Shown: positions 1 to 64,000 of the stretch, in pieces
Layout: each line of letters begins with the position of its first letter
Numbering within the stretch: position 1 is the first letter of the stretch
Virus record (IMG/VR): IMGVR_UViG_3300046005_000547
Location: 1-64,000 of that record
Length of the DNA: 64,000 nt
Reading direction: 5' to 3' (one strand)
Made by a program: the position numbers and the translations under genes
Notes under the pieces: model-generated
Told to the model about the DNA's origin: nothing
Databases searched by the model: none
The model's input: the letters and a program-made list of their open reading frames with translations, nothing else

Positions 1-345
1 TTCATTATGTGAATGGAAATCCTTTATATTAGATAATACAGTTGAAAATTTTAATGTTGCATTTCCTTTATTAGATTCATCTTGTAGATAATTATCAGAA
101 CCTTTAATTTTGAAATCAACTTCATAAGATGCAGATTTATTTGTATCAGTCAATTTATCTTCATCGATAAATTCTAACCCATCATCAGAAAATGATTTGT
201 TTTTAGTGAAAATCGTTTCATATTCAACATCATCAATCATATAGTAATAATGAAATTTATTCAATTCCTTCTTTGTTCCTATAATTTTTGCTGGTGTTGA
301 ATCCAACGATTCGTTTAATTCTCTCCATTCATTAAACGATAACAT
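1..345 (-). CDS. hypothetical protein (partial, runs off window), candidate internal head protein
   Basis: Manual translation from ATG at 345 (GGAGG RBS at ~353-357): MLSFNEWRELNESLDSTPAK...; frame stays open to base 1; not in the ORF track. Confidence 0.7.
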   Translation of the reverse strand, partial: MLSFNEWRELNESLDSTPAKIIGTKKELNKFHYYYMIDDVEYETIFTKNKSFSDDGLEFIDEDKLTDTNKSASYEVDFKIKGSDNYLQDESNKGNATLKFSTVLSNIKDFHSHNE

Positions 346-412
346 TAGATAACCTCCGTGGAATCAATAACGCTCCATCCTTCTCTATTCATTTTATTCT
401 CCTCTAAACAAA

Positions 413-1795
413 TTATTTATGAATAATACAATTATGCGTAGCTCTACTACAAGCCACATAAAAACTTCTTAATGATTCTTCTTTGTTATGATTACAGAAA
501 ATGTCTTTGGCATGAACTATAACATTTGAATAAGTGGAACCCTGAGAACGATGAGAAGTAATACAATACACTTGTCGAATATCTGTAAAGTGTTTTTGTA
601 CAAGATAGAACAATTCCCAGTTGATTCCAAACATATTAGTTCTAGCACATGTTGACATAAATTCAGTCAACATCTTCAATTCATTCTTATCTGCTGGAAT
701 AACAAATGAATGTCTCGATTTGTCTGATAATTTACATGTAACTAGATATCTCCTGACAACATGTTTAGTAAATATCCATCCTTTGGATATTTGTCTCTGA
801 TTTGGTTCATATACAAATGGTTCGATTTCCTCTAAGGATACAATACTCGCTTCTGTTTCAGTTGGGCAGATAATCTTATCCCATCCTTCATACATGATTT
901 GATTCTTATTGAATTCGACAAATGTACTCACAGTATGCATCGGTTTAGAGAACGCAAAATGTTCACCAATTGCAAATGGTTTGTCCAAATTGGGATACCT
1001 AATCTTCTGTATAGTTTCATTGAACCAATCAACTGTCTTATTACGCCAAGCAATTACTCTAATTAAATCAGGATCTGAATCAAACTTTGGATCTGTAAAT
1101 GCATGGTAGATAATGTTCATCATTTCATGATTATCAACTTCATGAACTCCGATATCTCCAATTTCATTGGTCTTTGTTTCAACTGCAGGCATCTTGTATA
1201 CATTATTATCTAATTGATGCCTAATGGTTGTACACAAATCAAGAATCGGATTACCATGTTTCTGTCTGATGACTTCAGTTAGATAGATCTTATTGTCGAT
1301 ATTAAATGTAGGAGATTCAGTTTCATTCACTGGATTCAACTGATTGTTATCTCCCATGAATATAACTTTGGCATTAGATGAGAACATAACGCCTTTGTTA
1401 ATGTAATCAAACAATTCCGAATCAACCATGGACATCTCATCACAGACCACCAAATCAAATTTATCAAATGATGAATTACCACTTGGTGTCAATTTCTCCT
1501 CACCATTTCTATTGATTTTCATTGTCAAACCGAGTAGTGAATGTATCGTTTTACATTCAACATTTAGTCCTCGTTTGATTGACATATTCTTTAGAACTTT
1601 GGTTGCCTTATTAGTGGGAGAGGTAAAACAAATCTTTAATCCTTCTGGTAAATAGTCAAGGAACTCAACAATGACTGAACTTTTACCAGAACCCGCTGGT
1701 CCAATTAAACAAATGTAATCTTCACGCTTGTTACCAACAAACTCCACTAGATTACCGATTGCTCTATTCTGTTGTGATGTTAATACAATTTTCAT
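413..1795 (-). CDS. dda: Dda-like SF1B DNA helicase
   Basis: GPAGSGKS Walker A, SPTNKA, DEMSMVD, GDNNQLNPV, ITSHRSQGSTY, YVACSRA helicase motifs. Confidence 0.92.
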   Translation of the reverse strand: MKIVLTSQQNRAIGNLVEFVGNKREDYICLIGPAGSGKSSVIVEFLDYLPEGLKICFTSPTNKATKVLKNMSIKRGLNVECKTIHSLLGLTMKINRNGEEKLTPSGNSSFDKFDLVVCDEMSMVDSELFDYINKGVMFSSNAKVIFMGDNNQLNPVNETESPTFNIDNKIYLTEVIRQKHGNPILDLCTTIRHQLDNNVYKMPAVETKTNEIGDIGVHEVDNHEMMNIIYHAFTDPKFDSDPDLIRVIAWRNKTVDWFNETIQKIRYPNLDKPFAIGEHFAFSKPMHTVSTFVEFNKNQIMYEGWDKIICPTETEASIVSLEEIEPFVYEPNQRQISKGWIFTKHVVRRYLVTCKLSDKSRHSFVIPADKNELKMLTEFMSTCARTNMFGINWELFYLVQKHFTDIRQVYCITSHRSQGSTYSNVIVHAKDIFCNHNKEESLRSFYVACSRATHNCIIHK

Positions 1796-1796
1796 A

Positions 1797-2219
1797 TTAT
1801 GGTAAACTTACAAAAATATCGAATGTATATTCAGCAGATTCAACTATAATCTTCTGGGTTCCTAATTTTGCTATATGTTTACCTTTTGGTAAAATTGTTA
1901 TAATGAATAGATGTTTGTTCAATGAATTTGATATTTTCTTATCCACTTTAAAATCACAAACAATCCCGACTTGTTTGCTATTTGAATAGAATAAAAATGC
2001 CGCCGTTTTTTTATCTTTAAATTCATTTTCATGTAAAGACAACCATTCTATACCTTGATTCAATGTTTCTTTTATTTCATCGTCTGAAATATCTCTTTCA
2101 ATTTTTCGTTCGTTAGAATGTGATGTATTATAAACAAAAATTGTTCGTCTATTCATTGTTGATGTCAAAAATGCATTTCTTTCTGCAAGAAATTCTTTAA
2201 ATGTTTTAATAGAATTCAC
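1797..2219 (-). CDS. candidate internal head protein, DUF4258/RNase-toxin-like fold
   Basis: N-terminus MNSIKTFKEFLAE resembles the T4 capsid targeting sequence; HSNERKIERDISDDEI and IITIL segments recall DUF4258-like proteins. Confidence 0.4.
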   Translation of the reverse strand: MNSIKTFKEFLAERNAFLTSTMNRRTIFVYNTSHSNERKIERDISDDEIKETLNQGIEWLSLHENEFKDKKTAAFLFYSNSKQVGIVCDFKVDKKISNSLNKHLFIITILPKGKHIAKLGTQKIIVESAEYTFDIFVSLP

Positions 2220-2430
2220 GTTTTTTAATTTCCTTCAATTTGATTTTAGTTAATTTGTAATCCTTTGATTCTACTATAATAGAATCAATTCCGCAATTAG
2301 GACAACTGTAATAATCATCATCAATTTCAACATCATTTGATGAGAATATAGAACAACAATAATAACATCCACATCTTTTGCTATTTTGTATTTCTTCTAA
2401 TGACAATTTATAATTTGGCATGGTTTTCAT
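2206..2430 (-). CDS. small Cys-rich (Zn-binding) conserved protein
   Basis: CGCYYCCSIF...CPNCGIDS motifs. Confidence 0.6.
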   Translation of the reverse strand: MKTMPNYKLSLEEIQNSKRCGCYYCCSIFSSNDVEIDDDYYSCPNCGIDSIIVESKDYKLTKIKLKEIKKREFY

Positions 2431-2483
2431 AATTTGATAAATTTATAATTTTTAAAGATGACATATAATAATACGTTTTAATA

Positions 2484-2882
2484 CTAAAATAAAGATATTT
2501 TATTTTTATGTTCTAACCATTTATTACGTAATTCCCATAATACAGTTGCCTGACAATTGTTTCCTTCCTTACCAAATATATCAGACAACCCTGAATACTT
2601 TGTTAATTCGTCCAGTAGATAAGGATTCTCCTTGATATATTCAATCCATAAACTTCTATACAATTTTGTACATTCATCCATATTGACAATCTTATGATGT
2701 TTCTGATAAGATTTACATTCCTTTGGTTCTAAACCTGTTACTCCATCATCAAACACTTTAGATGCTTGGTAAATGTTCTCAATTGTATTATGTCTTGATT
2801 TAATGTAAGCAAAGAACGCCGAGAATCGTTTATTTCCTTTGGATGAACATTCCAAGAAGGGGTCTTCTCCGTGTCTAACCAT
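2484..2882 (-). CDS. conserved phage protein, possibly NADAR-like
   Basis: SSKGNKRFSAF...IENIYQASKVF motif; the family assignment is weak. Confidence 0.35.
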   Translation of the reverse strand: MVRHGEDPFLECSSKGNKRFSAFFAYIKSRHNTIENIYQASKVFDDGVTGLEPKECKSYQKHHKIVNMDECTKLYRSLWIEYIKENPYLLDELTKYSGLSDIFGKEGNNCQATVLWELRNKWLEHKNKISLF

Positions 2883-3123
2883 GAATCATCCTTTGTCTAT
2901 ATTTGATTTCTCGATTAACCCAAAATTCAGCAGTTGAACCTAATACATGTTCTAATCTAACTGCCACATTGTATGTTATAGGAACTTCTCCTGATAACAA
3001 TAAACAAATAGAATCATACTGTATTTCCATCAATCTAGCAAACTCTTTATCGTCTATTCCTTTTTCATTGAGTAAATCTTTAATTGTATCTGATGGTGGA
3101 GAATTGTAATCTGGTGTAAACAT
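2875..3123 (-). CDS. HigA-like HTH antitoxin/regulator
   Basis: FTPDYNSPPSDTIKDLL...GEVPITYNVAVRLEHVLGSTAEFW follows the HigA pattern; likely start MFTPDY. Confidence 0.8.
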   Translation of the reverse strand: MFTPDYNSPPSDTIKDLLNEKGIDDKEFARLMEIQYDSICLLLSGEVPITYNVAVRLEHVLGSTAEFWVNREIKYRQRMIHG

Positions 3124-3177
3124 ATAAATCCTAAGCAAATAAAAACCGATATGAACTTAATCATATCGGTTTGGTAA

Positions 3178-4656
3178 TTATAATGATTTGTTGACGAGTT
3201 GTCTAATTTCAGCCAACGTTGTTTCCTTGACCAATTTTCCATCTTTGAATACAACTTCTAAACATCCATGTTTTTCTTGTTTTGCATCAACGTCGTCATT
3301 CAATGTATATTGTCCATTTTCATGAGATACCATCAACAATCCTTTGGCAGATTTTTTGGTTCCATCAGAATCCGTTTTTGGGTCTTTGAAAATTGGTTTA
3401 CCAACTCCATTAACCTTGACGTATGTGGACTTAAACGCAATTCCGAAACTATCTCTTGAGACCATTCCGTAAGTGTACGATCCTACTCCAAATACAATAT
3501 TGTTGGACGCAAATCCTTTTTCCATCAATTTTCGTAGGATAGTGTCCTGACGTTCTAATGTAATTGAATCACCATAGATTGCTCCGATATGTGGGTCTAA
3601 TTCTTTATATCCTTTTGAATTAATTGTACCACCGAATGTTTCCCATAAACATTCAATCAATCCTTTTTGTTCTGGAGATCTACCATTCAATACAGAATAT
3701 GTTCCGCAGATAATATCAACAGGATCCCCCGAATCTGGGCGGATTGTAAGTTTCCCGTTACGATTCATGATTGTATCTTTTAATGCGGGTAGATACTCCG
3801 TAACTAATTGCCAGAAGTCCCACGAATCGGAAACCATTGAGAAGATTCCATCTGGATAAACATCTTCAATTAAATGACGGATTGATTCCAATTCATTTTC
3901 AACTCCGTAAGAAGTCTGGGTACTATGTTCCGAGGCGGGAACCGAGCAACCAACCAATTCTTCATCGATGTTTGCTCCATAATAATCTTCAGCCAATTCA
4001 ATAGCTGGTAATGTATCAGTACCAACAGAACCCATTGCCAATACAGCAAACCCAGATACAGCAGCAGATTGTCTATTCTGCATACCTCTCATACTAAAAT
4101 CATGATTCTGAAATGGAACAAACGAATTATCATTACATGTTAATTCTGAATACTTCAAACTGGTTTTCTTGAATTCCATGTAACGTGTTGCCGAAGCGAT
4201 TCCAAGCCACATTTCACAACTCAATACAGTTTCAATGTAATTAGTCAACCAGAAGAACTCTGGGATATTATTGATTACAGTCAACAAAGGAACTTTAAAA
4301 GGAACAAACGAACCCTCTGGTAATGCTTTGATTGTGATTGGCAAATATCCCAAATCATGTAATACTCCGATATGCGATACATCAACATCAGAATTCAACA
4401 TTTTATCAACAAATCGTTTGTATCGTTTTACGACTTGGTCTCTTGGTTTAGAAAAGAATGATGTATTCCATTCATCAATTAGATATTCCTTTACAAAATG
4501 TTGTAATCCAACAAAATAAACACCTTTACAATCTTTGATTCCTGAATGTTTACCAGAACGAGCGGTGAAGTTTGAATAAACGACTTCCGTACCTTGGATG
4601 TATTGTTTGATGTGTCCTAATTTATAAGCATCTGTTTGTAATAATGCGTTGTTCAT
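3178..4656 (-). CDS. nadV: nicotinamide phosphoribosyltransferase family (Nampt/NadV; Namat-like)
   Basis: TDAYKLGH, DFSMRG, SEHS, VSDSWD, IRPDSGDP, IYGDSIT, FGVGS motifs. Confidence 0.93.
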   Translation of the reverse strand: MNNALLQTDAYKLGHIKQYIQGTEVVYSNFTARSGKHSGIKDCKGVYFVGLQHFVKEYLIDEWNTSFFSKPRDQVVKRYKRFVDKMLNSDVDVSHIGVLHDLGYLPITIKALPEGSFVPFKVPLLTVINNIPEFFWLTNYIETVLSCEMWLGIASATRYMEFKKTSLKYSELTCNDNSFVPFQNHDFSMRGMQNRQSAAVSGFAVLAMGSVGTDTLPAIELAEDYYGANIDEELVGCSVPASEHSTQTSYGVENELESIRHLIEDVYPDGIFSMVSDSWDFWQLVTEYLPALKDTIMNRNGKLTIRPDSGDPVDIICGTYSVLNGRSPEQKGLIECLWETFGGTINSKGYKELDPHIGAIYGDSITLERQDTILRKLMEKGFASNNIVFGVGSYTYGMVSRDSFGIAFKSTYVKVNGVGKPIFKDPKTDSDGTKKSAKGLLMVSHENGQYTLNDDVDAKQEKHGCLEVVFKDGKLVKETTLAEIRQLVNKSL

Positions 4657-5098
4657 TTTACTGTTCCTTATTGTTGTGTTAAATTTGTTGAAACTTTGTA
4701 TTTTGGATTTACAATAGATTCTTTGATTCGATTGTATTCATCTAATGAAATTTGATTCGTTTTACCTTCTGATGTATGTAATGTAAAACTGTTACGAGAA
4801 ATCATATACACAATAATAGAAGGTTCTGACGAATCCTCGTCAAATTCAAATCCTTCAATTTTAGAATCTTTTAATACCAATGTTTTTGTTTTACAGTTAA
4901 ACGTTCTCATGATTTATTTCCTTTGTTTATTAAAAATGTGTTTTAGATTTCGATAACAAATTAAGAATGTCTACGTTTTTAATGGTTTCAACGCCAAACA
5001 ACGGTTGATTTAATTCAACTTTCTTAATTGGTTCATTCTTATTATCGTCTATCTTTTTGTAATAGTCAAGACATTCTTTAAATGTTATTGTATCCATT

Positions 5099-5491
5099 TT
5101 ACTTTCCTCGAACTTTTAATACCAATGATTTACACATTTCAAAAGTATATGCTAAACCAGCTCGATCGTCAAGTAAAACATTGAAGAATGGTTTTCTTGT
5201 TTTAAACAAAGGAGATTCATTAACGTAATCGGGAACAATACCAATTGATTTACAATATTCAACAGCTTCCTGCAATTCATTCCCTTCTCTACATGTAAAC
5301 AGAATCAACTTACAATTAATTGATTTGAGATCATGTAACAATTTAACCATCTCAGGAAACGTATCCCCTAATCCATGTACATCATAAATTGTATTGTCGA
5401 AATCGAATCCAATGTATAATGAACCATGTTTTTTATATTCTTCCAATAATCGTTGGAACGCCGTTGTATCGCTTAAAAATCTATCTTGCAT
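5099..5491 (-). CDS. HAD-superfamily hydrolase
   Basis: FDFDNT motif I, LFTCRE, LLDDRA; likely start MQDRFL with GGAG upstream. Confidence 0.75.
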   Translation of the reverse strand: MQDRFLSDTTAFQRLLEEYKKHGSLYIGFDFDNTIYDVHGLGDTFPEMVKLLHDLKSINCKLILFTCREGNELQEAVEYCKSIGIVPDYVNESPLFKTRKPFFNVLLDDRAGLAYTFEMCKSLVLKVRGK

Positions 5492-5492
5492 A

Positions 5493-5702
5493 TTATACTC
5501 CGAAAACATCATTAACAAATAAACGAGGATCTTCATTTTCATCATCATAGAACGAATTTGTTGTGATAATTAAATCAATACCATCATCAAACAATACATC
5601 TAATCCTTTTGAGAAGATTCCATGTGTTGCGTACAAATACACTTTACCAACATTACGTTGTTTCAACACTTTGACAATTTCTTGGAAGGTTCTACCACCG
5701 TC
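5493..5702 (-). pseudogene. stranded original 3' end of prs (69 codons, no start codon)
   Basis: Translates DGGRTFQEIVKVLKQRNVGKVYLYATHGIFSKGLDVLFDDGIDLIITTNSF...*; 34 of 51 residues identical to the C-terminus of ORF 6688-7542. Confidence 0.9.
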
Positions 5703-5745
5703 GTATTAAATAATTTTATCATAATTTATATAAAAGGAAAAAGTA

Positions 5746-6687
5746 ATGGAAAATTTAAAAGATTTTTTATATCAACAATTATCATCCAAATCTAAAAATA
5801 ATTTTTACACTAAGCGATATATCAATTTCATGATTTCTAGAAACGATAAACCAAAAAATGTATATACGGAATTGCATCATATTTTACCAAAAGCGAAAAC
5901 TCAATTTCCAGAATATAAAAATCTTGTAAAATACCCTTGGAATGGGATCGAATTAACTGGACAAGAACATTTTATAGCACATTGGTTATTATGGAAATCG
6001 CAAGGCGGTTTTATGGCATACGCATTTATTGGTATGAGAAGGTGTAATGATTATCAAACTGATAGATATTTTAAAATTAATGGAAAATCGTACGAAAAAT
6101 TAAAAGAAGATGCATCTGCTGCGCAATCTAATAGAATAATTTTAGAATCCACCAGACAAAAGATTTCCATATCAAATAAATCTAGACCAAAAGGTGTGTG
6201 TCCTCATTGTAATATAGAAATGGATATTTCTAATTTAAAAAAATACCATTTAGATAATTGTAAAGTTTTTACTGGTAAATTGGTTCATGATATTAAACAA
6301 AATTTAGAAATAGGGAATTGTCCTCATTGTGGATTAGAAGGTAAAATGCAAGGATTATTGGCAACCCATTTTGACCATTGTCCAAAAATAAATAATTCTA
6401 GGAAAATAACTAAATTTTTTGATTGTCCTCATTGTAATAAAACTTTACCAGATACGCAAAATGTTAGAAATTTACATTTTGATAATTGTACTGTTTTCAC
6501 GGGTATTAAAAGAGAACCTAGTGATAAATTTAAAGCAGCAAATTCAAAAAGAGGTAAACCTGGGGTACCTAAACCAAAAATACAATGCCCTCATTGTAAT
6601 CATATAGGCACCCCAAAACGTATGTTACAAAATCATTTTGATAATTGCATTGCTAAAACAGATTCTAATTTAGATAATTTTATGTAA
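5746..6687 (+). mobile_element. free-standing HNH homing endonuclease with four CxxC-H-C Zn-finger repeats
   Basis: YTELHHILPK...EHFIAHWLLWK HNH domain; four CPHC...H(L/F)D(N/H)C repeats; inverted relative to neighbouring genes. Confidence 0.85.
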
Positions 6688-7542
6688 CTAATTAAAAATT
6701 TCAATAATATGCAATCTTTCATGGTTTGAATTTTCTATAAAAGAATTTGTCGTAATGATTTTACATATACCTGAATCTAAAATTGGAATGATTCCAATAT
6801 CAAAAATTCCATGAGTTACGTAAAGATATATTTTACCAACATTTCTTTGTGATAGAATTTTAGATATTTCGATAAAAGTTCTACCACCTGAACAGATGTC
6901 GTCTACAATCAATACGTCTTTACCATTGAAATCATCTCTATACACTTCTGTTCTGATGATATGACCGGACGAATCCCTTTCTTTATTTGCTTGGACAACA
7001 TCCAATGAAAGTTTAGATGCCAATTTGTAAATCTTTTTAGATGCACCAAAATCTGGCGATAATAACACTAGATTATCTAAATTGATTTTATCATCCAATT
7101 CATCAATACATTCAGAAGCAATTTGGTATTGTTCAATGTTGATAATGTTATCAAATAAAGCCAGAGATGTATCTGAATGTACATCAAATGTAACAATTCG
7201 ATTGTAATTTTGATTGTTGATTAAATCAGCAAACACTTTCAATGATAATGATTCGCCGTCGTCAGACACTTTATCTTGTCTAGCATACGGTAAATAAGGA
7301 GTGACCAATGTTAATGGTATCTTAGAACCATAATGTAATCTTAATGCGTTTGTTACCATCAACAATTCCATGATGTCATCAGATGATTTAAGTCTGGTCT
7401 GAATTTCAACTTCATATACATTTTTTGGAGTATTCTTCAATTGTACATGAACTTCTCCACCAGAGAATTTGAAGAAATTAACATCTTTCAATACTGCATT
7501 AGATGAATCATCTGTTAGAAAATTTAAACTTACGATACTCAT
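6688..7542 (-). CDS. prs: ribose-phosphate pyrophosphokinase family (Prs; Adps-like)
   Basis: FSGGEVHV, PYLPYARQD, FDVHS, SPDFGA, IVDDICSGGRT, VTHGIF. Confidence 0.92.
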   Translation of the reverse strand: MSIVSLNFLTDDSSNAVLKDVNFFKFSGGEVHVQLKNTPKNVYEVEIQTRLKSSDDIMELLMVTNALRLHYGSKIPLTLVTPYLPYARQDKVSDDGESLSLKVFADLINNQNYNRIVTFDVHSDTSLALFDNIINIEQYQIASECIDELDDKINLDNLVLLSPDFGASKKIYKLASKLSLDVVQANKERDSSGHIIRTEVYRDDFNGKDVLIVDDICSGGRTFIEISKILSQRNVGKIYLYVTHGIFDIGIIPILDSGICKIITTNSFIENSNHERLHIIEIFN

Positions 7543-7596
7543 ATATGTTCCTATAATGTAAAATTAAACAGCAAGGTAATTATAATGTAATTCTGT

Positions 7597-7637
7597 AAAA
7601 AGAAAATGGAATCTAAGACATAATCCTAGATTCCATT
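7597..7637 (-). terminator. intrinsic terminator after terD
   Basis: aatggaatcta/tagattccatt stem followed by a T-run on the minus strand. Confidence 0.7.
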
Positions 7638-7641
7638 CATA

Positions 7642-8217
7642 TTAGATATAGATACCAAATTGATTAGCCAACGCTTTCAATCCACCAGAATATCCTTGAC
7701 CAACTGCTTTGAATTTCCATTCATTATTGTATCGATAAACTTCGCCAAAAATCATGGCAGTCTCAGACGACGCACCTTCCGTTAAATCATAACGTAAGAT
7801 TTCAACGCCAGTGTCTTGGTTAATCAATCGAATATACGCATTATTGACTTGACCGAAGTTCTGACGACGTTGTTCTGCTTCATGGATTGTAACAGTAATA
7901 CTAAATTTATCAACATCTTTATGTGCGAGATTCAATTTGATTACAATTTGTTCATCATCTCCGTCACCAGAACCCGTTAGATTATCGCCAAGATGTTCTG
8001 TTGAACCATCAACTGATTTCAATTGATTATAGAAGATAAAATCCGAGTCAGAACGCGTCTTACCATTTGTCAATAAGAAAGCCGACGCATCCAAATCAAA
8101 CGGAGCCCCATCAGTTGTTCTGGCATCCCAACCTAATCCAACAACGATATTGGTTAATGATGGATCGATTTTTGTTAAAGATAAGTTGTTACCTTTTGTT
8201 AATGTTAAAGATGTCAT
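7642..8217 (-). CDS. terD: TerD-family stress protein
   Basis: LGWD...FDLDASAF...FIFYNQ...[15 protein letters not shown]...WKFKAVGQG. Confidence 0.92.
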
Positions 8218-8226
8218 GATATATTC

Positions 8227-8964
8227 CTATAGATAAGATTTTGAAATTGTTGATACGATGTCGTTTAATGTTACATCGTTGGTTGAGTCACCGATTGCGT
8301 TGAATTTCCATTCATTGTTATGTTTATACAATTTACCAAGAATCATTGAAACTTTATTTTTAAATGTATCGTCTTTAGAGATGTTATAACCGGCAAGAAC
8401 GAAATCTACTCTAGACGGTGTTCCTTCATAGATTCTAATTGACGCAAAAGGAATGTCATTGAATTTTTGACCTCTGTAAGAATTCAATACAACAAAGATT
8501 TGGTCAACATCTGGTTTCAATTCGTTTAATTTAATTGAGATGATTTCATTATCTAATCCATCATCTCCGTTTGAATCACCAACTAAATCATCACCAGAAT
8601 GTGTAATTCCTTTACCTCTTAGATTACCAAAATAGATTAGTTCATCTTTCACTTTGTTTTTAAATGTAATACAACTTACATCTAAATCAACAGCTGTTCT
8701 TCCAATCATACCCCAATTCACGCCAACGCAGATATTGGTTAAAGATTTTCCATCTTTTTCTAATGTAATACGTTGTCCTTTAACCAATGTCAATTTTGGT
8801 TGAACTTGTTGTTTCTGTTTTTCCTGTAGAGCAGCTTTTGTTGCTTCAACAGATGTTTCAATGTTATCGATAACATTTCTAATTGTATTAAAAATACTCA
8901 TGTTCGGATTCTCCGGATTTAAAATTTTGATAAAACAGACGTCATGTTGAATGTAAATTCGCAT
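8227..8964 (-). CDS. TerD/TerZ-like protein with N-terminal coiled coil
   Basis: GVNWG, DLDVSC, GDDLVGDSNGDDGLDNEII, WKFNAIG; probable start at 8901 (MSIFN). Confidence 0.85.
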   Translation of the reverse strand: MRIYIQHDVCFIKILNPENPNMSIFNTIRNVIDNIETSVEATKAALQEKQKQQVQPKLTLVKGQRITLEKDGKSLTNICVGVNWGMIGRTAVDLDVSCITFKNKVKDELIYFGNLRGKGITHSGDDLVGDSNGDDGLDNEIISIKLNELKPDVDQIFVVLNSYRGQKFNDIPFASIRIYEGTPSRVDFVLAGYNISKDDTFKNKVSMILGKLYKHNNEWKFNAIGDSTNDVTLNDIVSTISKSYL

Positions 8965-9281
8965 TCAGTATCATTCACAATACCGATTGACATCATTCTA
9001 GTTTTTGGTAGATAAGGTGAAACTTGTGTGTTCTTGAAAACAATCAAAGCATTTGTCCAATTACATCCATCTTCAGAAACTTCAAGTTTAACTGTGAATG
9101 ATTTGTTGACTGAAGAAGCTCTTTCAAGCAATTCTTTAATTGGATGAGCTTGATGTCTGTTGTCTTCTTTGATAATCATTTCAAGAACTTTGTTTTTGTT
9201 TAATTTTGATGCGTTCATTTTATACCACCTTTGTAATTGATTTAGATTGATTTAAGTTCATTGGATTCTTCCAACTTGAAA

Positions 9282-9314
9282 TCTATTATAATGATTTTTC
9301 TTATCATCGAAAGA
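9282..9314 (-). promoter_or_regulatory. early-type promoter TCTTTCGA-N16-TATAATAGA
   Basis: exact motif, one of 7 copies, upstream of a gene start. Confidence 0.8.
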
Positions 9315-9893
9315 AAAATCTTATTAAATTTTAAACAAAAAGAAACCCCAATTCCTAAGAACTGAGGTTTTTGATTATTCTAATTTGAACTTGGTCAATA
9401 ATTGGACGAATTGTACATATTCATCATCTGTTAATTCACCAATTGCTTTATCCAATAGATACGTTGTACTGAAATAGAACAGATTGTTATCTTCATCATA
9501 AAATTCTAATTCGGATTTCATGTCATTGTATAATACTCTATTCATTTTCGAACACCTCATGTATATAATGTAACATTATATAAGAATCGGTTATGTCTGC
9601 TCCATCAACTAGATAAATCGATTTGGATTCATCAATTCCATATACAGAAATCTCAGTTCCTTCCAATTCAACTACCACGGTATCATTCTTCTTGATAACA
9701 TCTAAACATACATCAACTTTCATTTCTTTTACCGTAATCTAAAATAGTGCATTCGCAAATATATAAATTGTATGAACAAATCAACAATGCTTCTTTAATC
9801 CGTTCCGGCGTCATCTTTTCAATAATCTTTGCCCTGTATAATGCATCATTATTACAACCCGTTAATATCAACAACGATAACAATAAAATAAAT

Positions 9894-10283
9894 TTAATCA
9901 TTAGATGTCCCCGTTATATTCGGAATGAAATTCATTAAATGTTGAAAATTGAAATGATATGGAGGTTTATCTTGATTTGGTGCGATATTTCCAATCAAAC
10001 AAGGATTGAATTTAATCGATGGATTTTCGGTAAGCATATTTCTAAATGAATCGCCAAATGTTGCGTTCAACGGAACAACATCGATATACAATCCATCATC
10101 TAATAATTTGGCATTGGTGACTCTACCAACAATTCTATCAATTCTGATTGAAACTGATGATTCATCATCATCGAATACAATGTATGTATCTCCATGTTCC
10201 TTTAAGATTACATGAATTTGTTCATGCATTTGTTGAATAATATCATCTGTTAATACGTATTGATTTGAAACTACTTTAAACAT
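9894..10283 (-). CDS. hypothetical, paralog of adjacent ORF
   Basis: shares LTDD...GR(V/I)T...DGLY..G with ORF 10276-10659. Confidence 0.6.
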   Translation of the reverse strand: MFKVVSNQYVLTDDIIQQMHEQIHVILKEHGDTYIVFDDDESSVSIRIDRIVGRVTNAKLLDDGLYIDVVPLNATFGDSFRNMLTENPSIKFNPCLIGNIAPNQDKPPYHFNFQHLMNFIPNITGTSND

Positions 10284-10659
10284 TGTAATCCACCCCAGTT
10301 AAGTTAGGGCTTATACAGACAAATACTTTGTAATTGATTTCATATGGTCTTCCTGATGATTGATTTAGAATATCTCCCATCATCACTACATTAAAATCAA
10401 GAGTTTGTTTATTCATCAACTCTTGTAGAAATTTACCGGCATCATTTGTATTGAATGTAAAATCAAAATACAATCCATCTTCTCTATTTTCAATCCGAGT
10501 GATTCGACCACAAGCAGTATTACCGTAGATAAACGATTCATCAGAATCCCCGAAGATAACCAGAGCAGTCTCAGACTGGATATGTCGTTGGATATCTTTA
10601 GTCATTCTTGTTTTGGTGTCATCAGTTAAGATAAAATCATTTGATGTAATTGAATACAT
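10276..10659 (-). CDS. hypothetical, paralog of 9894-10283
   Basis: aligns with the neighbour when started at MYSITS (10659). Confidence 0.6.
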   Translation of the reverse strand: MYSITSNDFILTDDTKTRMTKDIQRHIQSETALVIFGDSDESFIYGNTACGRITRIENREDGLYFDFTFNTNDAGKFLQELMNKQTLDFNVVMMGDILNQSSGRPYEINYKVFVCISPNLTGVDYNV

Positions 10660-10871
10660 TTTTATTTCCTTCAATATGTTGACATAGTTCATCCACCGTA
10701 GCGAATGTATCCCATTCTTCTGAATCGTCATTATAAACAGCCCAATATGATTCACCAACCCATGGCGATACAGACATAATGTTATTATCGAAATATGCTG
10801 TGCCAGAAGCAATATCATAATGGATAATGTCATCGTCAGTTGGGTGTTTTAAGATTTCAAGTAATGTTCTG

Positions 10872-11423
10872 TTATCTTTCATAATTTGTTACCTTATGGT
10901 CTGATTCAATAATCTCTAAAATTGAATCAACTGTTTTTGAAGAAACTATAATTGAATGAAACGATAACTCAGATTTCAATAACAAAGAATGAATATTGTC
11001 GTCAATCAACATTGCTTCTTCAACTGTTTGATTTCTACCATATTCTTGGAACCCATGATGTTCTAAATCTCGTTTCAAGAAGATTTCTGTATTATAAAAC
11101 AAATCATGTGCATCTTTAATCAATTCTTTCAGAATTGGCAAATCATAATCTTCTGAGATATAATTCAATTGCATCAACAATGGTGAATCTGTAATTACAT
11201 AATCGACTTGGTCTTTGAGTCTTCTGATTTTAGATAATTGTTTGGCAAAGACGTATTCTTGATTATTTTTAAGAATGTTATGACGTTTGTCGTAAGTCAA
11301 ATCTTTTGCGTATTCAGATACAAGTTCAACTTTGTATCCTTTTGATTTCATCCGATAGAATAGACCAGCAGCCGTAGTTGATTTACCTGTACCTGGACCA
11401 CCGTATAAATTAATTATTTTCAT
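10872..11423 (-). CDS. P-loop kinase/ATPase (AAA_28, NadR-kinase-like)
   Basis: INLYGGPGTGKSTTAA, ELVSEYAKD, VITDSPLL, GRNQT. Confidence 0.7.
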   Translation of the reverse strand: MKIINLYGGPGTGKSTTAAGLFYRMKSKGYKVELVSEYAKDLTYDKRHNILKNNQEYVFAKQLSKIRRLKDQVDYVITDSPLLMQLNYISEDYDLPILKELIKDAHDLFYNTEIFLKRDLEHHGFQEYGRNQTVEEAMLIDDNIHSLLLKSELSFHSIIVSSKTVDSILEIIESDHKVTNYER

Positions 11424-11626
11424 GAGTTTCGAATCCTTTTAAAAAATTGTCATCTGTATGTAATTTGAGATCACGTATATCTGCTTGGGATAATACACCT
11501 TCTTTATCAACAACAGCTAATTTTGCCATATTATTGACGACAAATACGTCAGATACAATTAAAACAATTTCTGGTTTATTGTATTTGCTTATGATGTATG
11601 TAGCAAATTTACCTTTTAAATTCATT

Positions 11627-12034
11627 TTATCCACCATTCATTTCAATTTTATGTTTGATTTCAGAAATATCTAATTCAGGATGATGCCAGATTGTTCTGA
11701 ATGTAAATGTTGTATCGTCGAATCTTGATTGTAATAATGGAGTAATACTATCATAGCAAACATCACATCCAAGTTTCAATTCATTTTTATAGAATTCTCT
11801 TAGACAATTAAAATACATCTGTTTGAATAGAATATGTTTGTTTCCCATAATATCTTCGACACACCAGACAACACCACCGAATGGTAATCCATCTAATACA
11901 TTCCGAACAACTTGTTTATCCACGATTAAATCTGTATCAACAATGAATTTACCATTATCCATTCTGTTAAAGATTTCAGATAATCTAAATTTATCATCGC
12001 TTGTTCTAAAGTTCTCAATAATCATAATTCCCAT
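11627..12034 (-). CDS. degenerate DUF262 (ParB/GmrS-like) domain protein
   Basis: spacing of VRNVLDGLPF...VED...F.KNEL...Q.RF resembles DUF262, but the DGQQR motif is missing. Confidence 0.35.
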   Translation of the reverse strand: MGIMIIENFRTSDDKFRLSEIFNRMDNGKFIVDTDLIVDKQVVRNVLDGLPFGGVVWCVEDIMGNKHILFKQMYFNCLREFYKNELKLGCDVCYDSITPLLQSRFDDTTFTFRTIWHHPELDISEIKHKIEMNGG

Positions 12035-12893
12035 CCTTCTGTCAAAAAGAATTCTCGTTTTTCTTGTGCTGGATCGAATGAATCCAATTCATTGATATGA
12101 CAACTTGATGACCAAATTGTTAATCCTTGTTCTTCTTCAAACGCTTCGATAATGAATTTGTCGTTCCATGTATCAATTTTAACGCAAATATCATTATCTA
12201 ATACAATGTAATTCAGTTGATTGTTAAAATGTAATACAACTTCTTTGATTTGTTTGTTGAATCGTTTAAACAACATTTCTTTTGCTAATTCATGATTCAT
12301 TTTAACCTCTCGCTAATTGTTTTGTTAATTTTTCAATCAATGTATCTATTCCATATCCATCAAATCCTGTGAACACAATGATACATGTATCGATTTCCAA
12401 TGAATAAAGATTACCAAATGATTCGTTTAATGACACCAATTTACGATGTTCAATAAACAATGAGACAATCTTTAATTCAGAATCCACGAAACTATCTTTA
12501 CAACGATACACTTGTTTTAATTGACCTTTAGAATCATACATGACACAACCTCCATTAAACCAATTCTGTGTAAATTTCAATTGTCTGAAATTCTTCATTG
12601 AAACTAATTTGGGTGTAAATTTCATCACCAAGATGTTTTACAATTTTACAGAAACTCAACAACAAATCTCCAGTTTCGTCATCTTCATCCATTTTGTATT
12701 TCATTTTTGAACATATTGATTCGATTCTTGTTTTAACATTTGTTTCAGGGAAGACGACTTTTAATTCTTCACCCAAATCAGATACAACAATGAATCCTGA
12801 TTTAACCAATTCTGGTAACAATTTTGATTTAACGTCAGTTGTGATGCTCATGATACTCTCCTAAAATTTTAAATGGTAACTTCTTATCTGAAA

Positions 12894-12926
12894 TCTATTA
12901 TAATGTTTTTTAGATTCATCGAAAGA
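12894..12926 (-). promoter_or_regulatory. early-type promoter TCTTTCGA-N16-TATAATAGA
   Basis: exact motif. Confidence 0.8.
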
Positions 12927-13124
12927 ATTATTTTTGTATTTCTAATGAATCGTTTTCTTCAGGACATTGCTTACCGATAATCCTAAGACATTGTTGTTCC
13001 TTTATATAATGGATTTGTTGTCTCATTTTATCGTATATATCAACATAATAACTTGTTGATATTTCTGATGTTAATATCATTAACAATAATACGGTCAATT
13101 CTTTGTAATACATTTTCTTTACTC

Positions 13125-13164
13125 AAAAAGAAACCCGATAGAGATTTTCGCTCTATCGGGTTTT
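13125..13164 (-). terminator. intrinsic terminator
   Basis: aaacccgatagag/ctctatcgggttt 13-bp stem with T-run. Confidence 0.75.
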
Positions 13165-13589
13165 GTTTATTTTGGTTTGAATCCTTCTGTGAACCAGCCA
13201 ACATTCTTAAATTGTTTGTTGATTAGTTCTGCTTTGTAATTGTTTTCAAGTTTCAATGCTGAAGTATGAATAGAAACAAATTGTCTCAAAAATTCTTCAA
13301 ATTTAATTGAAGGAAAATCTTCATCTTCTTTTATCAAATTGAAGAATTCCACCGGTCTCGTGATATACTCTGTTATCTCAAAACGTTTGATTACAATAAT
13401 TTCAAAATAATCATATTCCTCGTTTCTGATTATTGAAATCAATTCAAGACCGTTTGATTTAAAGAAATCCATCCAAGCAATTATATCAGGATTATGTACA
13501 TGTTCAAATCTTTTAAATCGAGAACCATCAGAATTATAAACAGAATACCCAGTTTCTGATTGATATGCTTTCATTTTCATGTTATACTC

Positions 13590-13982
13590 CTATAGTAAAT
13601 CAGCAAATAACAATGCGACACTTAGATACGAAAAACAAGATGAACGTTCTGAAACTTTCCATTCATCACCATCAAACAAATAATTGAATTGTTGTCCATT
13701 GGAAATCATGAATTGTTTGTAAGATTCAATTGAATCAAAATGATTTGGTTTGTTTAAGAACCATGAATCGCCCATATCTCTTGTTCTGAATTCAGATTCA
13801 TCAATAGTTTTACCTAATGATGAAAGATTACCTTTTGAAATCAATTCTTCAACAATTGTTTGATTGTCATAACGTTCAAACAAGATTTTACCATTTGTTG
13901 TTAAATCGCCATCCCAATGACAGAACACTTGCGAAATAGAACCATCTTGTAATTTAACAGAGATTGTAGAATTAGTTGCCAT
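13590..13982 (-). CDS. conserved phage hypothetical protein
   Basis: MAT.S.I...S..VFCHWDG...NGKIL pattern; first gene after a promoter motif. Confidence 0.6.
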   Translation of the reverse strand: MATNSTISVKLQDGSISQVFCHWDGDLTTNGKILFERYDNQTIVEELISKGNLSSLGKTIDESEFRTRDMGDSWFLNKPNHFDSIESYKQFMISNGQQFNYLFDGDEWKVSERSSCFSYLSVALLFADLL

Positions 13983-14023
13983 GATACACCACCCTTATAA
14001 AAGATTAAAATTTAATGTTGAAA

Positions 14024-14056
14024 TCTATTATAAGGGATTTTCGATGTTTCGAAAGA
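14024..14056 (-). promoter_or_regulatory. early-type promoter TCTTTCGA-N16-TATAATAGA
   Basis: exact motif. Confidence 0.8.
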
Positions 14057-14063
14057 TTTATTT

Positions 14064-14483
14064 TTAATTCATTCTTTCTGCGTATTGATGAATTCTAGTG
14101 TTAAATGAATTCACCGTTTCGGAACAATAAACAAGATAATCTGATTGTACAACAGCTAATCCACCTCTTGTATTGATTAAATCAACAACCGCAGATAAAC
14201 TTCTTAATTGGAATTCATCAAATCCATCAGGAACAATACATACAATCGTTTGTTTATTCATATGAACAGAATCAACCATTTCTGCGATTGAGAATACTCC
14301 AGTCATTTCCTTTGTAATACAATATAAATGAATATCACATAATTCTTTCTGTTGTTTTTCAATTTCTTGACATTCTGGCGTCCAGTCTTTTACAACAGGA
14401 TTAAAATAATCAATTCGTAATAATGGAATGAGTTCTTCTCTCCACGTTGTTTTGTTACATGTACCGCCTAAAAACACTTTCAT
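14064..14483 (-). CDS. nucleoside 2-deoxyribosyltransferase-like protein
   Basis: KVFLGGTC...WRE...YFNPVV.DW...GVFSIAE. Confidence 0.7.
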   Translation of the reverse strand: MKVFLGGTCNKTTWREELIPLLRIDYFNPVVKDWTPECQEIEKQQKELCDIHLYCITKEMTGVFSIAEMVDSVHMNKQTIVCIVPDGFDEFQLRSLSAVVDLINTRGGLAVVQSDYLVYCSETVNSFNTRIHQYAERMN

Positions 14484-15023
14484 GATTGTAATTCCTCTAA
14501 TTCTTTATTGATTTGTTTGATGCGTCGTTTTCTGTAAATTTCATCATTGACTTCCCAAGCAAATTTGGCATCAACGAATTGTTCCTTTAACCATTCAATA
14601 CTTTTTGGTGGTAATAACATTGGTTGAGTTTGATAGATTTCAATTCCAGATTTAACTACTTTAACAAATGGTCTAATCTTATCTTCATAAAACGCTTCAA
14701 GTTTTGGTGGTACAATTTCTGGTTGAGTGTATCCTTGTAATGTATATAATTCTTGTTTTAATTCCAAACATTTCAATTCTTTATATACATGAACATTATT
14801 GTTATACACTTTTAATGCTTTGTCTAATGATTCAATTAGAGTGTCAATTTTATCTGGTCGAATGTGATTTCTATTTGGACCATCATCAGACCACAATCTA
14901 GTGCGCGACTCAACTACAATATGTTCTCTTGTGGTATAAACGTACAATCCATGATTGGATACAAAGAACTCAATCAATCCTGTTTTAGAATCATCAGTTT
15001 GCTTCTTAAAGAAATTAAACAAT

Positions 15024-15494
15024 CTATTCATAATCAAATCCTCCACTAACAATTTCATTCACCATATCTTGTAAATTATCATGTACAACAACTTCTGGAC
15101 GAATCAATCCTAATTGGATGATAACATCGTTTCTACGTTGGTAATCAGGATGACATGTAACAAAGATTTGTTTATTTGAACCTGCATGGACTCCTAATTC
15201 ATACAATGTAATTGGACACATTGTCTCAGGAGCAAAATAGAATAATACTGCATCTGCTAAATGTAAATGGTTATATTCCCATTCAATTTGTTCTTTCGAC
15301 ATATCAGGATTAGATACATCAAAATTGGAACGTCTTGGATTCAATAGATCGACATCATAATCATCAAACAGTTGAATGATTTCAGATTGCCAATCAGAAC
15401 AATTTGTGATACCACCAGCAATAAAGATTGATGGAATTTCTTCAGATTTTGTGTAAATTGTTGGACATTGAAATTCTTTCATTTTATTCCCCAT
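15024..15494 (-). CDS. nucleoside 2-deoxyribosyltransferase-like protein
   Basis: SIFIAGGI...DWQ...LNPRR...QIEWEY...CPITLYELG. Confidence 0.8.
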   Translation of the reverse strand: MGNKMKEFQCPTIYTKSEEIPSIFIAGGITNCSDWQSEIIQLFDDYDVDLLNPRRSNFDVSNPDMSKEQIEWEYNHLHLADAVLFYFAPETMCPITLYELGVHAGSNKQIFVTCHPDYQRRNDVIIQLGLIRPEVVVHDNLQDMVNEIVSGGFDYE

Positions 15495-15644
15495 ATTGAT
15501 TTTAATTCTGAGATGACGTTATCTTGCCATTCGTTTGCGATAGATTCAGATAATGTTTTAATACCATTATTAACATATCTATTGTTTTCTCGTTCCACAT
15601 TTTTCCTGGATAATGATAGATTGTTGAATCTTTGTTGTTCTTTA

Positions 15645-18635
15645 TTAATCACAACTACATCCTCCAGAATCACAAGATGACGAACCACTTTCTGAACTAG
15701 ACGAGGATGAATCACATGATGTGGAACCACTATATGAATAATCGTTAGCTTTCAAATACTCGTCGGTTACAACAGAAAATTTTGATACATATTCATCATC
15801 GTTAGAACCACTTCCTCGTTTATCAACCGAAGAAACGATTGAACGTTTAGATGTATCGACTCTTCTGTCAACGGGTTCTTTCCTTACATTATCAATTTTA
15901 ACATATTGTCTTTGTAATTCAATATATTTTACCTTTAATTTACGATATTCCAAAGATAAATCGATTACCAATAATAAAACTACAACCCCAAAACAAAATA
16001 ATAAAATGTTCATACTTGTTCCTTTTTGTTAATGGTTTTTAAGAGTTCATCGATTTGTCTAGTAAATTCATCATTTTCTTTTTTAATTCTATTATTGGTT
16101 AGGACATAATCCCAAATTTCAAAAATTACCAATAGAATTAACAAAATAGTTGTTATCATATTTCTCCATATAAAAGAAATCCTTGACTGCTATTTCTAAC
16201 AATCAAGGATCTGTATTATGCGACCAATAATGGTGCGTCTTGTCCGATACAAACATCAATGGAATCCAACTTTGCTTGTAATCTTTCTTTTTGTTTCATG
16301 ATGATTTCATCGTCTTCTGAATCAACTGGCATGTAAATTTCACAACCTGATTTAGTGAACCCGCGAACAAATACACGTTTCCGATTATTTGGAACTGTAT
16401 CTAATACATCATTATATGATTCATCGTTCATCTGTAATCTCTTATTGAATTGGCAAACAGTATGTTTTAACATGGATGCTTGGATTGATGGGATCCTTCT
16501 TCATGTCATCAATGATAACTTTAGAACCGCGTTCGCAAGTCGCTAGATTTGACATTTCTATCTTAATGGTTTCTAATGCATCATGACCTCCACCAAATAC
16601 AGATAAAATTACAACTAAAACATAAGACATCATTTGATTACTCCAATATAATAATCTAATACAAAAATAGATAAACCAACAAACATATAACTGTTAAGAA
16701 ATACCCAAAGATCGTTTGGTCGTTGTTTGATAATGTTAATCAAATTAAACAACCAAGTAGACACAAGATAAAATACAACAAACGTATTCATCCAACTCAT
16801 TCAGAACCTCTTAATGAATATAACCATGAAATTGCTTCATTCCAATTTTCATCAGCATCTTCTGAATATCCATTCAACCAATTGAAATAAGCCCGTTTCT
16901 CAATAAATTCTCTCATTCCAGGAATCATCAACAAATCATATACAACTGGTGATTGTTTCGTGTAAATCAATCCGTTTCTCATTTTTCTTTACCTTTCAGA
17001 TATTCTTTCAATTCAGAACAAGACATATTTCTGATACGGAAGTATTCATCAACATTTTCACTCAATGAATGTTTATCAGCAAATGATAATTTTACATCAT
17101 ATAAAAACATTTGGAATCCAAGTTTAACTTTTTGTATTAGATACCAAAATAGAAATTTCACATCAACCATATTGTAATCCTTAAAATTTACCAAGAAATA
17201 ACCATAATTGGAACTCCAATTATGTCCATACAAAATGACACTTTAAATCTTAGTTCATTTAATGTTTCTTCTGCGATAATTCTCAATTCTCTAATATCAG
17301 AACCAGACATTCTACGAACATCAATATATGCAGAAACATCAGATTCAACTTTATAATCGCGAATTGAACCATCAATAGTAGGAGTCAAATACTTAATTTT
17401 AACGCATCTTGCCAATTTTTCATTATCTGATATATTTGCAAGTGATGTTGTAATAACATCGTGTTGATATTGTTTCATGTCATTAACGAATTTACCAACA
17501 AACTCATCAGATATCTTACTTAATTCTGTCGCATTTTTCATAATTTGTAACCTTTACATATAAAGTTGATAACAATTTCTATTATACGCTTTTCAATTTT
17601 AAACGAAAGAGAATTCTAATGTATTTGTGGAACAATCTTTTTCAATATATTTCCCTCTTGTTTTATCCCATCCTTCGATACACATATGTCTAACATCCGA
17701 ATCTTGTTTTCTTGGGGATTTAAGATAGAACAATCGAATATCTTCATATCGTTTATGATATGTACAATAGACTTTCTTAGCAATTCTTCTACCAGTTGTT
17801 ATGTCGATAGTGTATAATTCTGATTTTGGAATTACATTTCTATGGACTCTTGGTGTATGTTGATTTCTTTTGTTCATCTTAAATCCTATTTGTTTAATAT
17901 CAGTTGATTTTCATCCAATCACATTTAAAATCAGGAGGAATTGGTTCCATAAAATAACATTCTATCTTGAATGTATGTCTTTCGAAATTATCATCTAAAC
18001 ATTTTATGACATTATCTTTCATACAAAATGTCCAAGTTCCGTTTTCAACATATCCTGTTATATAATCATCCTTGAATTCAACGGAACTTAAATAGAAATC
18101 ATAATATTCTTTGTTTCTATCATTATACCAGAATAGATAACTTGTCATTTTATTTCTTGGATGTTTCTAATGTTAATTCCCAACACCAATTAGAGTTCCA
18201 ATCGTGTAATCTATTTGCATATTGTTTTGGTAAGAACATCATCAATGGATGAACAAATACATTATGTGTGAATTCTTTAATATACTGTTTCATATATTAT
18301 CCTCTGATTGTTTTAAGAGCCCAGAATTCCGGATTAAACAATAATGTGAATATAGTGTCAATATTATCAAATCCAATAATGATAAAAATGAAAGACATAG
18401 TATACATAACAATCAATGCAATACTTTTAATAATTTCTTCATTATCAAAACATCCTTTGAATTTATTGGTTAAATAAATTGTTAATCCAATCCAACCGAT
18501 AATAATCCCATATTGAACAATAATTGAATATAATTCAACCTCCGATTGTTTGATGAGAACCGAATATAATTTATCAGACGCAACATTCAATTTAGAAGAC
18601 AATTCGTCAATTCTGTTTAAAATTTCATTTTCCAT
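15645..18635 (-). other. cluster of small hypothetical and membrane ORFs
   Basis: tightly packed 50-125 aa ORFs with RBSs; several have hydrophobic segments; no recognisable family. Confidence 0.6.
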
Positions 18636-18644
18636 TTTAATTCC

Positions 18645-19285
18645 TTATTTTATATCTTTTAAAATTAATCGAACATGTGCTAATTCTTCATCTCTAGACC
18701 AAACTTGTTTATCAAAATCTGCTTCTTCAATACCTTGATGAATTTCAACATTTTTACTAATATAAGTTTTATCAATTATGTCAATAATATCAACTATTAT
18801 GTCATTAGATTTACTCAATTTACTCCACAAAGCCTAGCTCCAAAATATTGAACTTCATCACCTAGAATAGTCATTTTAAGAGTTTTAACAAGATACAAAT
18901 ATAACGATTTGGCAATACCTTGACCTTGGAATTTTTCTTCAACTCTAACGTCATCTACGTTCCAAACATTATGTAAATCCATTATATCTGGGATTTTTCT
19001 TAATTCAATTGACCCAATAACAGCCAATTTTGTATCGCCATCATCTTTTCTTAATTTACCAATTGAAATAACTTTCTTATTGTTATCCCCCATTACAAAC
19101 ATTTCAAATGATTCGTTTTTAATTTCAAGATTATCTACAAATTTATATTTTAGAGATAACACTTTTGATGTAATAAATCCAAATGCTTTATTATCAACCC
19201 AATCGCCTTCTCCAGCAATTGCCATTTCATTCAATTTTTTATAATCATCAAGCGTTTCTTGAAATTCTTTAAAGGTAAGTAACAT
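18645..19285 (-). pseudogene. GNAT acetyltransferase split by an apparent 1-bp deletion (~18833)
   Basis: VRVEEKFQGQGIAKSLY acetyl-CoA motif; restoring one base joins QYFGAR to LWSKLSK of ORF 18645-18830; start MLLTFKEF at 19285 with AGGAG RBS. Confidence 0.75.
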
Positions 19286-19363
19286 TTTATTTCTCCTATA
19301 AAATATGTTACAATTATAAGATAGAATCATCATAAAAGAAAGATGATTCTATCTATTCAATTC

Positions 19364-20656
19364 CTATTGTTCAGATTCAATATCAGATGTCCCAGTATCC
19401 AACAATTTGGTTTCATATTCCATGAACGCAAATGATTTCAACTTCAATGGAATACAATCATAAAGTTTTTCTTGTCGAATTACAACTCCTTCTGCGGGTT
19501 TACCTTTATTGTATTGACATTTTTTCTCTAAATTATAATCAGTCATCAAACGTTTCAATACATTTTCATTCCAATCTCTATCAACTGGAATGTCTGGGTA
19601 CAAATTTTTGGCAAATCCGTAGTAGAATTCAGGGACATATTTCAACCCAAATTTATTACAGAAATCTTTAATCTGTTGCCATGTATATTCTGTTACAACA
19701 CCATCAGCATTTGTATTAGTGATTCGATACAATCGGAATTCACAAGTGTTTAATTGACATCCGTAAATGTACCCAGGTTGAATTTCTTTACCAGAACCTG
19801 GAATGTATCCAACGATTTCACCATACAATGAAACTCCTTTAGGAATCAAATCTTTCAAATCATTGTTGACGTATCCCCAAACGTCGGTGCCATAGAATCC
19901 TCCGTTAACTTGTTCATTGATGTATTGGTTCTTAACGACCTTACGAGAACTATATACATTACCATATTCAGTTGTTCGTACATTCACTCCAATTTTCAAT
20001 AACAATTTTTCATACCATTTCAATGGAATGTTTGTAATCACATTAGAGAATACAGCTGAAGTTCCATGCCATTTATCGGTAATGTAAATCAAATCATCTG
20101 GTTTGATGTAATCGAAATACTTTTTGGCTTGAATTGAATCAACATGTAAATGGAATTGATTCTCAACCAATCTAGTGAATTTAGGGGCAGAACCTTGACG
20201 GCCTTGTTTATTTGTTTTAGATTCAACTTCTTTGACAATGTATTTACGGCAGATACGTTCTGCCCCCATGTAATCAAATTCAGTACCAACATCCAATGTT
20301 TTTAATTCAGAGTAATCCGAATGTAATTCATCTAATTGTATAAAGAACCCTTCTGACTTATTACCACGCAACTTGACTGCTCGAATACGCCCTGATTGTT
20401 CAAAGAATCCAGCTTTGTCAGGATTCAAATTCTTTGTTTTATCTCTATACAAAGAATGTTTCTGTAGGAATTGGTCACCTAATTGACATTCCAATGGAAA
20501 GAACAATCCTTTTGTTCCATGTTGTAAGTTTTTACCAACAATAACAGAATTACCATAAATGATGGCAGCCTGAAGATTATCTGCATTTTCAATTGGAATC
20601 AATTTGTTAATTTCAACAATAGATGCACAATAGTTAGGATTCACTGGAGCTTTCAT
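19364..20656 (-). CDS. RNA ligase (Rnl2/DRB0094-like) with N-terminal OB-fold
   Basis: PIENADNL...RAVKLRGNKSEG OB domain; KWHGTS motif I, LYGEI, EGVVIR, LKLKS. Confidence 0.85.
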   Translation of the reverse strand: MKAPVNPNYCASIVEINKLIPIENADNLQAAIIYGNSVIVGKNLQHGTKGLFFPLECQLGDQFLQKHSLYRDKTKNLNPDKAGFFEQSGRIRAVKLRGNKSEGFFIQLDELHSDYSELKTLDVGTEFDYMGAERICRKYIVKEVESKTNKQGRQGSAPKFTRLVENQFHLHVDSIQAKKYFDYIKPDDLIYITDKWHGTSAVFSNVITNIPLKWYEKLLLKIGVNVRTTEYGNVYSSRKVVKNQYINEQVNGGFYGTDVWGYVNNDLKDLIPKGVSLYGEIVGYIPGSGKEIQPGYIYGCQLNTCEFRLYRITNTNADGVVTEYTWQQIKDFCNKFGLKYVPEFYYGFAKNLYPDIPVDRDWNENVLKRLMTDYNLEKKCQYNKGKPAEGVVIRQEKLYDCIPLKLKSFAFMEYETKLLDTGTSDIESEQ

Positions 20657-21935
20657 AATATAATTTCCTTTATCAAATAATTTTCATTTGTTGAACTAAA
20701 TGAAGACACAACGTCATATAATCATCAACGATTTCTTTATCTTGTTGTTCGGATTCACCAAAATCGCATTCATTGATTCCTTGTAACGTATCACAAGCAG
20801 AACAACTACCATAATATGCTTTGGTTGTTAGATAAGAGTTAGGTTGGTATCCTTCTTCACCAATGACAAACAATTTGGTTCCTTGATAATCACCTTCATC
20901 AATTTCTGTAATACGTTCTGGATCCCATCTATCATTCTTATGAAGATTTGTATTCAATTCCTCAATTAGAATCTTAACGATTTCCGAATAATCATATACA
21001 TGATTGTTTAAAAATTTATCACGTAATGATTCTTCTGATTTATGGAATGCTTGTACAATTGAATCAATCATCTTATACCCCTAAATGTTTACCAATAACT
21101 TCACAAACCCAACTTGGGTTATCTGTTTCTTCTGAGATATAAGTTCCAATTGTTTCAACAATTTCATTGAATGTTGAACCTTTCTTAACCATAAGACGAA
21201 CAGGTGATTTGTCCAAACGATTAAATGCGATATTCTTACCAACTTTCTTACGATAGACATCTTTGTTGTTAGATAATGCATATCCAAATCTGATTACATC
21301 AAACCCGTCTTCTTTTTCGATAAAACTTGCCATTGTTACGACATTTGTATATGCTTTAGATACATCGCCGAAATAATGATATTTTAAATTTGACATTTTC
21401 GATATTCCTATTTTCTTGGTTTACGATAAGTTTTTGGAGATCTAATTGATTTTGTTTCTAATGATTCAATATCATCTTTTGCTTCTTTTAATTGTAATCT
21501 AAGTTTAACATCTTCTGATTTCAACATATTGTTTTCAGAAGTCAATCGTTCAATTTCATCTTGGTCTGAATTAAAGGTTTTATACCAAATTTGTAATAAA
21601 ATCCAATGTTCTAATAAGATACCAATAATAACTGTTAATACATAATAATTCATTTGTGTCTCCGTTTTGGTTTAATAAATTTAGATAGAAAAGTGTGTGC
21701 TGGTATTGATGTAACAGTTCCAACTACACCACCGATTAAAAATCCTAGATTGTCTGCCATCGTAGAATCATGCGCAACTTTGTATAAAAATAATTGACTT
21801 ATCCCAACCAATGTACTTGTACATAAAGATGGAATGTACAATTTTTGTCTCACGTATTGACTTTGCAAACCCAACAAGAATACAATGGAGAATGACGACA
21901 AGAACATCATACCAACAGATTCATAATTAACATTT

Positions 21936-22469
21936 TCAAACATTCAACATCCTCGTATTATCATTAACAAACATACCAACGATATTCTGGTATATAGTCT
22001 TACTATTGGCAAACCTAGAAGGATAATTCTTAATCAACCAATATCGAACTTTAACATACATTCTTAACGCACTAACATTTTCAATGTCAACATGACCTTT
22101 CAATCTATTGCATTGAGAACACATAATTTGATAATTATCGATAGAATCTTCACCTCCATGATATTTTGGTTTGATATGGTCGATTGTCAATTCTTTACCA
22201 TTTGATGCGATTGGTCTCAATCCTGTTTTTTCATTGAAACTAATTGATTTTGCTTTAGAATCACAACATATGCATTTCAATGGAATTTTCTTGGTGTTCA
22301 ACAATGTAATCATAGCTGCCGTACTACGATTACGTTTTCCAGAAAGATAAATTCGTTTTGAATCAATATCATAAAAGTAAGAACGATTTTCTTTATCTCT
22401 ACGTTCCCCTGATGGATTGAGTTTAACATTTGATAAAAATTCATCAACTTGTATATATTTGTTTGACAT
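21936..22469 (-). CDS. HNH endonuclease (McrA-like core)
   Basis: CICC...LTIDHIKPKYHGGEDSIDNYQIMCSQCNRLKG. Confidence 0.85.
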   Translation of the reverse strand: MSNKYIQVDEFLSNVKLNPSGERRDKENRSYFYDIDSKRIYLSGKRNRSTAAMITLLNTKKIPLKCICCDSKAKSISFNEKTGLRPIASNGKELTIDHIKPKYHGGEDSIDNYQIMCSQCNRLKGHVDIENVSALRMYVKVRYWLIKNYPSRFANSKTIYQNIVGMFVNDNTRMLNV

Positions 22470-22514
22470 CAGAACACTCCCTAAAATAAAAATTATAAAC
22501 TATTCAAATACAAA

Positions 22515-23108
22515 TTAAAAGGAATATTTTAATGTTTTTGGAACATCATAACTTTCAGTCGATTCATTGTATTTCAATGTAAATTTAGTTTTACCTTCTT
22601 TTACAATCAAATCAGAGAATCCAGATTTATCCATCTTACCAATATCGATTGAACGTTTAATTGTTGAATCTTCATCATTCAACTCCACACCAATATCAGA
22701 AGCAACTGGAATCAAGTCTTGACCTTTCATGATGTATAATGTTCTGTTTGTATAATTACCATTATTGATGTCAACACCAAATGCTATGTCATTTGAATTC
22801 AATTTATAATTGACCGTATCAATAGACAAGCCAAATGTATCTTTTAGTAATTTAATTTTATCCATGTTGACAATTGTTCCAGATTCATTTACAACTAGAA
22901 TATCTAAATCAATTTCAGTTGATGGGCCAGCGTCAGATGGAATCAAGAAGATCGTCAAGTCCTTCTGATTTGGCATCACTTTACATTGGATGAATTCCAA
23001 ATGAGAAGTTGGTTGTAGATAGTTATCCAACAACGGACTTTTACAAACAGCAACAGCAGAATTTGACATTAACAATAGAGCAGATACAAGCAATGTTTTC
23101 TTAAACAT
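22515..23108 (-). CDS. exported (signal-peptide) protein
   Basis: MFKKTLLVSALLLMSNSAVA is a typical Sec signal peptide. Confidence 0.65.
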   Translation of the reverse strand: MFKKTLLVSALLLMSNSAVAVCKSPLLDNYLQPTSHLEFIQCKVMPNQKDLTIFLIPSDAGPSTEIDLDILVVNESGTIVNMDKIKLLKDTFGLSIDTVNYKLNSNDIAFGVDINNGNYTNRTLYIMKGQDLIPVASDIGVELNDEDSTIKRSIDIGKMDKSGFSDLIVKEGKTKFTLKYNESTESYDVPKTLKYSF

Positions 23109-23261
23109 GATACGATTCCTATAACAATTCTTTAACGATTAAACCAACGAAAATAAACATTGGTACAACAACCCAACCAGCAAACAACATGAACGATAAA
23201 CTTTCTAATTTTTTCATAAGAATTTCTTTGTTTTGGTAAGAGTGAATCCCTTAATTCAGAA

Positions 23262-23294
23262 TCTATTATAAAGATTTTATCGTTCATCGAAAGA
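23262..23294 (-). promoter_or_regulatory. early-type promoter TCTTTCGA-N16-TATAATAGA
   Basis: exact motif. Confidence 0.8.
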
Positions 23295-24467
23295 TTTATT
23301 TTTAGATTGATTTAAGATAGTTGATTCTATCTTTATTATCTACAATAGATTCAGTGTTAATAAATTCCAACGCCTCTTTTTCTTTCTTATATTGTTCTGT
23401 TCTTGATTTGAATACATTATCATAATTTGTTAATGTCTTCTTGAATTTAATCTTTGTCAATTCCAAATCATATTTTGCCATTGTACAACTATATGCATCT
23501 AATTTCAAATTTATGTTATTCATAGTTTGCTGTTGTTTCAACATGTTATGTACATAATTGAATTTAGAGATAACATCATTCAATACATTGATGATTTCTG
23601 TAACAGATTTGTATTCATAATTGGCAATTTCATATTTGAAACAATTATCATCAAACATTGCCTGAGTAAGGGTTCCGTCTTCTAATTCCTGAAACCATTC
23701 TTCTAAGATAGACGAATTGTATGTAGTCAACGTAAGTTTCTTCTGTTCATATTCTTTCAAATCGTGTTTAGCTTGAATCAATTTGTTTGCGTTAGATAAC
23801 ATCAATTTATCGATTTCTTCATTGTTCAACTCTTCAAGGATGTCAGGATTTTCCTCTAAGAAATCTAATGTGATATTTTTGATTTTACGTTTGGTTGATT
23901 TACCGAAAATTTTAAAAATGTTCATTGTTTTATCTCTCTAATTTTGTCATTAAAATGATTGTTTATTTCTCCAAATATCATTGGTAATCCGCATGATGAT
24001 ATAATACCAGAACAACAGATTAACAACCAAATTGGTACATCATTAGGATGTTCTGAATTAAAAACTTCGATATAGAAGAACCTAAAAGATCCAGCAAATA
24101 ATATCACATACCAGAATATCTTCCAGAATACTTTCTTATACCCTAGGATCTTCTTCTTTTTGTTCACATTAACCGATAATCTGTTGTACAAATCTTCTCT
24201 GAGTTTCTTATACAACAAATCATTAGTTGATGTTTCTGAACCATCATTTATTGCATACAATTTACCTTCATATTTCAATGTCTTATATTCAAATCCATGT
24301 TTGAATACTCTATCGTTATATTCAGATAATGTTTTTGATAACAGAATTTCTTCAGGATCTCTATATACAATTTGTTTATTCTGTAAAATTGTGTCGAAAA
24401 TAATTATATCTTCAAACATATCACCCTCCATCTAAGAAAAACATATTATACATGTAAATCAATCTCT

Positions 24468-24848
24468 TTAAAAGGATTCCAGATTATTATTTTCCGATAT
24501 TCTTCTGCTTGCTATGTTATAATAAGTTTCATCTAATTCACAACCAATGAAATCCCTATTGGTATTCATACAAGCAATTGCCGTGGTTCCAGAACCCATA
24601 CAATTATCCAATATCAAATCACCTTCATCAGAATACGTCTTAATCAACCATTCAAATAAGGCAATAGGTTTCTGGGTAGGGTGTAAATTTGATTTCAACG
24701 TATCTCGTTTGAATTTCAACACTTGAGTCGGATACCTTGTTCCATTATCTTCATACGGTTTGACTTTCATCTTACCAGAATCAACCAATGTCCCTAATTT
24801 ACCATTTCTAACCCCATTAGATACCAACTTACCTTCATGTTTAATCAT
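24468..24848 (-). pseudogene. orphan C-terminal half of a beta-class DNA methyltransferase
   Basis: YPTQVLKF, HPTQKPIALFEWLIKTY, DNCMGSGTT, GCELD present; no DPPY; ATG overlaps the upstream stop. Confidence 0.85.
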
Positions 24849-25613
24849 ACAATTCCAAGTTGCAATGAGAATCAATTCTGTCTAATGATTTTGTATACAT
24901 TTCAGAATCTAATTCGCATCCGATATAAATTCTATTGGTATTCATACAAGCGATGGCAGTTGAACCAGAACCCATAAATCCATCGAATACAACATCATTT
25001 TCGTTAGTGTATGTTTTAACAAGATATTCTAGTAAGGGTACGGGTTTCTGGTTGGATGGAATTGGGTCTTGGGGGATTCATTAGAGAATTTAAGAATGTT
25101 GGTGGGATAATTTGCTCCATCTTGTTCATATTCTGTTCCTACTTCATGTCCACCAGAATATGCAGATGTTGTCTTGACATAATTGATACGTTTCTTATTG
25201 AATTCAACAACACCTTGTGGATTGTATAACATTGGATTTGTTGAATTACGACGTATCGCTCCTTTAGAGAATACTGATATGTTTTCGGTTTCACGTAATG
25301 GCATTCCTTTGGCGTGAACAAATCCATTCTTCCTTGATTTGTGCCAAAGGAAATTATACTTGAAATCAGATAAATTAGAACAAATCAATCTGCTGGTAAA
25401 AGGATCCGTTCCGAATAATACAATAGATCCGTTTGGTTTCAATACTCTAAACCATTCAATCCAAAGTTCATCTATCTTTGACATTAGATCCCATTCCCAT
25501 TTACATGCTGTTGTATTATAAGGTGGATCTTGTAAAATCAATTGTACAGAATCATCTGGTAATGTTTTAAGATATTCTATACAATCAATGTTGTAAATTT
25601 TATTCAATTCCAT
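24841..25613 (-). CDS. beta-class N4-C/N6-A DNA methyltransferase, apparent 1-bp frameshift at ~25050
   Basis: DPPY motif IV; adding one C (CCAACC to CCAACCC) gives HPTQKPVPLLEYLVKTYT...DGFMGSGSTA...GCELD, stop at 24841. Confidence 0.88.
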
Positions 25614-25674
25614 ACTATCCTCAAAATGAAAAAGTCTGATGACAATTTAATGCCATCAGACTACATATTAATCG

Positions 25675-28266
25675 TTATCCGAAGAACTCATCCAAATTTG
25701 ATTTTGCTTCAGTGTTCCATCCCAAAGGTTCAATCATATTCTTCATCTTAGACAAAAATGCCTTCTCAAACTGTAAATCATAATCAACAAATCTATCCAA
25801 ACCAAATTCCTTTGGAATATCATCAACAAACGCAATCACATTTTCCTTCAACGGATTTGGTGTCTTCAGATACGTAAATTTAATCTTATCACCATTCTTA
25901 ATCAATTGATGCGTCTTCTCCAATCCATGTTTCTTAATCATCTGATTGTACATGATTGAACCTCTAACGTGAATAGGTGTTCCTGATGCGTATCCACTTG
26001 GAGTCACAAATTTATCAATATCAGATACACCAGATGGATTAGCAATTTCTGGTATAGACATATTCATGAATTGAGTTTTAATTCCCTCAACATATGAATG
26101 AATATCTGATTCTTCCTTGTAGAATAAAATTGGTAATGATTCCTTCAATAATGATCTAATCAATTTTGGTGTTGATGATTTAACTAGGTCTAATCCCATG
26201 ACCTTCAATTTTGGTTTCTCGTATCTAACTCCCTCTGATTCCCATACGTTAATCGCGTAACGTTTCTTCGAAATCCACACACCTACGTCAAAAATGCACT
26301 CGAGTTTCATCGACATCTTGTTTTCGTATGCGTGCATATAATCAGTCATATTATCGAATGATTTCTTAATAACATTTTGTAACACTTTTGTACAGAATTC
26401 ATTTAAGAAATCAGTAGTTTCCTGAATAGATTTATCAGAATATCCTGCCATCTCAACAAGTTTTATCAATTCAATGTAAATACTATCCGTATCACTATAT
26501 GCAACATAATCAACATTAGATGTTTTTAATGATTTATTCAAAAATGCATTAACATCATTGGCAACCCATTGGATAGCAAGCCGTCCACCTGACGTAATAC
26601 TCTCAGCCATTCTAACATCGAAGTATCTAAAGTATGGCGAACCCAGCGATCCGTACGCCGAATTTAATAAAATTTTTAATGCCATTTGGAAAATATACAA
26701 TCTTGAAATCTCTTTTTCAAGATGTTTCTTCATTTTTTCATCAGTAGCAGATTCATATTCTTTTTCTAATGAAATTTGTTGTTTCTTTTTAGTAGATCTA
26801 TCAACATACATGTTATCCATTAACACAGAGAAGAAACATTTTACATCTTTACGATAACACCAACCATTAGCGGCAATCGATAATCCATTATCAGGTAATT
26901 CTTTTTTAGCTAACAAATAATCAACATCAATGTCTAATTTTGTTGAAGTTAATGTTTCAACACCTACATTATAATGTTGAATTAAATGAGGATACAAAGA
27001 TGCCAAATCGAACGATACACCCCATTTATATCTTCCAGGTTTGGGTTGTTTAACATACGCACCATCAAATTGTTCCGTTTTACCTCCATATGTTTGAAAT
27101 GGAGTGACTACAGAACGTTCTTCTTTAAGATAATTATGGATGATTGCATCCCAAGTATGAATAGGAGAAAATACATCTTCATAATTGATTCTGGCGTAAT
27201 ACGCGATGAACACTTGTAAAGAAATCATATTGAGTTTCTCTTCAAGTTGAATAATCAAATCTGCGTCGATGATGTTATAATCAGTGAATTTGTTCCAGCA
27301 TTTTTGTTTCAGTTCCGAATTTAGATTTATCCATTCTTCAGAAATATCTGGATGGAGATTACGTTCATACGCTAATTGTTGAAGTTCGTTACCATTTTTA
27401 TCTGGTTTTGGTTCTCCAGTGACAAAATCATTAAATGTTAAGAATTCATCATGATTCAATTTAGCATGACCAAGAACTTTCTCTGCGATGGCATCTAATT
27501 TATAGGATTCTTCGGAACCATATGAATACTTTTTGTATAGAGCAAGATAATCTAATTGAGAGATACCAAATATATTAACAGTGCATCTATCTGGTTGTTT
27601 GTTGTCAATTTTTACTTTGACTACACCCCATGGAGATAATTGACTGGTTGTTTTTTCACCGAGGACAGCAACCATTCTATGATAGATGTACGGGATATCG
27701 AAGAAGTCTGTGTTCCAACCAGTGATTATGTCAGGAATGTTTTCCTTCCAGAACGATAAGAATTCTCTGAATAGATGTTCTTCATTATCGCATTGATGAT
27801 AGATTACATTTTGGTCTGATGTATATGATTTACAACCCCAAGTATGTTTCTGTTTGGATTGCATATCGACAATTGTAATTAGGACAACTTCTTCGACAGG
27901 ATTGAACCAGTTGGGGAAGCCGTGGACTACAGATGTCTCTGCATCTAACGCATAGATTTTAACTTTCTCAAAATCATAACTTGTTACAATTGAATTTTCA
28001 TATCGTTCAGAAAGGAATTGGTCACACCATGAAGTATATCCATATAATTTTACACCAGAAATTCCTTTATATTGTTCAATGAATTCTTTACAGTCTTTGA
28101 TGGTTCCAGGTTTGATTTCATGTACAGGAATATCATCTAATGTCTTCCATTTTGTTGATTGATTTTTACCAGTCATGAATAATGTTGGTTGAAATTCAAT
28201 GATTTCTTTACCTTCTGGAGTTCTTAGATAGACATTATTTCCTGATACATAAGCATTTGTGTACAT
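25675..28266 (-). CDS. 43: T4 gp43-like family B DNA polymerase
   Basis: DAET exo I, TGWNTDFFDIPY, FDLASLYP, KILLNSAYG, YSDTDS; likely start MYTNAY. Confidence 0.97.
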   Translation of the reverse strand: MYTNAYVSGNNVYLRTPEGKEIIEFQPTLFMTGKNQSTKWKTLDDIPVHEIKPGTIKDCKEFIEQYKGISGVKLYGYTSWCDQFLSERYENSIVTSYDFEKVKIYALDAETSVVHGFPNWFNPVEEVVLITIVDMQSKQKHTWGCKSYTSDQNVIYHQCDNEEHLFREFLSFWKENIPDIITGWNTDFFDIPYIYHRMVAVLGEKTTSQLSPWGVVKVKIDNKQPDRCTVNIFGISQLDYLALYKKYSYGSEESYKLDAIAEKVLGHAKLNHDEFLTFNDFVTGEPKPDKNGNELQQLAYERNLHPDISEEWINLNSELKQKCWNKFTDYNIIDADLIIQLEEKLNMISLQVFIAYYARINYEDVFSPIHTWDAIIHNYLKEERSVVTPFQTYGGKTEQFDGAYVKQPKPGRYKWGVSFDLASLYPHLIQHYNVGVETLTSTKLDIDVDYLLAKKELPDNGLSIAANGWCYRKDVKCFFSVLMDNMYVDRSTKKKQQISLEKEYESATDEKMKKHLEKEISRLYIFQMALKILLNSAYGSLGSPYFRYFDVRMAESITSGGRLAIQWVANDVNAFLNKSLKTSNVDYVAYSDTDSIYIELIKLVEMAGYSDKSIQETTDFLNEFCTKVLQNVIKKSFDNMTDYMHAYENKMSMKLECIFDVGVWISKKRYAINVWESEGVRYEKPKLKVMGLDLVKSSTPKLIRSLLKESLPILFYKEESDIHSYVEGIKTQFMNMSIPEIANPSGVSDIDKFVTPSGYASGTPIHVRGSIMYNQMIKKHGLEKTHQLIKNGDKIKFTYLKTPNPLKENVIAFVDDIPKEFGLDRFVDYDLQFEKAFLSKMKNMIEPLGWNTEAKSNLDEFFG

Positions 28267-28730
28267 AATTTTTCCTTTCAAAATAAGAATTGAATCCAGA
28301 CCATCCTTATTGTCATTGTTTCCTTGTCGACGGCAATTCTTTAACCGTTTAACATTTTCGTCGTCCAATAAAAAAGCGAGATATTTTAATTAATATCTCG
28401 CTTCAATTTATTTGTTGGATGTTATTTCTTTGTGAATGTCATCCAGTATTTACCTAGTTTCCAATCGTACATTTCTTCAAAAATGTATAAATCTTTGAAT
28501 TTCAAATCCATTGCTCTTATCATTTCATCTCTGTATAAAGAAGTTACAATAGGAAATGTCACACCTTTTTCTTCAAATTTAATGTAACTTTCTTCAACAG
28601 TCTTTTTAAATTTATCTGCTTCAGATACAACTGGAGTTGAAGATTTGTAATTTGTATATTTTCTCATTGTATACCAACCTTTATAATAATTTGTTTGATT
28701 TAAAGTTCATTGGATTGTTCCAACTTGAAA

Positions 28731-28763
28731 TCTATTATAAAGGGTTTTTAAAACATCGAAAGA
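28731..28763 (-). promoter_or_regulatory. early-type promoter TCTTTCGA-N16-TATAATAGA
   Basis: exact motif. Confidence 0.8.
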
Positions 28764-29378
28764 AAAATCTTATTCCCAAAGATAAGCTCGATACTTAATC
28801 AATTGACATAACATTTGAGTGTCCGTGTCAAAGATTTGTTTCTCAAGTAAATCAATACGTTTAGAATGTTCATCCCCATATGATACATATTTGCCATACA
28901 ACTCTGATATTTCAATTTCCAATTTTGGTCTATCAACGTTCCACCATACATAACATTCCTTTATGAATCTAATGACATTTCGATGATTCTCAGAATAATC
29001 CCAATCAGTTGTACCATGGAAGATTATTTCTTCATAGAAATCAGTGACTAATTGGAAACATGAATGTAACAATAACGTATCCGTGTCATGATATTGTATA
29101 TTCAATGTAGAAGGTTTGACCGACCAGTATTTGAAATAATTTGGATGACATCTATACAATACCCAATACTTGAAATCTCTTATATCGGATTTGATATTGT
29201 ATAAAATGCCATTAAACCAGTCTATTACATTTTCCATTAGATAACGAGTAATGACAACGGTGACGCAATTACAGTTGCCAATAAATGTTTTACTCTTAAT
29301 CTCAATTCCCATTTTAGTTCATCTTTGAAATCATATACATTCAAATCAAAGAGTGAACGATTTAATAACTCTTTCATC

Positions 29379-29954
29379 TTATACTCCAGCTAGAATTTGA
29401 ACCATATCGTAACAAACATCGGCGACGGGATCGTGCTTAATTACTTTATTGATATTGAAATCAGGACATTTTGATACATCAATGTTACAATATCCTCTTT
29501 CGGTTGTATAGAAACAATCTAACAACGTACGAACATCTCGATAATTATAATATGGCACTAATTTGTCTTCACCAATTGATTTACATAGACTATCCATACA
29601 CATTTGGTCTAACGATCCTCTTGTGAAAATGGTCATCTTATTATAATTAGGAATCTTAGACAACCATTGTTTAATCAATTTGATACCATCCTTTGCGGAT
29701 ACATCATTTGTTGATGGTAATAAAGATCGTTGTCTGGCAAAATCGCATTGACCATTCCACCAATTTAATGTATCCTTATCGGTTGTTCTATTGTATAGTT
29801 GGATCTGTTCTTTTGCGTCAAATTTAACAAAGATACTTCTGTCCACTAATCCTTGATAAGATAATGGTTGTGTTGAATCATAAAACGTAAGAGCAGCCGA
29901 TAATACAACAGCAGTTGATTCTGTTCCAGTTGTTTCAATATCAAGACATAACAT
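29379..29954 (-). CDS. dexA: DexA-like 3'-5' exonuclease
   Basis: LDIETTG...VLS, TRGS.D, RDVRT, HDPVADVCYD (DEDDh family). Confidence 0.85.
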   Translation of the reverse strand: MLCLDIETTGTESTAVVLSAALTFYDSTQPLSYQGLVDRSIFVKFDAKEQIQLYNRTTDKDTLNWWNGQCDFARQRSLLPSTNDVSAKDGIKLIKQWLSKIPNYNKMTIFTRGSLDQMCMDSLCKSIGEDKLVPYYNYRDVRTLLDCFYTTERGYCNIDVSKCPDFNINKVIKHDPVADVCYDMVQILAGV

Positions 29955-31858
29955 TAGTCGATATCCTTCAAATTGTTAAATTTGTCATGTAATTCCAATA
30001 CAGAATCTAATACATTTAAAATTGAATGTTCCATATTGACGTCATATTTTAATGACAATTCACCGACATTGATTGTATTACTTTTTTCATTCAATTGGAT
30101 TGAGATTTGTAATTTATCAGAGTTTCTGTATCCAATAAGAATAAAGTTACCTGTTATTGAATCATTTTTAACGTCAAATGTATATGAGTCTTGTAAATCT
30201 TTAAATTGTTGTGTATAAAATGTAGTCATGTTATTTCTTTGCCATTGTTTTAGCTGCGTGTAAAAGTTCAATACATAATGTTTGGTATGTAATGTCGTAA
30301 TCATTCACTTGTAATTTGCTTGGAGTCACAAGAATCATATAGACTCGTTGAGACCATTTCAACGATGCTTTGATTGCTTTACCATTTTCGATATTGTCTT
30401 TGTAATCAGCAACTTCAAAATGATAGAATGGTAATAGTTCATCTTGATTAATGATACCATCAACAATGTTTGCTACATCATTGTTTGCTTTGATTGTTTC
30501 TGGATTGACACGTACAACATACCATCGTTTATCTACATTTACAACAACATCGCCAATATACGCTTCTACGACTTCATTATAACCGTCGATGAATTGAATT
30601 TTGTCATCATATTTGACTTGATTTAAACCCGATAATGTAATTCTAACTTTATCGATGTTTTGTTTGGCAATTCTAATTGTTTCAATTTCGTTCATAATTT
30701 TCTCTCGTCATTTGTTTACCACATTTACATCTAATATGTTCTTTCCCATATATAAGACCGACAGATTCATACGAATGAACATGAGTTTCTACGTCGGCAT
30801 TATTTGCTTTAAAACAATCGTCATGGAAACAAAAATCGTTACCATTACAATTTGTCACAATACCCCATTTCACTCTATGATTTAACCCAGAAGGACACAT
30901 AGGATAAATGTAATCAATAATCTTCTTAAACATTATCATCCCCTAACAATTTACTGATGAACGATTTGATAAATGATTTTTGTTCAACAATAATTTCTTG
31001 TTCATATTCTTCCAGTGTTATTTCATCATTATCAATTGGTTTTAAAATATCAGAGATAATCCCAGATATCTCGTCGGATACATTTTCTTTATCATACAAT
31101 TCCAACAATTTTGTCTCAACTTCAGATTCAATCATTTTAATTTCAAATGTATCAGAATATCCTTCTTTTTCAATTACATATCCAAATGATACATGTATGG
31201 TATTGTTTTTGACTTCATAAATTAAATGTTCAATCATATTATCAACATGTAAAATATGGTCTTCAAATATATTTTCATTGACAAATTTATATTGAAGATT
31301 ATTAACAGAATTAACAATATCAATAAATGTTTGTTTGATTGAAGGTAACATTTTCTTATTGTTTGACATATTTCTCCTTTCCAATATCAAAGAATATAAT
31401 TTTACTGAATAAATCAGAAACAGTCAATCTTTCCATAAATCCTAAGAAGACATCCGTTTCTCCGTCAATTTCAAAATCATCCAATTTGTTATAATAAATG
31501 TCATTCTTGGTTATAATATGTTCAAGAAACGATTTACCATATAATGATTGTACGTATGTTTTCAATTCGCCAACTGTTGACTCATCATCATAAATTGATA
31601 ATCCAATTTCATTGGTTTGATACATAGGGTATCTTCTATTGATGAGTAGAGTTTTACATTTCAAATTTGGATTGATGTATGTCAGGCAATAGACTAATTC
31701 ACTTAATGTCATATGAACTCCTTTAATAAAAATTCTATTATACTCTTATTTACATCTTTAGAAAGAACTTTCTATTTTCTACATTAAATCAATACATTAA
31801 GAGTTTTTCTCAATTTCTAAGAATTCTACCCACATAAACCTCCATCAAAAAATATATT

Positions 31859-31936
31859 TTTATAACTTATTGTTTTTATTGATAAAAATTATATTATCAA
31901 ACAAAAATAAATCCTGTAAAAACAATAAGTTATAAA
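31859..31936. repeat. 20-bp perfect inverted repeat
   Basis: tttataacttattgttttta (31859-31878) / taaaaacaataagttataaa (31917-31936). Confidence 0.9.
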
Positions 31937-31958
31937 TTCAGTATAAAATTTACAAGAA

Positions 31959-31990
31959 AAATGCCTCAAACTTTTTGGTAAGAGGCATTT
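31959..31990 (-). terminator. intrinsic terminator
   Basis: aaatgcctc/gaggcattt stem with T-run on the minus strand. Confidence 0.7.
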
Positions 31991-31994
31991 AGAG

Positions 31995-32170
31995 TAGTTG
32001 CTGCGATATATCCACACGAACATTACAGAATATTCGATTCATATTCAAATTGATATAATGTCTGTACAAAATCAATTATCACTTCAGCAATTTGTATAGC
32101 GGGAGAACGATTAAACAATGGGCAAGTCTACTAAATTTCATAGTGGAGCAAAAGTTTAATCGTTCACAAG
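31995..32170 (-). ncRNA. candidate structured RNA
   Basis: non-coding stretch with nested inverted repeats, including a 12-bp gaacgattaaac/gtttaatcgttc stem; ends at a terminator. Confidence 0.35.
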
Positions 32171-32181
32171 ACCACTAAATT

Positions 32182-32481
32182 TTATACAATAATCTTTTGA
32201 GGTTGAATCAATTCGATTAAAGGTTCATCAAACGATCTATTATATTCATCAGCTAATTGTTTGACTGGAGTGGATCTAAACGATAATGATGATTTCAATA
32301 ATTCAATCGTATCTTCTTCAGCATACGGTAATAAAGGCGATAATGATACACCTTGTTGTTCACCATTGCTTGTGACCATAATGAGTACGGGATTTTTAAC
32401 AAAGTAGGAGTCTGTCGATTCTGAAATAACGGTTGCCATTAATTCATCACCATTCACCGTTTTGAACGCTTTAACTGTCAT
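32182..32481 (-). CDS. conserved T4-like hypothetical (Sm-like beta fold)
   Basis: FKTVNGDELMA...NPV...LSPLLPYAE pattern. Confidence 0.55.
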   Translation of the reverse strand: MTVKAFKTVNGDELMATVISESTDSYFVKNPVLIMVTSNGEQQGVSLSPLLPYAEEDTIELLKSSLSFRSTPVKQLADEYNRSFDEPLIELIQPQKIIV

Positions 32482-32497
32482 AATATATTCTCAATTG

Positions 32498-32902
32498 TTA
32501 TTCTGTTAGAAATTGTTTAGTTTTGGTTGACCCAATTTCAATCTTCTTTGGTTTCATTTCATCTGGGATAACTTTTTCAAGTAAGATACTTAAAATGCCA
32601 TTTTCCATTTCAGCCGAAACGACTTTGATGTATTCATGTAATTTGAATTGTCGTTTAAATGATTTGTTTGAAATACCTTTGAAGAAGTATGTTTGTTCAT
32701 CTTTTTCTGCTTGGAACGAAATTGATAATTGATTTTTAGAAAACTCAATATCAATATCTTCCTTAGGAATACCAGCCAAAGCAATTTCAATCATTGTTTT
32801 ATCTTCATCAATTTTTTTCAAATTGAAATGAGGGTATTGATTGTTTTGGTTGTTCAAGATTTCATGGAACAAAAATAATTGGTCGAATTTTGTTGGTAAC
32901 AT
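32498..32902 (-). CDS. small heat-shock protein (Hsp20/IbpA-like)
   Basis: YPHFNL, IEIALAG, YFFKGIS.KSF.RQF.L, AEMENGILSI. Confidence 0.92.
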   Translation of the reverse strand: MLPTKFDQLFLFHEILNNQNNQYPHFNLKKIDEDKTMIEIALAGIPKEDIDIEFSKNQLSISFQAEKDEQTYFFKGISNKSFKRQFKLHEYIKVVSAEMENGILSILLEKVIPDEMKPKKIEIGSTKTKQFLTE

Positions 32903-33070
32903 GTTGAATTTCTCCTTAGAAATTAAGCAAGAATGTTGCGTTTAGAGTTGTTCTACAACGCGTGTTAAAATGATTCTGGTCACTGTTCCAGAGACTTCTT
33001 ATAGTAAAGTCAGATAATCCCAAGGATTCACTCTCTAGATCCCTCTAGAAGATTCATCCTTGATTTTATT
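32903..33070 (-). promoter_or_regulatory. ROSE-like RNA thermometer leader of hsp20
   Basis: UUCUUGCUUA-loop-UAAGGAGAA hairpin places UUGCU opposite the SD with a bulged G; several further hairpins lie upstream. Confidence 0.65.
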
Positions 33071-33735
33071 TAGTCATTTAAACCAATTCCGAATCATTGG
33101 CAGATTCAACTGGTTTATCTTTAATTTGAGGAATTCCTTGTTGTCTAATATTGGTAATCAATTCATGAACTTCTTCAAATGGTCGTTTTGCCAATGCATC
33201 TAACACTTGATTCACTTGGTCTAATTCTAGTTCTAATTTAATCATATTCTATCCTAATTCAATAATCATACTATGTTGAAATAATCTTAATTCTCTATAC
33301 ATCATTTCTTTGATGTTCTTGTCCATAAACGAGGAATCATCAATAAAGATTTTATCGAATTTACATCCTCTCAATCTATCTCTAATGACTTCTTCTGAAG
33401 TGAACACTCTTTTGATTCCATTATATAGGAAATTTCGTATAGTTGGATTATTGACGATAATAACATCTTTTTCTGTAATCAACTCTTTGATGATAGAAGT
33501 CTTAAATGTGCATCTACCAATATCCAATTTCAATACGTTATTACCACAAACTGGTAATCTAGAATCAATTGAATTTTCACTTCTTTTAATGAATTTCTCT
33601 TTCAATGAAATTGCTTGTTTCACTAAGTTCAAACTCAACAGATATAGATCTTCAGATTCTTGTGGTCTTTCTGTATTCAATTTTTCAAATAACAGATAAT
33701 CAGGGCCTTTTGATGTATCCAATTCAATTGTAATT

Positions 33736-34206
33736 TTAGCCATTACATTCACCACCACATTGTTTATAAAATGCCAATAATGTTTTCATTGGAACTGTAT
33801 GTTGTCCGTACCTAGATTTACCCGTTTTTGGATCTGGGAAACTCGCCCAGATATTACAACATTTACCGATAGCAGTTTGGAAATCGCCGTTCTCAATATC
33901 TTGAATTGCCTTACGTTCTTTGATTTGCTGGATGGCAATTTTGTCTTGAGAATCAGGGCTGAAATCCAACAATCCTAATTGTCTACGGTAAGCGTCGTAA
34001 TACTTACTCAACAACTGGTAACGACCTGCTGCAGTCGAAGATAATGTTGGATTCAATTTAATCAATTTTCTTGGATGGTCTGCATAAGATTTGAATTGAC
34101 TACCACCAACAATTGTATTGTACCCTTTGTTTGGATATCTATCAGTTCCTTCAGAATGACTGATTGTATCCAGAAACGCTTTCATATTTTTACTAATTTC
34201 ACTCAT
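33736..34206 (-). CDS. endolysin, lambda R-like (GH104) lytic transglycosylase
   Basis: AFLDTI..SEGT, HPR, STAAGRYQ, FSPDSQD, WASFP, YGQ. Confidence 0.9.
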   Translation of the reverse strand: MSEISKNMKAFLDTISHSEGTDRYPNKGYNTIVGGSQFKSYADHPRKLIKLNPTLSSTAAGRYQLLSKYYDAYRRQLGLLDFSPDSQDKIAIQQIKERKAIQDIENGDFQTAIGKCCNIWASFPDPKTGKSRYGQHTVPMKTLLAFYKQCGGECNG

Positions 34207-34215
34207 GATATAATG

Positions 34216-34623
34216 TTATCTCCGAAGATTGTTACCTAATGTATATTTTTGAGTCAATTTCCATTCAGACTTTTCTTTATGGGATAAAATCTTAATGTGA
34301 CTGATATTACATAAATCCGTTTTTACTTCAGGAATTTTAATCAATTCCCATTCTTCCAATAATCTCGCTATTGTATTACGTCGTTTAATATCATCATATT
34401 CAATATCTGTTCTTCTACCATCAAGATAAAATAATTCCTTGAAATGTACAATATAATACAATCCTTGTTTATGTAAAATATGACATGATTGAAATAATTC
34501 TTTTGTTTTTCTGGAAGCAATACCAATTCTGGTGAGTGTTTCTTTACATTTCAAAAAAGAATCATCGTCAATCAGTTCAATCCGTAACATGTCCTTTCTT
34601 GAATATCTATATTCATTATCCAT
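34216..34623 (-). CDS. regA: RegA translational repressor
   Basis: FLKCKETLTRIGIAS...LFQSCHILHKQGLYYIVHFKELF. Confidence 0.95.
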   Translation of the reverse strand: MDNEYRYSRKDMLRIELIDDDSFLKCKETLTRIGIASRKTKELFQSCHILHKQGLYYIVHFKELFYLDGRRTDIEYDDIKRRNTIARLLEEWELIKIPEVKTDLCNISHIKILSHKEKSEWKLTQKYTLGNNLRR

Positions 34624-34664
34624 TGTAATCCCTCAAATTTGATTTATATCAAATTATTTAAAGA

Positions 34665-35054
34665 TTACTTTGTTTTACCACCAGTGTACATCTTCTGACG
34701 AATTACATCTAATTGTTCTTTTGTTAAAATGGATAAAGCAATTTCAGCTTTTTTATGATTGAATCCATAATACTCTTGAATCAATTTAATATCATCTGTT
34801 GATTCAGATTTTTTTGACCATTTTGAAAAACGTTTCTTCTTCTTAATTGAATTTAACAAGAAATCATTTATCATCTTCTTTGACAATTCTGGCTTACCAT
34901 TCATCTCATTGGCTTGTAGGACAGTATCAGTGTAATATGATAATCCTCTTAATATCATGAATGTTGGAAATGCTTTTATAGATTCATCATCAACCAATAG
35001 ATCTTGTTTTGTATTATTGATTGCATCTAAGAATTCAAATAATCCTGTTGACAT
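34665..35054 (-). CDS. 62: clamp loader small subunit gp62
   Basis: FMILRGLSY..DTVL.ANEMN...KKKRFSKW; position in the operon. Confidence 0.9.
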   Translation of the reverse strand: MSTGLFEFLDAINNTKQDLLVDDESIKAFPTFMILRGLSYYTDTVLQANEMNGKPELSKKMINDFLLNSIKKKKRFSKWSKKSESTDDIKLIQEYYGFNHKKAEIALSILTKEQLDVIRQKMYTGGKTK

Positions 35055-35316
35055 ATAATTCCTTATGCATAATAGATTACATGGTCGTTATATTCTGTTT
35101 CAATTTTATCAACCAATTCATCAACATTTGATGCGTCTGCCAAGAATTTTGTTGAACGAATTTCATACGCAAAGAATCGTTCATCCTCAAATTCAATCAC
35201 AACAAACAATTCCTTCTCTGGTTCTTTCTCTTGTTTGGTGTAAGATCCGTTGTAATATCCAAACATGTATGCTGATATAATCCAGCAGATAAAACTAATC
35301 AATTCCATGTTTTTCC

Positions 35317-36267
35317 TTATTTAAATACACAACTAGACATAATCTCAACCATTGATGCCATGATATTCAATTCAGCATCAGCAACAAATGCTGCTTTATG
35401 TTGATAATCAGCTAGAATGAGAATCAATTGCGGTATTGATTGTGGTTCAAAATACATTGATGAGTTCTCATAGAAATCTCTGAACAAGGCAACAGAATCT
35501 GTATCATTTGTTCCAACCCATTTTCTTACTTCAGTGAAATTCTTTGCTTTCAGGAATGCAACTAATTCTTTATAGGAATCAGCAGATTGATTGATAAGAA
35601 TTCCTGTATCAATTTTACCAGAAACAGAGTAACGTTGTAATTCATTTAGAATCTTTCTAAAATCAGGAAAATGTTTGGTTACAACTTCGGCGACTACTTT
35701 AGGATCAAATTCAATTTGTTCCTGTTTAAGAATTTCAGTAGTTCGTTTGAAGAATTTGGCGGCTAATGCTTGTTTTTCATCTTTATCAACCACATAATCA
35801 ACATTGACTAATCTGCTGTGTAATGGAGCAGATAATTTTGATTTTGTATTACATGTTAAGATGAATCTACAATTTGATGAGAATGTTTCAATCTGAGCAC
35901 GTAATGCATTTTGGAATGCCGAAGTTGTGGCATCAGATTCGTCTAAGATGATAATCTTTTTACCGTCACCGAACGACACTGTTGACGCAAACTGTTCAAT
36001 TTTGACTCTAAGAGTTTCAATACCATTTTCAAGACTACTGTTAATGAATAATACATCAGCGTCTAATTCATTACATAAAGCCCAAGCAGCGGTGGTCTTA
36101 CCAGAACCTTGTATTCCACTTAGAAGTAAATTTGGAATCTCACCCTTGGACACAATATCCTTAAACATTGATTTCATTTTTTCTGGTAATATACATTCAT
36201 CAATTTTTGACGGTCTGTATTTCTGACTCCATAAAAATTCATCTTCATTTGTAGTTAATTCACTCAT
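35317..36267 (-). CDS. 44: clamp loader large subunit gp44
   Basis: LWSQKYRPSKIDECILP, GSGKTT, ILDESD, SRL, FPDFR. Confidence 0.95.
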   Translation of the reverse strand: MSELTTNEDEFLWSQKYRPSKIDECILPEKMKSMFKDIVSKGEIPNLLLSGIQGSGKTTAAWALCNELDADVLFINSSLENGIETLRVKIEQFASTVSFGDGKKIIILDESDATTSAFQNALRAQIETFSSNCRFILTCNTKSKLSAPLHSRLVNVDYVVDKDEKQALAAKFFKRTTEILKQEQIEFDPKVVAEVVTKHFPDFRKILNELQRYSVSGKIDTGILINQSADSYKELVAFLKAKNFTEVRKWVGTNDTDSVALFRDFYENSSMYFEPQSIPQLILILADYQHKAAFVADAELNIMASMVEIMSSCVFK

Positions 36268-36362
36268 TCACTTTCCTCATAACAAAAATAATGGAGAACA
36301 ACTTATCATTGTTCTCCTTTGTATCTTACTCGATAGATTAACTATCTATCATAACTCCTTGA

Positions 36363-37019
36363 TTAAAACTGAGAATCAGACTCAACTGCTAGGAAGTAAT
36401 TCACTGGTCTAGTTGTATGTTGGAACTTCGAGATTTTTTTGCTTGAGATTGAAACATTGTAATCACCAGAAATCAATTTCAACAATTCAACTTTAAGATT
36501 CACTGTAAATGTTTTATCAGTTTCGCCAATTTCAGTTGAATATGAATTGGCAGATGACAATTTCTTATTACCAATAACCAATGTGATTGTTGAACCGTCA
36601 CCAACGAATGAGATGTCAGCAACTTTCAACACAGAAGCAGTTTTATGGATTACGTCAATTTGACTTGCTGGTAGATGGAATTCAATTTCTGGTTCTGGGA
36701 ATTTGATTTCTTTGGTTGGGAATGATAATACATTTTCTTCAGCAGAATAGTATTTGATGCTGTTTTTGCCTTCTTTGATATGTACGAATTTTTCATTGAA
36801 TTCTAATTCAGGATCGCTGAATAATGATAAAGCCCCAAGGAATTCATTTACATCATAGATACCAAATTGTACAGGAAATTCTTCTACAACAGAAGCATCA
36901 GACATAATGTTTTTTGCTGTTGAGATAGTAGATAATGTACCACCAGCTTTGATTAACAAATTGCTGTTGATTGATGCGTAGTTTTTTAAGATTGCTTTTG
37001 TTTCTGTAGATAATTTCAT
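36363..37019 (-). CDS. 45: sliding clamp gp45
   Basis: MKLSTET.AILKNYASINSNL...FGIYDVNEFL. Confidence 0.95.
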   Translation of the reverse strand: MKLSTETKAILKNYASINSNLLIKAGGTLSTISTAKNIMSDASVVEEFPVQFGIYDVNEFLGALSLFSDPELEFNEKFVHIKEGKNSIKYYSAEENVLSFPTKEIKFPEPEIEFHLPASQIDVIHKTASVLKVADISFVGDGSTITLVIGNKKLSSANSYSTEIGETDKTFTVNLKVELLKLISGDYNVSISSKKISKFQHTTRPVNYFLAVESDSQF

Positions 37020-37078
37020 TTTGTATTTCCAATAATAAAGTTCAAAGTTGATGTATAATATAAATCAAGAGTAATTTG

Positions 37079-37151
37079 TGGGACTACTTGGATTCAAACC
37101 AAGAATTGCTTCGCTTATGAGGCGAGTCCTTTTTCATTAAGGTATAGTCCC
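37079..37151 (-). tRNA. tRNA with CAT anticodon (Met or Ile2), atypical
   Basis: GGGACTA/TAGTCCC acceptor stem, CTCATAA loop, CTTGG-TTTGAAT-CCAAG T arm; D loop lacks GG; no encoded CCA. Confidence 0.75.
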
Positions 37152-37167
37152 ACAAATTACTCTCAAA

Positions 37168-37196
37168 ATTATATATAACATCTATAATAAAGTCAA
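37168..37196 (-). promoter_or_regulatory. sigma70-like promoter of the tRNA
   Basis: TTGACT-N17-TATAAT directly upstream. Confidence 0.7.
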
Positions 37197-37281
37197 ATTA
37201 AACATTTTTGAAGAGAATGTTCATAAACTCTTTACAATTATATATAATTGTAATTTTAAATCAATTCTTTTTAATAAAAAT

Positions 37282-38082
37282 ATGTTAAACATAAAACAAT
37301 TGTTCGCGCAATATGGTGTAATAGTGAAAGAATCAAAATATCTTAAAATATATGAATCTTTAATGAATTCTCCTCCTGATACAGAAGGATATACCGAAAC
37401 GCATCATATAATACCAAAATGTATTTCTAACGATAACAAAAAATCTAATTTAATTGAAATTTCAGGAAGAAAACATTTTATATGTCATTACTTGTTATGT
37501 AAAATACTTGAAAAAGATACAAAATTTTGGTATAAATTAAATCACGCATTTATTAGATTTGGTTCGAATAATCTAAGTGGTAGATATTATAATTCTAGAT
37601 TATATGAATCTAAACGTAAAAATTTCTCTTCGGTTATGTCAAAATGTCAATCCGGTGAATTAAATTCACAATACGGTAAAATATGGATTTGTCATCCATA
37701 TTCAATTAAACCAACCATAATTTCACCAAATATGTTTGATGAATACTATAATCAAGGATGGTTATTAGGTAGGACAATAAAACATCCAAAAATTAAAAAA
37801 ATTTCTAAACGCGAAATGGAAAATTATGTAGATCCATATAAAGAAAGAGCATTAAAAACAATTTCTTTATTTTTATCTGGTGAATTTTATTCGATAAAAG
37901 AATTTGTAGAAACATCCAATGACAACACTTTAACAGTAAGCAATTTATCTGTACTATGGAGTTCAAAATTTCCTGATTATAAATCGTTCGCAAAATCAAA
38001 TATGGGTGTTAGGAAATCTTCAAAATATTGTAGAGAGTTCCTAAATCATTTAATTGACGACAAATTTATAGAATTAAATTAA
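37282..38082 (+). mobile_element. free-standing HNH homing endonuclease
   Basis: YTETHHIIPK...HFICHYLL..., SQYGKIWICH (NUMOD-like); inverted relative to neighbours. Confidence 0.85.
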
Positions 38083-38240
38083 AAATATCAAATTGGATGT
38101 CAGTAATATCTCAACTCATCGCTGCATTTAAAATGAGGTTCATCACTATATACCGCACAATCCATTTGATAAATTTAAAATTCATTTTTGAAGAGAACGA
38201 ATCAAACTCTTATGTTATTATATATTAAAATTTAAGAAGG

Positions 38241-38597
38241 TCAAATCTTATTTTTAACATATGGTAATTCATTCAGGAACATCAGACAACATACAGCATG
38301 AGCTAGATGAGATAGTCCTGTTTCAGAATCTGTTAATTCCCCGCGTTTCCAAGCCCACATATGACGTTGTGCTGCGTCAAAGTAACGATTCTCTCCGTCT
38401 TCAACATACATCCAATTATTTTCTGAATATTTCTGAGACCCAAATGTAAGTACCTTAACGACTTCATCTAATGAAATTGGAGGTAACAATCCATATTTGT
38501 TTTTACCAACATCAAACTTTCTACCAATTTCAGGGACATCTTGTTTAACATCATTCTTCATTTCATTGGATTGTTCCACATTTTGCTCCTTTAACAA
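38241..38597 (-). CDS. dATP/dGTP diphosphohydrolase (DUF5664-like)
   Basis: GRKFD.GK..YGLLP...FGSQKY..NNW...RH...GLSHLAHA.CCLMFL. Confidence 0.85.
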   Translation of the reverse strand: MLKEQNVEQSNEMKNDVKQDVPEIGRKFDVGKNKYGLLPPISLDEVVKVLTFGSQKYSENNWMYVEDGENRYFDAAQRHMWAWKRGELTDSETGLSHLAHAVCCLMFLNELPYVKNKI

Positions 38598-41500
38598 TAG
38601 AGATATCCCCTGTTAATACATTTTGATATGCCATACCATATTCAACAAATTTATCCGATTCCATCTGAGATAATTTAGTGTCAGTTTGTTTGTCTAACAT
38701 CGGTTTAAAGTAATCGGATACATTTTGTTGCGTTGAGTCATCATAATTGAATTGAATGCTTCCAACTGTATATTCTTCTTTAATTACAACAGGAGTCGTT
38801 TGATAATTGTTCGATTCATCAAACGAACGTAATTTGTTGATTGTAGTCTGATTCATTTTCTATCCTTCTGTTGGTCCATGGTAAATAGAGATTCTAATTT
38901 TATCGCCGTAGCTGATTCTTCTCATGTAGTATCGTTTTACCCGTTTCATATCAATTCTGACTTTCTTTTTAGAATGTCTTGGTTTTCTGATTGGGTGGAT
39001 ACCAAATACAAATTCTAACATTGGGTGTTGTAATACATTTGCCGACATTTTGATTCCTCTCTTAATTTAATAACAATGATACCATTCGAATTGTTAAAAC
39101 AAGTTTATTACCATATTTTCTTTCATAACCAACAGAACCGTTTTCCATCAACTTTTTATGAACATTTGTTGGAATATCGTCTAATCCTGTATGTTCACGA
39201 AACTCAATTAAAGATGGTTCGTCGGCAAAGAGTTTTACAACAGGATTATTATACCATCCTTCTATAGTTACACAATATACATAAGAAGATGTTTCTGGTT
39301 TTGATAATTCCTTTTGATATTGTTTTAAAATATCAACGACATCTGATACGTCTTCATTTCTAACGATTAGTTCTGAATTAACACCAACTATTTCAATATC
39401 ACATTTAGATTTGTATACATTGAAATCTTTATATGTTTCGAACTTAGTTATTTGTTCATTTTTCTTTTGGTAGAAATCATATTTGAATGTTCCTGAACCT
39501 AATGTTCCGATCCAATCATAATTAGATATAGACTCTTCAACATTTTCAATCAATTCTGAGGTTGAACCGATATACATTATTTTGTTTGAAATGATATTGC
39601 GAGCAAATGCTTCATATCCATTTTTCTGGAACACTTCAGGATCTTGATTCTTTTTAAAGATGTCAAATAATTGTTCTATTTCAGATTTCATGTAATTCCT
39701 CTTTCAGTTAATTTAAACAACAAATCTATTCTACTACATTTTAGTTCGAAAGTAAAGTCTTTATTTTAATCTTACCCAAGCCTTACTTGATGTGTAATCA
39801 TGGAACCTAATGAACAAATTTATTTTGTAAAATGATAATGTCGTGAATTAGAGCCCAGATTAGATTCTGTTTGTAATTTACACAATAAACGTTAGGATCT
39901 TTCTTCATAACAATCCTTTAATTTCATCGAAGAAGGTGTTAAAATGAATCTTTGGTATTGTTACCCCATTTCCATCAGATTCATTTAATATAAAGATATT
40001 GTCATCATAATCCGATAATTGGAATGATTCATTTAATGTTCTCATTTCAACATATTTACCAACTCTGTAAATCATTACATGTTGAACATCGTTTTGTTGG
40101 AACTTATCTATAAATTTGAATTCGGAATCTAATGTTAAAACAACAATATGTAGTGAATCTTCATATTCAAAGAAAGAACCAATTTGGTCAGAATCATCTA
40201 ACACTAATCCGACGGTAGAGTTTTCAACATATTCTAACGTAAATCCAGATTTGTTGAATTCTTTAATTGATACAACAATTTTATCACAAGACATCGTGTT
40301 TCCCTTGTAAGAAATTGGACGAAGACATTAATACGCATCCAAACATTATCGCATAAGATTGCCAATGTAAAAATGGTTGTTCATAAATTATCATTAATGT
40401 AACAATCACTAACGATAATCCAAACATCTCAATCGATTTATATATTTTCATAACTTATCTCTTATGTCAAGTAACCAATTTCGCAATTTTTTATCTTTGT
40501 TGGTTATATGTTTGAGTAGGATACCATCAGCAATTTGTTCATGTATATACCAGAACGGATACGTAATGAAATATGTTATACCACCAAATAATGCCAACGG
40601 AGAAATTGTAATTGCGTAGATAACCCAATAGATTAAATGTAAAATTCTATTCTTCATTATTGTTCCCAATATCCGATTTCATTTAAGATTAAAAATCGTT
40701 TAATTTCAACACTATGTCCAGGCGTTACTATAACGTAAAAGTTTGTTTCTTCGCCAGAATCATCCTCTTCTACTCCAACTCTGAACGATAACGTATCATT
40801 GAGATACAAATCCATTTTCTTATCACCAGAAGGTTCTTCTTTTGTTACAACATATCTGACACCAGGAATCTTTAATGTTTGTTCTTTGTTAAAACGTAAC
40901 ATGTTAATCTTCATAAGATTCTCTGTAAATTACGACAATATCACCAGATTCCATCAATTGTACAACTTTCTGGACATTTTCTTCATGCATCTCATCAGCT
41001 TGATTATCCATGTCATCCCGTAATTCCGATTTAGATAATCCTCTGTTACAATTCAAGTAGATTTCTTTGGTTACATCTGTTTCAATATATCCATTTTCTT
41101 CGACAGCAAAGAATGTCATTGTTTCGTATACTCTATCGCATCCAATTTCAAGTAATGTTTCTGTTGAATTTCCATTTGAATCTAAACGAACCATATTACC
41201 AACAGAACTCACTACAACTTGATATGTTCCATCTGAGATAAGAGTGTTACGACGATACAAACATCTATCTGCGCAGATAAAATGACCAGCCCATCCGCGT
41301 TCTTTAATTGTAATACCCATTTATTTCTCCTCGACACATTTAATGTAATTGAATGATTTTTGTAATTTGATTGGAACATTTTTATTGTAATCAGATAATG
41401 ATTTATTCGCTCTGATGATTTCCTTCTTACATTCAGGAACAGTCTTAAATGTTTTATCATTATTAAATGTAACAATTTGTTGATTGAATACATTTATGAT

Positions 41501-41599
41501 TAAGAATATCAATTTGATTTTCATATAAACCTCGCTTGTTAAGTTGAAAGTATTATAAATGTTAAAATGTATCTTAGAAAGATAAACATAATAATTAAA

Positions 41600-43780
41600 G
41601 TCGAGGAAGACACTATAAGAATATAAAGAAAACTTAATTGAATCTATAGAACTAACTCAAACCGTCGACATAGTCTAGTATACTGTCTTTTTATCGATTT
41701 CGAAAGGAGTTTCTAGATGGATGTAATTTACACATTCGATGTCCTTAAGACTCTTTCGATACGTGATTATAATTGATTCGATGTTGTCGTTTAAAATGAC
41801 CGTCCATATTTGGATTTTAAGGTGTATTAAATGTATCCTGTAGAGTTGATTGGTGTATATTGGAAACGTTCCATTAAGGTGGATTATTGGACAAATAATG
41901 GATGTTAACGAATCAACATAGACTATTATAATATGAAATTGAATCTAATAAAAATCCTGATGGAATGGTTGGTTCTCATCAGGATTTGGAAGCAGAGATT
42001 TTAATGTTGAATTATTGTATAGAATATACTCGATAAAGACAATAATATGTTCTTGTAGTAATATATTAATGTCTATAAAGAATCTAAAAGAATATTAGAA
42101 AAGCAATAGATACACTAACTGAAACGTCGACATAGTCTAGTATACTGTCTTTTCTAGGATTTCGAAAGGAGTTTCTAATCGTTGATGTTTACATACTCGA
42201 TGTTAAAGATTATCGAATGTCATCTTAAGACTCTTTCGATACATGATGTTTACAGTTTCGATGTAATCGTTAAATCCTGCCCAATTATTTGTTGATTTAA
42301 GAACGATTCATTGTATCTTGTAGACTTGATTGGCATAATACAGAAAAATTCCACTAGAGTCCATTAACGAGCAAATAATGGATGTTAATGATTCGTCCAA
42401 CAATATCAATTCTTAAAATTTCAAACAATAAAAATCCCGACAGAATTTGTTCATTCTTATCGGGATCTGATACGCAGAGATTATATGTTGTTTAATTGTA
42501 TAGAATATTACTATAATAATTCGATAAAGAGTCTTGAAGTAATATAATAAAATCTAAAAGTGTTATTAAAGGTAATAACTGAAACGTCGACATAGTCTAC
42601 TATAACGATATTTCCTCGAAAAGTCAAGAAGTATTTTTATGTTGATATTTACATACTCGATGCCTTAGATTATCCTTCGATGTTCTTGTATGTCTTTCAA
42701 TACATGATTATAGTTGATTCGATGTTATCATTAAATCCTACATGGAAATTTGCCAATATAAGACGAGTTAAATGTATCCTGTAAGTTGATTGACATAATA
42801 CAGGAATATTCCACTAGGATGGATTAACGAGCAAATAATGGACATTAACAATTCAACATAGAACCAATATATTGTAAATTTTATCTAATAAAAATCCCGA
42901 AAGAACTTTTGATTCAATCGGGATCTGACGCGCAGAGATTTTAATGTTGAATAATTACTCGATAAAGACATATTAATACTCTTGTAGTAATATAATAAAG
43001 TCTATAAAGAGTCTTGAAGTAATATAGAAAAATACTAAAAACCATTAATAACTCTACCTGAAACATCGACATAGTCTAGTATACTGTCTTTTTATCGATT
43101 TCGAAAGGATTAACTTTACCCTGTAATATACATACTCGATATCCTTTTCATCTTTAAGACTCTTTCGATACATGATTATTACTCATTCGATGTTAACAAT
43201 TATTATAGACATCCATATTTGGATTTTAAGATGGGTTATATTGTTGACATAGAGTTGATTGTTATAACATGAAAAGATTCCATTAAGATGGATTAACGAG
43301 CAAATAATGGATGATATAGAAGTAATATACAATTACAAAATCTGTAAATTTTATCTAATAAAAATCCCGACAGAATTGTTCATTCTTATCGGGATCTGAG
43401 ACTCAGAGATTTTATGTTCTTTAATTGTATAGAATATTGATATATTAATGCATATAAAGAACCTTGTAGTAATATAGAAGACAATAAAAGAAAACCTAAA
43501 AACAATAGATACATTAACTGAAACGTCGACATAGTCTAGTATATCCGAGTTTTATCGATTTCGAAAGGATTATCTTTACCCTGTAATAATCAAACTCGAT
43601 GTTTAAGATTATCGAATGTCATCTTTAAGACTCTTTCGATACATGATTATAGTTGATTCGATGTTAACATTTAATCCTACATGGAAATTTGCCAATATAA
43701 GATGGATTCAGAATATCCTGTAGAGTTGATTGATGTATATCATTAAAATCATTTTAACTTGGATTAACATTCAAATTTAC
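41600..43780. repeat. array of five ~460-480 bp degenerate tandem repeats (non-coding)
   Basis: core (g/a)tcgacatagtcta at 41664, 42126, 42586, 43065, 43525; recurring gactctttcgatac, gagttgattg, caaataatgga and aataaaaatccYga..tcRggat motifs. Confidence 0.92.
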
Positions 43781-43836
43781 ATCATAAATAATCTTATTGT
43801 ATACATTAAATCATAGACTACATGAACACTTTGATT

Positions 43837-43845
43837 TAATAAATA
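43837..43845 (+). promoter_or_regulatory. T4-late-like promoter TAATAAATA
   Basis: upstream of gp18; the same 9-mer precedes gp19 (46174) and gp22 (50983). Confidence 0.6.
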
Positions 43846-43890
43846 ATAATAAAGAACAAATATATCTCATACACAATAAGGAATTCCTAT

Positions 43891-46107
43891 ATGTCATACC
43901 AAATTTCACCTGGAATCGTGTCTAACGAAATCGATAATGCTATCGTAACAGTAGCCGTGAAATCTCCAGCTGCCGCTTTTGCTGGCGTCTATAGATGGGG
44001 TCCTGTTATGGAACCAACTACCATCAATTCAGAAAAAGCATTGTTGGAACAATTCTTCAAACCAAACAACGTAGATAACGTAACACGAGATTTCCATACG
44101 GCATCGAATTTCTTATCATATTCTGATAATTTATTAAATGTTCGATTAGATACTCTTGGTAACAGAAACGCAGTTGCTCGTCCTTTAATTACAACGAATG
44201 ATTCAATTAAATTCACTGTAACAGGTGGAACTGAAAAAACATTTACCGTTACAACACAAACAACCATTGCTGAAATCGTCACCGAAATTAATGCAGATGT
44301 TGTTTTGAATTTATTGGTACAAGCCAAAGAATTCAAAGGTAAATTAATCTTAACATCAGTTGACACAGCAAAATCTGTTATTGGTAGTTATTTCAGTGGT
44401 GCTACTTTAGTTACCGCCGGCGTAACGACTCCTGTTAATGGTCCAACTGCTGGTTTCGTTACCATCTTACCTGGATCTTCAATTAAAGTCAACAACGATG
44501 ACGCTTACGAAACAAGTTACATCAATGGTGAAGCAAACATCGGCGAATTCATTGCCAAATATCCTGGAACAATTGGTAACTCTATCGGTGTTATCGTTTT
44601 AGATAACAATACATTCGATTACAGTACATTAACTGGTTCGATTACTTCAATTGTAAGTTCTAAAGTTGTCACTGGTTCTGATACTTTATTCACAAAAGAA
44701 TTAGTTCCAGGATCTATTGTTAAATCATCTGCTGGTTCTGTAATTGGCACTGTATCTTCTGTTGAATCTGATACATCATTGACTTTGACCTTGGAAACAC
44801 AAACTCCAGTTTCCGCTATGACAAATGCAAGAGTATCGATTGCTGAAGAATATTCTGCTCTATTCAAAAAACCTTCTACAACTCTTTATGCTAAATCAAG
44901 AAACGTTACCAACGCTCTTGATGAAATTCATATCTTGGTTATCGATAAAGAAGGTACAATCACAGGTGTTCCAGGTTCTATCTTAGAAAAATACTCTTAT
45001 CTTTCTAAAGCAGCTGACGCAAGAAAAGAAGACGGCACTTCTGCTTATTACAAATCTGTAATCAACGCAAGTTCTGATTATATCCGTTGGACAGACCACC
45101 CAACTTCTTTAGGTTCTACTGGATATATCTGGGGTTCTAGATTAGAAGATATGCCCGCTGATTCTTCGTTCAAAACATTAGTTCGTCCGCTCAACATTCA
45201 ATTTGTTGGTGGTAAAGATGATTTTGAAGTTCTTGAAGCAAACATCTTAGATGCATATGCTTTATTGAAAAACAAAGAACAATTCAAATTCAAATTCTTA
45301 ATTACGGGTAAAGCGACTTCTGTTGTAGCAAAATATGCTATCCAAAGTGTCGCTGAATTCAGAAGAAACTGTGTTGCATTTATCTCCCCAATTGATGCCA
45401 TCACAGATGAAATCATTATTGGTAATACTTCTTCTGCTGTAACTAAAATCATTGAATTTAGAGATACATTACCATCAAGTTCATGGGGTGTATTAGATTC
45501 AGGATACAAATACCAATACGATCGTTTCAATGATAAATTCATCTGGGTTCCATTGAATGGTGATATTGCTGGTTTAGCTGCTAGAGTAAATGAACCTTGG
45601 GATTCTCCTGCCGGTTTCTCTAAAGGTCAAATCAAAAATGTTGTGAAATTAGCTGTTAATCCAAACAAAGCCGATAGAGACGCATTATATCCAAGTGGTA
45701 TCAATCCAGTTGTTTCTTTCAAAGGTCAAGGCACTATTCTATATGGTGATAAAACATTATTAGATAAACCTTCAACATTTGATAGAATCGGTACAAGAAT
45801 GTTATTCATCTTCTTAGAAGAATCTATTGAAAAAACAGCTCAATATACATTGTTTGAAATGAATGATGAATTTACAAGAACTCAATTCCGTAATGCGGTA
45901 GAACCTTTCTTGAAAGACATCAAAGGTCGTCGAGGCGTTTATGATTTTAAAGTGATTTGTGATTCTACGAATAACACTGCTGGTGTAGTTGAAACAAATA
46001 ACTTCGTAAGTGATATTATGATTAAACCACAATATAGCATCTCATTTATCACCCTCAACTTTATTGCCACTCGTCAATCTGCGTCATTCTCGACAACTGG
46101 TGCATAA
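43891..46107 (+). CDS. 18: tail sheath gp18
   Basis: SPGI...E.D, WGP, KYPGTIGN, SGYKYQYDRFND, PAGFSKG, RDALY..GINPV, GDKT. Confidence 0.97.
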   Translation: MSYQISPGIVSNEIDNAIVTVAVKSPAAAFAGVYRWGPVMEPTTINSEKALLEQFFKPNNVDNVTRDFHTASNFLSYSDNLLNVRLDTLGNRNAVARPLITTNDSIKFTVTGGTEKTFTVTTQTTIAEIVTEINADVVLNLLVQAKEFKGKLILTSVDTAKSVIGSYFSGATLVTAGVTTPVNGPTAGFVTILPGSSIKVNNDDAYETSYINGEANIGEFIAKYPGTIGNSIGVIVLDNNTFDYSTLTGSITSIVSSKVVTGSDTLFTKELVPGSIVKSSAGSVIGTVSSVESDTSLTLTLETQTPVSAMTNARVSIAEEYSALFKKPSTTLYAKSRNVTNALDEIHILVIDKEGTITGVPGSILEKYSYLSKAADARKEDGTSAYYKSVINASSDYIRWTDHPTSLGSTGYIWGSRLEDMPADSSFKTLVRPLNIQFVGGKDDFEVLEANILDAYALLKNKEQFKFKFLITGKATSVVAKYAIQSVAEFRRNCVAFISPIDAITDEIIIGNTSSAVTKIIEFRDTLPSSSWGVLDSGYKYQYDRFNDKFIWVPLNGDIAGLAARVNEPWDSPAGFSKGQIKNVVKLAVNPNKADRDALYPSGINPVVSFKGQGTILYGDKTLLDKPSTFDRIGTRMLFIFLEESIEKTAQYTLFEMNDEFTRTQFRNAVEPFLKDIKGRRGVYDFKVICDSTNNTAGVVETNNFVSDIMIKPQYSISFITLNFIATRQSASFSTTGA

Positions 46108-46206
46108 TTTACAATTATGACAAGGAGAATCTTGGGAACAATAATACGTTCTCAAGATCTCTGTAATCTTATGTAATAAATAAAATAAAACAAATAAGGA
46201 ACAATA

Positions 46207-46839
46207 ATGGCTAACACTATTGAAAATTTCAAATCGCAATTAAAACGCGGTGGTGCCAGAGCAAACCAATATCGTGTTGGTATTACAGCAAACACTGCTG
46301 CTGCGGATTCAACTATTGTACCAACTGGATTTGATACCACTGGTAATTTACTTTTATGTAAAGCGTCTTCAATCCCATCTTATACAATTGCTCCAGTTGA
46401 AGCAAAGTATAGAGGTAAGACTGTTTATTTCGCTGGTGAAAAATCATTCACTCCATGGACATTAACATTCTATAACAATAATGCATTTGAATTACGCGGA
46501 TTGTTTGAGAATTGGTCTTATACGATTGCTGAAAACGATTCAATCGGTGGTGAATTAACGCATTCGGCTTATTCTGCTATGTTACATGTAGACCAAATGG
46601 ATCGTAACGGTGGTTTGTTAAGAACATATACATTCCATAATGCATTTCCGACTAATGTTGGCGAAATTGCCTTGGGATACGACAACGAAAATGCTATCGA
46701 AGAATTTGATGTGGAATTCACATACGATTATTTTGTTGACATGGATAACAAAAATTCAAGTAAAGTAACTAAAACGAAAGACAATACAATTCATTCTCCT
46801 TCTGAAGGATTTGAAAATTCAGCATCTACTGAAGGTTAA
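46207..46839 (+). CDS. 19: tail tube gp19
   Basis: FKSQL.RGGARANQY, LCKASSIP, GEKSFTPW, IEEFDVEFTYDYF. Confidence 0.95.
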   Translation: MANTIENFKSQLKRGGARANQYRVGITANTAAADSTIVPTGFDTTGNLLLCKASSIPSYTIAPVEAKYRGKTVYFAGEKSFTPWTLTFYNNNAFELRGLFENWSYTIAENDSIGGELTHSAYSAMLHVDQMDRNGGLLRTYTFHNAFPTNVGEIALGYDNENAIEEFDVEFTYDYFVDMDNKNSSKVTKTKDNTIHSPSEGFENSASTEG

Positions 46840-46841
46840 TT

Positions 46842-49727
46842 ATGGATATTTTCGGAATTTCTATTAAAAAGAAATCCGATAAAATGAAGAGGGTGGATTC
46901 ATTTATTCCACCTTCTAATGATGATGGTTCTATTGTATCAACTTCTTCATTTTACGGATTATCATTAGATTTAGATGGAGCTGTAAAAGATGAAAATGAA
47001 TTAATTAGAAGATATAGACAAGCCGCAGAATATCCTGATTGTTCTAATGCCGTAGAGGAAATCGTTAATGAAGCAATTTCCGTTTCGTCTGATGATGCTC
47101 CTGTTACATTAAATCTTAATCATATCGAATCTTTATCTGAAAATGTAAAGAAAGCTATGGCAAAGGAATTCAGCATTATCTTGGATCTATTTGATTTTCA
47201 AGATAAAGGATACGATACATTCAGACAATGGTATATTGACGGTAAGGTTTATTTCCATGCCGTAGTTGACACTGAATCTCCAAAAAAAGGTATCCAGGAA
47301 TTAAGATATGTGGATCCAAGGAAGATTAGAAAAATCAAGGAAATGGTTGTTGAAAAGGATTCCCATGGTAACGATATTAAAAAGTCGGGTGAAACGTATT
47401 ACTTGTTTAATGATTCTGGTATCAATGCTGCAGCCAAATCTGGTGTTAAACTATCTTTAGAATCTGTTTTCTGCGCTACGTCTGGTATCGTTGATTATAA
47501 CACAGGAATGATTAGAAGCCATTTACATAATTCCATCAAAATTATCAATTCATTAAAATATACAGAAGAATCGCTGGTAATCTATAGAGTATCTAGAGCA
47601 CCTGAACGTAGAGTATTTTACATCGATGTAGGTAATTTAAATAAAGCTAAGGCAGACCAATATATCCAAGATACAATGGCTCGGTTTAGAAATAAATTAG
47701 TTTTCAACAGCACAACTGGTGAAATTAATGATAATAAACAGAACCAATCAATGATGGAAGACTATTGGTTACCTCGTAGAGATAATTCAAAAACAACTGA
47801 AATCACTACGTTACCAGGCGGATGTCTATCAATGGACACTAAAGTTTCATTATTAGATGGTAGAGAAATTACAATTTCTGAAATTGAACAAGAAATGAAA
47901 ACTGGTAAAGAACTTTGGGTTTATTCTTGCGATGAATTTACTGGTCAAATAAAACCTGGATTGATTACTTGGGCTGGAACGACGCAGAAATCTGCTAAAG
48001 TTATGAAAATAACATTAGATAATGGTGAATCTTTAATTTGTACACCAGACCATAAATTTCCAATTTATGGTAAAGGATTTGTTGAAGCGAAAGATTTAAT
48101 GATTGATGAATCGATGATACCATTATATCGGAAACACGAACAAATATCAAAAGCAAAAAAACGAGGATATGAACAATTTTTCGATAATCATAAAAAAGAA
48201 TGGGTATTCACTCATAGAATGGTTTGTGATGAATTGAAAGATAAGAAGATTTTCGATTATGTATATGATGAAGAATACAAAGATAGAACTAAAAATGTAA
48301 GACATCATATTGATTGTAATAGATTCAATAATAATCCAAACAATTTATGTTTTATGTCTTGGGATGACCATGCTAAACTTCATTCAGATTTATCGTTTAG
48401 TGAAGAAGCATACATGCTCGGAACTAGAGCTGCGGCGGAAAAACTTCGTATAATGAAAATTGAAGATCCAGATGCATATAAAAAACGTTCTGATGAAATT
48501 GGATTAAGAACCATGGAATGGCATGCTTCATTGAATGAAACGGAAAAACAAGAATTTATTGAATCTTTAAAAAAAGGTAATACTGAATATTGGGAAAATA
48601 TTTCTGAAGATTTGAGGGAACATAGAGCTAATGTATCTAGAACAAATGCATATTTGGGTATGTTATCGACTCAACACAAGTTACAAACAGATCCAATTTT
48701 TTATGAATTTTTTTGCGAACAAAATCGTAAATCTTGGGATGATGAACGTAGATTAAAATCCGCAAATATTACCAAAATAATTAGTACAGAACGATGGTTG
48801 TTGAGAGGTGACGAATTAAGAAAAAAACACAAAGAAAATCAAAAACTAGAAATTGATAATTTTATTTTCAAGAAAATAGTGGATTTAATCGCAAATAAAT
48901 CAACGTATAAAATTACATTAGAAGATGTAGTCAATTCATTAAATAATAATGAAGAATGCGTGTCTAGATTGATTGAATTGAACCAACATAAACATATTCC
49001 CAATTATGATGTGTTGGAAGGATTCACTAACAATAATGTTTCTAGATGTGTTAAAGATTATGGATATAAACATTGGATGGATTTTAGACAGAAATTCAAA
49101 TATCACAATCACAGAATTATTGATATTGAATATCTAGATGAAGAAATTGAAGTTGGTACATTAACTATCGACGGAGACGAATTATATCATAATCATCATA
49201 CATTTGCTTTGACTTGTGGAATTTTCACTAAAAATTCGAATTTGTCCGACATATCGGATGTAACTTACTTCCAGAATAAATTGTTTAGATCTCTTCATGT
49301 GCCTATTACAAGATTGATTCCTGAACAATCATTTTCTATTGGTAGAGCAGGTGAAATCACCAGAGATGAAATTAAATTCTCTAAATTCATCACTAGATTA
49401 CGTTCTAAATTTTCAAAAATCTTCATGGAAGCATTGAGATTACAATGTGTTCTGAAAGGAATTATATCTTATGAAGATTTCTCTACGATAGAAAAACAAA
49501 TTAGATTCAACTTTCATGATGATAATCATTTTGCTGAATTATCTGAATCTGAAGTCCTACAAAATAGATTAGCTACATTACAACTTGTTGATACATACGT
49601 TGGTAAATACTTCGATACAAATTGGGTCAAGAAAAATATATTGAAACAATCTGATGAAGAAATTCAAGAAATCCAAGAACGGATGGACGAAGAAAAACCA
49701 CTTATGGAACCAACCGAAGAAGAATAA
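46842..49727 (+). CDS. 20: portal gp20 containing an intein
   Basis: WYIDG, YRVSRAPERRVFYIDVGNL, EDYWLPRR, EITTLPGG; ~490 aa after removing the intein. Confidence 0.97.
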   Translation: MDIFGISIKKKSDKMKRVDSFIPPSNDDGSIVSTSSFYGLSLDLDGAVKDENELIRRYRQAAEYPDCSNAVEEIVNEAISVSSDDAPVTLNLNHIESLSENVKKAMAKEFSIILDLFDFQDKGYDTFRQWYIDGKVYFHAVVDTESPKKGIQELRYVDPRKIRKIKEMVVEKDSHGNDIKKSGETYYLFNDSGINAAAKSGVKLSLESVFCATSGIVDYNTGMIRSHLHNSIKIINSLKYTEESLVIYRVSRAPERRVFYIDVGNLNKAKADQYIQDTMARFRNKLVFNSTTGEINDNKQNQSMMEDYWLPRRDNSKTTEITTLPGGCLSMDTKVSLLDGREITISEIEQEMKTGKELWVYSCDEFTGQIKPGLITWAGTTQKSAKVMKITLDNGESLICTPDHKFPIYGKGFVEAKDLMIDESMIPLYRKHEQISKAKKRGYEQFFDNHKKEWVFTHRMVCDELKDKKIFDYVYDEEYKDRTKNVRHHIDCNRFNNNPNNLCFMSWDDHAKLHSDLSFSEEAYMLGTRAAAEKLRIMKIEDPDAYKKRSDEIGLRTMEWHASLNETEKQEFIESLKKGNTEYWENISEDLREHRANVSRTNAYLGMLSTQHKLQTDPIFYEFFCEQNRKSWDDERRLKSANITKIISTERWLLRGDELRKKHKENQKLEIDNFIFKKIVDLIANKSTYKITLEDVVNSLNNNEECVSRLIELNQHKHIPNYDVLEGFTNNNVSRCVKDYGYKHWMDFRQKFKYHNHRIIDIEYLDEEIEVGTLTIDGDELYHNHHTFALTCGIFTKNSNLSDISDVTYFQNKLFRSLHVPITRLIPEQSFSIGRAGEITRDEIKFSKFITRLRSKFSKIFMEALRLQCVLKGIISYEDFSTIEKQIRFNFHDDNHFAELSESEVLQNRLATLQLVDTYVGKYFDTNWVKKNILKQSDEEIQEIQERMDEEKPLMEPTEEE
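47823..49235 (+). mobile_element. 471-aa intein with HNH endonuclease
   Basis: starts CLSMDT, block B TPDH, ends FTKN followed by Ser; internal RHHIDCNRFNNNPNNL. Confidence 0.92.
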
Positions 49728-49740
49728 CACGGAGAAACAC

Positions 49741-49893
49741 ATGGAAAACGAATTATTAACTGCATTAGAAAATGGCGACGTTTTACAAATTCAAGAATCT
49801 TTTGATAAAATTATGTTAGACAAAGTTGGTCAACGCATGAATGAAAAAAAGAAAGAAATCGCCAAAACATTATTCAATAAAACAGAAGAATAA
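49741..49893 (+). CDS. small prohead core protein (gp67-like by position)
   Basis: MENELL...helical 50 aa between gp20 and gp21. Confidence 0.55.
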   Translation: MENELLTALENGDVLQIQESFDKIMLDKVGQRMNEKKKEIAKTLFNKTEE

Positions 49894-49895
49894 AA

Positions 49896-50321
49896 ATGGC
49901 ATTCCAAAAACAAATAATCAAGATTTCGTCTAAGGAATGTTGGGTTAAAGTTTGGGGTACTGATGGAGATTCTGGAACTGTTCTATTATCGGAATTAAAA
50001 ACTGCGGATGAAGACATTGTTGGTACCCCAAGAGCAAATATCGCTGGGTATCAATACACTGGTGATAATACCACAACATTCTACATAACGAGAAATGGAA
50101 CTCAAATTGCCACATTTAGTTCTAGTACCATTTCTGTTATAGAAATGACTGGAGCAACTTGTCCACCAGACCCAGTTCAAAATGACCAAAATGTAACTAT
50201 AACAATTCTTGGTGGTAACGGGGAATTATTCCTTAGATTACGGAAACAAGAAGGTTATGTTTCAAAAATAGAAACATCTACATATGGTGCTTATGATAAC
50301 AAAACCGCAGTGGGTTCATAA
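49896..50321 (+). CDS. head-module protein (gp68-like by position)
   Basis: position just before gp21; stop overlaps the gp21 start. Confidence 0.45.
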   Translation: MAFQKQIIKISSKECWVKVWGTDGDSGTVLLSELKTADEDIVGTPRANIAGYQYTGDNTTTFYITRNGTQIATFSSSTISVIEMTGATCPPDPVQNDQNVTITILGGNGELFLRLRKQEGYVSKIETSTYGAYDNKTAVGS

Positions 50322-50974
50322 TGAAACTAATCACAGAATTATCGGAATCCGTTACGTATATTACGGAATCAATCGGCACCAACGATAAAAAACAATACTT
50401 TATCGAAGGTTGTTTTTTACAAGCGGAAACTCCAAACAGAAATGGTCGAAATTATCCCAAACATGTAATGGAACGCGAAGTAAAAAACTTCCAAACATTA
50501 ATCAAAGAAAATCGTTCTACTGGTGAATTGGGACATCCTGATACATTAAACGTAATGCCTGAAAACATTTCTCATCTAATCACTGAATTGAAATTTGATG
50601 GTAACAATGTAATTGGTAAAGCTAAAATCCTAGAATCAATGCCAAAAGGATATATCGCCAAATGTCTATTAGATGAAGGTGTTAAAATTGGCGTTTCTTC
50701 AAGAGGTGTGGGTTCTTTATCTCAACGTAAAGACGGTATCAATGAAGTCCAGGATGACTTCTATCTACGTACAATTGACATTGTATCAGAACCATCTGGC
50801 ATTGATTGCTGGGTTAATGGTATCATGGAAGGCGTTGAATGGGTTAATGTTAATGGCATTTTCACTCAAAAACAATTAGACGAATCAAAACGAATTATCA
50901 AAAAAACTTCATCTTCTGACCTACAAAAAGTTTGTCTTGAACAATTCCAACATTTTCTCAATTCTATCAAGTGA
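50321..50974 (+). CDS. 21: prohead protease gp21
   Basis: MKLITE, NRNGRNY, GELGHP, SH, GVSSRGVGS, DIVSEPS. Confidence 0.96.
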   Translation: MKLITELSESVTYITESIGTNDKKQYFIEGCFLQAETPNRNGRNYPKHVMEREVKNFQTLIKENRSTGELGHPDTLNVMPENISHLITELKFDGNNVIGKAKILESMPKGYIAKCLLDEGVKIGVSSRGVGSLSQRKDGINEVQDDFYLRTIDIVSEPSGIDCWVNGIMEGVEWVNVNGIFTQKQLDESKRIIKKTSSSDLQKVCLEQFQHFLNSIK

Positions 50975-51021
50975 AAATAATTTAATAAATAATTGAATAT
51001 GAATAAAGAATGGAGAATTTA

Positions 51022-51930
51022 ATGACCATCGAACAAAAATTACTAGAGTCGTTACAAAACGGCGAAGCAACGGGAAAAACTATTATGGAATCAATTAGCA
51101 GTTTATTCGAAGGTGAAGAATTTACCGACGACTTTAAAGCTAAAGCATCGGCGATCTTTGAATCTGCTGTTGTCAACAAAGCTAAATCTATGACCGATGA
51201 ATTAGAATCAATCTATGAATCTAAATATTCTGAATTAGAATCATCTTATGAAACTAAACATGAAGAATTAAGTTCAATCTATGAATCTAAATTTGATGAA
51301 TTAGAAACAACTTTCGAAACCAAATTCATTGATTTCCAACAAGTTAATGAAGCTGTATTCAACAAACAACATGAAGCATTATCTGAACAAATTGATGGAT
51401 ACTTAGATTATGCGTCTCAATCTTGGATTGATGCAAACAAAGTTGCTGTTGAATCAGGTTTGAAATCTGAAATTGTTGAAGGTTTCATTACCAACATGAA
51501 AGGTCTTTTTGAATCAAGTTACATCGATCTTCCATCTGCTCAATTAGATGTTGTCAAAGAATTAACTGAAGAAAATGAAACTCTCAAAGCTCAGTTAAAA
51601 GAAACTGTTGATTCTACAATCAAATACAAACGTGAAATTGAATCTACCAAACGTTCTGCTATCATTGAAGAATTCACTTCTGCATTAACATTAGTTGAAG
51701 CAGACAAATTCCGCGAATTGGCTTCTGAATTATCTTTCACGGATAATGACAAATTCCGCACAAAATTACATACAATCACTGAACACTACTTCAAGAAAGA
51801 TACCAAACCAACTGGCATCTCTCCTGTAACAGATACTCCTGTTTTAACTGAAGAATTTATCGTTACTCCAACAAGTTCAGATTCAAATGTCTCAGCATAT
51901 GTTGCTGCTCTTAGCCGTTACACAAACTAA
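51022..51930 (+). CDS. 22: prohead scaffold gp22
   Basis: acidic coiled coil, FKAKASAIFESAV, DGYLDY; likely start MTIEQ after GGAG. Confidence 0.9.
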   Translation: MTIEQKLLESLQNGEATGKTIMESISSLFEGEEFTDDFKAKASAIFESAVVNKAKSMTDELESIYESKYSELESSYETKHEELSSIYESKFDELETTFETKFIDFQQVNEAVFNKQHEALSEQIDGYLDYASQSWIDANKVAVESGLKSEIVEGFITNMKGLFESSYIDLPSAQLDVVKELTEENETLKAQLKETVDSTIKYKREIESTKRSAIIEEFTSALTLVEADKFRELASELSFTDNDKFRTKLHTITEHYFKKDTKPTGISPVTDTPVLTEEFIVTPTSSDSNVSAYVAALSRYTN

Positions 51931-51957
51931 TACTATACCAAAAAGGAATTATACAAA

Positions 51958-53274
51958 ATGACTACTCGTTCAGAATTAATTAAAAAATGGGCTCCAATTT
52001 TAGAACATGAAGGTTCTCCTAAAATTGCTGATAAAACCCGTCGCGAAGTTACTGCCCAATTATTAGAAAACCAAGAAAAATTCTTACAAGAAGCTGCTCC
52101 AGCTAACGGCGGTGGTGCTGGTATTGGTTTAGGCGGCGCTGGTGCGGCAACAGGTGGTGTTGCCGGTTACGATCCTATTCTTATCAGTTTAGTTCGTCGT
52201 GCGATGCCACAATTGATTGCATATGACATCTGTGGTGTTCAACCAATGAACCAACCTACTGGTTTGATTTTCGCAATGAAATCGCGTTATGCTACTCAAA
52301 ATGGTGCCGAAGCGTTATACAATGAAGCAAACACAGAAGCTTCTGGTAAATTAAACGCATTGTTTGATGGTACAGCAACTCCTGTTAATGGTAACCAAAC
52401 TGGCACAAACCCATTCGCTGCTGGTTATAACACTGGTGTTGGTATGTCTACTGCAGATAAAGAAGCATTGGGTAGTGCTGGTGCGGACCCTTATGGTGAA
52501 ATGGCATTCAGCATCGAAAAAACTTCTGTTGTCGCTAAATCTCGCGCATTAAAGGCAGAATACACAAACGAATTGGCACAAGATTTACAAGCTGTTCATG
52601 GTTTAGATGCTGAAGCAGAATTGATTAACATTTTGTCAACTGAAATTCTTGCTGAACAAAACCGTGAAATCATCCGTACTGTTTATTTGTCTGCTATGCC
52701 TGGTGCTGTTAATGGCACGGCAGTTGCTGGTACATTCGATTTAGACGTTGACTCTAATGGTCGTTGGTCTGTTGAAAAATTCAAAGGTTTGTTATTCCAA
52801 ATTGAACGCGAAGCAAACGCTATCGGTCACATGACACGTCGCGGTCGCGGTAACTTCATCATCTGTTCTGCTGACGTTGCTAGTGCATTGTCAATGGCTG
52901 GTGCTTTAGATTATGCTCCTGCGTTAAACACAAATTTGAATGTTGATGACACAAGTACAACTTTTGCTGGTGTATTGAATGGTCGTTATAAAGTATTCAT
53001 CGATCCATATTCAAGCAACATGAGTGACCAGCAGTATTTAGTTGTAGGTTACAAAGGTCAAAGTCAGATGGATGGAGGTCTCTACTTTTGTCCTTATATT
53101 CCCCTCGAATTGCGCCGCGCTGTAGATCCGAGCACATTCCAACCAAAAATTGGCTTCACAACTCGTTATGGTTTGGTTGCTAATCCATTTGCCGCAACTA
53201 ACGTTGGCGACAATGGTTTGTATGCCGGTTCAAATTGCTACTTCCGGAAGCTGAAGGTTACAAATATTATGTAG
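51958..53274 (+). CDS. 23: major capsid protein gp23
   Basis: KKWAPIL, LISLVRRAMP, GVQPMNQPTGLIFA, KSRALKAEY, FQPKIGF.TRYG. Confidence 0.98.
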   Translation: MTTRSELIKKWAPILEHEGSPKIADKTRREVTAQLLENQEKFLQEAAPANGGGAGIGLGGAGAATGGVAGYDPILISLVRRAMPQLIAYDICGVQPMNQPTGLIFAMKSRYATQNGAEALYNEANTEASGKLNALFDGTATPVNGNQTGTNPFAAGYNTGVGMSTADKEALGSAGADPYGEMAFSIEKTSVVAKSRALKAEYTNELAQDLQAVHGLDAEAELINILSTEILAEQNREIIRTVYLSAMPGAVNGTAVAGTFDLDVDSNGRWSVEKFKGLLFQIEREANAIGHMTRRGRGNFIICSADVASALSMAGALDYAPALNTNLNVDDTSTTFAGVLNGRYKVFIDPYSSNMSDQQYLVVGYKGQSQMDGGLYFCPYIPLELRRAVDPSTFQPKIGFTTRYGLVANPFAATNVGDNGLYAGSNCYFRKLKVTNIM

Positions 53275-53310
53275 ACCTTTGATTTATAACAAGTTTTTAT
53301 AAATCATTCA

Positions 53311-53345
53311 AATCCCAAGCGATGAAAGTCGTCTTGGGATTTTTA
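53311..53345 (+). terminator. intrinsic terminator after gp23
   Basis: atcccaag/cttgggat stem followed by T-run. Confidence 0.8.
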
Positions 53346-53407
53346 TTGTCTTTCGTTTTGTAATGATACGTAATATAATATAAAATTATTTTAAGAGGAG
53401 AATCAAA

Positions 53408-54667
53408 ATGGAAATTTTAGACTTGTTATTATCAAAATCGTGTAATGTACATTATGTAAAACGATATTACAAATTTATAAATTATTGCAAAGAACAAAAT
53501 AAAAATTTAATTGACGAATATACAGAAACACACCACATTTTACCAAAAGCAGAAGATTTGTTTCCGGAGTATGAAAATTTAAAAGAATATCCTTGGAATT
53601 ATATAGAATTGACATTTAAACAACATTTAATCGCTCATGTTATTTTATGGAAATCTTATAAAGGATCCCAATCAATGGCATTAGAATGTATGTTGGGTAA
53701 TTTTAATTCAGAAACAAATTCATTATTATCTCATAGAAAAATACCAACTAAAACTAAATTACAATTTTTAGATAAAGTTAAAAAAGACGCAAACCTTAGA
53801 AGAAGTGTAGTCCAACAAGGATATGCAACATATAAAGATTCATCCGATAACAAATACTTCTTACATTATTCGGATCCAAAGATACAAGAATTGAATTTGG
53901 TTGGTAATAATACTGGATTATTACATTCCGAAGACACAAAATTAAAAATGTCTGAATCTAAATTGAAATATAGAATGGTTGAATTATTTTTCTTAGATAA
54001 TTCAGTTAATGTTAGATTGATGTCGCCAGAATATGTTGAATACCTTAATCAAGGATGGGTTGTTGGATTAACAGGAGAAGATAGAACATATCGAGATGGA
54101 TTGAAATATGAAAAGGTTTCTGCTTCAATGGAAAATAGATATGCATATTTGTACCCTAATGGAGATTATTATGGTTATATTAACATAGACGATCCTGTGA
54201 TTAAAGAAATAGGATTGATACAGAAACCAAAGACTGATAAACAGATGGAACAATATGAATCTATTTCAAGGATGGGTGCAGAATACAACAAAAATAAATG
54301 TGCATATAATAATGGAGAAATTGAACGTAATTATACTCCAGGAACTGAACCAGAAGGATGGGTTAAAGGGGGATTGACTAGAAAACCGTATGAGATTGTT
54401 GTAACTCAAAATGGTTCAACTATGTGGAATGATGGTGTTAAAAATTATAGAATAAAAGATGGAGAATTCCCTAAAGAAGGGTGGATTCGAGGTATAATAA
54501 CTAAAAAACGAGATAAACCTGTACATAATAAAAATAAGGTAAAGATTGTAAATATCAAAGATAAAACAGATTATAGATTTATCGTTTTGGATGAACATTA
54601 TGAATTACCAGAAGGTTATAAATTTTGTAATAATAAAAATATCTCTAGATTAAAGAAAAGTATATAA
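53408..54667 (+). mobile_element. HNH homing endonuclease
   Basis: YTETHHILPK...HLIAHVILWK; repeated NNG/NDG..PEGW DNA-binding modules. Confidence 0.85.
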
Positions 54668-54686
54668 TATCATTTTATTAACAAAT

Positions 54687-55871
54687 ATGAGATTTTATAT
54701 TATGGAAAGTGAATTTACACCAAGAAGATTATACATTAAACAACATTCTGTTACTGGAATGAGATACTTTGGACAGACTGTATCTGAAGATATAGACAAA
54801 TACAAAGGTTCAGGAACGTATTGGGTTAGACATATTAAGAAACATGGAGTTGAACATGTAATCAACGAATGGATTTCAGAATGGTTCTATGAACCAGAAA
54901 CAATAAGTGATTTTGCTTTAGAATTTTCCGAACAATATGATATTGTAAATTCAAAAGAATGGGCTAATTTAATTCCAGAAGATGGTCTAGGTGGATGGGA
55001 TAGATTTAATGATATTAGAGGGAATTACGATGAAGATTTAGCATTTATTCGTATGAAAGAAAATGGAACATATGAAGGATGGTTGGAAAAGATAACAATC
55101 GCATCAACTGGAGAAAATAATCCAGCATATGGTACAAAATGGATATTCAATCCTGATATTCCAAATTCCAGCAAATTATTATATTCTGGAGAAGAATTAC
55201 CAGAAGGATATTTGTTTGGTATGGATTTCGAACGCAGACAAAAGATGGTTGAATCTAATGTTGGTAAAAATTTAGGTTCTAAATTATATTACAACCCAGA
55301 AACATTAGAAACAGTTAGAATACAATTAAATCAACAAATACCAGAAGGATATATTAATGGTATTGGTATGACGGAAGAACAAAGAACAGAATGGTCTGGA
55401 GATCGTTCTGGTGAAAATAATGGCAATTATGGAAAACATCCATATTATAATTATGAAACTGATGAAATAATGTATTTTGAATCGGACGAAACTGCTCAAG
55501 AAGGATTCACCAAAGGATTACCATCAACCCAATATAATAGTATTAGAGGAGAAAATAATCCAAAATATGGTAGTGATTGGTATTATCATCCCGTAACTAT
55601 GCATGAATTTTTAATGAATCTTAAAGATAAACATTTGTATCCTGAATACATTAAAGGTAGACCATCAAATTCATCGGATGAACGTAAAGCAAAATTAAAA
55701 GCAGCAAGAGCAAATTCTGCGATATCCTTTAAAGGACAAGCACAAATTGTTAACATAAACGATTCAAAAGATATAAAATGGTTTGACGTAGTTAATGAAT
55801 ATGAACTACCAGAAGGATATAAATTTAGAAATGAGAAAAATGCTTTGAAATTAAAGAAAAGAGATGTATAA
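54687..55871 (+). mobile_element. GIY-YIG (Seg-like) homing endonuclease
   Basis: LYIKQH..TGMRYFGQT...YKGSGTYW...WANL; GENNP repeats. Confidence 0.85.
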
Positions 55872-55901
55872 TAGAATTTTTAAATTAACTGGAGAACAAA
55901 A

Positions 55902-58900
55902 ATGAAAGAAATTATTGAAGAATATCAACAAACTAAAGATTTTGAAAATGTGGTGTATAGAAACGGATTGAATTTGTTGGTCGTTTCTAAATTGTCCGAA
56001 TGTAAATATGAATTGAAATATCAAGGTAATCATAATGAAACTAAAATTATGATTTCATATGTTGATAAAGTGAATGCCGATAATGTTATTGGATACATCA
56101 GTAATTATTACGATGTATTTGAATATGAATCATTCGAAGAAGATGATAAAATTTATATTGTATTTTCTAAAAATGAAATGTACAGTTACGTTCAAGAACA
56201 TAAAAGATTAACAAACAATTATTGTCTGGATAAAGATCCTTCTGTGTTTGAAGGATACCCGTTGGTTTGTTATAGACTTTGTATGTATAATGATACCGAT
56301 ATTGTTATTGAAAATGTATCAAATAGTGAAAAACATAAATTCAATATGCCAAATTCTGATTTTTCTTCATATCAATTGTATGATTATGCAGAAGGATATT
56401 TGAAAGGAATGTCAAACAGTAATTTAGAAGTTACCAGATGTTTTTGTTTAGATGGGACGATGTATCTATTATGTTTTGATATTAACAATAAATTTTATAG
56501 TTCATAATAAATGGAATTTTACTACATACAGGAAATTGTAAATGAATCATAAATGTATAGATTTCAAAAGAATAGACGACGACTTATTTTGCGTCGATTG
56601 TAAGAAACTTATAGACGTTCCAGTTAAAATTGAAGTTGGAAAATGTTATCAGAAATTTGGAACTGAAGATGTATACGAAGCAACTTCATCTAGTGTGGAA
56701 AATGGAGTTGAAAAATTCACACTCATTGGATTAAAGGATAGACATGTAACATTCTATAGGAATTTAGAACCAAGAGATTTGGTGACAAATAGACAATACA
56801 ATCAGATACCAGAATTTTTCAATAAGGAAGTGATTAAACCATTTTACGTTTCCAAGGTTGGTATCTATAAAACGGTTATCGGTGATACTGCGTTGATTAA
56901 ACAGATTGGTGACAAAGATTTATGTTATGGTAGATTGATTGGCGATACGCAAAATCGAAAATGGTATAGAACTGGGAAGGAATCATGTCCACCGGACACT
57001 AGAAATAACAGTTTGATTGAATTTATTGAAGAAGTTACGCTTTACAGTTGAGAATGAATATGATTACAGCATTAGAAGCGTATAAATTGGGTAATACAAA
57101 GAAGCAGATGGAATCTGAACGAATCGATGGATTGGTTGAACAGATGATTACTCGTAAGATTGAACCGTTGGTTAGAAGTAAATCTGCGGACATGAAATGT
57201 GTATTTACATGGCAGCATTTTTCTGATTTTGTTGGTCAAGATGATTTATTTCATTGTTTCAATATATTGAAGGAAAGATTGTTAGGATACGGATACTCGG
57301 TTACCGTATCTGGTAACAGAACAGACCCATTAAAAACAGAGATGTTGGTTAAATGGGAAGAACCTAGAGAAATTGCCAAAGAATATAGTAATACAACAAT
57401 CTCTGAATATGGTAATAATTATGAAAAAGTCTAAGATTACATTAGAATCATTGGTTGAATCGTATAAATTATCTGGTGATGATTCGTTATTATTGGATAA
57501 TGCAGTTACAATAGTTGATGTTAATTGTTCTGGAGACGATATTTTATTGAATTTTGAAGATTACGAATCAACATGGATTAAACATGTTGATAAAATTGAT
57601 ATGGAAACGGATATCCAAGTAGTCATTAGATTTTTGCGTAAAGAATATAATGTAACCGAATATGAAGTGTTCAGAACAAAAGAAGATAAATTAAAATTGG
57701 TATTTGTTCGATATAAGATCGATTCAGATAATTGGAAAACTGAATTGGAAATTATTAAATTTTATCAAACTGGTGATGTTAAATCGTTTGATTTTGATGG
57801 TAAGAAAGTGTTTAGATTATACATCGATGAAATGGAGGATGAAGATTCTAAATACATTATGGATGCCATTGATATTGAAACCGACGAACCAATAATGGGA
57901 TTTTCATATTTGGAAGATAAGGAAACGATAGATTCCGAAGAAGGATTAGATTATCATTTGGGGTTTATTAAGGAAATCGTAAGAGAGGAAACAGGATTAG
58001 TTTGGCATAGAATATTTGATTATGAAGGATATATTCATGTAATGTTCTTGGATAATTTGAATGTTGTAAATTTATCTGATGAATGTATTGAAATTACAGA
58101 CGGTGAAGAACGGGTTATTATTCCCAAGCAGAATATCTTTTGGTTGATTAATCAGATAATGATTATGAGTGGATACGAAAGAGACGATTAAACATGGAAA
58201 ACTGCTTGATAGTGGAATGTTTATAATATATGTCAATCAACTCTACAGGATAACAAAAACAAACATTAATGGAGGATTAAAATGAATTTTACAAAGGTGT
58301 ATTCAAAACAGAGAGGTATCCATCACATATCAGATGACGTTGATGGTTGGATCTTTTTGATTATCGAATCAAAAAGAGGTGGATTCAATTTGTTTTCCAG
58401 TGAAGGTGAACGGAGACAGAATCTAAGGAAAGTTGGGAATTTCAATGATATTGGATCTGCAAAACGATTTGCCATTAAAACAATAGGTGTCTAATGAATA
58501 ATAGAGTATATTTTACATTATTGAATGGAACAGAAACTTGGTTAGGGTGTAATGATATTATTGATGTAATATATGAAAACGATTTGTTGACTAGAATCGA
58601 GTATGAAGACCAAGGTGATTTATTTCCTTATGTAAGAATTAGTCATATAATTGTTATTGGCGGTAAAGAAGATATTCTAAAGAGGATTGAAAATGTTAGG
58701 CAAAAATGATATGGAATTTGTATTGATATTATTATTGTGTGCTAATGTAGGATGATATGTTTAAAATTAAAGTGATTGACCAAGAATTTGATATCAAAGA
58801 AGATGAGATAATCAATACATTGAGAGTTGATATTTCTGGATTGGAAGAAGAATACGATTATGTTTGTCTAGGATCCGGTCAGACAAGAAATAAAATATAT

Positions 58901-59994
58901 GAAGATGGGATTGATGAATTACATTTTGTCGCAGATGAAGATCCGTTTCATGTATTATATGATAATATGAAACAATATGATTTTGAAGTAGAAGAGTATG
59001 TATTTACGGAGATTCCTTATTATTATGCGTATCATACAGAAATGGGAATCAATGTAAAAGGGGATTACATAAAGAAGGATATAGAGAAATTCATTACCAA
59101 ACATTCTCCGTATCTAGAACTTGTTGTTGAACAAAGATTACAATCGTATAAGAAGGTGTAAAATGTATAGAAATCATGTTGCGTTAAATCCTCTGTTGAA
59201 AAAATCTCATGTACATACAGAGAAAGAAGAATCTGTTGATGATATGATAGAAGAAGGTATTGATGAATACTATGATATGTATCAGGAGTATCTTGAATAC
59301 CATAAAGATGGAAATGAAAGAATGATTTGTGGTAGAATCATGAGAATCAATCCGACATCGTTTGAACCTCCTGAATTATTTTTAGTAAATTTAAATTTCA
59401 AAACAGAAAAAGATATAATTGATTATTGTTCAGATTTAAATCTAACTAGACCAAATTATTATCATTATTGGGAAACAACTCAATGAAAAAGATAATTCAT
59501 ATCAATCAACATGTAATTAAAAATAACACTAAGACAGGAGAAAGAGACCCTGTTATTACATGTAAAACATATAAAGAAAACGTATACGGACGTCGCGTTA
59601 AATTTACAAATGGTGAAGTTGTTTATTCTCCTGACAAACCATTATCATGCGGTGCTAAAGTTTGGATTGAAACCGAAGATGTTATCAACATATTAACTGA
59701 AGAAGGATGGAAAGAATTATGATTGAAATTGGTTCAAATTTATTGACATTAATGAATCATCTAGTGTCTGCTTCTATATACATTATTGTTATTCGATACG
59801 TTTATTTGTTCTTGGTATATTGTATAGATAATAATGTTAAAATCGTCAACATTGATATACCAGAATTAAAGATACCAAAGATTGACGAATTTGGATTACA
59901 AAAAGTTGAATCTGCACCGAAGACGCCTAAGGTTAAACCGGTTAAGAAAGAATCAATTATTGCTGGATATGAAAACGGAGTTGAAACCATTTAA
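55902..59994 (+). other. block of plus-strand hypothetical ORFs
   Basis: contiguous ORFs with RBSs; 59468-59722 (IHINQH...CGAKVWIET) looks like a widespread phage family. Confidence 0.6.
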
Positions 59995-60028
59995 ATAATC
60001 TCATACAATAACATATTATGAGATTATC

Positions 60029-60544
60029 ATGGCATTATTACCAACACCAACATTACATAATGTAAATCCTTTGGCATCTAACGGATTCCAATTTACAATC
60101 AATAAGATACCAGAGATTAGTTACTTTTCAACAAATGTAAATTTACCAGATATTTCATTACCAGCAATTGAAGCTTCCAATTCATTTTCAAAAATTTATG
60201 AAACTGGAGATACGTTAGATTATTCAGATTTCACTGTAAATTTTATTGTTGATGAAGATCTAGGTAATTATCTAGCAATTTATAAATGGATGGTTGGATT
60301 AGGATTTCCTGAGAATTACACTCAATTTAATAATGTACAATTAGACGATCCGTTGAATGAATCTTCTGATGGTGCTTTACATATTCTTTCATCATCTAAT
60401 AACATAATTAGAACCATTTTATTTCATGACATGAGACCAGTGTTCCTAGGTGGATGGGAAATGAATACAACATCAACTGACGTAGAATACATAACTTGTT
60501 CCGCAACATTTAGATACCATATTTTTACATTTGATAACATTTAG
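60029..60544 (+). CDS. 3: tail completion/tube terminator gp3
   Basis: NPL.SNGFQF.I.KIP.ISYF...VNLP.ISL...F.VDEDL.NY..IY.W. Confidence 0.85.
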   Translation: MALLPTPTLHNVNPLASNGFQFTINKIPEISYFSTNVNLPDISLPAIEASNSFSKIYETGDTLDYSDFTVNFIVDEDLGNYLAIYKWMVGLGFPENYTQFNNVQLDDPLNESSDGALHILSSSNNIIRTILFHDMRPVFLGGWEMNTTSTDVEYITCSATFRYHIFTFDNI

Positions 60545-60550
60545 GAATAG

Positions 60551-60988
60551 ATGAATATACAAGAAATTCAAGATATGTGGGATTCTGATTCCGAATTAGA
60601 TTCATCCAAACTTGGTGATGAATCATTGAAGACTCCTAAATTACATGCCAAATATGTTAGGATTTTAATTGATTCTAAAATGAAATTGATTAAATTGAAA
60701 ACAGATTATTCTGTTATGCGTCAATTAAAGTTTCGTTATTATCGAGGGGAATTAACCAGACAGGAACTCCAAGACAATAATTTAGAACAATGGGGTTATG
60801 CAAAACCCATTAAATCTGAGATGGATGAACATCTGAAGGGTGACAAAGATCTTGCTCAGATAGAAGCAAGAATTGAATACATGAACATAATGGTTGGCCT
60901 AGTTGAATCAATCATGAATGCAATCAAATCAAGACAATGGGATATCCGTAACAGCATAGACCATATGAAATTCATGGCAGGGGGATAA
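60551..60988 (+). CDS. uvsY: UvsY recombination mediator
   Basis: W..DS..D...L..ESL..PKLHAKY...YYRG...I.SRQWDIRN.I....F.AG. Confidence 0.93.
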   Translation: MNIQEIQDMWDSDSELDSSKLGDESLKTPKLHAKYVRILIDSKMKLIKLKTDYSVMRQLKFRYYRGELTRQELQDNNLEQWGYAKPIKSEMDEHLKGDKDLAQIEARIEYMNIMVGLVESIMNAIKSRQWDIRNSIDHMKFMAGG

Positions 60989-60989
60989 C

Positions 60990-61358
60990 ATGTTATCATT
61001 TTTAGAGTATTGGAAATTGATTGAGGGTGTTGATTTATCAATTCAATCGTTAAAGATGTCGTTAGAAAATCTTGGAGTTGCTGTCAATATATTCCAAAAG
61101 AATAACATCATTGAATTAACAAAAATTGTTGTTCCAAAAGAATCAAGAAATCAAGGTCTTGGTTCTAAAGCAATGAAACGTATAGTTGATTATGCAGATA
61201 ATTCCAAACAATTAATTGTATTGACTCCATCGGATGAGTTCGGCGGCAATGTCAACAAATTGATTAAATTTTATAAGAAGTTCGATTTTGTTGAAAACAA
61301 AGGTAAGAACAAAGACTTTGAAATCTCTGAATCAATGTACAGATTTCCAAAGAAATAA
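60990..61358 (+). CDS. GNAT acetyltransferase-like protein
   Basis: IVVPKESRNQGLGSKAM...LIKFYKKFDF. Confidence 0.85.
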   Translation: MLSFLEYWKLIEGVDLSIQSLKMSLENLGVAVNIFQKNNIIELTKIVVPKESRNQGLGSKAMKRIVDYADNSKQLIVLTPSDEFGGNVNKLIKFYKKFDFVENKGKNKDFEISESMYRFPKK

Positions 61359-61363
61359 CAAAA

Positions 61364-61400
61364 ATCCCATTAGATGTAAAATTCTAATGGGATTTTTATT
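61364..61400 (+). terminator. intrinsic terminator
   Basis: aatcccattag/ctaatgggatt stem followed by T-run. Confidence 0.75.
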
Positions 61401-61413
61401 GGATAAAGAAAAG

Positions 61414-61446
61414 TCTTTCGATGTTTGACAAAATCGTTATAATAGA
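61414..61446 (+). promoter_or_regulatory. early-type promoter TCTTTCGA-N16-TATAATAGA
   Basis: exact motif. Confidence 0.8.
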
Positions 61447-62036
61447 ATCATCAATAACATTTTAGAGGTAAACAAAATGAAATCATTACAATTTTTCTCA
61501 GGTCATGATTCCTTTGGTAGACAAGTTCATGTATCTCAAGGCGAAAATCAATCATGGTATTACAGAATGTATGGATTTAATGGTTTCGGTAAAGGGTGGA
61601 GTAAATGGGAAATGTTAAAAGATTTCATCCCAACATTCAAAACAAAGATTGTCAATGTATATGATTCTTCGGAAACAGAAATTGAATATGGTGAATTATT
61701 GGAATGGGGATTTACATCTTTACATAAAATTGAAGATGTTAAAGTTAGACTACCAAATAACTAAGGAACAAAAATGAAGAAAGAACCCATTTTAATTTAC
61801 ATGATTTACGTTTCGTCTGTTGATGGTATTACAAACATTGCATCATTTTATAAGTTTCTGACATTCGAAGATCTAAGGGGAAATATCAGTTCGAAATATA
61901 TCACTGACGAAATTCTTAAATGTTTTGTTAACAATAATGGATACGCTAAATTCATGAATTGTGGAATAGAACAAAAATTAAAGATAGATAGAATGTTTTT
62001 AAATGACAATAGATTATAAATTTAAAGAGAGAATAA

Positions 62037-63575
62037 ATGATTATCGGAATTACAGGACCTGTCGCATCAGGCAAATCAAAAGCGATTCAGATGTTGAAAT
62101 CAAGAAATGATACTACAATATCAGCAACATATCACGATTTAGATGAATATTGTAAATCATTTAATGTTGACAAAGTATCGTTCTTCCAGAAACATTTTAA
62201 TGTAGATACTATGTCAAAAGAAAGAATCATTAAAGAAGTGTTTTCAGACATGAAATTGTACAATGAATATTGTCAATTATTTGAAGAAGATTTAATTGAT
62301 TTGTTGAATCAATTTACAAATGGTATCCATATAGTGGAAGCATCTGCGTTGTTTTCATATCCGAATCTCATTAAGAAATTCGATAAGATTATCTGTATAG
62401 ATCCAAAATCAAATCATAAAGAAAACAAATCAAAACGTAAGATTGATACAACAATTTTTGACGACATCTATTGGAGAAATTATACATGTAATTCTTTGAA
62501 GAATGATTTGAATGACATAAGATTGGAAACGGGAACGTTAATGGAATTACGTTCAAAAATTGAACAAGCAATTATTTCCATTGTCGATGAAGAATCGTGT
62601 ATCAATGAATTGTTCAATACAATAAATCGGTGGGAAACATTTAAAGATTTATCTCATGGATATTCAACTAATCCGTATCATAATCTTGACCATACTCGTT
62701 CTGTATTAACGGATTTGTACTATCAAGATAATTACACAAGAACATTAGGCGAATTGACATTGTATCATGATTTCCAATACGATCCAAAATTGATTTGTAA
62801 TGAAGATTTAGCTTCCAATTTCATCAAGTATCATTCGGATTTAATTCATGAAGATGTAGACATCGATCTTCTATGTCGTTTAATAAGATCGACTGATTAT
62901 AAAGTTATTGACCCAAAGATTTCCAACTTCTTCCTTTCGGATATCTCTCATTGGATTAGAACAGATGAAGAAATCATCGAAGTTGAACAATTAATGTTTA
63001 AAGAGTATCAACATATTGATTGGGTTGATTACAGAGCAGGAAGAATTAAAATTTTAAATGGATTGATAGATAAGATAATTTCAACATATCCTACAACAAT
63101 TTCGTGTTCTTATATCAGAGGAATTGAATTATCAATTTCATGGTTGAATACATTTAATCCAAAAATTGGTTGGTTCTGTGGTTCATTTAATCCATTTACA
63201 ATTGGTCATATGGATGTATTAACTAAAGCAGAACGATTATTCGATAAGGTTGTTCTTGTACAAGGAGTGAATCCAAACAAAGATTCAAGTCAATTTAATC
63301 TGAATTCAACTAAAACATTGGTGAAATATGAACAACATTTAGATGTTAAATGTATTCCTGATTTGATTCAATCTGTTGGGTATCAACCAATTTTGATTAG
63401 AGGGATTAGAAATGTACAAGATTACAATGAATCAAGCGAATGGCATCAACAAATTAAAGAGTTTGTGTATGTTGATATGGTTCTGATTGATTCAGATTTA
63501 AGACATATTAGTTCATCGTTTGTCAGAGGAGCTGGTAAATTAAATTTGGACACCAAACGATTTATTGTAAAATAA
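62037..63575 (+). CDS. CoaE-like kinase / HD domain / CoaD-like nucleotidyltransferase fusion
   Basis: IIGITGPVASGKS; YHNLDH...LYHD...NE; GSFNPFTIGH (HxGH), IRGIRN, HISSS. Confidence 0.8.
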   Translation: MIIGITGPVASGKSKAIQMLKSRNDTTISATYHDLDEYCKSFNVDKVSFFQKHFNVDTMSKERIIKEVFSDMKLYNEYCQLFEEDLIDLLNQFTNGIHIVEASALFSYPNLIKKFDKIICIDPKSNHKENKSKRKIDTTIFDDIYWRNYTCNSLKNDLNDIRLETGTLMELRSKIEQAIISIVDEESCINELFNTINRWETFKDLSHGYSTNPYHNLDHTRSVLTDLYYQDNYTRTLGELTLYHDFQYDPKLICNEDLASNFIKYHSDLIHEDVDIDLLCRLIRSTDYKVIDPKISNFFLSDISHWIRTDEEIIEVEQLMFKEYQHIDWVDYRAGRIKILNGLIDKIISTYPTTISCSYIRGIELSISWLNTFNPKIGWFCGSFNPFTIGHMDVLTKAERLFDKVVLVQGVNPNKDSSQFNLNSTKTLVKYEQHLDVKCIPDLIQSVGYQPILIRGIRNVQDYNESSEWHQQIKEFVYVDMVLIDSDLRHISSSFVRGAGKLNLDTKRFIVK

Positions 63576-63576
63576 T

Positions 63577-63609
63577 TCTTTCGATATTCATGAATTGAAA
63601 TATAATAGA
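63577..63609 (+). promoter_or_regulatory. early-type promoter TCTTTCGA-N16-TATAATAGA
   Basis: exact motif. Confidence 0.8.
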
Positions 63610-64000
63610 ACATATTATTTTTAATTGGAGGAATTTAAAATGTCATTCTCAAATCCGTTGTTTGATAAATATACAGCAATCTACACCGTAGATAAAAGTA
63701 AGAAACATGATAGAGTTACCATCAGACATATTGAACAAGATGTTTACGAAGCAGTTATCATCATTGCTGGAGTTCAACAATCATCGACAAGAAGATTACC
63801 AGCATTAAAATTGTATCTATCTGAACAATTAATGACTATCTCTGATGCAATTAGTGGTAAAGAATCAAGTCTTGAATCATTGAAATCAAGATTGAAACTC
63901 CGTAAAGGAACAGATATTTTATTTGGAAAAACATATGAGACAACAAATTTTACAACAACTTGTTGATTATTTTGGATACGAAGAAGAACCAGATGAATCT

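What the first reader, a model, noticed from the sequence alone, without database searches (positions are those of the whole stretch)
41660..43670. Dense TCGA clusters in the array, shared with the promoter motif: possible methylation-sensitive control
Seen: each unit has 5-7 TCGA tetramers in ~150 bp (GTCGAC, ATCGAT, TTCGAA, TTCGAT). Base composition predicts well under one. The seven early-type promoters also carry TCGA in their -35 region. Established: GATC clusters at E. coli oriC couple Dam methylation to initiation. Inference: TCGA could be a protein-binding iteron or a methylation target, possibly of the MTase at 24841-25613.
Basis: inference. Interest (0 to 1): 0.6.

Follow-up and report, generated by a model that had tools for sequence, protein, structure and literature searches.

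The report
TCGA boxes in phage promoter arrays
The TCGA clusters are real, but they are repeated copies of the -35 box of this lake phage's own early promoters, packed into 24 gene-less promoter-terminator cassettes, and nothing ties them to the phage's broken methyltransferase.

Summary
Each of the five units at 41660-43670 holds 5-7 TCGA in 115-135 bp, where about 0.4 is expected. TCGA is the most enriched tetramer in the arrays (5.4x). Genome-wide TCGA is at expectation (O/E 1.0-1.1).

The window is the start of a 234.7-kb T4-like lake phage. The roughly 460-bp unit occurs 24 times in 7 intergenic arrays. A sister phage (249 kb, 70-80% nucleotide identity) has 24.

It has a -35 TTTCGA, a 17-nt spacer, and a -10 TATACT followed by AGA. 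An A+T-rich stretch of 125-195 nt and an intrinsic terminator follow. The outermost unit of each array has no terminator and fires towards the flanking DNA; genes follow on that strand in five of seven arrays.

The other TCGAs are inverted copies of the -35 box at about -67, -85, -107 and -129, roughly two helical turns apart. They are the best conserved 4-mers of the upstream region (96-98% of 47 units, median 32%).

This fits protein-binding cis elements tied to early transcription, or possibly R-loop origins. Methylation control is unsupported. The only methyltransferase is beta-class, frameshifted in this phage and intact in the sister. No TaqI-like enzyme is present.

The parts
41600..43810 (-). 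Array 1 of 7: five tandem cassettes of about 460 bp, functionally oriented on the minus strand, lying between the minus-strand early genes (up to 41524) and the plus-strand tail sheath gene (43891)
41677..41705 (-). P1 of unit 1, the outermost: -35 TTTCGA 41700-41705, -10 TATACT 41677-41682, start near 41671. No terminator follows; it reads into the ORFs from 41524 downwards
42139..42167 (-). P1 of unit 2: -35 TTTCGA 42162-42167, -10 TATACT 42139-42144, start near 42133
42599..42627 (-). P1 of unit 3, the variant with a consensus-like -35: TTGACT 42622-42627, 17-nt spacer, TATAGT 42599-42604. TCGA lies in the spacer at 42616
43078..43106 (-). P1 of unit 4: -35 TTTCGA 43101-43106, -10 TATACT 43078-43083
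43538..43566 (-). P1 of unit 5: -35 TTTCGA 43561-43566, -10 TATACT 43538-43543
41736..41781 (.). Upstream TCGA boxes of unit 1 (inverted -35-box copies) at 41736, 41756, 41778
42197..42261 (.). Upstream TCGA boxes of unit 2 at 42197, 42213, 42236, 42258
42657..42722 (.). Upstream TCGA boxes of unit 3 at 42657, 42677, 42719
43136..43190 (.). Upstream TCGA boxes of unit 4 at 43136, 43165, 43187
43596..43661 (.). Upstream TCGA boxes of unit 5 at 43596, 43612, 43636, 43658
41950..41984 (-). Intrinsic terminator ending the unit 2 P1 transcript: hairpin 41955-41984, T run 41950-41954, 179 nt from the start, dG -12.2
42430..42465 (-). Intrinsic terminator of the unit 3 transcript (159 nt, dG -16.5)
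42890..42923 (-). Intrinsic terminator of the unit 4 transcript (178 nt, dG -14.4)
43360..43394 (-). Intrinsic terminator of the unit 5 transcript (168 nt, dG -17.9)
41834..41852 (-). Core of the second conserved module (P2) in unit 1. It is a 19-mer preceded by a TATAAT-like box and short palindromes. Diverged copies are in units 2 (42314-42332), 3 and 4, and an exact copy is in unit 5 (43714-43732)
58190..58281 (+). Solo copy of the P2 module just upstream of the 70-aa gene at 58282, which suggests P2 is a promoter plus leader
9250..9330 (-). Canonical early-type promoter (CTTTCGA, 16 nt, TATAAT, AGA). One of seven in the window; the others are near 12902-, 14032-, 23270-, 28739-, 61438+ and 63601+
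24468..25613 (-). PF01555 DNA methyltransferase in pieces: N-terminal part 25613-25029, frameshift, C-terminal part 24975-24841, and an extra C-terminal-half copy 24875-24468.

Best explanation
The TCGA clusters are the cores of a short DNA box (YATCGAR, often ATCGAAAGAGTC) that doubles as the -35 element of this T4-like phage's own early promoter class. Each unit of about 460 bp is a gene-less transcription cassette on the minus strand of the window. It starts with a conserved module, P2. Next come three to five inverted copies of the -35 box at about -129, -107, -85 and -67, roughly two helical turns apart. Then comes an early-type promoter, P1, with TCGA in its -35 box, often in its spacer, and at +3. 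A poorly conserved A+T-rich stretch of 125-195 nt and an intrinsic terminator close the unit. The outermost cassette of each array lacks the terminator and reads out of the array; in five of seven arrays genes follow on that strand. I infer that the boxes are protein-binding sites read at the DNA level by whatever reads the -35 box, either RNA polymerase sigma region 4 or an unidentified phage or host factor. On this reading the arrays are amplified recruitment, enhancer or titration platforms for early transcription. Shown: the anatomy, the promoter similarity, the terminators, the conservation and the genome-wide distribution. Inferred: that a protein binds, and what the arrays achieve.
For: A bipartite matrix built from 19 non-array promoters scores 19 of 24 array units at 18.5-19.4 bits, all on the same strand relative to the unit and all with spacer +1. 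The genome has 50 sites over 14 bits, against 1-5 in shuffles. The other 5 units carry TTGACT, 17 nt, TATAGT at the same place. A stable hairpin followed by TTTTTATT lies downstream of P1 within 330 nt in 32 of the 48 anchor sites scanned in the two phages, at 125-195 nt in most of them. The stems differ between units but stay fully paired. Genes follow the outermost promoter on the same strand in five of seven arrays: small ORFs after array 1; DNA ligase and the gp55-like late sigma after array 3. TCGA sits at fixed positions: +3 in 24/24, -32 in 19/24, -26 in 12/24, -67 in 23/24, and -83 to -88, -107 and -129 in most units. The sister phage shows the same slots. Over 47 units, the TCGA windows at -106 and -66 are kept in 98% and 96%, the highest values in -290 to -40, where the median 4-mer window is 32%. 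At the -85 slot the flanks flip orientation while TCGA is kept. No conserved RNA fold covers the boxes on either strand. There is no conserved ORF and no Rfam match.
Against: No binding protein was identified. The phage has no MotA or AsiA and no sigma with region 4. The genes next to the arrays have no DNA-binding annotation and are not paralogous. No RNA data exist for this phage; all public runs holding it are DNA, so promoter use, start sites and termination are predictions. The array promoter differs from the canonical one in spacer length (+1), in its -10 (TATACT) and in 11 extra nt after the AGA, so it could be weaker or differently regulated. It is unclear why internal promoters that end in terminators would be kept. 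The same anatomy fits an R-loop origin.
Confidence: 0.5

Rival explanations
1. The arrays are clusters of T4-type replication origins. Each early promoter fires into an A+T-rich unwinding element, the transcript forms an R-loop that primes leading-strand synthesis, and the evenly spaced TCGA boxes are origin iterons like those at T4 oriE.
For: [quoted passage not shown] Here the P1-transcribed stretch (+25 to +130) has 22.5% GC, below the 5th percentile of genome windows. Four of the seven arrays sit at divergent strand switches (arrays 1, 3, 4 and 7). Arrays 1, 2, 3 and 7 lie within about 1 kb of extremes of cumulative GC skew, and array 4 lies about 3 kb from one. The boxes are 20-22 bp apart. 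The RNA sequence itself is poorly conserved, as expected if only transcription matters.
Against: GC skew follows gene orientation (+0.106 for plus genes, -0.102 for minus genes) and does not change at arrays 5 and 6, where orientation does not change, so it gives no independent support. Non-coding DNA in an A+T-rich phage is expected to be A+T-rich. A strong terminator after each promoter is not a feature of T4 oriF or oriG. No initiator gene was found nearby.
Confidence: 0.2
2. The units are genes for a family of about 170-nt small RNAs, 17 copies with terminators in this phage. The product is the point, and the TCGA boxes are only their upstream promoter elements.
For: Each internal unit has a promoter and an intrinsic terminator bounding 125-195 nt. 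The first 25 nt or so of the predicted RNA are strongly conserved in both phages. A small UCUG...CAGA hairpin often precedes the terminator. Transcript folds are more stable than shuffles, mean z -2.8.
Against: The body of the RNA is the least conserved part of the unit and carries indels. No consensus structure emerges beyond the terminator and there is no Rfam match. The conserved 5' stretch (TTTCAGTT) is shared with ordinary mRNA promoters (TTTCAAGTT), so it looks like a promoter-proximal feature and not an RNA seed. The upstream, non-transcribed boxes are better conserved than the RNA.
Confidence: 0.1
3. One reading: TCGA is a methylation target of the phage MTase at 24841-25613 or of a host enzyme, and methylation of the clustered sites gates promoter or origin activity, as Dam does at oriC, Mu mom and P1 pac.
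For: A palindromic tetramer is clustered in and upstream of a promoter and is conserved even where its flanks change. The phage lineage encodes a DNA methyltransferase.
Against: The MTase is beta-class PF01555, closest to M.RsrI, M.MboIIA and M.PvuII. It is frameshifted in this phage in two independent assemblies and intact only in the sister, yet both keep the boxes. No TaqI_C or Eco57I-type domain passes its cut-off in either genome. TCGA outside the arrays is at expectation. The conserved box is 7-12 bp long, not 4.
Confidence: 0.05
4. The boxes are inert debris: degraded -35 copies left by recombinational slippage between promoter-terminator cassettes, spread by tandem duplication and kept alike by gene conversion.
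For: Degraded, mis-spaced -35/-10 copies near such cassettes are described in T4-like phages (PMC4122927). One box with a TATAAT-like hexamer only 8 nt away looks like a collapsed divergent promoter in about a third of the units. Array copy number differs between the sister phages.
Against: Gene conversion would homogenise all columns alike. Instead the TCGA cores are kept in 96-98% of 47 units, while neighbouring 4-mers have a median of 32%. The same slots are kept in a phage only 70-80% identical.
Confidence: 0.05

Closest known systems
PeSL (promoter-early stem-loop) cassettes of T4-like phages (Arbiol 2010; Comeau 2014, PMC4122927)
   Same: Both are composite terminator stem-loop plus sigma70-like early promoter elements, repeated through a T4-like genome and intergenic. 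Each phage lineage has its own -35 flavour (TTTACW in T4/PST, TTGYVH in KVP40/nt-1; here TTTCGA). Both are associated with copy-number and indel differences between sister phages. Four of 20 solo promoters here have a hairpin and T run 19-28 nt upstream of the -35 box, as in a classical PeSL.
   Different: In the arrays the stem-loop lies well upstream of the promoter, separated from it by the conserved P2 module and the TCGA boxes, not immediately before it. Internal units flank no ORF and have no Shine-Dalgarno or start codon. Units are about 460 bp and stand head-to-tail in arrays of 2-5, taking 4.7% of the genome.
T4 replication origins oriE, oriF and oriG (review PMC3016281)
   Same: Both have a promoter followed by an A+T-rich stretch. 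T4 oriE has evenly spaced short direct repeats and uses an early promoter. Both lie at points of transcriptional divergence and skew change, and there are several per genome.
   Different: There is no sequence similarity. T4 origins are single, not tandem arrays. T4 has no terminator after the unwinding element. Origin activity here is untested.
Baculovirus homologous regions (hrs) (e.g. PMC4535591)
   Same: Both are several dispersed arrays (seven in SpltNPV II, seven here) of 2-8 tandem repeats with a palindromic core. The hrs act as enhancers of early genes and as origins.
   Different: The viruses and hosts are unrelated. The hr repeats are 64-72 bp with a 24-30 bp palindrome bound by IE1. 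Here the units are 460 bp, contain their own promoter and terminator, and no binding protein is known. This is an analogy only.
Dam-site clusters that couple methylation to function (E. coli oriC, Mu mom promoter, P1 pac); from general knowledge
   Same: A palindromic tetramer is clustered in a control region far above background.
   Different: Those systems have a cognate methyltransferase of known specificity. Here none is evident, and the phage's own enzyme belongs to another class and is broken.

Membership tests
PeSL cassettes of T4-like phages | sigma70-like early promoter with -35 and -10 boxes about 17 nt apart | tested here: met
   19/24 units score 18.5-19.4 bits with a matrix built from non-array promoters; 5/24 have TTGACT, N17, TATAGT
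PeSL cassettes of T4-like phages | stem-loop located just upstream of the promoter | tested here: not met
   In the arrays the hairpin is separated from the next P1 by the P2 module and the TCGA boxes. Only 4 of 20 solo promoters have an adjacent hairpin
PeSL cassettes of T4-like phages | Shine-Dalgarno sequence and start codon of a downstream gene at the 3' end | tested here: not met
   Internal units have no conserved ORF; reading frames from the conserved ATG run 4-82 aa with no conserved length. Genes follow on the same strand after the outermost unit in five of seven arrays
PeSL cassettes of T4-like phages | association with indels or rearrangements between closely related phages | tested here: met
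   The array next to the sheath gene has 5 units here, against 2 plus 1 separated unit in the sister phage. The array near ligase and gp55 has 5 against 4
T4-type R-loop origins | promoter followed by an A+T-rich unwinding element | tested here: met
   +25 to +130 has 22.5% GC, against a genome median of 31.4% and a 5th percentile of 23.8%
T4-type R-loop origins | persistent R-loop and autonomous replication of the cloned element during infection | not testable with these tools
   Needs a cultured host; no RNA or replication data
T4-type R-loop origins | position at transcriptional divergence with a compositional shift | tested here: inconclusive
   Four of seven arrays lie at divergent strand switches, and four lie within about 1 kb of a cumulative-skew extreme. 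But skew tracks gene strand and does not change at arrays 5 and 6
Methylation-gated control regions (Dam-type clusters) | target tetramer clustered above background in the control region | tested here: met
   15.3 against 2.83 TCGA per kb
Methylation-gated control regions (Dam-type clusters) | a cognate methyltransferase for the clustered site | tested here: not met
   Only a PF01555 beta-class enzyme, frameshifted here. No TaqI_C or Eco57I domain over cut-off. Host enzymes are unknown
Methylation-gated control regions (Dam-type clusters) | the sites are actually modified | not testable with these tools
   Only short-read contigs of DNA runs are available
Iteron-type origins of plasmids and phages | direct repeats at about two-turn spacing bound by an initiator encoded nearby | tested here: inconclusive
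   Spacing of 20-22 bp is met, but the boxes occur in both orientations and no Rep-like gene is annotated beside any array
Small-RNA gene arrays | conserved RNA sequence or structure between promoter and terminator | tested here: not met
   The body is the least conserved segment. There is no consensus fold and no Rfam hit

The most novel reading that the evidence does not exclude
The seven arrays are a phage counterpart of baculovirus hrs: dispersed, amplified cis-modules that serve as both early-transcription enhancers and R-loop replication origins. On this reading they are read by a still unknown factor that recognises the palindromic TCGA box, which also forms the -35 element of the phage's early promoters. 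That would be a new way for a T4-like phage lacking MotA and AsiA to organise its prereplicative programme.
Probability: 0.2. Interest if true: 0.75.

Novelty: new variant of a known kind. Interest (0 to 1): 0.45.

Why it matters
T4-like phages outside the T4/KVP40 groups lack MotA and AsiA, and it is not known how they time early transcription or start replication. This uncultured lake phage gives 4.7% of its genome to 24 gene-less cassettes made only of regulatory parts, and a sister phage keeps them. The conserved TCGA boxes give a concrete, testable handle for pull-down, reporter and origin assays. If they bind a factor, the arrays would be a new kind of regulatory or origin module in phages. 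They would also supply natural strong promoter-terminator parts for A+T-rich hosts. The methylation idea as stated adds little.

Tried and rejected
- **DNA search of the array against 50,697 phage records:** no match.
- **Rfam at a permissive threshold:** no match.
- **Coding potential:** frames from the conserved ATG vary from 4 to 82 aa with no conserved length. Other small frames seen by eye are not kept between units. Coding was rejected.
the -35-like boxes have no -10 at a proper distance. One has a TATAAT-like hexamer only 8 nt away, in about a third of the units. Rejected as active promoters.
- **RNA-level function of the boxes:** consensus folding of -185 to +10 on both strands gives about 0 kcal/mol and no covariation.
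- **MotA, AsiA and a sigma with region 4:** all absent. Only a gp55-like sigma with region 2 is present.
- **TaqI-like methyltransferase:** absent.
- **Distant relatives:** 72 loci around sheath genes that are 32-63% identical show no similar arrays. Box A, the P2 core and the multi-copy promoter pattern occur only in this phage and its sister.
- **Sequencing runs:** 11 lake-water DNA runs and no RNA run.
- **Laying contigs of four runs on 41000-44400:** short-read contigs break in the array, but unique unit pieces are identical and at flank depth in three runs. This shows presence only and says nothing on function or methylation.
- **GC skew as origin evidence:** rejected as not independent of gene strand.
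- **DnaA, CtrA and IHF sites:** consensus sequences compared with the boxes by eye only; nothing convincing.
- **The large protein searches, structure prediction and complex prediction were not used,** because no candidate binding protein emerged.
Full report
**What the window is.** The 64-kb window is the first part of a 234,735-bp virus record with direct terminal repeats. It has 31% GC. It encodes T4-type proteins:
- sliding clamp, clamp loader, tail sheath (43891-46107), tail tube and gp20-type portal;
- gp23 capsid protein and scaffold;
- a gp55-like late sigma and DNA ligase further on.

Eleven public runs hold all or part of it. All are lake-water DNA metagenomes and none is RNA. Apart from one sister phage, sheath relatives are at most 49% identical over most of the protein. 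The sister is a 249,362-bp record with 70-80% nucleotide identity and 90% sheath identity.

**The observation.** TCGA occurs 196 times in the window, where 182-245 are expected. It occurs 802 times in the genome, where 681-716 are expected. The genome as a whole therefore neither avoids nor favours it. GATC (O/E 0.30), GGCC (0.24), CCGG (0.53) and GTAC (0.55) are depleted.

Inside 41600-43800 there are 34 TCGA. Each repeat unit holds 5-7 within 115-135 bp.

The clusters of five or more TCGA nearly all coincide with a dispersed family of repeats of about 460 bp. The family has 24 units in seven arrays, all in large non-coding gaps. The arrays lie at:
- 41.6-43.8 kb
- 72.6-74.0 kb
- 103.9-106.1 kb
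- 140.1-141.8 kb
- 162.3-163.3 kb
- 196.2-196.9 kb
- 228.6-230.3 kb

The arrays hold 170 of the 802 TCGA in 4.7% of the DNA. TCGA is the most array-enriched of all tetramers, at 5.4x.

**What the unit is.** The phage has about 20 near-identical gene promoters of the form CTTTCGA, 16 nt, TATAAT, AGA. Each sits 30-50 nt before a start codon on the proper strand.

This is the same kind of promoter with a spacer one base longer.

A two-box matrix trained only on non-array promoters scores 19 of 24 units at 18.5-19.4 bits. The genome has 50 sites over 14 bits, against 1-5 in shuffled genomes. The remaining five units carry TTGACT, 17 nt, TATAGT in the same place.

Downstream of this promoter (P1), a hairpin of -7 to -18 kcal/mol followed by TTTTTATT was found within 330 nt in 32 of the 48 anchor sites scanned in the two phages. 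In most of them it lies at 125-195 nt. The stems differ between units (CCTGATG, CCCGATA, CCCACCAG, CCTGACATG and others) but stay fully paired.

The outermost unit of each array has no terminator and reads out of the array. In five of the seven arrays genes follow on the same strand:
- In the window, P1 at about 41671 reads into the small ORFs from 41524 down.
- In array 3 it reads into DNA ligase and the late sigma gene, which are prereplicative genes in T4.

No gene on the promoter's strand was found after the outer P1 of arrays 2 and 5. The transcribed body is the least conserved part of the unit, has indels and holds no conserved ORF. It has 22.5% GC.

Upstream of the boxes lies a second, very well conserved module, which I call P2. 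It has short palindromes, a TATAAT-like hexamer and an almost invariant 19-mer. It also occurs alone, for example at 58234 just before the gene at 58282. I take it for a second promoter with its leader, but this is inference.

**Where the TCGAs sit.** Positions are given relative to the predicted start of P1 in the 24 units.

| Position | Units with TCGA | Context |
|---|---|---|
| +3 | 24/24 | start region |
| -26 | 12/24 | spacer |
| -32 | 19/24 | the -35 box itself |
| -67 | 23/24 | upstream box |
| -82 to -88 | 17/24 | upstream box |
| about -107 | most | upstream box |
| about -129 | most | upstream box |

The upstream copies read YATCGAR, often ATCGAAAGAGTC. That is the reverse complement of the extended -35 box of the gene promoters. 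They are 20-22 bp apart, about two helical turns. At the -85 slot the flanks occur in either orientation while TCGA is kept.

The sister phage has 24 units with the same slots. Over 47 units of both phages, the TCGA windows at -106 and -66 are identical in 98% and 96% of units. These are the highest values in the whole -290 to -40 region, whose median 4-mer window is 32%. Gene conversion alone would not produce such column-specific conservation, so the tetramers are under selection.

The box region shows no conserved RNA fold on either strand, so a DNA-level role is the simplest reading.

**Mechanism.**

*Shown:* the clusters are reiterated -35-box cores inside amplified promoter-terminator cassettes that head operons.

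*Inferred:* the boxes bind a protein, either sigma region 4 of the host polymerase or an unknown factor. On this view the arrays recruit, enhance or titrate early transcription (confidence about 0.5).

*Main rival (about 0.2):* the units are T4-type origins.
- T4 oriF and oriG need only a promoter and an A+T-rich unwinding element.
- oriE uses an early promoter and has evenly spaced 12-nt repeats.
- These origins lie at transcriptional divergence points (PMC3016281).
- The anatomy and positions here fit.
- However, GC skew follows gene strand and adds nothing independent.
- T4 origins also lack the terminator.

*Other rivals:* a small-RNA family (0.1) is weakened by the poor conservation of the RNA body. 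Inert slippage debris (0.05) is contradicted.

**The methylation idea.** The gene at 24841-25613 is a PF01555 beta-class N6/N4 methyltransferase. Its nearest solved relatives are M.RsrI, M.MboIIA and M.PvuII.

In this phage it has a 1-nt deletion relative to the sister phage at the HPTxKP motif, which splits it. The same deletion is present in an independent assembly from another sample. The sister has an intact 271-residue frame. A further C-terminal-half copy lies at 24875-24468. Both phages keep the TCGA boxes.

Neither genome has a TaqI_C or Eco57I-type domain above cut-off. TCGA outside the arrays is at expectation. I put methylation-gated control at about 0.05. It cannot be excluded, because a host enzyme and the actual modification state could not be examined.

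**Comparison with known systems.**
- *PeSL cassettes of T4-like phages* (PMC4122927) are the closest described elements. They are terminator stem-loop plus early promoter units with lineage-specific -35 flavours, implicated in modular shuffling. Four of 20 solo promoters here are classical PeSLs.
- *How the array units differ from PeSLs:* the stem-loop is separated from the promoter by the P2 module and the boxes, internal units flank no gene, and units stand in tandem.
- *Baculovirus hrs* (PMC4535591) are the nearest functional analogy. They are dispersed arrays of palindrome-bearing repeats that act as early enhancers and origins.

I file the feature as a new variant of a known kind.

**Limits.**
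- No RNA, methylation or binding data exist for this uncultured phage.
- Promoter use, start sites and termination are predictions from sequence.
- The short-read contigs of three runs confirm the unique parts of the array at flank depth but break in the repeats.
- The host is unknown.

Noticed in passing
window 46842-49727 (+): The portal gene (Portal_T4, gp20 type) is 961 aa. It carries an intein (Intein_splicing, aa 335-778) with an HNH endonuclease-like insert at about aa 433-570.
   Followed up: partly
window 37078-38082: A homing-endonuclease ORF (37282-38082, plus strand) sits alone among minus-strand replication genes. It lies next to a tRNA-Met gene (37078-37151, minus strand) and the sliding clamp gene.
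   Followed up: partly
window 24468-25613 (-): The PF01555 methyltransferase is split by a 1-nt deletion relative to the sister phage, and the deletion is reproduced in a second assembly. A second copy of only the C-terminal half follows it, and the sister phage lacks that copy.
   Followed up: yes
whole genome G000 and sister G001: There is strong avoidance of GATC (O/E 0.30 and 0.32) and, in G000, of GGCC (0.24), and weaker avoidance of CCGG and GTAC. This suggests host restriction at these sites and no Dam-type protection.
   Followed up: partly
window 58190-58281 (+); also G000 143156, 197282, 224909, 233258, 162008, 162219 (all minus strand): Solo copies of the P2 module (palindromes, a TATAAT-like box and an invariant 19-mer) stand upstream of small genes. 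This may be a second promoter class of the phage, with a conserved leader.
   Followed up: partly
G000 72942-73583 (+), outside the window: An HNH endonuclease gene lies between the two units of array 2 and is preceded by the unit promoter at 72805.
   Followed up: partly
window 51196-51325 (+): There is a 33-nt tandem repeat (3.5-3.9 copies) inside the T4-type capsid scaffold gene (51010-51930).
   Followed up: no
window 43820-43890, 46150-46206, 50950-51009, 56480-56541: Late structural genes are preceded by AATAAATA-like boxes, resembling the T4 late promoter TATAAATA. A gp55-like sigma is encoded at G000 108145-108792.
   Followed up: partly
window 14020-14060 (-) and G000 121010-121045 (+): Two solo promoters carry a second TCGA box (ACATCGAA) inside the spacer, 8 nt after the -35 TCGA. 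The array promoters that have TCGA at both -32 and -26 show a similar arrangement.
   Followed up: no
G000 106080-106130 (+), outside the window: A canonical gene-type promoter (25.7 bits) stands at the outer edge of array 3, between the last array unit and the DNA ligase gene. That operon therefore has two tandem early promoters.
   Followed up: no

What the first reader, a model, noticed from the sequence alone, without database searches (positions are those of the whole stretch)
62037..63575. Triple fusion CoaE-like kinase - HD domain - CoaD-like adenylyltransferase under an early promoter
Seen: an N-terminal dephospho-CoA-kinase-like P-loop, a central HD phosphohydrolase-like domain and a C-terminal HxGH nucleotidyltransferase resembling PPAT. 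Established: CoaD then CoaE are the last two steps of CoA synthesis, fused as PPAT-DPCK in eukaryotic CoA synthase (opposite order). Inference: either a phage CoA synthase, which would fit the two phage GNATs needing acetyl-CoA, or the missing NMN adenylyltransferase for the NAD module. A phage-borne three-domain version seems unusual.
Basis: partly seen in the sequence, partly recalled or inferred. Interest (0 to 1): 0.72.

Follow-up and report, generated by a model that had tools for sequence, protein, structure and literature searches.

The report
Phage kinase–HD–adenylyltransferase CoA synthase fusion
A freshwater jumbo phage carries one gene that fuses the enzymes for the last two steps of coenzyme A synthesis around an HD phosphoesterase domain of unknown role; the HD–adenylyltransferase core is common in phages and is the only CoaD-type gene found in many Bacteroidota, and only the added kinase is phage-specific.

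Summary
The 512-aa ORF at 62037..63575(+) is real and has three domains. Residues 1-184 are a dephospho-CoA-kinase-like P-loop kinase. Residues 185-373 are an HD/PDE-fold phosphoesterase with an intact H...HD...D metal site. Residues 374-512 are a bacterial-type PPAT (CoaD) with every catalytic motif.

The "early promoter" is not supported. The NMNAT alternative is disfavoured. The CoA-synthase reading is supported.

- The HD-PPAT core is not rare: there are hundreds of clusters on viral contigs.
- The core is also chromosomal in Bacteroidota. In one order, 55 of 61 genomes carry only this divergent PPAT type and none also has a canonical CoaD, so this lineage most likely is a working PPAT.
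- The N-terminal kinase occurs only on viral or metagenomic contigs. 22 of 23 such sequences form one clade.
- The HD catalytic core has been lost repeatedly, in bacterial short forms and in phage kinase-PPAT forms, so it is accessory. Its substrate is unknown.
- An AcpH-like role for the HD domain was tested and found no support.

Verdict: a new variant of a known kind, of moderate interest.

The parts
62037..63575 (+). Whole ORF, 512 aa, kinase-HD-PPAT fusion (stop codon at 63573..63575)
   Evidence: Full-length AF2 model has pLDDT 88 and pTM 0.87. About 20 full-length relatives at 32-46% identity.
62037..62588 (+). Dephospho-CoA-kinase-like P-loop kinase domain (aa 1-184)
   Evidence: Profile A3 hits solved DPCKs: 2GRJ E 5e-12, 2IF2 E 1e-11, E. 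coli 1VHL E 9e-7. Fold TM 0.63-0.68 to DPCK models. Invariant residues: G7, K13, S14, D36, E101, S103, R134.
62055..62078 (+). P-loop GPVASGKS (aa 7-14)
   Evidence: Invariant G7, K13 and S14 in A1 and A3. Aligned with the P-loop of solved DPCKs.
62136..62144 (+). D-L-D (aa 34-36), equivalent to the DPCK D-x-D substrate motif
   Evidence: D36 is invariant and D34 is at least 90% conserved. Aligned with D-A-D of 2IF2 and with the second Asp of 2GRJ.
62589..63155 (+). HD/PDE-fold phosphoesterase domain (aa 185-373)
   Evidence: Separate model pLDDT 92.8. VIA-align Z 12-12.8 to class-I PDEs over 183 of 189 residues, YedJ Z 10.2, YpgQ Z 9.3. Profile hit to 3B57 at E 7e-7. Atlas TM 0.66-0.72 to HD and PDEase clusters.
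62676..62693 (+). Y-H-N-L-D-H (aa 214-219), first His motif of the HD domain
   Evidence: H215 and H219 are invariant in 70 sequences. From my own knowledge of those enzymes, this is the same YHNxxH spacing as in class-I PDEs.
62766..62771 (+). H244-D245, the 'HD' metal-binding dyad
   Evidence: H244 is invariant and D245 is at least 90% conserved in 70 sequences.
62940..62942 (+). D302, the distal metal-binding Asp of the HD motif
   Evidence: Invariant in 70 sequences.
63156..63572 (+). Phosphopantetheine adenylyltransferase (CoaD-type) domain (aa 374-512)
   Evidence: TIGR01510 E 3e-16. Solved PPATs E 1e-19. Foldseek: the top 50 PDB hits shown are all PPAT, TM 0.73.
63180..63209 (+). GSFNPFTIGH (aa 382-391), the HxGH nucleotidyltransferase signature
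   Evidence: G382, F384, P386 and G390 are invariant; H391 is at least 90% conserved. Aligned with GTFDPITNGH of E. coli PPAT.
63270..63281 (+). N-P-N-K (aa 412-415); K415 is equivalent to Lys42 of E. coli PPAT
   Evidence: N412 and K415 are invariant; P413 is at least 90% conserved. Aligned with S-P-S-K of E. coli PPAT.
63399..63422 (+). R-G-I-R-N-V-Q-D (aa 455-462), equivalent to R88, R91 and D95 of E. coli PPAT
   Evidence: G456, R458 and D462 are invariant; R455 is at least 90% conserved. Alignment.
63507..63527 (+). I-S-S-S-F-V-R (aa 491-497), the ATP phosphate-binding motif
   Evidence: S493 and R497 are invariant; S492 and S494 are at least 90% conserved. Aligned with ISSSLVK of E. coli PPAT.
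62024..62033 (+). Purine-rich ribosome-binding-like stretch in the 17-nt gap after the upstream ORF
   Evidence: Read directly from the sequence. The short gap suggests co-transcription with 61477..61764 and 61774..62019.
61357..61400 (.). 18-bp hairpin after the GNAT gene; a possible boundary of the transcription unit that contains the fusion gene
   Evidence: sequence.

Best explanation
The gene encodes a bifunctional enzyme for the last two steps of CoA synthesis, carrying an accessory HD phosphoesterase.

The C-terminal domain takes 4'-phosphopantetheine and ATP and makes dephospho-CoA plus pyrophosphate (the PPAT/CoaD reaction). The N-terminal P-loop kinase then phosphorylates the 3'-hydroxyl of dephospho-CoA to give CoA (the DPCK/CoaE reaction).

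The phage encodes no earlier pathway step that I could detect. It therefore draws on the host's 4'-phosphopantetheine and adds its own capacity at the end of the pathway.

The middle HD domain came with the PPAT domain from an older two-domain HD-PPAT enzyme. That enzyme is widespread in large phages and serves as the only detectable CoaD in many Bacteroidota. The HD domain keeps a complete metal site and a phosphodiesterase-like fold, so it is probably catalytically active on some phosphoester. It is accessory rather than required for PPAT activity, and its substrate is not known.

Shown: the domain identities, motif conservation, distribution, mutual exclusivity with canonical CoaD, and the single origin of the kinase fusion.
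Inferred: the actual substrates, that both end domains are active in this phage protein, and why the phage benefits.
For: PPAT domain:
- TIGR01510 E 3e-16 over nearly the whole model.
- Solved PPATs at E 1e-19, with the HxGH, NPxK (Lys42), RGxR..D and ISSSxxR motifs aligned and conserved.
- The 50 best PDB fold hits shown are all PPAT, TM 0.73.

Functional inference for this PPAT lineage:
- In 4 of 5 Bacteroidota genomes the HD-PPAT fusion is the only credible CoaD, while a canonical CoaE is present.
- In 61 genomes of that order, 60 have exactly one CoaD-type gene: 5 canonical and 55 of this divergent type. None has both.
- The bacterial copies sit in conserved housekeeping synteny.

Kinase:
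- Among kinases, only DPCKs score at E below 1e-3 in the PDB sequence search; the best other kinase (uridine kinase) is at 1.8e-3. DPCKs reach E 5e-12.
- The P-loop, the D-x-D motif and Arg134 are conserved and aligned.
- The fold is DPCK-like.
- A relative without the HD domain (P0021) passes Pfam's CoaE threshold.

Accessory nature of the HD domain:
- Bacterial short forms of 200-211 aa keep only the last two HD helices.
- Phage kinase-PPAT forms lack the HD domain altogether.
- P0018 has lost the HD histidines but keeps the PPAT motifs.

The phage has no other HxGH transferase, and no CoaE, CoaB/C, type III PanK or ACP was detected.

coaD and coaE have been reported as abundant viral auxiliary genes (PMC11097641).
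Against: - No enzymology exists for any member of the family.
- The window protein itself is below the curated thresholds for TIGR01510 (59.6 against 103.3 bits) and Pfam CoaE (13.6 against 27 bits).
- The kinase differs from canonical DPCK in the segment that normally lines the CoA site (EASAL in place of the usual P-L-L-x-E; the latter is from my own knowledge).
- The argument from bacterial essentiality applies to sequences only ~30% identical to the phage protein.
- A conserved, apparently active HD site has no place in the simple two-step scheme.
- The benefit to the phage is conjecture.
Confidence: 0.65

Rival explanations
1. Salvage-coupled CoA synthase. The HD domain is a phosphodiesterase that releases 4'-phosphopantetheine from a phosphodiester-linked donor, such as holo-acyl carrier protein as AcpH does, and hands it to PPAT and then DPCK. 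The three domains would then form one salvage line from donor to CoA.
For: - The HD fold is closest to true phosphodiesterases (class-I PDEs, Z 12-12.8) and carries their YHNxxH motif.
- The persistent fusion to PPAT in hundreds of clusters suggests a coupled function.
- AcpH is a known HD-family enzyme that yields the PPAT substrate (my own knowledge).
Against: - No sequence match to the AcpH family: PF04336 has no hit even at E 10, and it is not among the families hit by 70 relatives.
- AcpH is absent from the Swiss-Prot fold hits.
- The native-pair complex prediction with AcpP gave no answer.
- The HD core was lost in many lineages that keep PPAT.
Confidence: 0.1
2. NAD-related enzyme. The C-terminal domain is the phage's NMN adenylyltransferase, completing the NAMPT module, possibly with the kinase acting on the NAD adenosine ribose.
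For: - This ORF is the only HxGH transferase in a genome that has a NAMPT-family gene and no Nudix-NMNAT.
- PHROG and NCBIfam NMNAT models give weak hits.
Against: - Those hits cover only the shared HxGH motif (~40 residues, E 3e-5 or worse), against a full-length CoaD match at 3e-16.
- All the top fold hits are PPAT.
- The NPxK lysine typical of PPAT is invariant.
- NAMPT-like plus PRPS-like is the NARP1 composition, which needs no NMNAT.
- Relative L002 has an NMNAT-Nudix gene directly downstream.
- The same PPAT lineage is the sole CoaD candidate in bacteria that also have a separate NadD-sized ORF.
Confidence: 0.04
3. Nucleic-acid end-processing or immune-signal enzyme. A kinase-phosphoesterase-adenylyltransferase triad resembles bacterial Pnkp-type RNA repair enzymes. 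Alternatively, the PDE-like HD domain could degrade cyclic-nucleotide defence signals, with the other domains serving a role unrelated to CoA.
For: - The domain order kinase / metal phosphoesterase / adenylyltransferase mirrors Pnkp (my own knowledge).
- The HD fold is closest to cyclic-nucleotide PDEs.
- One relative is followed by an RlaP-family gene.
- The phage invests heavily in counter-defence metabolism: NADAR and a NARP1-like pair.
Against: - The kinase profile finds DPCKs, and no polynucleotide kinase is among the hits at E 0.01 or better.
- The transferase is of the HxGH small-molecule class, not a ligase-type lysine adenylyltransferase.
- The bacterial HD-PPAT sits in housekeeping synteny as the only CoaD candidate.
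- There are no conserved RNA-repair or defence neighbours in 45 phage loci.
Confidence: 0.05
4. Partly decayed fusion. Only one or two of the three domains are still catalytic in this phage; for example, the kinase may be just an ATP-binding or regulatory module.
For: - Some relatives are visibly decaying. P0014 has lost the HD histidines, and the second His of its HxGH motif is Gln. P0018 has lost the HD histidines.
- The window protein's kinase is weak against Pfam CoaE.
Against: In the window protein itself, every catalytic motif of all three domains is intact and matches the family-invariant positions. The model is confident throughout.
Confidence: 0.1

Closest known systems
Bacterial phosphopantetheine adenylyltransferase CoaD (TIGR01510; e.g. 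E. coli PPAT, PDB 1B6T/1QJC)
   Same: Same fold (TM 0.73). Same HxGH, Lys42-equivalent, RGxR..D and ISSSxxR motifs. Presumably the same reaction.
   Different: About 25% identity and below the curated equivalog score. Carries a ~190-aa N-terminal HD domain, and here also a kinase. The canonical enzyme is a stand-alone ~160-aa hexamer; the oligomeric state of this protein is unknown.
Bacterial dephospho-CoA kinase CoaE (PF01121; PDB 2IF2, 2GRJ, 1VHL)
   Same: P-loop kinase fold, with the P-loop, D-x-D motif and lid arginine aligned.
   Different: Very divergent: the single sequence is below Pfam's threshold. It is fused at the N-terminus of another enzyme, and the segment after strand 3 differs (EASAL).
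Eukaryotic bifunctional CoA synthase (COASY, PPAT-DPCK)
   Same: One polypeptide carries both terminal activities of the CoA pathway.
   Different: Opposite domain order (kinase first), a bacterial-type PPAT, and an extra HD domain between the two. It arose independently; the kinase was added within a phage HD-PPAT lineage.
Two-domain HD-PPAT proteins of Bacteroidota and large phages (uncharacterised; labelled 'pantetheine-phosphate adenylyltransferase' by automatic annotation)
   Same: Homologous over aa ~205-510 at ~30% identity, with the same HD and PPAT motifs.
   Different: They lack the N-terminal kinase. The bacterial copies are chromosomal, syntenic and the sole CoaD candidate.
HD-superfamily hydrolases of unknown function (Lin1889/3B57, E. 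coli YedJ/3GW7, 3DJB) and class-I cyclic-nucleotide phosphodiesterases
   Same: H...HD...D metal site, the YHNxxH motif and an all-helical fold.
   Different: No close relative has a known substrate. About 10-17% identity to the PDEs. Much smaller than a PDE catalytic domain (189 against ~320 residues).
AcpH, acyl carrier protein phosphodiesterase (PF04336)
   Same: An HD-family enzyme whose product is the PPAT substrate. This makes it a functional analogy worth testing.
   Different: No detectable sequence or fold-search relationship. ACP binding was not predicted (no answer).

Membership tests
PPAT / CoaD (TIGR01510, PF01467) | HxGH nucleotidyltransferase motif near the N-terminus of the domain | tested here: met
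   GSFNPFTIGH at aa 382-391, conserved in the family and aligned with E. coli GTFDPITNGH.
PPAT / CoaD (TIGR01510, PF01467) | Phosphate and substrate-binding residues equivalent to Lys42, Arg88, Arg91, Asp95 and the ISSSxxR motif | tested here: met
   K415, R455, R458, D462 and ISSSFVR (aa 491-497) are invariant or nearly so, and align with E. coli PPAT.
PPAT / CoaD (TIGR01510, PF01467) | Score above the curated family threshold | tested here: inconclusive
   PF01467: 35.7 bits against a cut-off of 21, passed. TIGR01510 equivalog: 59.6 bits against 103.3, not passed, although the match covers positions 3-143 of 155.
PPAT / CoaD (TIGR01510, PF01467) | PPAT three-dimensional fold | tested here: met
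   Foldseek: the top 50 PDB hits shown are all PPAT, TM 0.73, rmsd 2.6 A.
PPAT / CoaD (TIGR01510, PF01467) | Fills the CoaD role in a genome (sole PPAT where the pathway exists) | tested here: met
   Met for the bacterial relatives only. 55 of 61 genomes of one Bacteroidota order have only this type, 5 have only the canonical type and none has both. CoaE was found in all 4 fusion-only genomes checked.
PPAT / CoaD (TIGR01510, PF01467) | Catalyses 4'-phosphopantetheine + ATP -> dephospho-CoA + PPi | not testable with these tools
   Needs an enzyme assay or complementation.
DPCK / CoaE (PF01121, TIGR00152) | P-loop GxxxxGK[ST] at the N-terminus | tested here: met
   GPVASGKS at aa 7-14; G7, K13 and S14 are invariant.
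DPCK / CoaD-partner kinase (PF01121, TIGR00152) | D-x-D motif after strand 2 and the lid arginine | tested here: met
   D34-L35-D36 aligns with D-A-D of 2IF2. R134 aligns with the lid Arg of 2IF2.
DPCK / CoaE (PF01121, TIGR00152) | Score above the curated family threshold | tested here: not met
   Window protein: PF01121 13.6 bits against 27, and TIGR00152 15.5 against 65.55. The family profile does reach solved DPCKs at E 5e-12, and relative P0021 passes Pfam (28.7 bits).
DPCK / CoaE (PF01121, TIGR00152) | DPCK fold | tested here: met
   AFDB cluster hits named dephospho-CoA kinase over aa 1-188, TM 0.56-0.68 normalised by the hit.
HD superfamily (PF01966) | H...HD...D metal-binding residues | tested here: met
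   H215, H219, H244 and D302 are invariant and D245 is at least 90% conserved in 70 sequences.
HD superfamily (PF01966) | Score above Pfam's threshold | tested here: not met
   No hit for the window's own domain. 27 of 70 relatives hit at E 0.1 or better, and P0039 passes (24.7 against 22 bits).
HD superfamily (PF01966) | All-helical HD/PDE fold | tested here: met
   Z 12.8 to PDE7A over 183 of 189 residues, YedJ Z 10.2, YpgQ Z 9.3. Atlas TM 0.66-0.72.
AcpH (PF04336) | Sequence or fold membership | tested here: not met
   No PF04336 match in the phage genome at E up to 10. Not among the families hit by 70 relatives. Absent from the Swiss-Prot fold hits.
AcpH (PF04336) | Binds holo-ACP | tested here: inconclusive
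   Native Bacteroidia HD-PPAT plus its own AcpP: score 0.00, verdict 'no answer'.
Eukaryotic CoA synthase (COASY) | Domain order PPAT then DPCK, with the two contiguous | tested here: not met
   The order here is kinase - HD - PPAT.
NMN/NaMN adenylyltransferase (NadD, NadM, NadR) | Match to an NMNAT model beyond the shared HxGH motif | tested here: not met
   All NMNAT and NadD hits end by about aa 430 and cover no more than ~55 model positions, at E 2.9e-5 or worse.

The most novel reading that the evidence does not exclude
The HD domain is a new kind of phosphopantetheine-releasing phosphodiesterase, acting on holo-carrier proteins or another conjugate. The three-domain phage enzyme would then strip the prosthetic group from host carrier proteins and convert it in one polypeptide into CoA, shutting down host fatty-acid synthesis while enlarging the CoA pool. 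The two-domain bacterial enzyme would be the housekeeping recycling version of the same line.
Probability: 0.1. Interest if true: 0.8.

Novelty: new variant of a known kind. Interest (0 to 1): 0.5.

Why it matters
Three points would matter if confirmed.

1. It would be a prokaryotic-virus counterpart of the eukaryotic bifunctional CoA synthase, built independently and in the reverse domain order. It would show that large phages supply their own capacity for the last, regulated steps of CoA synthesis, rather than only nucleotides and NAD.

2. The by-product result may be of wider use. A whole Bacteroidota order appears to run CoA synthesis on a divergent PPAT that is fused, or was once fused, to an HD phosphoesterase, and lacks the canonical CoaD. 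Automatic annotation masks this, and I found no paper on it.

3. The HD domain is a conserved, apparently active enzyme physically tied to PPAT in hundreds of lineages, with no known substrate. That is a concrete, assayable gap in a pathway regarded as fully known.

Tried and rejected
- blastn of the gene against GenBank phages found no match.
- T4-type late promoter TATAAATA: I saw TATAAATT upstream, but the consensus has 0 matches in the window against 12 expected, so this was rejected.
- A compact TGACA-N6/7-TATAA motif lies upstream of this ORF and of ORF 61477. It is not enriched (4 against 3 expected).
- Bacteroidota-type promoter TTTG...TAnnTTTG, tried as a host clue: 8 against 4.3 expected, not significant.
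- AcpH membership of the HD domain was rejected at the sequence and fold-search level.
- The ACP complex prediction returned no answer and is not used as evidence.
- A search for conserved neighbours around 45 phage copies (other CoA genes, ACP, PPTase, GNAT) found nothing recurrent.
- Foldseek of the isolated HD model against PDB and Swiss-Prot gave only weak PDE hits (E ~0.03-0.1). The VIA-align run was needed to get clear scores.
It was rerun with A1, so the cellular survey only sees sequences close to the A1 motifs.
- Literature searches for a phage CoA synthase, an HD-PPAT fusion or CoA-targeting defence found nothing specific.
- No RNA run holding the gene was listed; kind 'any' is not an RNA search. 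Read laying was therefore not used, and nothing is known about when the gene is expressed.
Full report
OBSERVATION

The window is the first 64 kb of a complete 234,735-bp virus record with direct terminal repeats. GC content is about 30%. The phage is T4-like: tail sheath, portal, scaffold, major head protein, tail tube and UvsY all lie on the + strand arm from ~43.9 kb onwards. The gene occurs in lake-water and freshwater metagenomes.

At exactly 62037..63575(+) there is one open ATG frame of 512 aa. The ORF is real and conserved. About 20 full-length relatives at 32-46% identity exist in metagenomes, and an identical copy lies on a second IMG/VR contig.

THREE DOMAINS

PPAT domain (aa 374-512)
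- Pfam CTP_transf_like passes its cut-off, and TIGR01510 (coaD) matches positions 3-143 of 155 at E 3e-16.
- A profile of the family hits solved PPATs at E 1e-19. GSFNPFTIGH, FDKVV, NPNK, LIRGIR..D and HISSSFVR align with the E. coli HxGH, Lys42, Arg88/Arg91/Asp95 and ISSS motifs.
- The AF2 model is confident (pLDDT 88, pTM 0.87). Its 50 best PDB matches shown are all PPAT (TM 0.73, rmsd 2.6 A).

Kinase domain (aa 1-184)
- Alone it is only weakly CoaE-like (E 0.05 and 0.011).
- The family profile finds solved dephospho-CoA kinases (2GRJ E 5e-12, 2IF2 E 1e-11, E. coli CoaE E 9e-7). Among kinases nothing else scores better than E 1e-3; the next best, a uridine kinase, is at 1.8e-3.
- The P-loop (aa 7-14), D-L-D (aa 34-36) and Arg134 align with the DPCK P-loop, D-x-D and lid arginine.
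- The fold agrees (TM 0.63-0.68).

Middle domain (aa 185-373)
- The window sequence has no Pfam hit of its own.
- In 70 aligned relatives H215, H219, H244 and D302 are invariant and D245 is nearly so. This is the H...HD...D metal site.
- The profile reaches solved HD hydrolases of unknown function (3B57 E 7e-7, YedJ, 3DJB). 27 of 70 relatives hit Pfam HD.
- A separate model (pLDDT 92.8) aligns with class-I cyclic-nucleotide PDE catalytic domains at Z 12-12.8 over 183 of 189 residues, then YedJ (Z 10.2), YpgQ (Z 9.3) and small alarmone hydrolases (Z 8-9). The Atlas search agrees.

PROMOTER CLAIM

This claim is not supported.
- The gap to the upstream ORF is 17 nt and contains only a purine-rich RBS-like stretch.
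- The sigma-70 scan finds nothing upstream and no excess over shuffles (20 against 21.8).
- Three motif ideas failed their enrichment tests.
- A hairpin after the GNAT gene (61357..61400) probably marks the start of a unit of three ORFs that ends with this gene.
- The timing of expression is unknown.

WHERE THE ARCHITECTURE OCCURS

The exhaustive search gave 1880 hits (535 at E<=1e-10). Only ~15 clusters are three-domain. Most of the 150 best hits are 310-370-aa proteins that align with query residues ~205-510, that is HD plus PPAT.

A census by domain HMMs over everything fetched:

| Source | Kinase-HD-PPAT | Kinase-PPAT | HD-PPAT | PPAT alone |
|---|---|---|---|---|
| Metagenome proteins | 22 | 6 | 136 | not counted |
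| IMG/VR loci | 8 | 1 | 36 | 40 |
| Cellular loci | 0 | 0 | 38 | 2 |

- IMG/VR holds 182 confirmed relatives, many on contigs of 100-675 kb.
- Among cultured phages the pieces occur separately: a 162-aa PPAT in Caulobacter and Brevundimonas jumbo phages, and stand-alone HD proteins in Rhodococcus and Rhizobium phages. The fusion appears only in uncultured huge phages.
- The 40 cellular loci are mostly Bacteroidota MAGs, with a few labelled Akkermansia, Victivallales, Mycoplasmataceae or unclassified. They include an isolate (Mucilaginibacter angelicae) and a closed 3.7-Mb chromosome. None has the kinase.
- The cellular copies have conserved housekeeping synteny: an M16 peptidase upstream in 34 of 35 loci and a ~620-aa protein downstream in 30 of 35, with YajC, an NMO/FabK-family protein and an E1-beta-like protein nearby.

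THE KEY FUNCTIONAL INFERENCE

- In four of five such genomes the HD-PPAT fusion is the only credible CoaD (84-86 bits). The other hits are ~193-aa NadD-sized frames that match only the HxGH end. A canonical CoaE is present in all four.
- Across 61 genomes of that order, 60 have exactly one CoaD-type gene at E<=1e-10. Five are canonical (158-163 aa, 160-169 bits). Fifty-five are of the divergent type (80-101 bits), in frames of ~315-380 aa or ~200-226 aa, plus one outlier of 948 aa. No genome has both.
- Because PPAT is an indispensable pathway step (established knowledge), this either/or pattern argues that the divergent lineage is a working PPAT.
- The ~200-aa forms keep only the last two helices of the HD domain in the same synteny. 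Together with the phage kinase-PPAT forms, and with P0018 (HD histidines lost, PPAT motifs intact), this shows the HD catalytic core is dispensable for the PPAT role.

EVOLUTION

I built a maximum-likelihood tree of the HD+PPAT region (137 rows; every third metagenomic HD-PPAT protein was kept and identical sequences were merged).
- 22 of 23 three-domain sequences fall in one clade (SH-aLRT 98). The 23rd (L033) sits on a long branch elsewhere and is unreliable.
- 33 bacterial copies form a tight, short-branched clade (support 99) nested among long-branched viral and metagenomic sequences.
- The root is a midpoint only, so the direction of transfer between phages and Bacteroidota is not resolved.
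- The kinase was essentially added once, within a lineage seen only on viral or metagenomic contigs.

MECHANISM

I commit to a two-step CoA synthase, PPAT then DPCK, acting on host 4'-phosphopantetheine.
- The phage has no second HxGH enzyme, and no separate CoaE, CoaB/C, type III PanK, ACP or Nudix was detected.
- The HD domain is probably an active metal-dependent phosphoesterase. Its fold and YHNxxH motif point to phosphodiesterase-type chemistry. Its substrate is unknown.
- I tested the most specific idea, AcpH-like release of phosphopantetheine from holo-ACP. There is no AcpH sequence or fold relationship. A native-pair complex prediction returned no answer.
- Other possibilities that I could not test are removal of pyrophosphate to pull the reversible PPAT reaction, or clearance of damaged phosphopantetheine by analogy with the phosphatase domain fused to eukaryotic PANK4 (my own knowledge).
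- Phage loci offer no contextual help: no neighbouring family recurs in more than 4 of 45 loci.

THE NMNAT ALTERNATIVE

This reading is disfavoured.
- NMNAT models match only the HxGH end.
- The phage's NAD genes are NAMPT-like plus PRPS-like. That matches the published NARP1 pair, Namat and Adps, which rebuilds NAD from ADP-ribose and nicotinamide without an NMNAT. I did not verify that the window's pair really is Adps/Namat.
- In relative L002 a dedicated NMNAT-Nudix gene lies directly downstream of the three-domain gene.

NOVELTY

- coaD and coaE are already listed as viral auxiliary genes in viromes (PMC11097641). Eukaryotes have a PPAT-DPCK fusion.
- What is new here is the reversed order with an HD domain between the two, the restriction of this form to phages, and the uncharacterised HD-PPAT core.
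- I found no paper on any of these forms.
- I rate it a new variant of a known kind, of moderate interest. The open question with real upside is what the HD domain does.

CAVEATS

- All functional statements are inferences from homology and comparative genomics.
- The cellular survey used motif patterns derived from the phage family and will miss divergent copies.
- The bacterial argument concerns proteins only ~30% identical to the phage protein.
- The host of this phage is unknown.

Noticed in passing
L090-L124, L130-L142 (Bacteroidota genomes G001-G062): One whole Bacteroidota order appears to lack the canonical CoaD. 55 of 61 genomes carry a single divergent PPAT, either fused to an HD domain (~320 aa) or as a ~200-aa short form that keeps only the last two HD helices. 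5 genomes carry a canonical CoaD, and none carries both.
   Followed up: yes
window 2484..2882(-), 3178..4656(-), 6688..7542(-): NAD counter-defence cluster: a NADAR-family protein, a NAMPT-family protein and a PRPS-like protein. This composition matches the published NARP1 pair (Namat and Adps). There is no Nudix or NMNAT anywhere in the genome. I did not verify that the pair is truly Adps/Namat rather than Prs/NAMPT.
   Followed up: partly
window 7642..8217(-) and 8227..8964(-): Two adjacent TerD-domain genes (E 2.5e-78 and 6e-34) lie next to the NAD cluster.
   Followed up: no
window 46842..49727(+): The portal protein ORF is 961 aa. Its N-terminal part (aa 2-327) matches the portal family, and HNH-endonuclease matches fall at about aa 433-570. 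This looks like an intein or an in-frame homing-endonuclease insertion.
   Followed up: no
window 53408..54667(+): A homing or HNH endonuclease gene lies directly downstream of the major head protein gene (51958..53274).
   Followed up: no
whole window: The T4 late-promoter consensus TATAAATA is completely absent (0 matches against 12 +/- 3.7 expected from shuffles), although the phage is T4-like in its structural genes. Late transcription must use another signal.
   Followed up: partly
L002:9664..10692: In a 450-kb relative, the three-domain gene is preceded by ribonucleotide reductase and glutaredoxin genes and followed directly by an NMNAT-Nudix (NadM-type) gene.
   Followed up: partly
P0014, P0018 (alignment A1): Two three-domain relatives are decaying. 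P0014 has lost the HD histidines and has Gln in place of the second His of HxGH. P0018 has lost the HD histidines only. P0021 and P0022 are kinase-PPAT fusions with no HD domain at all.
   Followed up: partly
window 60990..61358(+): A small GNAT acetyltransferase (122 aa) lies ~700 nt upstream on the same strand, followed by an 18-bp hairpin. Its closeness to the CoA gene is not conserved in relatives.
   Followed up: partly
L001:9017..9961: In a 364-kb phage contig, the HD-PPAT gene overlaps by 4 nt with a downstream RlaP-family (PF10127) nucleotidyltransferase gene.
   Followed up: no
Atlas structural hits to aa 185-372: The structurally most similar HD domains in Bacteroidota are fused to class III adenylate/guanylate cyclases or to YitT membrane proteins. 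This hints that this HD subtype may act on cyclic nucleotides in other contexts.
   Followed up: no
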